A stretch of 32,000 nucleotides of DNA from Candidatus Saccharimonadota bacterium (GTDB lineage: Bacteria; Bacteroidota; Bacteroidia; Cytophagales; Amoebophilaceae): positions 930,001-962,000 of the forward strand of contig NZ_OZ034918.1 of assembly GCF_964030745.1 (NCBI RefSeq). The letters are read 5' to 3'. Below the pieces are notes generated by a model. The model was given only the letters and a program-made list of their open reading frames with translations, had not been told where the DNA came from and did not search any database. Made by a program: the position numbers and the translations under genes. Positions within the stretch are counted from its first letter, which is position 1. Each line of letters begins with the position of its first letter. Below, piece by piece: positions 1 through 32,000 of the stretch.

Positions 1-142
1 AGTTTAGAGGTTATCTTACTCGAATTCCTGAATCAATTGAACCGGTATCAGAGCCTGAATCGATAAACGGCAACTCATCGAATCTTGCATCGATATCAGA
101 GGTTGAAGCCGTAAATGAAGATGCATCATATCCTGAATCGAT

Positions 143-1843
143 TTAGTTGGTATCTGAATCTGAATCCATAGGGGAATATTTAGTGCATTTTGGACCGAAT
201 TTTTGTTTTTTATGAGGAAGCAGAGATACGGCACCAATTAATTTACTCAATTTGCACTTCACCTTTTTCAATAGGTTCTCTTTTGTATTAGGTTGTAGTT
301 CACTATAAACGTTAACCACCAAGTCGTCATACACAGCGTAGAACTTTGTTTCCCAATCAGAATAATCTTGAGGGTTAGTAAGTACCTTACGGCTAGATTC
401 TACAAAATCATTAATATTTTGTATTAATGAAGCTAGTTTATTGAACTCGGTAGCGCATTTTTCTGTTAACTCTTCTAGAACGTGTGATGGCGATTGTGGT
501 TTTTGATTTCCATATGACGCTACTGGCTTATATCTATTGATAATGTCATTATAAAGAATAGTATCGAGCTTGCATAGGCTTTGTATTGCCAAAGCATATG
601 CAACGTTTAATGCCATTTCCTTAGCATATTTTTGGTTTCTTCCAATTTCCTGCGCTTCTTCTTCTTGTAAAAAAACCATAGATAGCATGAACCTTACAAT
701 CGGGTCAAGCTTCCTAACCAACACTATTAATGAATCTTGCTCGTGGGGGGATAAAGCTGATTGGTTCTTAATATTTTCTTCGTTTGTTAGAACTTGTATA
801 TCCTCTAATAGCGCTTTTGGTTCTTTATCTATATTCGAATATCGATCACGTTTGTAGATTTTTTTATATAGAATCTTGTGCAAATTATCAAGATTTTCTA
901 GCGATTTTGGGTTTATACACTGCTGGGCTCCTTTATAAAAGCTCTTGCACAAAGCGTCAATATTCCGGGTTGCTAGTTTGTGGACTTCTCTATAAAGAGA
1001 CGCATAGAATAATGTGTCATCATCATTCCTTTTGATAGCATCCTTTTTGATTGCGCGTATTTTGTTGTCTCTGGAATGAAGGATGCCCCGTATATTGGTT
1101 GCAGCATCGTAAAACGGCTTGCATATAAGCTTCGTTAACTTGATAACCAATTTTGTTGCTAGCTCTTCTATACCGCTTAATAAGCGTTCTAAATTTTGAT
1201 TGCTAATTTCCTCTATTGCATCATATTCGTGTACTTTTTCATAAAGCATCTTGTAGAGTTTGTACGCTTTGTCTGTACAATTTAGAGCTGGAAAATACGA
1301 TAGAATAGCATAGAAGCTCGTTTCGAAATCAGTCATCAAGTTTTTATCAATAGTTTTTTCATTAGTCAGTATGTTACGGCTTGCCTTTACAAATCTATTC
1401 ACCCAATTTATTAATTGGCCTGTTTCCGTCGAATCCACAGCATCTAGGATCGGGTAACCAGGTCCTTTTTGATTTACTACAAAGAGAATTCTGTTCTTTT
1501 GTATGCAGTCTTTTTGATTTTCTATAATTTTTAGTAGCTCTTCTAGCCCTTTATATTGTAGATCAGATCTTTTATTTTCTTCACAAAGAAATTCGCAAAC
1601 CTTGAGTATGTAGTCTTTTAGAGGTTGGTTTGATATTATATAGGATTCTCCATCAAGACCGTATTCTTTGTAAGAACCCACATTGTTTGTTTGTTCTTTC
1701 TCAAGAATAAACCCATTCTTAACCTGGTTATTACACCCCAGTAAATGGATCAACAAACCATTAGATACAGTCAGCATTATCGGAAATTTCTTTTTTGAAA
1801 AGAAAAATCCCTTGCGGATTGATTTATTTTTGTTTAAATTCAT
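143..1843 (-). CDS. hypothetical lipoprotein, helical, with internal domain duplication
   Basis: 566-aa ORF. The basic N-terminus is followed by a hydrophobic stretch ending in a lipobox-like LLGC. Two related segments occur (NRFVKASRNILTN...DFETSFYAI and NDFVESSRKVLTN...DWETKFYAV). No family recognised. Confidence 0.6.
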   Translation of the reverse strand: MNLNKNKSIRKGFFFSKKKFPIMLTVSNGLLIHLLGCNNQVKNGFILEKEQTNNVGSYKEYGLDGESYIISNQPLKDYILKVCEFLCEENKRSDLQYKGLEELLKIIENQKDCIQKNRILFVVNQKGPGYPILDAVDSTETGQLINWVNRFVKASRNILTNEKTIDKNLMTDFETSFYAILSYFPALNCTDKAYKLYKMLYEKVHEYDAIEEISNQNLERLLSGIEELATKLVIKLTKLICKPFYDAATNIRGILHSRDNKIRAIKKDAIKRNDDDTLFYASLYREVHKLATRNIDALCKSFYKGAQQCINPKSLENLDNLHKILYKKIYKRDRYSNIDKEPKALLEDIQVLTNEENIKNQSALSPHEQDSLIVLVRKLDPIVRFMLSMVFLQEEEAQEIGRNQKYAKEMALNVAYALAIQSLCKLDTILYNDIINRYKPVASYGNQKPQSPSHVLEELTEKCATEFNKLASLIQNINDFVESSRKVLTNPQDYSDWETKFYAVYDDLVVNVYSELQPNTKENLLKKVKCKLSKLIGAVSLLPHKKQKFGPKCTKYSPMDSDSDTN

Positions 1844-2113
1844 GCGTGTAATTGGTTTGCAATTATATGTTTATAGTCTCGTCTAGACCCATGCATTGAG
1901 AGACGCTACCAGTGTGCGCAGCATGCACCTGACAGTAAAACGATCACTTGATGTATGGGTTCTTTTATACACCTTACTAGCCGTGTAAAAGATTATGCAA
2001 ATTTATGTTTTTTACACAAAATCTGCAAGTTGTTACAATACCCTTTTTTATTGTAGGTAGCTCGGCTAGTGAGCTGAATGGATATACGGATATAAATTAA
2101 GCTATTAGGAGTA

Positions 2114-2303
2114 TTATGGCTGCCGATAAAGAAATTTGGCACTTTTAGTAAAATTGTAGTCTTTAAAAGATCTGATTCCCAGCGGATCAGAAAAACAGCA
2201 TGTCTGAAGCCCCACGCAGTGGGCGAGTTCTGTTTTTCCCGCTGGGGAACAGATATTTTCATTATTTTTACTGTGCGCCAAATTTCTTTATCGGTGGCTA
2301 TAA
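2114..2303. mobile_element. MITE-like hairpin element, family A1, copy 1 (190 bp)
   Basis: Terminal inverted repeats TTATGGCTGCCGATAAAGAAATTTGGCAC / GTGCGCCAAATTTCTTTATCGGTGGCTATAA. Conserved core AGCGGATCAGAAAA...TTTTCCCGCT. A second 190-bp copy lies at 6638-6827 in opposite orientation. Confidence 0.75.
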
Positions 2304-2359
2304 ATAGGTATTATTATAAAAAAATAGCTATCATTACAAATTTGTACCATACGCATCAG

Positions 2360-3520
2360 ATGCCCTTGATCCAAGAACAGCCAAAAAGCCATGCAGGCAT
2401 CTATCTCCACATTCCATTTTGCAAGCAAGCTTGCCACTATTGTGACTTCCATTTTAGTACAAACTTGAAACTCAAATCCTTGGTAGTCGATAGTATGCTT
2501 CAAGAAATCGCACTCCGTCAGGATTACTTAAAAGGCACACCCATTACCAGCATTTATTTTGGCGGTGGTACACCTTCTCTCTTAACCCTTACTGAAATAG
2601 AACAGTTGCTTCACCAAGTGGTACGATGCTTTCCCATAGCGCCAGGAGCAGAAATTACCCTAGAGGCCAATCCGGATGACTTAACCCTTGCAAAATTGCA
2701 AGGACTGCACCATATGGGTGTCAATAGACTTAGCATAGGCATACAGTCTTTTAATGATCAGACACTGCGTTATGTGAATCGAGCCCATACCAGTTCCATG
2801 GCAAAAAATAGTGTAGAATGGGCACGTATGGCTGGCTTCGATAACTTAAGTATAGACCTCATCTACGCGATGCCGGGTACAACTACCCTCGATTGGCATG
2901 CCGATCTCACACAAGCCCTATTGCTAGAACCAGAGCATATCTCTGCCTATTGTTTGACCATTAAGCCCAAAACAGTCTTTGGCTATTGGCACCAACAAGG
3001 CAGTATGATCGAAATAGATGAAAGCTTAGCAGCCGAACAGTTTGAATTAATGGTCGAAGTCTGTAGCAAACAGGGATATGTCCACTATGAAATTTCTAAT
3101 TTTTGTAAACCGGGAAAATATTCCAGGCACAATACAAACTATTGGAAATCCGGCCCATACATAGGTATAGGACCCGGTGCACATGGCTATAATGGTCTGC
3201 AAAGACAATGGAATATTGCCAATAATGCGCTGTATAGTAAAGCCATTCAAAATGGTAAACTGTCCTATACCTCCGAAACCTTAACCATAGCCAATCATGT
3301 AAATGAATATATTATGACCAGCATCAGAACCTGTTGGGGATGTGATCTCGATTGGATTCGTGAAAAATATGCTATTGACCTGTTGGTCACCCAAAAGGAT
3401 TATTTAGAAAAAATAACCCTTTTGAAATTAGCCTATTGGATCGGTCATACCCTTTATTTAACAAATAGTGGTAAATTGCTAGCTGATAAAATAGCGGGTG
3501 ATCTTTTTGTGGATGGTTGA
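2360..3520 (+). CDS. hemW: radical SAM heme chaperone HemW (HemN-like, oxygen-independent coproporphyrinogen oxidase family)
   Basis: CKQACHYCDF radical-SAM cysteine motif near the N-terminus, GGGTPS motif, and about 386 aa from the ATG at 2360. The longer ORF-track start at 2219 reads through the A1 repeat and is rejected. Confidence 0.85.
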   Translation: MPLIQEQPKSHAGIYLHIPFCKQACHYCDFHFSTNLKLKSLVVDSMLQEIALRQDYLKGTPITSIYFGGGTPSLLTLTEIEQLLHQVVRCFPIAPGAEITLEANPDDLTLAKLQGLHHMGVNRLSIGIQSFNDQTLRYVNRAHTSSMAKNSVEWARMAGFDNLSIDLIYAMPGTTTLDWHADLTQALLLEPEHISAYCLTIKPKTVFGYWHQQGSMIEIDESLAAEQFELMVEVCSKQGYVHYEISNFCKPGKYSRHNTNYWKSGPYIGIGPGAHGYNGLQRQWNIANNALYSKAIQNGKLSYTSETLTIANHVNEYIMTSIRTCWGCDLDWIREKYAIDLLVTQKDYLEKITLLKLAYWIGHTLYLTNSGKLLADKIAGDLFVDG

Positions 3521-3544
3521 GATCCTTATATAAAACCTTTTTTC

Positions 3545-5383
3545 ATGCGCATTTATGCTAGGATTTTAGATTACGCAGGCTCTTTAAGGAAGCGCGCTTT
3601 TGTTTATTTTTTTGCCATTTTGCTATCCATTTTTTTTGGATTGGCTACCTATGGCTTAGTAATTCCTTTGCTCAAGGTGCTGTTTAACCAAGAGGAGCTC
3701 AACCGCTTGCTATTAGCAGCACCAATAAGGCCAAAATGGCAGCTAGACATCGGCTATCTTACCGCCTTATTGAATTATTTTTTTGTAAAAATCATTGTTG
3801 ATTACGGTAAAATCAATGCACTCTGTCTCTTGGCATGTTTATTTATGCTCTCCAATGCTATGAGTGGATTTTTTAGATACATAGCAGACCTTACCATGGC
3901 CAAGGTACGCATCCATCTTGTCCATAACCTACGCTTGGCACTCTTTCAAAGAAGCTTGGACCTTCCGGTGCAGTACTTTACAGATACTAAAAAGGGAGAT
4001 GTGATGGCACGCATTACAGTTGATATTCAAGAAGTTGAACATGCTGTGGCCGATGCATTGCGGCTATTTTTAAAGGAACCCACTCAACTTTTTTGTTATA
4101 TAGTTGTGTTATTTTATATGTCTCCAAAGCTTAGCCTTTTTACCTTATTATTTTTACCCATTGTGGGGTGGGCCATAGCTGCGATTATACAATCCCTGCG
4201 TAAATGGACAGATGAAACCCAAAAGTCGCTGGGGAATTTAATGAACCTGATTGAAGAAACCATAAGTGGTATGGCTATCATCAAAATTTTTGGAGCGCAA
4301 AAATATGCTGTGGAGCAGTTTAGTAAAGAAAGCAAGCTATATGCCCATACCAATAGCGCTGTAGCCAAAAAATCCTGTATGATGGCGCCGCTATCTGAAT
4401 CTTTAAGCCTAGTAGCAGTTTCCATTATGTTGGCTTATGGTGGCCATTTGGTCCTTTTGGATCGCAGTGCGCTGACCCCTAGTACTTTTATTGCTTATAT
4501 CATTATTTGTTCCCAAACCCTTATACCGATCAAAATGATTTCAAGATCTATTGGACATATTCAACGTGGCATAGCTGCTGGAAGACGTATTTTTAATTTA
4601 TTAGATCAAAAACCACAGATTAAAGCGGTGACAGGGAAACATACCTGCACCACCTTCAAAGCCTCAATAGCTTTTAAAAATGTCTCTTTTTCCTATGACG
4701 GTAGCAAGGAGGTCTTACATCAGATTAATTTTACCCTTCAAAAGGGCGAAACTGTGGCATTGGTTGGTGCATCTGGCTCAGGTAAATCTACCCTTTTAGC
4801 GCTCTTATCCGGCCTTTACCAACCAGATGATGGTGTTATTGAAATAGATCATTTACCGCTTGATCAGATTAGTGCTCCATCGCTCCATCATTTGATGGGT
4901 GTGGTCACCCAGGAGTCTATTTTATTTCACGATACTGTTTTGAATAATATTTTGCTAAATAGGCAAGGAGTCAGTCAGGAGGAGGTTATAAAAGCAGCTA
5001 AAGTAGCTTGCGCAGATGATTTTATCATGCGGTTGCCGAAAGGATACGATACCATTATTGGAGAAAACGGCAACAAGCTCTCTGGGGGTCAGAGGCAACG
5101 CATTTGCATTGCTAGAGCGGTATTGGGGAATCCACCTATCTTGGTATTAGATGAAGCCACCTCAGCTTTAGACACCGCTTCTGAACGAAGCGTACAGGAA
5201 GGTCTTCAATTACTTATTAAAGATAAGACTTCTATTATAGTAGCCCATAGGCTCAGTACCATTTATCATGCCGATAAAATTATCGTCTTGGAGCAAGGGA
5301 AAATAGTAGAACAAGGCACCCATTCCAGTTTACTTGCACAAGGAGGAGTCTATAAACAATTGTTTCTCTTGCAGCAAGGTTAG
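3545..5383 (+). CDS. ABC transporter, fused permease/ATP-binding protein (MsbA-like lipid exporter family)
   Basis: N-terminal multi-TM domain, Walker A GASGSGKST, signature LSGGQRQR, Walker B ILVLDEATSALD. Confidence 0.9.
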   Translation: MRIYARILDYAGSLRKRAFVYFFAILLSIFFGLATYGLVIPLLKVLFNQEELNRLLLAAPIRPKWQLDIGYLTALLNYFFVKIIVDYGKINALCLLACLFMLSNAMSGFFRYIADLTMAKVRIHLVHNLRLALFQRSLDLPVQYFTDTKKGDVMARITVDIQEVEHAVADALRLFLKEPTQLFCYIVVLFYMSPKLSLFTLLFLPIVGWAIAAIIQSLRKWTDETQKSLGNLMNLIEETISGMAIIKIFGAQKYAVEQFSKESKLYAHTNSAVAKKSCMMAPLSESLSLVAVSIMLAYGGHLVLLDRSALTPSTFIAYIIICSQTLIPIKMISRSIGHIQRGIAAGRRIFNLLDQKPQIKAVTGKHTCTTFKASIAFKNVSFSYDGSKEVLHQINFTLQKGETVALVGASGSGKSTLLALLSGLYQPDDGVIEIDHLPLDQISAPSLHHLMGVVTQESILFHDTVLNNILLNRQGVSQEEVIKAAKVACADDFIMRLPKGYDTIIGENGNKLSGGQRQRICIARAVLGNPPILVLDEATSALDTASERSVQEGLQLLIKDKTSIIVAHRLSTIYHADKIIVLEQGKIVEQGTHSSLLAQGGVYKQLFLLQQG

Positions 5384-5426
5384 TGCACAGTTCTTTTGTT
5401 TTTTAAAAATTTGGCTTTTTTTTAAA

Positions 5427-5459
5427 TTTGGCTAGTTATAGAAAAATTTTATAGCTTTG
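5427..5459 (+). promoter_or_regulatory. candidate Bacteroidota-type promoter (TTTG ... TAnnTTTG)
   Basis: Perfect TAgcTTTG at 5452-5459 with TTTG 21 nt upstream. A second perfect TAaaTTTG lies at 5423-5430. The site is about 70 nt upstream of the ATG at 5529. Confidence 0.4.
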
Positions 5460-5528
5460 GTAATCTGGTTGGCCTATCGGTTAGCTTATAGATTACAGTA
5501 CATTCAAAATAATAAAACAGAAGCTAAA

Positions 5529-6461
5529 ATGAAAATTTTATTCAAAAGAGGCTTTTCCCTCCTTTTTTTTACACTGATCTTATTTACTCGATGTAGCTAC
5601 CCTAGTGGTAAAACCACACCCACACCGCTAGAACCGGGAAATCAAGCGAAAATCTCTGCTGCTGGAGGTAGGGATAATCAGCAACAGGAGCCAGTTGCTA
5701 AATCAACTGTTGATAATGATCAACATAGTGTTCACGCGTCTAACCAGTCTACGTATGTTCCTATTCATCACGTTAATCAGAAAGTCGGAAAAAAGAAAGA
5801 GGTGGAAGATGAGCTGAATAAGAAGCTGAGTCAGATGTATGAATGGGTGGAGGAGAGAGTGAAGCGTAACCTGAATGAGAATTGTGAGAACTTGAAGCAA
5901 CAACTGTCTCAGAAATTTTCTGAGGAGCACAAGAAGCTGGGTAACGAGCTAGCTGAGTATATGGATCAGAGGTATGGGGCTGGTGAGGATATGGTATTGA
6001 AGAAGCAGCATACAAGGGAGAAACAAGAATGCGATGATAAACTGGGCAATCTGAAGCAGAAGTATGAGAATGCGGAAAAGAATCTGAAGCAGATATATGA
6101 AAAGCTGCAAGAAGTAAAGTGTGAGACGCTAAAGAAGGCGTATGATGAGCACAATAAGGAACTGATTGAGAAGCTAAAGGAAAAACTGAACCAGATGGAT
6201 GATAAGGGAGATAAGGAATTGAATGAGAAGCTGGGCCAATGGCTATGTGAGGAGCTGGAGCAGATCCTTAAGGGAGATAAGGAATTGAGTGAGAAGCTGA
6301 ACCAATCGCTATGTGAGGAACTGGATCAGATCCTTAAGGGAGATAAGGAATTGATTGAGAAGCTAAAGGAAAAACTGAACCAGATGGATGATAAGGAATT
6401 GAGTAAGAAGTTGGACGAATGGCTATGTGAGGAGCTGGAGCAGATCCTTAAGTTGATGTAG
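5529..6461 (+). CDS. secreted/lipoprotein-like coiled-coil repeat protein
   Basis: Start chosen at MKILFKRGFSLLFFTLILFTRCS (signal-like). The rest is highly charged E/K/L-rich sequence with 22-aa repeats KGDKELxEKLxQxLCEELEQIL. The ORF-track start at 5457 is less likely. Confidence 0.65.
   Translation: MKILFKRGFSLLFFTLILFTRCSYPSGKTTPTPLEPGNQAKISAAGGRDNQQQEPVAKSTVDNDQHSVHASNQSTYVPIHHVNQKVGKKKEVEDELNKKLSQMYEWVEERVKRNLNENCENLKQQLSQKFSEEHKKLGNELAEYMDQRYGAGEDMVLKKQHTREKQECDDKLGNLKQKYENAEKNLKQIYEKLQEVKCETLKKAYDEHNKELIEKLKEKLNQMDDKGDKELNEKLGQWLCEELEQILKGDKELSEKLNQSLCEELDQILKGDKELIEKLKEKLNQMDDKELSKKLDEWLCEELEQILKLM
6204..6455 (+). repeat. intragenic 66-bp (22-aa) tandem repeats plus a duplicated ELIEKLKEKLNQMDDK block
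   Basis: GGAGATAAGGAATTG recurs at 6207, 6273 and 6339 (66-bp period). The block GA(A/T)TGATTGAGAAGCTAAAGGAAAAACTGAACCAGATGGATGATAAGG occurs near 6155 and near 6345. Confidence 0.8.
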
Positions 6462-6464
6462 CAC

Positions 6465-6488
6465 AGGCCGAAATTTGCTTTTCGGCCT
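6465..6488 (+). terminator. stem-loop immediately after the stop codon (possible intrinsic terminator)
   Basis: AGGCCGAAA-TTTGCT-TTTCGGCCT forms a 9-bp perfect stem 4 nt after the TAG at 6459-6461. No clear U-tract follows. Confidence 0.45.
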
Positions 6489-6552
6489 ATTACAAGTATA
6501 CTTTTAGGATAGCTTTTTAGCATAAACGCGTAAGCTTTGTACTAAATTTTGG

Positions 6553-6600
6553 TAAAAAACTAGAAAAAACGCATTGTCTGCTACAGTGCTGAATAGATAC
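6553..6600. repeat. short dispersed repeat (family C fragment)
   Basis: TAAAAAACTAGAAAAAACGCATT...ACAGTGCTGAATAGATAC matches the reverse complement of 29956-29998. Its GAATAGATAC end resembles the terminus of the 12195-12576 element. Confidence 0.5.
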
Positions 6601-6637
6601 ATAATTTTCTATTCAATAAAATTGAGCTATACGGGTA

Positions 6638-6827
6638 TTATGGCCGTCAATAAAAGAATTAGGCACGCAGTAAAAGTAATGAAAATATCTATTTCCCAGC
6701 GGGAAAATCATAAACTCAGCCCGCTGCGCGTGCTTCAAACAAAATGATTTTCTGATCCGCTGGAAAATAGATATTTTAAAAACTACAATTTACTGAAAGT
6801 GCCTAATTTCTTTATTGACGGCTATAA
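6638..6827. mobile_element. MITE-like hairpin element, family A1, copy 2 (190 bp)
   Basis: TIRs TTATGGCCGTCAATAAAAGAATTAGGCAC / GTGCCTAATTTCTTTATTGACGGCTATAA. The core is colinear with the reverse complement of copy 1. Confidence 0.75.
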
Positions 6828-6942
6828 GCGACGGGCATGTTAATCATATATAAACCACTTTTTGCACCGCTGTCCTAAAATACATTTTTTCCGTAACATT
6901 GAGATACCATGTTTCCCCCTTACCTAAATACGATCTATCTCT

Positions 6943-7765
6943 ATGCCTAAGATAAATGCACTACCTATTGGTTATTCAGATGTCAAATCAGTTATTGACA
7001 CAGGCTATTACGTAGATAAAACTCGGTATGCCCAAGCGTTAATTGAAAAGAGAAACCCTATCTTTATAGCTCGGCCTCGTAGATTTGGCAAATCTCTCTT
7101 TATTAATACACTCGCTACCATTTGTAACGGAGAACAAGAAATATTTAAAGATTACCATATAGGTAAACCAGAGAACGGCTATCAGTGGAAGAAATATCCA
7201 CTGATTAACCTAAACTTTTCTAGCCTGAACAACAATCCTAATAAACTAGAAGGCAGCTTAAAAAATGAGTTGAGTAGAATAGCTGATGCATATAAGGTAG
7301 CCATTCAAGATCGAGATATACAAGATCGACTAAAGGATTTGGTTCGCCTACTCTCAAATTTAGGCAATGGCTATGAACCTAAGCCAGTCGTGTTGATAGA
7401 CGAGTATGACTCGCCTATTGTTAATTTAACCAAAGGCTCCGACCTAGAAAAAGCCAATATCAAGGTCATGAAAGACTTCTTTATGACTTTAAAGTCACTA
7501 AATGACCACTTTCAGCTCACCTTTATCACTGGTGTAAGCAAATTTAGCTTATCCGATGTTTTTTCAGGCGCTAATCATTTAAAAGATATTACCATTGATG
7601 CATCTGCTGATGCCATGTTTGGTTATACACAACAAGAAATCCTAACTATTTTCTCAAAAAATTTAGAATATATTGCTAAAAATTGGAGTGAAAAAGCAAA
7701 TAAAAAAATCACTGAATCAGAAGTAATGAGATCTATTGCAACTTATTACAATGGTTATAAATTTT
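6943..7765 (+). pseudogene. AAA-ATPase-like / PD-(D/E)XK (PDDEXK_9-type) family gene, N-terminal segment interrupted by an IS
   Basis: ARPRRFGKS and VLIDEYDSP motifs are shared with the intact paralog at 24824-26671. The reading frame ends in a TGA created at the IS junction. Confidence 0.8.
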
Positions 7766-9070
7766 GAGGCCGTTGCAATAGACCTTTACGATTTGCCATA
7801 AAAAGTATCTTTTTATTTTTTAGAAGAAGGTAAAAAAAGGTTAAATTCTATTGATTTTTTTAGGTATTGATGCTTAAAACTTTTAATAATATTGTGTATG
7901 TCGCTCAAGCAAACTAAGCAATTAAGTTTTTCAGATATTTCCGCCAATAAGCGTAAGTGCAAACACACTTTCTTTGATCAAATCAACAAGCTAGTTAATT
8001 GGTCAGTAGTAGAAAAAGCACTCCGATTACATTATCCTAAAGGTTTACGTTTATCAGGCAAACCGGCCTATAGTCCTCTGCTTCTATTCAAAATGCTATT
8101 GCTACAGACGTGGTATGGCTTGAGCGACTATGCAGTCGAAGAAGAAGTGAATGATCGTATCACTTTTAGCAGATTTTGTGGTATTTCGATGGATAGTTCT
8201 GTTCCAGATCATAGTGTACTAAGTAGATTTAGAACTACCCTTACAGAGAAGAATGCTTTAGAAAAGTTATTGCATATCATTAATAATCAGCTATCTGATC
8301 ATGGTGTATTGGTTCAAAACGGTTCAGCAGCTGTAGATGCTTCTATTACCCCTACCCCTAGACGCCCTAAAGGTAAAAAAAGCTACGATCTGCATGAAGA
8401 TGGAACCATAACCACAGCTGAAAGTTATCAAAAAGGAGTAGATCCAGAAGCAAGTTGGATAAAAAAAGGCCATCATCTCTACTATGGCTATAAGCGGCAT
8501 GTTCTTGTGGAAAGCAAAGAGGGGTTGGTGCTAGCCGTAGGTACCACAAAAGCATCTAGTCATGATAGTGGGCATTTACAGGTATTATTGGATAAAGTAA
8601 GGCTAAAATCAGGCAGCAGACTCTATGCAGATAAAGGCTATAGCGGGTCGCCCAACGAAAATTTACTAAAGAAAAAGAAGTTAAAATCAGCTATTCAGAA
8701 AAAAGGGGCTAGAAACAATCCTTTATCACCCACTGCTAAACGGTTTAATAAATTAGTATCTAAAACGCGCTATAAAGTAGAACGGGTATTTGGAAGTATT
8801 AAAAGTTGGTTCCGTAGCTCAGGAGCCAGATATATAGGCCTTGCTAAAACCCATACGCAACATGTTATGGAGGCAATAGCCTATAACTTATATAGGTCCC
8901 CAAACATCATATTAAGAGGTATCTAGGGGAATGGTGTGTCCAAAATAGATTGAAAATGACTAAAAAATCAGTAAATAAATAGTTTTATACCACTATAACA
9001 TCAAATATGGCAAGGAAATAACCCTGGAAGATTAATCAAAATTATACCTTCAACCTATCACAACGGCCTC
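7766..9070 (+). mobile_element. IS5-family insertion sequence (about 1.3 kb)
   Basis: Imperfect terminal inverted repeats GAGGCCGTTGCAATAG / CTATCACAACGGCCTC. It is flanked by the direct repeat ATTTT (7761-7765 and 9071-9075). It contains one DDE transposase ORF. Confidence 0.85.
7892..8926 (+). CDS. IS5-family DDE transposase
   Basis: InsH-like N-terminal region (LLFKMLLLQTWYGLSDYAVEEEVNDRITFSRFCG). DDE-region motifs AVDASI, YADKGY and VERVFGSIK. Confidence 0.85.
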   Translation: MCMSLKQTKQLSFSDISANKRKCKHTFFDQINKLVNWSVVEKALRLHYPKGLRLSGKPAYSPLLLFKMLLLQTWYGLSDYAVEEEVNDRITFSRFCGISMDSSVPDHSVLSRFRTTLTEKNALEKLLHIINNQLSDHGVLVQNGSAAVDASITPTPRRPKGKKSYDLHEDGTITTAESYQKGVDPEASWIKKGHHLYYGYKRHVLVESKEGLVLAVGTTKASSHDSGHLQVLLDKVRLKSGSRLYADKGYSGSPNENLLKKKKLKSAIQKKGARNNPLSPTAKRFNKLVSKTRYKVERVFGSIKSWFRSSGARYIGLAKTHTQHVMEAIAYNLYRSPNIILRGI

Positions 9071-9075
9071 ATTTT

Positions 9076-9713
9076 ATGAAGATGGGGTAAGTGTATATAA
9101 CCCGTGGTCTACGCTAAGATTTTTAGACTCTGGTAAACTAGCCAACTACTGGTACGAATCAGGCAGCCCAAGCTTACTTATTAATCAGATGCTAGCAGAT
9201 CCTGATAGGTTTGATATGAACATGGGTAACCTCCAAATAGAGGCCACCAGAGAAGAGTTAATGTATACAGAAAGCAGAAATGAGATTAGTTTAAAGTCTC
9301 TGATGTTTCAAACAGGCTATCTGACTATTGATCACTATGATGAATCTACCGGTCTATATAGATTAAAATTTCCTAATAAAGAAATAGAAGCATCCTTTCA
9401 AAAAAGTATTCAGTCGAGTTTAGAAAAGAGCGTAAAAGATTACTTCCTACAAGCGCGAGATACAATCAGAAAGGCATTATCTGATAAGAAGATTGAAACC
9501 TTTATAGAGCATATCAATATCGCTTTTGCTACGCTTCCTTACTATATCGATACAAAACAGGAAAAACAATACCATAGCAATTTACATATGCTGCTGCAAG
9601 GGTTGGGATTTCTAGGGGGCAGGAAAATGCAAATGTATAGCGAATCCGCTTCTAGTCAAGGCAGATCAGATATCGTTTTAGAATTAGAAACAGCAATCTA
9701 CATTATAGAAATC
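9076..9713 (+). pseudogene. middle segment (5' exon relative to the intron) of the same AAA-ATPase-like/PD-(D/E)XK gene
   Basis: In frame with 6943-7765 once the IS and one ATTTT copy are removed (…NGYKF-YEDGVSVYNPW…). It ends …GRSDIVLELETAIYIIEI directly before the GTGCG of the intron. Confidence 0.8.
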
Positions 9714-10358
9714 GTGCGACCTGAAAGTCTTCTACCGTATTGTTTAAAAGGGGAGACATTAAATTGTGAACAAAAAAACAATGAATCATCCCCTTATTAA
9801 ACCAGATGTTTTGCCATCTGAGCCTACGTATCGGTGCGAATGGGGCAACCGATTGGTGCTAAGCGATACAGACAATGAACCTCTTCTTCTTGAAAAGAAG
9901 GAAATGCCGCATCGCGAGATGGGCATAAACTGCAAGCATCATGCGGTTGGAGGGCTAGGCTAGTGATATGGTGAACATAAGTGAAGCTTTAAGCAAGTGC
10001 CGTTATGATAAAAGAGCTAAAGATGCTGACAAGCTCTAACCAAAAAGGTATGTGGGTAGGATACATTTTAGATTTCTGGATGTACGCAAACAGTCAACCC
10101 ACCGGCATATTGAAGCCACCTAAGTCACTCAAGTATGATAGAAGGAACAGGGTAAGCCTGTATGCTCGCCTTATTAAAAGGCAGGTAGACCGCAAGGAAA
10201 ACTGTTGAGCATGCAGGTAAAGGAAAGTGGAGCAAGCGAATGCCACTCTGTAACGGAATGGATAGGGTTTGTAATATTAACCCATGCGAAAGCAGGCAGA
10301 CTTCCACTAGGTCCCTCGTGACAAGAAACTTTGTTAACCACTTAAGGGAGGAAAGCAG

Positions 10359-11900
10359 ATGATTACCTGTCTAAACACAGTAAGTGCACCTACCGATAAC
10401 CCCTCGGCATGGAACCAGCTACCCTGGAAAAAGTGTCAGAAAGTTGTTATGCGGCTACAAAGACGTATTGTTAAGGCGGTCCAAAAAGGAAGATGGGGTA
10501 AGGTAAAAGTCTTACAACATCTTCTAACACGGTCTTTTAGTGGGAAAGCCTTGGCGGTAAAAAGAGTAACGGAAAACCAAGGCAAAAGGACATCAGGAGT
10601 AGATCGTCAACTATGGTCCACTGATAAGACAAAATTTCAAGGCATCAAGCAATTAAAACAGAGAGGATACAAGCCTTCTCCGCTCAAACGGATCTACATT
10701 AGTAAAACCAATGGCAAAAGAAGGCCTCTTGGAATACCTACGATGAAAGACAGGGCCATGCAAGCACTGTATCTGTTTGCGCTGGAACCGATAGCTGAAA
10801 CAACCAGTGATCGACATTCCTATGGCTTTAGACCGAAAAGATCTTGCGCAGATGCTATCAAAGCGAGTCATATATTGCTTGCAGCAGATAAACATCCGCA
10901 ATGGATATTAGAGGGTGACATCAAAGGCTGTTTTGATAACATCAACCATCAATGGCTTATTAAGCACATTCCTATGGAAAAGCGGATGCTTACTAGTTGG
11001 CTAAAAGCAGGTTACATAGAATCGAAAAAGCTGTATCACACAACTGCAGGTACCCCTCAAGGCGGTATCATCTCTCCAGTATTAGCTAATTTGACTTTAG
11101 ATGGACTCGAAAAATTATTAGAAGAACGCTTTGGAAAAATTGGCAGTACAAAAAGAGTAAAGATCAGAAGTGGAGTAAACATAATCCGGTATGCGGACGA
11201 CTTCATTATTTCAGGAAACACACGTGAAGTACTGGAAAATGAAGTCAAACCACTACTAGAGTCTTTCCTTTCTGAAAGAGGTCTTACTCTATCAGAAGAA
11301 AAGACAAAGATTACTCATATTAATACAGGGTTCGATTTTCTTGGTTGTAATGTACGTAAATACAATAAGAAATTGATCATAAAACCTTCAAAAGAAGGTA
11401 TTAAGAACATGCTTAAGAAAGCGCGTACATCAATAAAAACAAACATAGCAAATACACAAGCAATAATGATTAAATTACTCAATCCTCTATTAAGAGGCTG
11501 GGGTAACTATTATCGCCATGTATGCGCAAAGCAGGCTTTTAGAAAAATAGACCATGAAATTATGCAGTCACTATGGAAATGGGCAAAGAGAAGACATCCA
11601 TGCAAAGGATTACGTTGGATAAAGCACCGTTACTTTAAAGTAAGGGGTCTACGCCAGTGGGTCTTTGCTTCATCTATAGCAGGAAACCATTTAAAGGAAA
11701 TACGTTTACTAAAACTAAGCGATATACCTATAAGACGACATGTTAAAATCAGAGCTGATGCAAATCCTCTAGATATAAGATGGAAAAAGTATTTTGAAGA
11801 AAGAGCGATGCGTACAAAAATGTTGCAGAGCCCATGCTCAAAAGAAGGTTCACTACTACTAGTGTCACCACAAAAGAAACCAAAAGTTGAAAACATATGA
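10359..11900 (+). CDS. group II intron reverse transcriptase/maturase (no recognisable HNH endonuclease domain)
   Basis: RT motifs RPLGIPTMKDRAMQ, YGFRPKRSCADA, GTPQGGIISPVLANL and RYADDFII. Maturase domain X motif LLRGWGNYYRH. Confidence 0.92.
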   Translation: MITCLNTVSAPTDNPSAWNQLPWKKCQKVVMRLQRRIVKAVQKGRWGKVKVLQHLLTRSFSGKALAVKRVTENQGKRTSGVDRQLWSTDKTKFQGIKQLKQRGYKPSPLKRIYISKTNGKRRPLGIPTMKDRAMQALYLFALEPIAETTSDRHSYGFRPKRSCADAIKASHILLAADKHPQWILEGDIKGCFDNINHQWLIKHIPMEKRMLTSWLKAGYIESKKLYHTTAGTPQGGIISPVLANLTLDGLEKLLEERFGKIGSTKRVKIRSGVNIIRYADDFIISGNTREVLENEVKPLLESFLSERGLTLSEEKTKITHINTGFDFLGCNVRKYNKKLIIKPSKEGIKNMLKKARTSIKTNIANTQAIMIKLLNPLLRGWGNYYRHVCAKQAFRKIDHEIMQSLWKWAKRRHPCKGLRWIKHRYFKVRGLRQWVFASSIAGNHLKEIRLLKLSDIPIRRHVKIRADANPLDIRWKKYFEERAMRTKMLQSPCSKEGSLLLVSPQKKPKVENI

Positions 11901-11945
11901 TGGACAAGCCGGTTCTAGAACAACAGGACTTAGATAAGGGGCTCA

Positions 11946-12019
11946 AGCGTAGTGCGGGGAAACTCGCAAGCTGCGTTTCTAAGGGGGAGGAGGATAGCAA
12001 TACCCTCCTCCTACCTAAC
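11946..12019 (+). ncRNA. group II intron domains V and VI
   Basis: DV 11946-11977 has an AGC triad at its base, 7-bp and 6-bp helices, a GAAA tetraloop and a 2-nt AG bulge. DVI 11983-12015 is the helix GGGGGAGGAGG/CCTCCTCC(T)-A-CC with an unpaired A at 12013, 7 nt from the 3' end. Confidence 0.8.
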
Positions 12020-12193
12020 AAATATAAATCCAGTGGCAAAATAGCCTTGCAACAAATCCAAGAAAATGGCTACTACAAGCCTTATTTGCTCAGACAAAAA
12101 GCCATTATACTACTAGGCCTTAACTTCAATGAGTCAACTAGGATGGTCGATAACTGGGCCTATGATATACAAGAAGCACATCTAAAAAAATAA
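12020..12193 (+). pseudogene. 3' exon of the AAA-ATPase-like/PD-(D/E)XK gene
   Basis: Encodes KYKSSGKIALQQIQENGYYKPYLL...HLKK*. Joined to exon 1 it gives IIEI-KYK, matching IFELKVGK in the paralog. The ORF-track ORF 11897-12193 is a composite of intron DV/DVI and this exon. Confidence 0.8.
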
Positions 12194-12194
12194 A

Positions 12195-12576
12195 GTATCT
12201 ATTCACCACTGCGGCTAAAATTTACTTTTCTGCCATATCCATGCATCACTATGGCTACACCTTTGACCTACACCTTTGACCTACACCTACCTCTTTGTAT
12301 CCATACATCACTATGGCTACGTTTTTCTGAAAAAGCAAGTGGCTAATCCATTACCAGCCGCCGCGTCTCCTTCGATAAAAAAATGGCGCTCTAGTAAAAC
12401 ACTAACAGCTGAGCGATATGTTTTTTAGCGGATTAGAAAATCGTCTGTTTGAAGCTCGCTTGCGAGCTGAGTGCACGATTTTCCCGCTAAAAAACATATC
12501 GATTCATCTATTTACTATCGGGCCAGACTTTTTATCGAAGGAGATAAGGGGCCAAGCCAGAGGCGTGAATAGATAC
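12195..12576. mobile_element. 382-bp MITE with an A2-type hairpin core
   Basis: Perfect 12-bp TIRs GTATCTATTCAC (12195-12206) / GTGAATAGATAC (12565-12576). Flanked by the 8-bp direct repeat AAAATAAA (12187-12194 and 12577-12584). The A2 core lies at about 12357-12552. The left arm holds internal 13-bp tandem ACCTTTGACCTAC x2 and duplicated ATCCAT(G/A)CATCACTATGGCTAC. Confidence 0.8.
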
Positions 12577-12608
12577 AAAATAAAGCTGGCGAATTGATCA
12601 ATATGGTG

Positions 12609-12681
12609 TGGTCCCGGAAGGACTCGAACCTTCAACCTACTGCTTAGAAGGCAGTTGCTCTATCCATTGAGCTACGGAACC
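12609..12681 (-). tRNA. tRNA-Arg (anticodon TCT)
   Basis: The reverse complement folds as a cloverleaf: acceptor GGTTCCG/CGGGACC, anticodon stem ACTGC/GCAGT with loop CTTCTAA, T-arm GAAGG-TTCGAGT-CCTTC. Confidence 0.9.
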
Positions 12682-12710
12682 TAAAACGAAAGTAGGTTGG
12701 CTACCTTTCG

Positions 12711-12785
12711 TCGGGGCGGCAGGATTCGAACCTGCGACCTTCTGCTCCCAAAGCAGACGCGATAACCGAGCTACGCTACGCCCCG
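12711..12785 (-). tRNA. tRNA-Pro (anticodon TGG)
   Basis: Acceptor CGGGGCG/CGCCCCG, anticodon stem TCTGC/GCAGA with loop TTTGGGA, T-arm GCAGG-TTCGAAT-CCTGC. Confidence 0.9.
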
Positions 12786-12807
12786 AATAGATAAGCAAAA
12801 TAATACG

Positions 12808-12896
12808 CGGATAGGGGGGGATTCGAACCCCCGGTACAGAATCATCCATACCGCAGTTTAGCAAACTGCTGGTTTAAGCCACTCACCCACCTATCC
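12808..12896 (-). tRNA. tRNA-Ser (anticodon GCT), long variable arm
   Basis: Acceptor GGATAGG/CCTATCC, anticodon stem GCAGT/ACTGC with loop TTGCTAA, long variable arm, T-loop GGTTCGAATCC. Confidence 0.88.
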
Positions 12897-12997
12897 AATA
12901 TGGCCTTACAAACATAAGGTATGTAAATTTACTGAAATTATAACAAAAAAGCGCATATAATCGCTAAAAATTAGCCTGAATTATCAAATCGTAGGCC

Positions 12998-14308
12998 TCA
13001 TTTCAACTGCTCTACTAGCGTATGTATGGCCATACCATGCGCCGCTTTTAATAAAATACCACTACCTTGATAGGTATGCCTACCTAGATAATCTGCCAAT
13101 GCTGCTTTATCAGGAAAACACTCAATTTTGGTATTGGGTTGCTTTTGCGCAGCAAGGGTAAAAAAAGGACCACATAGCAGTACACGGTCATAGTGGGGCG
13201 CACAAAGCTGTTGAACAATTTGGTCGTGCCAAACAGCCGTTTCGTTCCCTAAGTCAGCCATGTCCCCTAAGATAACCACCCGGTAGCCCACCTTTAACTG
13301 TACCAACGTATCTAGTGCTGCCTGAACCGAAGCAGGACTCGCATTATAACTGTCTATAATCAATTGATTGCTCCCTTTAATCACCAATTGCATCCGTTGA
13401 TTGTTCGGGATATAACCTTGAATGGCTTGATGGGCTGCTGCACTGGCTACCTTAAAGTATTTGGCAACACAAAGGGCTGCTGCGATATTGCTGATATGCG
13501 CTTTCCCTAATAAATGGGTGGTAAATACCCCTCCTTCTGCTGATTTATAGCGCAAATAAGGCTCCTGTCCGGCCAATGCTAGCGGTGCAAAGTCATTAGG
13601 TTGTGGGTAGGTAATAGGTTTTGTAAATCGCTTACTCATGGTAGACAACAAAGGGTCTGCAGTATTCAAAAAAATGGTTCCGTCAGTAAGATAAAGGTAA
13701 TCATATAGCTCGCCTTTCCCTTGCATCACACCTGTTATATTCCCAAATCCTTCAAGATGCGCTGCTCCAATAGCAGTAATGAGGCCATGTGTGGGGCTGG
13801 CTATTTTACAGCACAATGCAATATCACCTAATTGCGTAGCCCCCATTTCTACAACCGCTATTTGGGTGTCTGGCTGCATCGACAAAAGGGTTAATGCAAC
13901 GCCAATAGGTGTATTTAAATTTCCCTTGGTAGCTACTGCTCTATAAGTAGTCCGCAAAGTGGTATAGATAAGCTCTTTCGTGGTGGTTTTACCATAAGAA
14001 CCAGTTATGGCTACAACTGGAAAATCAGCCCAATATTGCGACCGATGGTAACGCGCTAATTGTAGCAGTGTGGCTAGGCTATCCTTTACTAGGATATAAG
14101 CAGGTGAAGAGATGCGATAGGTAGGGTCATCTATCACTACATAACGGGCGCCCTTTGCTAAGGCCTCTGCTGCAAAGGCATTGCCATTAAAGTGAGGACC
14201 TCGAATGGCAAAAAAAAGTGCACCTGGAGCCAAATGGCGTGTATCTGTGGTTACAGATTGCGTCGTTAAATACTTTTGGTAAAGTGCTTCTATGGCCACC
14301 ATAGGCAA
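12998..14308 (-). CDS. murF: UDP-N-acetylmuramoyl-tripeptide--D-alanyl-D-alanine ligase
   Basis: Mur ligase ATP-binding motif ITGSYGKTTTKE. Length and overall pattern are typical of MurF. Confidence 0.85.
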   Translation of the reverse strand: MPMVAIEALYQKYLTTQSVTTDTRHLAPGALFFAIRGPHFNGNAFAAEALAKGARYVVIDDPTYRISSPAYILVKDSLATLLQLARYHRSQYWADFPVVAITGSYGKTTTKELIYTTLRTTYRAVATKGNLNTPIGVALTLLSMQPDTQIAVVEMGATQLGDIALCCKIASPTHGLITAIGAAHLEGFGNITGVMQGKGELYDYLYLTDGTIFLNTADPLLSTMSKRFTKPITYPQPNDFAPLALAGQEPYLRYKSAEGGVFTTHLLGKAHISNIAAALCVAKYFKVASAAAHQAIQGYIPNNQRMQLVIKGSNQLIIDSYNASPASVQAALDTLVQLKVGYRVVILGDMADLGNETAVWHDQIVQQLCAPHYDRVLLCGPFFTLAAQKQPNTKIECFPDKAALADYLGRHTYQGSGILLKAAHGMAIHTLVEQLK

Positions 14309-14326
14309 GTAAATAGAACAAGATGA

Positions 14327-15856
14327 TTAGCTGTAGGCAACCTGTGTAGGTTTAGGATCTGTTTTATTTTTAAAGTGGCCCATAGCAAACTGTACCGATG
14401 GTACCGCTTTGCCTAATAAAGGATTATACCCCAATTTAAAAATTGCTGCCAGCCATGGCATGGTAGCATGCTCTAGCTGTAAGCCTACCCCAAAGCTGTC
14501 TATAAATGTTTGATTCAATAGTGCATTGTATTGATTATAAAGCGCTATAAAATCAGTAAAGCCCAGGCAAACAAAACGAATAGAAGCTACCATAATCGGC
14601 ATGTGCAAGGAGCTGCTTAGGTGAACATTGAGGCGTGCATGGATGGGCGCTTGCATGCTATTCTTGCTGTCAGGGGGCTCTAAGGCTTCAGGATCACGGC
14701 GCCTGATACCTAACATGCGTTCCTTAGGCATGCGGCAACCCATTATATAATCTATGGCCATAAACAGCCGTGCCCCATTACATGTCTCTATAGGCGGACC
14801 AGCATAGGCCAATGCTAGCTTCAGTATCACTTCTTCGAGTCTTTTTTTATGCATAAAAGTTCCCGATTCACAGCTTAAATGCAAATATCGAAGCGTGGGG
14901 CTTGCTATGTTTTTAATACAACTGATACCCATATAGTGTCTATTGTTCAAGGCACCCTTTTGGTAACCATATAGGATTTCTATAGATCCACCCTTTGGTA
15001 ACCTTTCCAAGGTATGCAGGCTGTAGACGCTTCGTATCGTTGTGTAGTCATCTGCTACCCATCCTACCTTACCCAAGATAAAGGTATAATTGGCTTTATG
15101 TTCAGTTTCCCAAACAGCTGGCATAAACCGTTTCCTGGCGCCACTTAGCCCAGTGATCCAGTAGTAAGGAGCGTAGGGTTCCTTTGTTTCTATAGCCAAT
15201 AATTGGCCCATCCATAGGTTTTGGTAGTTGAATCTATAGCTACTTTTAGTCTCGTTGCCACAGCCATTGCCTCTTTGGTTGTAATGTTGTCCGCCAAAAA
15301 AATAGTTGCTATGCAGTTTAGGCAGCTCGTAAGTCACTCCGTACCCCCATCTTTTTTTTAGAAAAAAATGCTGGCTCAAACGGTGTCCATAGCCCCATGC
15401 ATTATGATGGGTTAGGGTAAACAATGGTCCTTCATCTAGGTTGAAGCCTACGCTTATAGGAAATCGATCTTTGGTTTCTATCATCAGATCAGCTAGCATA
15501 GCTGTGCTATCCTCCTCAACCCTTTTGCGTGTAATGGATACCATTGAAAAGTAGGGGAGTGCCATTAACCTGCGCTTGATAGCCAAGAGGGTTGGTCCAT
15601 CAAAATCTGCACCAGCTTCCAAGCCGATGTATCTGCGGATCAATGTGGCATCTGTTGTAGGGGCCAGCCATTGTACCAAACGTAAGCAGGGATAGCGTTT
15701 TACTGTTATTGGTGCTATAGCAGCTGTAGCGGTTATGGTTATGCTTCTAACGCTATACGTAGGATTTGCTTTTACCATACATGGCATACAATAAGAAAGC
15801 AACAATCCAATTGTTAAGCCTATAGATGGTGCAATGCGTTTGTCTTTTTTGTGCAT
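14327..15856 (-). CDS. putative outer-membrane beta-barrel protein (Omp85/BamA-like, single POTRA-like region)
   Basis: N-terminal signal-like segment. POTRA-like stretch (IRRYIGLEAGADFDGPTLLAIKRRLMALPYF). Aromatic-rich, alternating beta-strand-like C-terminal part. Family assignment is tentative. Confidence 0.45.
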   Translation of the reverse strand: MHKKDKRIAPSIGLTIGLLLSYCMPCMVKANPTYSVRSITITATAAIAPITVKRYPCLRLVQWLAPTTDATLIRRYIGLEAGADFDGPTLLAIKRRLMALPYFSMVSITRKRVEEDSTAMLADLMIETKDRFPISVGFNLDEGPLFTLTHHNAWGYGHRLSQHFFLKKRWGYGVTYELPKLHSNYFFGGQHYNQRGNGCGNETKSSYRFNYQNLWMGQLLAIETKEPYAPYYWITGLSGARKRFMPAVWETEHKANYTFILGKVGWVADDYTTIRSVYSLHTLERLPKGGSIEILYGYQKGALNNRHYMGISCIKNIASPTLRYLHLSCESGTFMHKKRLEEVILKLALAYAGPPIETCNGARLFMAIDYIMGCRMPKERMLGIRRRDPEALEPPDSKNSMQAPIHARLNVHLSSSLHMPIMVASIRFVCLGFTDFIALYNQYNALLNQTFIDSFGVGLQLEHATMPWLAAIFKLGYNPLLGKAVPSVQFAMGHFKNKTDPKPTQVAYS

Positions 15857-15941
15857 GAATGTAACCCATTTAAAGCGTTGCTAGGATAAGGCGTTATAAT
15901 TCAACCCATAACGCCTTATTACCTAGATCTGATTTTAGTGA

Positions 15942-16163
15942 TTAATATTCATCTTCGTTGAAGATAAAATCATCACCTGTTGGGTAATCAGGCCATATTT
16001 CTTCAATAGATGTATATGGATAATCATCATCATCCAATTCCTCTAGATTTCTAATCACCTCAAAAGGTGCGCCTGACCGTTTGGCATAGTCTATTAACTC
16101 ATCCTTGGTAGCTGGCCAAGGGGCATCTTCTAGATGCGATACTAATTCAAGTGTCCAATACAT
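15942..16163 (-). CDS. DUF2795 domain protein
   Basis: 73-aa acidic protein with the pattern WPATKDELIDYAKRSGAPFEVIRNLEEL, typical of DUF2795. Confidence 0.7.
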   Translation of the reverse strand: MYWTLELVSHLEDAPWPATKDELIDYAKRSGAPFEVIRNLEELDDDDYPYTSIEEIWPDYPTGDDFIFNEDEY

Positions 16164-16361
16164 AATACAAAAGTGAAAAATAAATTAAATTTAAAACTGC
16201 ATTTGATAGGCTTTAGGACCTGCTTTTAGCAGCCAAAAATAGAGTAATTTTTAAATTTATACAAGCAGTTTGCTTAGTACTTTTTGTTACTGCTATGTAA
16301 TGTTTTTTATAACCATCTTAAGGTTATCATTCACTGATATTCTATACTTATTATAAGTTAT

Positions 16362-17570
16362 ATGAAAATTTCTTTTTTTCTTGCCAAACGTTACCTTAAA
16401 AAACATGGTAGTACAACATTGATCCATAGGTTGTCTAAACTTGCTTGCTACAGTATGGCAGTGAGTACAGCTATTTTGCTGCTGATACTATCTACCATGA
16501 ATGGTATGGAAAAGCTCTTATCTACTTTATTTTATGCCTATACCCCTACCTTAAAAATAGCATCTCAGACAGGTAAAACGTTTGTCTATGATCCCAAATT
16601 AAAAAGCAATATAATGGGTGTGGTGGGTGTAGCAGCTATCGTGGAGGTATTAGAAGCAACCGCTCTGGTACGGTTGCATGGCCAGCAAGCCATTGTGACC
16701 ATTAAAGGTGTTTCGTCTAATTTCACGGCAAGTGACTTTTATAAAAATTGTACCCGTATGGATGCGGTTGCTTTTTGGGAGGAGGATAGGCCTCGTGCTA
16801 TTGCAGGTATACAGGTTGCCCAATGGCTACAATGGGCGCCTCATAGCAATAGGGTAGAGGTATTTTATCCAAAGCAGGGTAGTTACCATCTACAGAGCCC
16901 CTACAAGCGCATGACCTTAGACGTAAATGGGCTTTTTGCTATAGCAAAACAAATAGATCGCAGCTATATGATTGCCCCTATACACTTTGTAGAAAGTTTG
17001 ACAGATGGATGGCATAAACGGAGCTATTGGGAGGTTGTCATCAACGATAGAGCCGATCTGGCAACCATACAAACAACCATACAAAAATTACTACCAGACG
17101 GCTATGAGGCAACCAATCGAGATGAACAAAATCAGCCACGTCTCAGGGCTATTTTCATTGAACGGCTTTCTGTCTCTTTTATTTTTGCTTTGGTATTGCT
17201 GTTGGCCTCGCTCCATATTTTCTTTATGTTATGTATGTTGATTGTACACAAGCAAAAAGATATTGCCATACTTGCTTCACTCGGGGCTACACCGGGTCAA
17301 ATAGGTAAGATTTTTTTCTATAATGGACTTTTGGTATCCTTAAAAGGGATGGTATATGGTCTTATCATTGGGTGTGTGCTGGGCTTTTTGCAACAAAAGT
17401 TTGGCCTTGTTACTTTTATTAGGTCGGGTCGTAGGAGCCCTTATCCTATAGCCATGCATGGAGTTGATGGCTTATATACTGCTATGGCAACCATCCTATT
17501 TAGTTTTTTAGCTTCCCTTTGGCCAGCCAAACGTGCTATGCAGTTGGCCAGTAAGCTGTTAAAGAGGTAG
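16362..17570 (+). CDS. ABC transporter permease, FtsX/LolC/LolE family
   Basis: N-terminal FLAKRYLKK motif, large periplasmic loop, C-terminal FtsX-like three-TM bundle. Confidence 0.8.
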   Translation: MKISFFLAKRYLKKHGSTTLIHRLSKLACYSMAVSTAILLLILSTMNGMEKLLSTLFYAYTPTLKIASQTGKTFVYDPKLKSNIMGVVGVAAIVEVLEATALVRLHGQQAIVTIKGVSSNFTASDFYKNCTRMDAVAFWEEDRPRAIAGIQVAQWLQWAPHSNRVEVFYPKQGSYHLQSPYKRMTLDVNGLFAIAKQIDRSYMIAPIHFVESLTDGWHKRSYWEVVINDRADLATIQTTIQKLLPDGYEATNRDEQNQPRLRAIFIERLSVSFIFALVLLLASLHIFFMLCMLIVHKQKDIAILASLGATPGQIGKIFFYNGLLVSLKGMVYGLIIGCVLGFLQQKFGLVTFIRSGRRSPYPIAMHGVDGLYTAMATILFSFLASLWPAKRAMQLASKLLKR

Positions 17571-17579
17571 TTGTCAGGT

Positions 17580-17750
17580 TCAGATTGGTTGCAGGGTTTT
17601 CATCAGGTCTTCATCAACTAGGCCCCATACCTTCCTATCCTGCACTCGTTCCTCTATCAATAAGCTATACCGAATACGCCTGTAGCTGGGCCCCTTATCT
17701 CCTTCGATAAAGGCTGCTGTCATATGAAGCGGGGTATTACCATTATTATT
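17580..17750 (-). pseudogene. frameshifted 3' continuation of the ankyrin gene (18th repeat plus C-terminal tail)
   Basis: Removing one A from the A6 run gives VNLKNNNGNTPLHMTAA... This has exactly the spacing of VNAQDKDGNTPLH in the preceding repeats. The frame stays open to the TGA at 17580-17582, 9 bp from the lolE-like stop. Confidence 0.6.
17676..17711. repeat. solo terminus of the A2 element family
   Basis: ACGCCTGTAGCTGGGCCCCTTATCTCCTTCGATAAA matches 30013-30048 at 35 of 36 positions. Confidence 0.7.
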
Positions 17751-19740
17751 TTTTCAAATTGACTAAAACTCCTTTAGCGCTTCGTAACATATTTATTATG
17801 GTTGTAAAACCATGTTGCGCTGCTAAATGAAGCGGGGTCTTACCATCCTTATCTTGCGCATTGACTAAAATCCCCTTTTTTTCCAGCAACCTGGCACAAA
17901 TATTTTCATAGCCATATGTCGCTGCTAAATGAAGCGGGGTCTTACCATCCTTATCTTGCGCATTGACTAAAATCCCCTTTTTTTCCAGCAACCCGGCACA
18001 AATATTTCTATAGCTATGTGCCGCTGCCCAATGAAGCGGAGTATTACCATCCTTATCTTGTACATTGACTAAAGTCCCCTTCTCTTTCAGTAACCTGGCA
18101 CAAACCTTTCCACGGCCATATCTCGCTGCCAGATGAAGCGGAGTATTACCATACTTATCTTGTACATTGACTAAAGTCCCCTTCTCTTTCAGTAACCTGG
18201 CACAAACATTTACATGGCCATATTGCGCTGCCACATGAAGCGGGGTATAACCATCCTCATCTTGCTCATTGACTAAAGTCCTCTTCTCTTTCAGTAACCT
18301 GGCACAAACATTTACATGGCCATATTGCGCTGCCACATGAAGCGGGGTATAACCCTCCTTATCTTGCGCATTGACTAAAATCTCCTTCTCTTTCAGTAAC
18401 CTGGCACAAACCTTTCCATGGCCATATTGCGCTGCCCAATGAAGCGGGGTATAACCATCCTTATCTTGCGCATTCACTAAAATCCCCTTTTTTTCCAGCA
18501 ACCCGGCACAAACCTTTCCATAGCCATATGCCGCTGCCCAATGAAGCGGGGTCTTACCACCCTTATCTTGCGCATTGACTAAAATCTTCTTCTCTTTCAG
18601 TAACCTGGCACAAACCTTTCCATGGCTATATTGCGCTGCCCAATGAAGCGGGGTATTACCATCCTCATCTTGCTCATTGACTAAAGTCCTCTTCTCTTTC
18701 AGTAACCTGGCACAAACATTTACATGGCCATATTGCGCTGCCACATGAAGCGGGGTATAACCCTCCTTATCTTGCGCATTGACTAAAATCCCCTGATTTT
18801 CCAGTAACCTGGCACAAACATTTACATGGTCATATTTCGCTGCTAAATGAAGCGGGGTCTTACTATACCCATCTTGCGCATTGACTAAAATCCCCTGATT
18901 TTCCAGTAACCTGGCACAAACATTTACATGGCCATATTGCGCTGCCACATGAAGCGGGGTATAACCCTCCTTATCTTGCGCATTGACTAAAATCTCCTTC
19001 TCTTTCAGTAACCTGGCACAAACATTTACATGGCCATATTGCGCTGCCACATGAAGCGGGGTATTACCCTCCTTATCTTGCGCATTGACTAAAATCTCCT
19101 TCTCTTTCAGTAACCTGGGACAAACATTTACATGGCCATATTGCGCTGCCACATGAAGCGGGGTATTACCCTCCTTATCTTGCGCATTGACTAAAATCTC
19201 CTTCTCTTTCAGTAACCTGGGACAAACATTTACATGGCCATATTGCGCTGCCACATGAAGCGGGGTATAACCCTCCTTATCTTGCGCATTGACTAAAATC
19301 CCCTGATTTTCCAGTAACCTGGCACAAACATTTACATGGTCATATTTCGCTGCTAAATGAAGCGGGGTCATATAATTGTTATCCTTAGCATTCACATCAA
19401 TACTATTTCTAAAAGAAGACAGCAATGCTTGTACCATATGATGATCATTATTCAACGCTGCCAAATGCAACGCAGCATATCCTTCATCATTCAGTTTATT
19501 GATTACCAGAGGATCATTGCCAAAATGAGGCAATGTAAATTCTATACTCTCTAGAGTGTTGTTCTCCGGCCAGTTAGCAGAGTCCATCACAAACTGATGA
19601 AGAAGGTACCCATAACGATATTTTTGCTTTAAAAGTATGATTGTTAGCGGCTCAGGGCTACTATTAATAGCTTTTTCATATTCTGCGCCATATCTAGAAA
19701 TGTGCTTACAAGCAATAAATAATAAAAGAAATATCAACAT
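17746..19740 (-). CDS. ankyrin repeat protein (17 repeats of 34 aa), signal/lipoprotein-like N-terminus
   Basis: TPLH(V/L/W)AAxYGHxxVCxRLL...LVNAQD is repeated 17 times. The N-terminus MLIFLLLFIAC is signal-like. Confidence 0.9.
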   Translation of the reverse strand: MLIFLLLFIACKHISRYGAEYEKAINSSPEPLTIILLKQKYRYGYLLHQFVMDSANWPENNTLESIEFTLPHFGNDPLVINKLNDEGYAALHLAALNNDHHMVQALLSSFRNSIDVNAKDNNYMTPLHLAAKYDHVNVCARLLENQGILVNAQDKEGYTPLHVAAQYGHVNVCPRLLKEKEILVNAQDKEGNTPLHVAAQYGHVNVCPRLLKEKEILVNAQDKEGNTPLHVAAQYGHVNVCARLLKEKEILVNAQDKEGYTPLHVAAQYGHVNVCARLLENQGILVNAQDGYSKTPLHLAAKYDHVNVCARLLENQGILVNAQDKEGYTPLHVAAQYGHVNVCARLLKEKRTLVNEQDEDGNTPLHWAAQYSHGKVCARLLKEKKILVNAQDKGGKTPLHWAAAYGYGKVCAGLLEKKGILVNAQDKDGYTPLHWAAQYGHGKVCARLLKEKEILVNAQDKEGYTPLHVAAQYGHVNVCARLLKEKRTLVNEQDEDGYTPLHVAAQYGHVNVCARLLKEKGTLVNVQDKYGNTPLHLAARYGRGKVCARLLKEKGTLVNVQDKDGNTPLHWAAAHSYRNICAGLLEKKGILVNAQDKDGKTPLHLAATYGYENICARLLEKKGILVNAQDKDGKTPLHLAAQHGFTTIINMLRSAKGVLVNLKK
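17749..19491 (-). repeat. 102-bp tandem repeat array encoding the ANK units
   Basis: The same motif recurs at a 102-bp spacing (for example TATTGCGCTGCCACATGAAGCGGGG at 18221 and 18323). Several adjacent units are identical or nearly identical at the nucleotide level. Confidence 0.9.
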
Positions 19741-19933
19741 TGTATCTTAATAATACATGAAATTTATGGATCAATTTCATAATAAAAATTAGCAGCCCCT
19801 CTGCGAAAAGCTAGGTGCTAGTTGCATTTTTATAAAAATAATTGTATTATACAAATTTTATACTGGACTGCAAAAATATTTTACTTTATTTTCCGTATGG
19901 TTTAGTTTTAAAGTCATACAATACATTAATCAG

Positions 19934-20088
19934 ATGGGCAGGAAAAAGATTAAGCAATTTAGTTCGGAAGAAAAGACTAAAATAGTATTAGCTTTACTTA
20001 AAAGAAGATTTAACGCTAGTTGAGCTAGCGTCCAAATATGGTGTCACTAGCAAAATTCTTCAAAATTGGAAACGTCAGTTTTTAATGA
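19934..20088 (+). pseudogene. IS3-family transposase OrfA (HTH) remnant, frameshifted and truncated
   Basis: MGRKKIKQFSSEEKTKIVLALLK... is followed in another frame by LTLVELASKYGVTSKILQNWKRQF. No downstream OrfB. Confidence 0.6.
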
Positions 20089-20309
20089 TAGATAGTTGGG
20101 CATATGAAATAGTAAACAGAGAAATGTAATGGACTATAAAGTTCCTGTAAATTCTTCATCATAAGCTGGTTGCGCAAGAAGTTTAATAAAATATAATTCC
20201 CTAAATTGGCACCATTAAGCCATCTTTTAAAGATGGCCAGTAAAGCCAGTTGGTTGGATGGGAAGGGTGGATAATGGATTGATCATGCTTACTGAATTTT
20301 ATTACACAA

Positions 20310-21989
20310 ATGGTTCAAAGATATACAGTTACCGCTGCGCTTCCCTATGCAAATGGGCCGGTTCACTTAGGTCATGTGGCAGGAGCCTACCTTCCTGCTG
20401 ATATTTATGTTCGCTATCTAAGACAAAAAAAGGCTACTGTAGTTTTTATCAGTGGCTCTGATGAACATGGTGTACCTGTGGTGATTCGTGCCCAACAAGA
20501 GGGGTCTACGCCTCAAAAAGTAGTGGATAAATACCACACACTCATTAAAGAATCACTAGAAGGGCTGGACATCAGCTTTGATATCTTTGCAAGAACTTCC
20601 TCACCTACCCATTATGAGACAGCCGCTGACTTTTTTAAGGAATTGCATCAAAAAGGCATATTTGAGGTATATGAAACAGAACAATACTACGATCCTGTTT
20701 GTAACCAATTTCTATCTGATCGTTACATAAAAGGCAGTTGTCCTAGCTGTAACCATCCAGCTGCTTATGGTGATCAGTGTGAAGCTTGCGGCAGCACACT
20801 AAGTCCAGAAGAGTTGATTGATCCCATTTCTGCTATTAGTGGCGCAAAACCTATTTTACGGTCCACTAAACACTGGTATCTTCCTCTGAATAAGTATGAA
20901 AATTGGCTTAAAAAATGGATTTTAGAAGAGCATAAAGACTTTAAAACCAATGTATATGGTCAATGCAAGGGGTGGTTAGACCAAGGGTTACAACCCCGTG
21001 CCGTTACCCGAGATTTATCTTGGGGCATTCCTGTTCCGCTGCCCGAAGGAAGCGGAAAAGTACTGTATGTCTGGTTCGATGCACCCATTGGCTATATCAG
21101 TGCAACCAAAGAATGGGCTCAAAAACAACAGACAGATTGGGAACCTTTTTGGAAAGATCCGAGTACCAAACTGGTCCATTTTCTTGGAAAGGACAATATT
21201 GTATTTCATTGTATTATATTTCCTGTGATGCTCAAAGCCCATGGCCAGTTTATTTTGCCGCAGCAGGTGCCAGCCAATGAATTTTTAAATCTAGAAGGGC
21301 AAAAAATTTCCACATCGCGTAACCATGCGGTTTGGCTCCATGATTATTTAGCAGATTTCCCTGGTAAAGCAGATGTGTTGCGCTATGTACTCTGTACCAT
21401 TGCACCAGAAAACAAAGACAGTGACTTTACCTGGCAAGATTTTCAGGATAAAAACAATCGTGAACTGGTAGCCAATCTTGGCAATTTGGTCCATAGAACT
21501 TTAAGTTTGGTCCATCAATACTTTGGTGGATTAGTGCCACCTAGTATGGCCCCTAATGAAGCCGATCAGGCTGTACTGACTGCCTTAATGACTTCTTTTA
21601 CAGCAGTAGGGAATGCCATAGAACAGTTTAAATTTAAAGAAGCGCTTCAATTATGTATGGGTTATGCTACGTTGGGGAATAAATATCTAACCGATAGAAG
21701 ACCCTGGCATTTGGTAAAAAGCAATCCAGAAGAAGCTGGAACGGTATTGCATGTTACCTTGCAATTGATTGCTACTGTAAGCTTGTTGATCAAACCTTTT
21801 CTGCCTACCACCAGTGATAAAATAGCCCATATGCTCGGGTTACAAGAAAGCGGTTGGCATGGTGTGGATGTCAGTAAACTGGTACAACCAGGTGATGCTT
21901 TGGCGTCTCCCACTGTATTGTTTGAAAAAATTGAAGATGATGCCATCGAAGCACAAAGAAAAAAATTAGATCATAATGAAACATGTTGA
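20310..21989 (+). CDS. metG: methionine--tRNA ligase (short form lacking the C-terminal tRNA-binding domain)
   Basis: HIGH-type motif PYANGPVHLGH, zinc knuckle CPSCNHPAAYGDQCEACG, KMSKS-type KISTSR. Confidence 0.92.
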   Translation: MVQRYTVTAALPYANGPVHLGHVAGAYLPADIYVRYLRQKKATVVFISGSDEHGVPVVIRAQQEGSTPQKVVDKYHTLIKESLEGLDISFDIFARTSSPTHYETAADFFKELHQKGIFEVYETEQYYDPVCNQFLSDRYIKGSCPSCNHPAAYGDQCEACGSTLSPEELIDPISAISGAKPILRSTKHWYLPLNKYENWLKKWILEEHKDFKTNVYGQCKGWLDQGLQPRAVTRDLSWGIPVPLPEGSGKVLYVWFDAPIGYISATKEWAQKQQTDWEPFWKDPSTKLVHFLGKDNIVFHCIIFPVMLKAHGQFILPQQVPANEFLNLEGQKISTSRNHAVWLHDYLADFPGKADVLRYVLCTIAPENKDSDFTWQDFQDKNNRELVANLGNLVHRTLSLVHQYFGGLVPPSMAPNEADQAVLTALMTSFTAVGNAIEQFKFKEALQLCMGYATLGNKYLTDRRPWHLVKSNPEEAGTVLHVTLQLIATVSLLIKPFLPTTSDKIAHMLGLQESGWHGVDVSKLVQPGDALASPTVLFEKIEDDAIEAQRKKLDHNETC

Positions 21990-24787
21990 ATAAAAAGCAA
22001 ATCAAAAATTGGCTCTATCGTTTTGGTTATGATACAGATTATGCTAACAGCCCTCTTTCGAAAGCGATTTGTGATGAGCAATTTTTAGGAGAAGCGAAGT
22101 CGCGCACCGCAGAATACTCAGCTGTATTTGAGGAGCATAGACAAGCTTCGACACCAAAATTGCCATTAGAAATCGAGTTTCGAAAGAGGGCTCATGCCGA
22201 TCGCTCTCTATTGGGCAATAAAGGATATGGGTTGGCACAAATGTCCTATTTAGGCTTTCCGATTCCTCCGGGATTTACCATTACAACCGATGGTTGTAGA
22301 AACTATTATGATCAGGGTCAAACGCTTGCTGAAACCATTTGGGATCAGGTGGTTGCAGAGATTAAACTGCTTGAAAAGGCTACAGGCAAGCAGTTTGGAT
22401 CTGCTCCTTTCCCCCTCCTTTTATCAGTCCGTTCTGGTGCTAAAACTTCTATGCCAGGTATGATGGATACCCTGTTGAATCTCGGTCTAAACGATGAAAC
22501 CACAGAACTATTGGGCCATGCCACCCAAGATGCTAGATTTGCCTATGATAGCTATCGTCGCTTTATAGAAATGTATAGCAGCATCATTATGGGCATCGAC
22601 CATCATCTATTTGTAGAGGTAGTGGAGGAGATGAAAGCAGCAGAAAATGTCCACCATGAGGCAGGGCTGGGTCTGGGCGCGCTCCATGCAGTTATTGATC
22701 GCTATAAAAAAATAGTCTGGGCACATACCGGTACTACCTATCCCCAGGATGTCTTTGAACAGTTGCGCAAGGCCATAGTGGCCATTTTTGCATCTTGGAA
22801 TGGTCCAAGAGCTGTTACCTATCGAACACTAAACCATATAAATGATCAAGCAGGCACAGCGGTTACCATTCAATCTATGGTTTTTGGCAATAGGGGTACA
22901 GATAGCCTAACAGGCGTGCTATTTACCAGAAATCCATCCACTGGTGAACCTACTTTATTTGGTGAATATCTAATCAATGCACAAGGCGAAGAATTGGTTT
23001 CGGGTCTAGTCACACCTCGGCAAATTACCAGACAAGGGCGACAAGCCATTCAAGATAAGCAGGCCTCCTTGGAGGAGGCATACCCTGTTGTTTTTAACGA
23101 GCTGCGTCACTTGGCTATGGAGTTAGAAAGCCATTTTAAGGAGATGCAAGATATTGAGTATACTGTTGAACAGGGTAAATTATGGCTGTTGCAGACCAGA
23201 AATGGCAAGCGAAGTGCTAAGGCAGCTGTTAAAATAGCTGTTGATATGGTGTGCGAGGGTAAGATAGATGCAGAGGAAGCGGTACAAAGAATAGATTATA
23301 ATCAGATAGAACAGCTATTGCATGCTACATTAGATGCGCACCAATCTATAGAAATATTAACCCATGGGCTGCCCGCTGCACCAGGTGTGGCCTCTGGGGT
23401 AATTGTTTGTGCACCAGAAGAAGTAGCCGCTCTTTCAAAAACTGAAAATGTCATATTGGTTAGAGGAGAAACCAGTCCAGATGATATAGGTAGTATGGCT
23501 AAGGCAGCAGGTATTTTAACCACCAAGGGGGGCATGACAGCACATGCTGCCGTAGTGGCACGGGGTATGGGCAAGCCTTGTATATGTGGTGCACGTGGTA
23601 TTACGATAGATATGGAAAATAGGCTGCTGCTTATTGGTCAGACAAAGCTTCCAATGGGTAGTTATGTAACTATTGATGGTACCACGGGAGCAGTTATAAA
23701 GGGCAAAGTGGCCACTGTTCAGCAAAAGCCTTTTCCTGAATTTGTAACCTTTATGGGGCTGGTAGATCAGCTCAAAAGGATGGAGGTAAGGGCCAATGCA
23801 GAAACCGTACAGGATGCAACAGTAGCGTTATCCTTTGGCATTGCAGGTATAGGTCTTTGTAGAACAGAGCATATGTTTTTTAATGTTGATGACATGCGTC
23901 TGTTTAGAAAAATGATCTTAATGAGCGATGCAACAGCACGACTGAATAGCCTAAGGGAATTGCTGGTGGTACAAAAAAGAGATTTTAAAGCGCTTTTTCA
24001 AACCTTACATGGTCTACCCATTACGGTCAGATTACTAGACCCCCCTTTACATGAATTTTTACCCCACCATCCAAAAGAGATAGCTGAACTTGCGTTGCAA
24101 CTAGGTTGTCCACTTGATGAAGTAGCAGGGCGTATAGAGGAGCTGGATGAAGTAAATCCAATGTTAGGCCATCGTGGCGCTAGGTTGGCCATTACTTTTC
24201 CAGAGATGTATGCCATGCAAGTTCAAGCGCTATTTGAGGCGGCATTGGAGGTAGAGCAGGTAGCATTAGAAATTATGTTGCCCCTTGTTTTTGATGCCAA
24301 AGAGGTAATTTTTATTAAAAATATCATAGAAACAGTGCATCAAAAAACAGCCCCTCACATCCCCTATAAGGTTGGGGTAATGATAGAGCTGCCAAGAGCA
24401 GCCTTGCAGGCGGCAACCATTGCACCATTGGTCGATTTTTTCAGTATAGGAACCAATGATTTAACCCAAACCACCCTTGGTATTTCACGTGATGATGGGG
24501 CCAAATTTCTAGACAGTTACCAACAAAAAGGGTTGCTTCAGGATGACCCATTTGTTACGTTGGATCGGGAAGGGGTTGGCGCATTGATTCACATGGCGGT
24601 AGTAGAGGGTAGGTCGGCTAATCCAAATTTAAAAATAGGCATTTGTGGCGAACATGGAGGCGATCCGCGCTCTATTGAATTTTTTGAGTCGATAGGGATA
24701 GATTATATATCCTGTTCTCCTTATAGAGTAGCTATTGCAAAGCTGGCTGCTGCAAAGGCTATGCGCTTTACTGATGTCCGCCGATAA
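21983..24787 (+). CDS. ppdK: pyruvate,phosphate dikinase carrying a 48-codon in-frame repeat-element insertion
   Basis: N-terminal KNWLYRF and LLGNKG motifs, phosphohistidine motif TTKGGMTAHAAVVARGMG, C-terminal PEP/pyruvate domain (GICGEHGGDP). The start overlaps the metG stop (ATGTTGA). Confidence 0.92.
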   Translation: MLNKKQIKNWLYRFGYDTDYANSPLSKAICDEQFLGEAKSRTAEYSAVFEEHRQASTPKLPLEIEFRKRAHADRSLLGNKGYGLAQMSYLGFPIPPGFTITTDGCRNYYDQGQTLAETIWDQVVAEIKLLEKATGKQFGSAPFPLLLSVRSGAKTSMPGMMDTLLNLGLNDETTELLGHATQDARFAYDSYRRFIEMYSSIIMGIDHHLFVEVVEEMKAAENVHHEAGLGLGALHAVIDRYKKIVWAHTGTTYPQDVFEQLRKAIVAIFASWNGPRAVTYRTLNHINDQAGTAVTIQSMVFGNRGTDSLTGVLFTRNPSTGEPTLFGEYLINAQGEELVSGLVTPRQITRQGRQAIQDKQASLEEAYPVVFNELRHLAMELESHFKEMQDIEYTVEQGKLWLLQTRNGKRSAKAAVKIAVDMVCEGKIDAEEAVQRIDYNQIEQLLHATLDAHQSIEILTHGLPAAPGVASGVIVCAPEEVAALSKTENVILVRGETSPDDIGSMAKAAGILTTKGGMTAHAAVVARGMGKPCICGARGITIDMENRLLLIGQTKLPMGSYVTIDGTTGAVIKGKVATVQQKPFPEFVTFMGLVDQLKRMEVRANAETVQDATVALSFGIAGIGLCRTEHMFFNVDDMRLFRKMILMSDATARLNSLRELLVVQKRDFKALFQTLHGLPITVRLLDPPLHEFLPHHPKEIAELALQLGCPLDEVAGRIEELDEVNPMLGHRGARLAITFPEMYAMQVQALFEAALEVEQVALEIMLPLVFDAKEVIFIKNIIETVHQKTAPHIPYKVGVMIELPRAALQAATIAPLVDFFSIGTNDLTQTTLGISRDDGAKFLDSYQQKGLLQDDPFVTLDREGVGALIHMAVVEGRSANPNLKIGICGEHGGDPRSIEFFESIGIDYISCSPYRVAIAKLAAAKAMRFTDVRR
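22049..22192. mobile_element. palindromic MITE-like element, family B, copy 1, in frame within ppdK (144 bp)
   Basis: Perfect 15-bp TIRs AGCCCTCTTTCGAAA / TTTCGAAAGAGGGCT. The interior is nearly identical to the reverse complement of 30187-30329, including a 46-nt identical block TTGAGGAGCATAGACAAGCTTCGACACCAAAATTGCCATTAGAAAT. Confidence 0.85.
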
Positions 24788-24812
24788 AAAATTTGGCATC
24801 CAGTAAAAATAC
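24780..24812. repeat. solo A1-type terminal repeat overlapping the ppdK stop codon
   Basis: GCCGATAAAAAATTTGGCATCCAGTAAAAATAC compared with the A1 TIR GCCGATAAAGAAATTTGGCACTTTTAGTAAAATTG at 2122-2156. Confidence 0.55.
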
Positions 24813-24823
24813 AGAAACAGGAT

Positions 24824-26671
24824 ATGGATTACAAAAAAGCAGATCAAGCACTAAAAAGAACGAAACGACCAGGAGATAGTATAGAAACTGTGCAAATCCC
24901 CATTGGCAGTGCTGATGTCAAAGAGATGATCGCCCAAAAGTTGTATGCAGATAAAACAGCCTATATCACTAAGCTCTTTAAAACGAATGGCATCTATTAC
25001 TTTTTTGCAAGACCACGTAGATTTGGTAAATCTCTGCTCCTAGATACTATAGATCAAATAGCAAAAGGTAATAAAGCATTGTTTAAAACATGTGCTATTT
25101 ATAAAGACTCAACCTATACGTGGCAAAAATATCCTGTTATTTGGTTGAATTTGTCGGAATTAGCTAGAGATAATAGTACAGAAAAACTACAAAACAACTT
25201 AATAGATGTATTATATACCATTGCTAAAAACTATACTATAGATAGCAGTGCAATAGATCCTATTATAGGTGAGCCGACGGTAGAGGGAACACTAGGTAAG
25301 TTGATTGATGCATTAAAAAAATTAGGCAATGGCTATGCACCACAGCCCATTGTGTTAATAGACGAATACGACAGTCCATTAATTTCCGCTGAAAAAGAAC
25401 AATATGAAAAGGTGCTTTCTGTCCTGAGTTCCTTTTTTAAAGTTTTAAAAGCCCGTCAGAAGGACTGTAAATTTATTTTTGTAACGGGTGTCACTAAATT
25501 TCACTTGTCTGGTCTTACCTCAGGGGCCAATTCGGCTAATGACATATCTTTGCATGAAGATTATGCTGGAATGTTGGGCTATACAGAGGAGGATATAGAT
25601 AAACTATTTTTTAATGATAAGCAAGATAACATTTGGTCCGTTATACAAAATCTACAAGTAGAGTGCGGAAAAGGTGAGGGGTATACATCTGCGCAATTAA
25701 AGCAAGAGCTGAAGGATTATTATAATGGCTATTATTTTAGTCGAAGTGCTAAGCATGGTGTGTACAACCCAGATTCCATATTACGATTCTTTTATGCAAA
25801 AGATTTTGAGAATTTCTGGTTTAACTCGGGAAGTCCTACCATCTTATTGCAACAAATGAAGCAAAACATAGATCGGTTTAATATGGATTGGGATAAATGT
25901 AGTTTCCCAATAGATAAGATACGGTTTAAGTTGGTACATCCTTCGCTCCATGAAATGCCTTTACTTCCCTTGATGTACCAAACGGGATACCTCACGATGG
26001 ATCTCTCCCCATCTCATGTGCAAGATAAAAATAATCTCACCTATTATTTAAAGTTTCCCAACCAGGAAGTAAAATCTGCTTTAAAACTTATATTATCTGA
26101 TTTTATAGCTCAAAAACAACAAGAAGCAGGAAGAGCATATAGCGCGTCTATGCTAGATGATGTAAGAACGGATAACTGGTCTGCTTTCTTTAACCGCATT
26201 AGAAGTAGTTGTTTGGCCAAAGCAGGTTATCGCTTTCTAGATAAATCTGAAAGGAGCTTTCAGGGTGCTTTATATTCCTTGCTCAATGGTGCTTTTCATG
26301 CTACCTATGATACGTGGGCCAGTGCTGAAAGAGATAGTGGCATAGGCCGTACAGATATCATTATGGAGGACCAATATAATGACAGCAGAACCATCTATAT
26401 TTTTGAGTTAAAAGTAGGTAAATCAGCCTTAGAAGCGCTCGAGCAAATAGGTAATAAAGATTATAGTATTCAATATGATTTATGCCATAAGAAGGTACTC
26501 ATAGGCTTAAAATGTGATGCTGTAAAGCTTAATATTACGGAGGCAGTTGTTGAAGTACATCAACGTGATGCGCAGCATACTTTTCAGGTGATGCCACGTA
26601 AAAAATTCGCCGTTAATGCTGTTGGCTATTTTCAAGAAATAGGAGCACAAAACAACGATGTCTTCAAGTAA
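24824..26671 (+). CDS. AAA-ATPase-like domain / PD-(D/E)XK nuclease (PDDEXK_9-type) family protein, intact paralog
   Basis: ARPRRFGKS, VLIDEYDSP, YYNGY and NSGSP motifs. C-terminal GRTDIIMED...IYIFELKVGK (D...E-x-K). Confidence 0.8.
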   Translation: MDYKKADQALKRTKRPGDSIETVQIPIGSADVKEMIAQKLYADKTAYITKLFKTNGIYYFFARPRRFGKSLLLDTIDQIAKGNKALFKTCAIYKDSTYTWQKYPVIWLNLSELARDNSTEKLQNNLIDVLYTIAKNYTIDSSAIDPIIGEPTVEGTLGKLIDALKKLGNGYAPQPIVLIDEYDSPLISAEKEQYEKVLSVLSSFFKVLKARQKDCKFIFVTGVTKFHLSGLTSGANSANDISLHEDYAGMLGYTEEDIDKLFFNDKQDNIWSVIQNLQVECGKGEGYTSAQLKQELKDYYNGYYFSRSAKHGVYNPDSILRFFYAKDFENFWFNSGSPTILLQQMKQNIDRFNMDWDKCSFPIDKIRFKLVHPSLHEMPLLPLMYQTGYLTMDLSPSHVQDKNNLTYYLKFPNQEVKSALKLILSDFIAQKQQEAGRAYSASMLDDVRTDNWSAFFNRIRSSCLAKAGYRFLDKSERSFQGALYSLLNGAFHATYDTWASAERDSGIGRTDIIMEDQYNDSRTIYIFELKVGKSALEALEQIGNKDYSIQYDLCHKKVLIGLKCDAVKLNITEAVVEVHQRDAQHTFQVMPRKKFAVNAVGYFQEIGAQNNDVFK

Positions 26672-26688
26672 GGAGCAAGGGTTACATG

Positions 26689-28212
26689 CTAGGTACAAAC
26701 AGGGGAGCGATTGGCTGAACAGTTAGAATGTTGCAAAAAAGCTATGAGCCTTTTATAGGCCTTATCTTTACCTAGTAAAATAATAATTTCTGTAAGGTCT
26801 GGACCAGCCATATTTCCTGTAAGGGCCATACGTACGAGGGGCATGATACCAGGCGTTTTTTGTAACAATGGTTTAATCTGATCTCCATTCCATGCTGCTA
26901 GGGCTGTAAGACTTTCCGTAAAAGCCACCATTCCCTCTTTGGTTTGCTGATTCCACCTTTTCTCGATCAGCTCAGCCTCATAATCGAGAGGCTCAAAGAA
27001 GAAAAACCGGCCTTCTTGCCAAAAATCCTTTGGAAAGGTAATTCTATCCTTGACCAGGTTACAAATTGCTATCGCCTCTTCCTGGCTACAGCTTACACCC
27101 TCTTTAGCCGCTTCTTTGCTAAAGTAGTCAGCCCACGCAGCCAGCCCTTGTTGTTTAATATGCTGTTGGTTAAACCATTTTGCCTTAGCAATATCAAACT
27201 TAACCCCTGATTTGCCCAGGCGCTCGAGAGAAAAAGCTTCTATTAAAGCTTTTAGCGTAAATAGCTCTTGGTGGGTACCTGGGTTCCACCCCAGTAAAGC
27301 TAAGAAGTTTAACAATGCTTCTGGCAAATAGCCAGCTTCTCTAAATCCCTTTTCAACGGTAAGGTCGGGGCTGTTCCAGGTGATTGGAAATGCAGGAAAG
27401 CCATATTGGTCGGCATGGCGTTTGCTTAATTTGCCACTACCATTGGGTGCTAGCAACAGCGGCAAATGTATAAACTGGGGTGTTTGATCTGCCCAACCTA
27501 GGTAACGGTATAACAATATATGGATGGGGGTGGAGGGTAGCCACTCCTCACCACGGATGACATGGGTAATTTGCATGAGGTGGTCATCTACTACACTGGC
27601 AAAGTGGTAGGTAGGTAAGCCATCTGATTTCATCAATACCTTATCGTCCAACACAGAGGTATCTACTTTGACCCATCCACGGACGCCATCTTGAAAGCGT
27701 ATAAGCTCTTTATGGGGTATTTTCAGTCGAATGACATAGGGCTTCCCCGATGTAATCCATGCTTGCACTTGTTCTGCAGGCATGGTCAGCCCATTGCGCA
27801 TCCATTCACGGCTTATGGCATTGTATTGTGGGTGGGCCACTTTGGCTGCTTTAAGCCGTTCCCGCATGGCTTCGATCTCTTCTGGTGTGTCAAATGCATA
27901 ATAGGCATGGCCACTATGCAATAGGCTTTTTATATATTGCTGGTAGATCGCAGTGCGTTCCGATTGCCTGTAAGGGGCAAATGGCCCTCCTTGTTCAGGC
28001 CCTTCATCTGGCACCATGCCTAACCAATGTAAGCTTTCTAGAATGTAGGCTTCTGCACTAGCCACCAAACGTTTTTGATCGGTGTCTTCAATGCGCAATA
28101 TAAACCGCCCCCCCTCTTTTTTGGCCAAAAGGTAATTATAGAGAATGGTTCTTACACTACCAATATGTAAAGCCCCGGTTGGACTAGGGGCAAAGCGCAC
28201 ATGTACCGCCAT
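26689..28212 (-). CDS. gltX: glutamate--tRNA ligase
   Basis: RFAPSPTGALHIGSVRT (HIGH) and KLSKR (KMSKS) motifs, 507 aa. Confidence 0.92.
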   Translation of the reverse strand: MAVHVRFAPSPTGALHIGSVRTILYNYLLAKKEGGRFILRIEDTDQKRLVASAEAYILESLHWLGMVPDEGPEQGGPFAPYRQSERTAIYQQYIKSLLHSGHAYYAFDTPEEIEAMRERLKAAKVAHPQYNAISREWMRNGLTMPAEQVQAWITSGKPYVIRLKIPHKELIRFQDGVRGWVKVDTSVLDDKVLMKSDGLPTYHFASVVDDHLMQITHVIRGEEWLPSTPIHILLYRYLGWADQTPQFIHLPLLLAPNGSGKLSKRHADQYGFPAFPITWNSPDLTVEKGFREAGYLPEALLNFLALLGWNPGTHQELFTLKALIEAFSLERLGKSGVKFDIAKAKWFNQQHIKQQGLAAWADYFSKEAAKEGVSCSQEEAIAICNLVKDRITFPKDFWQEGRFFFFEPLDYEAELIEKRWNQQTKEGMVAFTESLTALAAWNGDQIKPLLQKTPGIMPLVRMALTGNMAGPDLTEIIILLGKDKAYKRLIAFLQHSNCSANRSPVCT

Positions 28213-28242
28213 ATAATTTAAAAAAATGTAACAAATAAGGCA

Positions 28243-28899
28243 TTATATTTTTGCCAAAACCGTAATACCCCCTTTTATTTTATCACCTACCGCTACTTGA
28301 ATATCAGCATCTATCGGTAAATAAACCTCTGCTCTTGAACCAAACTTGATAAAACCACATTTCTCACCCTGTTGTACTTCTTCACCCTCTTTAAAATAAA
28401 ACTTGATGCGGCGTGCCATAAAACCTGCTATTTGCCTAAAAAGAATTTGCTGTCCATTCTCATTTTCAATAACAATAGAAGTTCTTTCATTATGCGTACT
28501 GGCTTTGGGATGAAAGGCCACTAAGTACTTTCCTGGGTGGTATTTAAAAAAGACAATTGTTCCAGACATGGGAAACCGATTGACGTGCACATTAAAAGGA
28601 GACATAAAGATGCTGATTTTGATGCGTTCCTCCTTTAAATATTCTTCTTCATATACCTTTTGAATGCTAATGATTTTACCATCTGCTGGCCCCAATATGT
28701 ACTGATCTTGCGTATGGATGATACGGTATGGATCTCTAAAAAAGTAGATCAACCAAAAATATAAAGCGCCACTTACTACTGCAAACCCTATGGATTGATG
28801 GTAACTAAGCACCACTTTTTTATGCATACCATAATAGATAAGCAGCAGTAGAACAGGTGTCCATAATAAAATTTCTTTTCCTTCTTTATGAATTCTCAT
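28243..28899 (-). CDS. psd: phosphatidylserine decarboxylase (short membrane-anchored type)
   Basis: N-terminal TM segments. C-terminal GFIKFGSRAEVYLP contains the G-S self-cleavage-type motif. Confidence 0.85.
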   Translation of the reverse strand: MRIHKEGKEILLWTPVLLLLIYYGMHKKVVLSYHQSIGFAVVSGALYFWLIYFFRDPYRIIHTQDQYILGPADGKIISIQKVYEEEYLKEERIKISIFMSPFNVHVNRFPMSGTIVFFKYHPGKYLVAFHPKASTHNERTSIVIENENGQQILFRQIAGFMARRIKFYFKEGEEVQQGEKCGFIKFGSRAEVYLPIDADIQVAVGDKIKGGITVLAKI

Positions 28900-28947
28900 T
28901 ACTAAAAAAATTAAAACCTAGCGTTATCGTGGCATGATTTGGCTGTT

Positions 28948-29787
28948 TTATGCCCCACATGGTACCGTTATTTTTAAAAACGCAACTACTGAAGGAATGG
29001 TTAATAATAGGCTATCGACTCTATCCAAGAGTCCTCCATGGCCTGGAATCATTTCGCTAGCATTTTTTACATCTACACTTCTTTTAAGCAATGAGGCGAC
29101 TAAGTCTCCATAGGTTCCTGTAAAAATGGTAATTACTGAGATCGAAAGCCATTGCCATAGGGGTAAAATATTAAAAAAATAGGCGATCGCATAGCCAGCC
29201 ATAACTGCAAATAAAGCGCCTCCCCAAAATCCCTCCCATGTTTTTTGAGGAGAAATTCGTTTAAAAAGTTTCAATCGTCCTATGGTCGAACCTACCAGAT
29301 AGGCTCCTGTGTCTTGGCTCCACACAATGGCTAGTAAGCCTAATATCAACTGGTTGGAATAGCTACCTTTAAAAAAGGCTAGGTAATGGAGCATACTACA
29401 GGGAATGGCAATATACAAGATGCCTAAAAAAGTAGCTGCGATATCTAAAAAGGGGTTTGAGGCTTTTCGGCTATAAAGTGCAGCTATATATATTAGAATA
29501 GTGAATGGAATGCAACCATAGCCAAGTATTGGCGAGCAGTTACCTTGCAGGTAATAGGAAAAGGCTATGGTATATACAAGCAACCCTAGCCAAACCCCAT
29601 AGCCACGCATTGGGGCTACATTTGCTTGTTTGAGCAATTTATAAAACTCCAACATGGTGAGCATCACTACATAAAAGAAAAGAAAAAAATAGGTCCATGC
29701 AGACCAAAATATGGCAAAAATAATAAGTGGCGTAAAGAAGACAATCGAACAAAAACGTTGTACAAAATTGCTTTGTGTTTTCAACAT
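28948..29787 (-). CDS. cdsA: phosphatidate cytidylyltransferase
   Basis: Polytopic membrane protein with the signature GDLVASLLKRSVDVKNASEMIPGHGGLLDRVDS. Confidence 0.9.
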   Translation of the reverse strand: MLKTQSNFVQRFCSIVFFTPLIIFAIFWSAWTYFFLFFYVVMLTMLEFYKLLKQANVAPMRGYGVWLGLLVYTIAFSYYLQGNCSPILGYGCIPFTILIYIAALYSRKASNPFLDIAATFLGILYIAIPCSMLHYLAFFKGSYSNQLILGLLAIVWSQDTGAYLVGSTIGRLKLFKRISPQKTWEGFWGGALFAVMAGYAIAYFFNILPLWQWLSISVITIFTGTYGDLVASLLKRSVDVKNASEMIPGHGGLLDRVDSLLLTIPSVVAFLKITVPCGA

Positions 29788-29882
29788 AGGTGTAGGGTTT
29801 GGTTAGATTGTTACAATGATATAAAATTTAATGGGAATTTTTAGTCTTACTTTTTTCTTGATAAAAAAGTGGAATAAAATAA

Positions 29883-29998
29883 TCCATTATTGACCAGCGA
29901 CGTGAACGTACAAGGACAGATAATGGCGTCAACTTAAGGAATTTGCCTTATTTTTTACTCAGCACTGTGGTTGAAAACGCATTTTTTCTAGTTTTTTA
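29883..29998. repeat. mosaic of degenerate A1-TIR and family C fragments
   Basis: TAATGGCGTCAACTTAAGGAATTTGCC (29921-29947) resembles the A1 TIR. 29956-29998 is the reverse complement of 6553-6600. CCATTATTGACCAGCGACG resembles 6811-6835. Confidence 0.5.
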
Positions 29999-30026
29999 AG
30001 GAACTTCATTACACGCCTGTAGCTGT

Positions 30027-30367
30027 GCCCCTTATCTCCTTCGATAAAAAGTCTGGCCCGATAGTAAATAGCTGAATCGATATCTTTTTCAGCGGGAAAA
30101 TCGTGAACTCAGCCCGCAAGCGGGCTTCAAACAGACGATTTTCTAATCCGCTGAAAAAGATATCGATCAGGTGTTCGTGTTTTACTAGGCCTCTTGCAAA
30201 ACCTATTTCTAATGGCAATTTTGGTGTCGAAGCTTGTCTATGCTCCTCAAATACATTAAGTATTCTGCGGTGCTCAACTACACTTCTCCTAAAAATTGCT
30301 CATCACAAAGTAGGTTTTGCAAGAGGCCTACTAGAGCGCCATTTTTTTATCGAAGGAGACGCGGGGC
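30027..30367. mobile_element. A2-family hairpin element, copy 2, carrying a nested family B element
   Basis: TIRs GCCCCTTATCTCCTTCGATAAAAA / TTTTTATCGAAGGAGACGCGGGGC. The core is colinear with the reverse complement of 12357-12552. It measures about 195 bp once the nested insert is removed. Confidence 0.8.
30187..30329. mobile_element. palindromic MITE-like element, family B, copy 2 (nested in A2)
   Basis: Perfect TIRs AGGCCTCTTGCAAAACCTA / TAGGTTTTGCAAGAGGCCT. It interrupts GTGTTTTACTAGAGCGCC (intact at 12381-12398 on the other strand) and is flanked by a short duplication (TACTA/CTA; exact length is ambiguous). Confidence 0.85.
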
Positions 30368-30397
30368 TGATAATGATAAGAAAAGCTATTGTGGCCG

Positions 30398-30419
30398 CAT
30401 TCCTTTATCGGTGGCCACA
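30398..30419. repeat. solo A1-type TIR fragment
   Basis: ATTCCTTTATCGGTGGCCACA compared with ATTTCTTTATCGGTGGCTATA at 2281-2301. Confidence 0.45.
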
Positions 30420-30579
30420 AGTGCTGCGTATACCAATATTCCATGTAAAAAATGCTGTTCTACTTAATAGTCAATAATATTTATTTCTTAAGCCCGCGCT
30501 ATTGCAAGGACAGATGCTACTGCATAACCTTTATACAAAATTAACCGCTAATAGGTTAAAAACAATGTGGACACGTAAT

Positions 30580-32000
30580 TTACATAAAGTTTCGATCTTT
30601 TATAGGTGCAACTGGCTCATGTGCTTCCAACCAATTGCTGCCTATATTCCAGTTTACTTTAATGGGTACATTTTCCAGTGGCAAGGCTTGTTCCATGAGT
30701 AGCGGAATATGGTGCTGCAGGTCGGCGACTTCTGCTGCTGGTACATTAAAAACCAGTTCGTCGTGTACTTGTATAATCAGTTTGCTTTTCAGTTTATGGC
30801 TTTCTAGCCAATGGTGAATCTGAATCATAGCCAGCTTAATCATTTCGGCAGCACTGCCTTGAATAGGGGTATTGATCGCATTGCGTTCTGCAACACTGCG
30901 CAGCATGCTATTGCGGGCGTGTATATCGGGTAGTGGACGTTTTCTACCCAGTAGAGTGGTTACATAGCCATTTGCTTGGGCTTTGGCAATGGTTGTTTCC
31001 ATATATCTTTTAATACCTGGAAATTCTTGAAAATAGGCAGCAATCAACTCAGCTGCTTCTTGTCTAGATAAATTGCCCATTCGTTCCGATAGGCCAAAGG
31101 GAGAAATGCCATATATGATGCCAAAGTTGGCTATTTTAGCCTTTCGACGCATTTCTTCATCTACCTCCTCTGTTTTAAAGAGTTTGCTAGCAGTGATTCG
31201 GTGGATGTCTTTGTCTGCCTGAAAGGCCATGATCATTGTGGCATCTTGTGCATAAGCTGCCATAATCCGTAGCTCTATTTGGGAATAGTCGGCAGCAAAG
31301 AGCAGCGCTCCTTTCTGGTGTGGAATAAATGCTTTGCGCAATGCGCGCCCTATGGGGGTTCTAATTGGTATGTTTTGTAAATTAGGCGCTGTAGCACTCA
31401 ACCGGCCTGTAGTTACCACGGTTTGGTGATAAGTGGTATGCAGCCGCTTGTCTATCGGGTGGACCATTTTTGGCAATGCATCTACATAGGTAGAACGGAG
31501 CTTCTGCCAGCCACGGTATTCCATAATGGCTGCAATAATAGGATGCGTTTTGGTTAACTTGGCCAATACCGCTTCGCCTGTGGCGTATTGCCCTCCTTTG
31601 GTTTTAATCGGTTTTGCCTGCAGCTGCAATCTTTCAAATAATACCTCACCCAGTTGTTTGGGAGAATCAATATTGAATCTGGTTTGGGCCAATGTGTAAA
31701 TCTTTTGCGTCAGATCATCAGTGGTGCACTTCATCTTTTCCCCTAGGGTGGCTAGAAAGGGCAAATCAATGGAAACCCCTTCCTGTTCCATGGCTGCCAA
31801 TACTTGTACCAATGGCATTTCAACCCGGTAAAATAGGTCGGCCACGCCTTGTTCTGTTAGTGCTTGGGCAATAGTTGGGTACATTTGTAAGGCGAGGTCG
31901 GCCTGCTCGCCTACCGCTGCTTTGAGCCGCTGGGAGGTTGCTGCTGCTATATGGATTGGGTTAGGGGTATGGTCTAGATATTGTGCAGATAATGCAGCAA
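30580..32000 (-). CDS. polA: DNA polymerase I, polymerase domain (5' part lies beyond the window)
   Basis: Family A motifs DYSQIELR, RRKAKIANFGIIYG and QVHDELVF. The frame stays open from 31884 to the window edge, so the ORF-track Met is not the true start. Confidence 0.9.
   Translation of the reverse strand, partial: AALSAQYLDHTPNPIHIAAATSQRLKAAVGEQADLALQMYPTIAQALTEQGVADLFYRVEMPLVQVLAAMEQEGVSIDLPFLATLGEKMKCTTDDLTQKIYTLAQTRFNIDSPKQLGEVLFERLQLQAKPIKTKGGQYATGEAVLAKLTKTHPIIAAIMEYRGWQKLRSTYVDALPKMVHPIDKRLHTTYHQTVVTTGRLSATAPNLQNIPIRTPIGRALRKAFIPHQKGALLFAADYSQIELRIMAAYAQDATMIMAFQADKDIHRITASKLFKTEEVDEEMRRKAKIANFGIIYGISPFGLSERMGNLSRQEAAELIAAYFQEFPGIKRYMETTIAKAQANGYVTTLLGRKRPLPDIHARNSMLRSVAERNAINTPIQGSAAEMIKLAMIQIHHWLESHKLKSKLIIQVHDELVFNVPAAEVADLQHHIPLLMEQALPLENVPIKVNWNIGSNWLEAHEPVAPIKDRNFM

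Follow-up and report, generated by a model that had tools for sequence, protein, structure and literature searches.

The pyruvate,phosphate dikinase gene (ppdK) of the Cardinium endosymbiont of Philonthus spinipes was found to be interrupted, in frame, by a 144-nt palindromic element. This element very probably belongs to the RPE-1 family (Rickettsia palindromic element 1) and is a hairpin-forming transposable element, non-autonomous, that resides in Cardinium, is close to some Wolbachia copies, and is tolerated within ppdK. The assignment draws on a dispersed repeat family, a hairpin common to its members, target duplications, an empty site, homology to the RPE1 domain, the lineage-specific nature of the insertion, and an intact ppdK ORF. 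The window analyzed here, a stretch of 32,000 nucleotides from this 40% GC genome, contains ppdK at 21983..24787 on the plus strand (934 codons plus stop) and the element at 22049..22192 on the same strand.

Structure of the element inserted in ppdK

The element began 66 nt past the ATG at 21983, exactly at codon 23, and occupied codons 23–70, reading stop-free as SPLSKAICDEQFLGEAKSRTAEYSAVFEEHRQASTPKLPLEIEFRKRA in the ppdK frame. Its ends, AGCCCTCTTTCGAAA (22049..22063, plus strand) and TTTCGAAAGAGGGCT (22178..22192, plus strand), were complementary at 15 of 15 positions, in good agreement with the first-pass annotation, which had described a 144-bp element placed on a codon boundary and bounded by perfect 15-bp terminal inverted repeats. 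Across the copies of the element, the perfect repeats measured 15–19 bp, the total length was 142–144 nt, and the longest encoded frame comprised 48 aa; no transposase gene, and no frame exceeding 48 aa, was present within it.

Each of the two copies in the window folded as a single long hairpin, with energies of −38 and −36 kcal/mol as DNA (z = −8 and −10) and of −67.7 and −66.6 kcal/mol as RNA (z = −9.3 and −10.5), and no shuffled sequence matched the folding of either copy. This hairpin is maintained among the copies: the consensus structure comprised 50 pairs with 96% of cells paired, and compensatory double changes occurred at 12 pairs, compared with 4.5 ± 1.4 in shuffles (0/500 as high) and 0–2 in slid controls. 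The terminal stem formed by the 15-bp repeats likewise covaried among the copies.

Mobility, frame classes, and target duplications

A second copy of 143 nt, flanked by ACT on either side, was located by sequence comparison at 30187..30329 on the minus strand, and showed 87.6% identity to the ppdK copy (blastn E = 1.6e-45, inside the window). As revealed by inverted repeats and alignment, this copy was nested in a palindromic host repeat at 30012..30364 (plus strand; approximately 207 nt without the insert), an uninterrupted paralogue of which was aligned at 12361..12567 on the minus strand and represents the empty site. In the empty site, TTTTACTAG is followed directly by AGCGCC; in the filled site, 140 nt and then TACTAG stand between the two. 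The filled site (30.2 kb) is thus longer than the empty site (12.4 kb) by 146 nt (143 + 3), with ACT duplicated. The intergenic context originally assigned to the second copy was right, but the copy itself proved to be nested in another repeat.

The homologous frame of the second copy contained a TAG and was also shifted by indels, so that the earlier description of this frame as closed was accurate; its opening, however, turned out not to be specific to ppdK. All 144-nt copies found (4/4) were open in frame +0, among them two intergenic copies, from another Cardinium and from Wolbachia. The 142–143-nt copies were frame-shifted variants, and most copies in Cardinium were of this class and intergenic. 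The open frame did not originate in ppdK.

In the same genome, copies are known at the two positions in the window and at P0148 elsewhere. Six copies were found within 20 kb of CP101107.1 (Cardinium), at least five in the Cardinium of Nabis limbatus, and two in cBcalN2. Overall, no fewer than four Cardinium genomes carry the element, as does Wolbachia. The ppdK copy was 91% identical to other Cardinium copies and 85% identical to the Wolbachia copy, and the DNA copies of the flea Wolbachia wCori were 84–85% identical.

Among the 15 Cardinium and Wolbachia copies examined, 8–9 were flanked by perfect 3-bp duplications, compared with the 1/64 expected by chance for each. At ppdK, the presumed left and right target duplications are AAC (22046..22048, plus strand; Asn22) and CAT (22193..22195, plus strand; His71), both now degenerate and each one change away from AAT, which is duplicated at three other copies. 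As AAC and CAT form no duplication today, we infer the 3-bp footprint at this site. The element is mobile: the empty site shows insertion, and 3-bp target duplications flank the majority of the copies.

As for the enzyme that moved the element, an IS5-family copy at 7765-9071 in the window encodes an intact 344-aa DDE transposase, and its ends, (T)GAGGCCGTTGCAATAG, resemble those of the element, (T)AGGCCTCTTGCAAAAC, with AGGCC..TTGCAA in common. Some IS5-family groups produce 2–4-bp duplications. The element might accordingly be a MITE of this resident IS, mobilized by its transposase, which would be compatible with membership in RPE-1. We consider this origin unlikely: the resemblance of the ends is weak (approximately 12/15 bases with an indel), no internal similarity between the IS and the element was detected, and the duplication of the IS is ambiguous (TTT or ATTTT, also in comparison with the intact AAA-ATPase paralogue). 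Furthermore, the outermost 15 bp of the element differ among the copies by compensatory changes, in poor accordance with strict sequence recognition. A transposase with matching ends was not found in the sequence of Cardinium and Wolbachia searched, approximately 150 kb in total.

Homology to the RPE1 domain

The isolated insert peptide matched the NCBIfam model TIGR01045 (RPE1 domain) with 34.5 bits (cut-off 30, E = 1.4e-8), its residues 3–47 being aligned to model positions 3–47, and the sister copy L003 matched the model end to end (42.6 bits, 1–48 of 48). The frame-repaired peptides of the other copies scored 23–26 bits, and the reverse frames gave no match to this model. When whole proteins were scored, P0141 reached 36.2 bits and PpdK 27.2 bits, just below the cut-off of 30. 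The PGAP label "palindromic element RPE1 domain-containing protein" was attached to an 80-aa ORF of the same genome and to another in CP101107.1.

An exhaustive profile search yielded 166 representative proteins at E ≤ 1e-3. Internal in-frame copies were identified in long proteins such as a Wolbachia wCori protein annotated as PhlB, a PD-(D/E)XK nuclease of Wolbachia wCfeT, a Wolbachia RuvX, and two Tisiphia proteins. A six-frame single-sequence peptide search returned P0141 only and missed even the PpdK of the window; since such a word-indexed search is not exhaustive, the profile search and an exhaustive search were needed. With the match to TIGR01045, the empty site, the target duplications, and an ortholog without the segment (see below), the proposal of the first-pass annotation that an RPE-like palindromic mobile element lies in frame within ppdK was substantiated.

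The Rfam scan of the window returned a group II intron and three tRNAs, all outside the element, and nothing at the element itself, and Pfam contained no model for the insert peptide. A 23-mer taken from the conserved core found no match in a metagenome scan, and a plasmid collection gave no match by blastn and one non-significant match (E = 4) by tblastn. At 10722-10741, 20 nt matching the element end were situated in the ORF of the group II intron RT, where they encode RPLGIPT, and the match was treated as chance.

PpdK surrounding the insert

The PpdK of the window (WP_342265220.1) matched TIGR01828 with 1166.9 bits (cut-off 843) and PDB 1KBL with E = 4e-270. Its catalytic motifs were all kept, the conserved motifs comprising GGMTAHAAVVARG, GICGEHGGDP, MQDIEYT..LQTRNGKR, and LLGNKG. 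In the AlphaFold model, the ATP-grasp fold was confident and residues 20–67 had pLDDT values below 50. Against the closest ortholog (L001), ppdK showed a dN/dS of 0.19 across 830 codons. For the insert, the ratio was 0.4–1.6; judging from these values, the enzyme part appears to be under purifying selection, and no clear sign of such selection was discernible in the insert peptide. With its 934 aa, the PpdK of the window is an ordinary PPDK carrying a 48-aa selfish insert rather than a novel enzyme variant. Translation would be expected to run through the insert, and the 934-aa protein presumably retains its enzyme activity. The tryptic peptides predicted for translation through the insert are AICDEQFLGEAK, TAEYSAVFEEHR, and LPLEIEFR.

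The closest ortholog (L001/L002) carries two frameshifts, which means that loss of ppdK is possible within the clade, so that the earlier view of ppdK as an essential-type gene had to be given up in its strict sense. These frameshifts, the about neutral evolution of the insert peptide, and the RNA hairpin of −67.7 kcal/mol at codons 23–70, which could hamper translation, would fit a ppdK that was already non-functional or dispensable, the insertion being a neutral event in a decaying gene. Such a course of events is nevertheless quite unlikely in light of the ORF of 934 codons remaining intact in a 40% GC genome, the low dN/dS over the 830 codons, and the conservation of all the catalytic motifs together with the high TIGR01828 score (1167 bits). 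In addition, because Cardinium lacks pyruvate kinase, PPDK is its only enzyme linking PEP and pyruvate (PMC12560110).

Absence of the insert from orthologs

Comparison with homologous proteins demonstrated that the insertion in ppdK is lineage-specific. The closest ortholog (P0001), with which the window shares the metG-ppdK synteny, reads GYDTDYSYGHPSILGNKG, and the PpdK of the window minus 49 codons reads GYDTDYANADRSLLGNKG, equal in length; the net gain was therefore 49 codons, corresponding to 144 nt plus the 3-bp target duplication. The position of the gap was taken from the protein alignment, the MAFFT alignment of ppdK with L001 having misplaced it. Among 64 PPDK homologues, none had more than 4 residues aligned in the insert columns (0/64), and the segment was also absent from the solved PPDKs and from P0001, in line with the prediction of a lineage-specific 48-aa segment. 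The alignment of PDB PPDKs started only at residue 71 of the window PpdK, equivalent to chain residue 12–13, which confirmed the abnormal gap pointed out previously between the W-x-Y-x-F strand and LLGNKG.

RPE1-type elements are typical of Rickettsiales, and a Rickettsiales (Midichloria-like) source has been reported for the PPDK of Cardinium (PMC12560110); the element could thus have inserted into ppdK while the gene was still in a Rickettsiales donor, reaching Cardinium along with the horizontally acquired gene. This route is highly improbable, since the insert is missing from the closest ortholog despite the same metG-ppdK synteny as well as from 64/64 homologues, the identity of the ppdK copy is 91% to Cardinium copies and only 85% to the Wolbachia copy, and the independent copies with duplicated targets, together with the empty site, indicate activity within Cardinium. 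The alternative of a 48-aa loop ancestral to PPDK or specific to this lineage, the other copies being fragments copied out of ppdK, was refuted: beyond the shared sequence nothing speaks for it, and the segment, which no homologue possesses, is palindromic throughout with covarying arms, has copies that lie in unrelated contexts and genomes and bear target duplications of their own, and has an empty site.

Comparison with known palindromic and mobile elements

RPE-1 (Ogata et al. 2000) is reportedly approximately 144–150 bp long, with the whole element forming a long hairpin and with many dispersed copies, and is said to be inserted in frame in housekeeping genes, adding approximately 48 aa. 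The present element resembles RPE-1 in its size, the whole-element hairpin, the dispersed copies both intergenic and in ORFs, the in-frame insertion into a housekeeping gene that is absent from orthologs, the end-to-end match to the RPE1 profile, and the related in-frame copies in Tisiphia (Rickettsiaceae). It differs in its host, given that the original host genus of RPE-1 is Rickettsia and that Cardinium, a member of the Bacteroidota, is no alphaproteobacterium; the in-frame palindromic insertion that the first-pass annotation had placed in a Bacteroidota-like genome indeed belongs to this phylum. Since the RPE1 profile also matches Wolbachia and Tisiphia, the restriction to Rickettsia appears outdated and gives no ground for exclusion. 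Further differences are that the nearest DNA relatives are found in Wolbachia rather than Rickettsia and that most Cardinium copies are of the 142–143-nt, frame-shifted, intergenic class. The clear 3-bp target duplications are documented for the present copies, a statement that concerns these copies and not the RPE-1 of Rickettsia.

Protein-coding palindromic repeats in Wolbachia (WPE) are described as in frame and stop-free in genes such as addA, addB, and priA (Ogata, Suhre & Claverie 2005, via PMC4224334, PMC3733652), and, compared by that description, the 48-aa module in the Wolbachia PD-(D/E)XK nuclease and RuvX is of a similar nature. MITECca01 and MITECca02 of Cardinium cOegib are, like the present element, non-autonomous and flanked by inverted repeats, and are abundant and mostly intergenic (Halter et al. 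2022, PMC9769881). MITECca01 is approximately 240 bp long, derives from the IS982-family ISCca4, has been reported from cOegib only, and rarely interrupts genes there (PMC9769881); by this description, the present element differs in being 142–144 nt long and homologous to RPE1, with no parent IS found, and in its wider occurrence, in the several Cardinium genomes and Wolbachia noted above. ISRpe1, transferred among Cardinium, Rickettsia, Wolbachia, and Amoebophilus (PMC2791219, PMC9997750), is a precedent for transposable elements being exchanged across phyla when arthropod symbionts infect the same host, although ISRpe1 is autonomous with its own transposase and the present element encodes none.

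Proposed mechanism of insertion

For an RPE-1-family element tolerated in ppdK, we propose that a trans-acting transposase would cut at the terminal inverted repeats AGNCCTCTT..., and that insertion by this enzyme would produce the 3-bp target duplication. The target in ppdK would have been an Asn codon, probably AAT, between strand β1 (WLYRF) and the LLGNKG helix. Since 144 nt plus 3 bp amounts to 147 nt, namely 49 codons, the downstream frame of ppdK is kept, and one frame of the 144-nt form is intrinsically stop-free; on both grounds, ppdK still encodes a complete PPDK, in which an N-terminal loop makes an excursion of 48 aa. The element would be selfish and merely tolerated in the gene.

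A broader scenario is offered only tentatively. RPE-1-type elements may be cut-and-paste MITEs with a 3-bp duplication, and their 144-nt form may have been adapted to life inside genes by keeping the frame (144 + 3 = 147 nt) and by having one frame without stops. A recent move between Wolbachia or other Rickettsiales and Cardinium, in either direction, may then have taken place among co-infecting arthropod symbionts and been followed by the rise of the non-coding 142–143-nt intergenic subfamily in Cardinium. If this is true, the end sequence and the duplication length would provide a handle on the long-unknown RPE transposase.

Significance

Protein-coding palindromic elements have been regarded as peculiar to Rickettsia and some Wolbachia. 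RPE-type selfish DNA is a known kind, found here in a different bacterial phylum; the insert in Cardinium ppdK extends protein-coding palindromic elements to the Bacteroidota, a new host phylum for RPE-1-type elements, which implies transfer across phyla. The identity of 84–85% in DNA to copies of a flea Wolbachia provides evidence that, among endosymbionts sharing a host, crossing between phyla extends even to non-autonomous elements. A transposase-type mechanism for RPE-1 is indicated by the clean empty site together with the recurrent 3-bp duplications, which narrows the search for the enzyme. Moreover, as PPDK is the only PEP–pyruvate enzyme in Cardinium, any tolerance of the insert would bear on the energy metabolism of the symbiont.

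Anatomy of the ppdK insert

The ppdK ORF (21983–24787, 934 aa; annotated as pyruvate,phosphate dikinase WP_342265220.1) lies on the 1.09-Mb chromosome of the Cardinium of Philonthus spinipes, in a window of 40% GC. Just as the first-pass annotation described, it carries a palindromic element in frame, 144 nt long (22049–22192), whose first base is the start of codon 23. The element's 15-bp terminal inverted repeats pair perfectly, and it is free of stop codons in the ppdK frame. The further copy claimed at 30187–30329 was also recovered, as a 143-nt element on the strand opposite to the ppdK copy and 87.6% identical to it (E = 1.6e-45). Computed folding showed the ppdK and second copies each to be a single long hairpin, of −38 and −36 kcal/mol as DNA and −67.7 and −66.6 kcal/mol as RNA, with z-scores of −8 to −10.5 for both.

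Alignment of PpdK orthologs, proposed earlier as a check, found the segment absent from all relatives compared. The alignment with solved PPDKs (Clostridium symbiosum, maize, Flaveria, Trypanosoma) began at query residues 71–74, corresponding to their residues 12–22, and the insert columns held at most four residues in every one of 64 aligned homologues. The closest relative, protein P0001 (72% identical; its gene, like the window's ppdK, lies downstream of metG), reads WVYRFGYDTDYSYGHPSILGNKG at the insertion region, while the window PpdK minus 49 codons becomes GYDTDYANADRSLLGNKG and equals P0001 in length, so that the net gain in ppdK amounts to 147 nt. These alignments indicated that the 48-aa insert is foreign to PPDK.

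Membership in the RPE-1 family

The claimed RPE-like nature was substantiated with the profile TIGR01045 ('palindromic element RPE1 domain'; 48 positions, cut-off 30 bits), against which the insert peptide alone scored 34.5 bits, and 27.2 bits, under the cut-off, within the whole PpdK. A sister copy at locus L003 reached 42.6 bits over positions 1–48 of 48; other copies, translated after frame repair, gave 23–26 bits, below the cut-off, and reverse-strand frames of element copies gave no matches to this profile. A peptide profile search retrieved short Cardinium ORFs, two of them already named 'RPE1 domain-containing protein' by PGAP (one, P0148, belonging to the window's own genome), and ORFs of Wolbachia wCori and the Wolbachia of Pentalonia nigronervosa; the wCori copy showed 84–85% DNA identity to Cardinium copies. 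The exhaustive profile search yielded 166 representative proteins at E <= 1e-3. Long proteins with an internal RPE1 module included a 575-aa Wolbachia protein annotated as PhlB, a 904-aa PD-(D/E)XK nuclease, a RuvX, two Tisiphia proteins and one carrying the JGI label 'RPE1 domain-containing protein'; published accounts of RPEs in Rickettsia and WPEs in Wolbachia report the same in-frame behaviour (PMC10969869, PMC3733652, PMC4224334). All these sequence comparisons indicated that the ppdK insert is a member of the RPE-1 family and a real in-frame insertion.

P0271, a 786-aa protein of Candidatus Tisiphia, contained a full RPE1 module at about residues 496–555 and extra RPE-like fragments in its C-terminal region, such as 'ALSNDACNFISEKY' and 'AELECPKRP', suggestive of several or decayed insertions in a single gene.

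Mobility and target duplication

The 30-kb copy is nested within another palindromic repeat, an unbroken paralogue of which (12361–12567) represents the empty site. There, TTTTACTAG is directly followed by AGCGCC, and in the filled site TTTTACTAG is followed by inserted sequence ending in TACTAG before AGCGCC, a net gain of 146 nt, made up of 143 nt of element and 3 duplicated base pairs (plus-strand ACT).

The search of relatives, proposed earlier, recovered further copies. A conserved-core 18-mer, scanned in one genome per species, matched five loci in the Cardinium of Nabis limbatus and two in Cardinium cBcalN2; nine further loci were unrelated and taken as chance (about 17 chance matches estimated for an 18-mer). 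Besides the Wolbachia wCori copy, the mite-type Cardinium CP101107.1 (ENA ERZ1030128) had six copies within one 20-kb stretch (L021, CP101107.1:30164–50346), that is, one per 3.4 kb, and the ENA contig L022 had copies at its two ends. The mite-associated genome may hold hundreds of elements, and short-read assemblies may be broken by them.

When 15 copies were aligned along with their flanks, 8–9 showed identical 3-bp flanks (AGT, ATT, ATT, AAT, AAT, TGT, AGG and ATG; AAT in Wolbachia) and another three agreed at two of three positions. The ppdK copy is flanked by AAC and CAT, each one change from AAT, which in frame place Asn and His around the insert; from this we infer a 3-bp duplication at the ppdK copy itself. 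As judged from the filled and empty sites and the flanks, the ppdK segment and its relatives are a mobile element.

In the consensus hairpin of ten copies, 96% of cells were paired, and twelve pairs, mainly in the terminal 15 bp, showed compensatory double changes (position 3 being C:G, G:C or A:T depending on the copy), against 4.5 ± 1.4 in shuffles (0 of 500 as high) and 0–2 in slid controls. Either homogenisation through the hairpin keeps the two arms alike or selection maintains their pairing; the changes in the terminal pairs speak against recognition of the outermost bases by strict sequence.

Candidate mobiliser and other repeats in the window

No IS with ends matching the element was found in the Cardinium and Wolbachia sequence searched. 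The IS5-family IS at 7765–9071 (plus strand; 344-aa DDE transposase, NF033581; ends TGAGGCCGTTGCAATAG and CTATCACAACGGCCTCA) shares AGGCC..TTGCAA in its ends with the element, a weak resemblance, and as a putative mobiliser of RPE-1 copies it is only a lead. This IS splits an AAA-ATPase_like gene (N-terminal part 6943–7767, C-terminal part from 9072), of which an intact 615-aa paralogue lies at 24824–26671. A group II intron occupies 9802–12019 (plus strand; Rfam domains D1–D4 at 9802–9954, 3′ end at 11943–12019), its ORF (10359–11900) encoding a 513-aa reverse transcriptase/maturase, with which the NCBI name agrees.

The window has a second family of palindromic repeats, about 207 nt in length (12361–12567, 30012–30364 and, partial, 17676–17711; inverted ends GCCCCTTATCTCCTTCGATAAAAA), which has a perfect 20-bp internal stem, harbours the nested RPE insertion in one copy and looks like another MITE. 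A third, of about 190 nt (2114–2303 and 6638–6827; inverted ends TTATGGCTGCCGATAAAGAAATTTGGC), has two mutually inverted copies about 4.3 kb apart that bracket radical-SAM and ABC-transporter genes, and a related fragment at 30394–30420. The 664-aa ankyrin-repeat protein (ORF 17746–19740, repeats 17708–19437, minus strand) contains at least 15 tandem 102-bp (34-aa) units of 72–89% mutual identity, suggesting recent expansion or homogenisation.

Coding capacity of the 144-nt form

Typical Cardinium copies are 142–143 nt long with their halves open in different frames, and hence none is open end to end. Four copies (ppdK, L003a, L021c and wCori) have 144 nt, the length of the 48-position RPE1 profile, and frame +0 is open in all four, although L021c and wCori are intergenic; the open frame is thus a property of the 144-nt form. 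Accordingly, the openness of the ppdK copy stood, its being special to ppdK did not, and repair of the frame within ppdK was ruled out by the open intergenic copies. The 144-nt form plus the 3-bp duplication adds 147 nt, and the host frame is never shifted.

At L003:2494–3978 (ENA ERZ1030128; same organism as CP101107.1), the called 494-aa ORF (P0141) joins a truncated ArnT/PMT_2-like glycosyltransferase to NusB via an open 144-nt copy, which in this ORF call links two unrelated genes in one reading frame. In the Cardinium of Nabis limbatus, intergenic-type copies (L010:894–1850, L009:3479–4639, L007:5280–6725) overlap the first or last 12–36 nt of long open frames, where a start or stop codon may come from the element or gene ends may be altered by it.

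State of ppdK

PpdK scored 1167 bits against TIGR01828 (cut-off 843) and conserves the phospho-histidine motif, the C-terminal GICGEHGGDP, the ATP-grasp residues and LLGNKG. Its dN/dS against the closest ortholog, at L001, was 0.19 over 830 codons, that between the 144-nt element copies was 0.4–1.6, and the 22 codons 5′ of the insert were 73% identical to P0001, versus 72% for the entire N-terminal region. AlphaFold predicted the ATP-grasp domain confidently (pLDDT ~80–98 across most of residues 71–300) and residues 20–67 as weakly helical (pLDDT < 50). Cardinium is reported to be without pyruvate kinase and to have acquired PPDK from Rickettsiales (PMC12560110). Translation through the insert with retained PPDK activity is the most likely reading, both being inferred.

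The closest ortholog (L001:1537–4177, Logan SRR575900; L002, ENA ERZ27241754) shares the metG-ppdK synteny and 75–82% amino acid identity over most of its length; two frameshifts divide it into three reading frames. It is probably a young pseudogene of a related symbiont, and, as the frameshifts show, ppdK can be lost in this clade.

Relation to known systems

Rickettsia RPE-1 and Wolbachia WPE are known examples of the phenomenon. For Cardinium, descriptions of MITEs are limited to MITECca01/02 (PMC9769881), which by those descriptions differ from the ppdK element: they measure ~240 bp, are IS982-derived and occur only in cOegib. No report of RPE-type elements in Cardinium was found in the literature searched, although automatic PGAP naming already marks them there, and ISRpe1 provides a precedent for transposable-element exchange between Cardinium and Rickettsiales (PMC2791219, PMC9997750). 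What is new here is the host phylum of the RPE-1 family; the copies also bear a clear 3-bp duplication signature.
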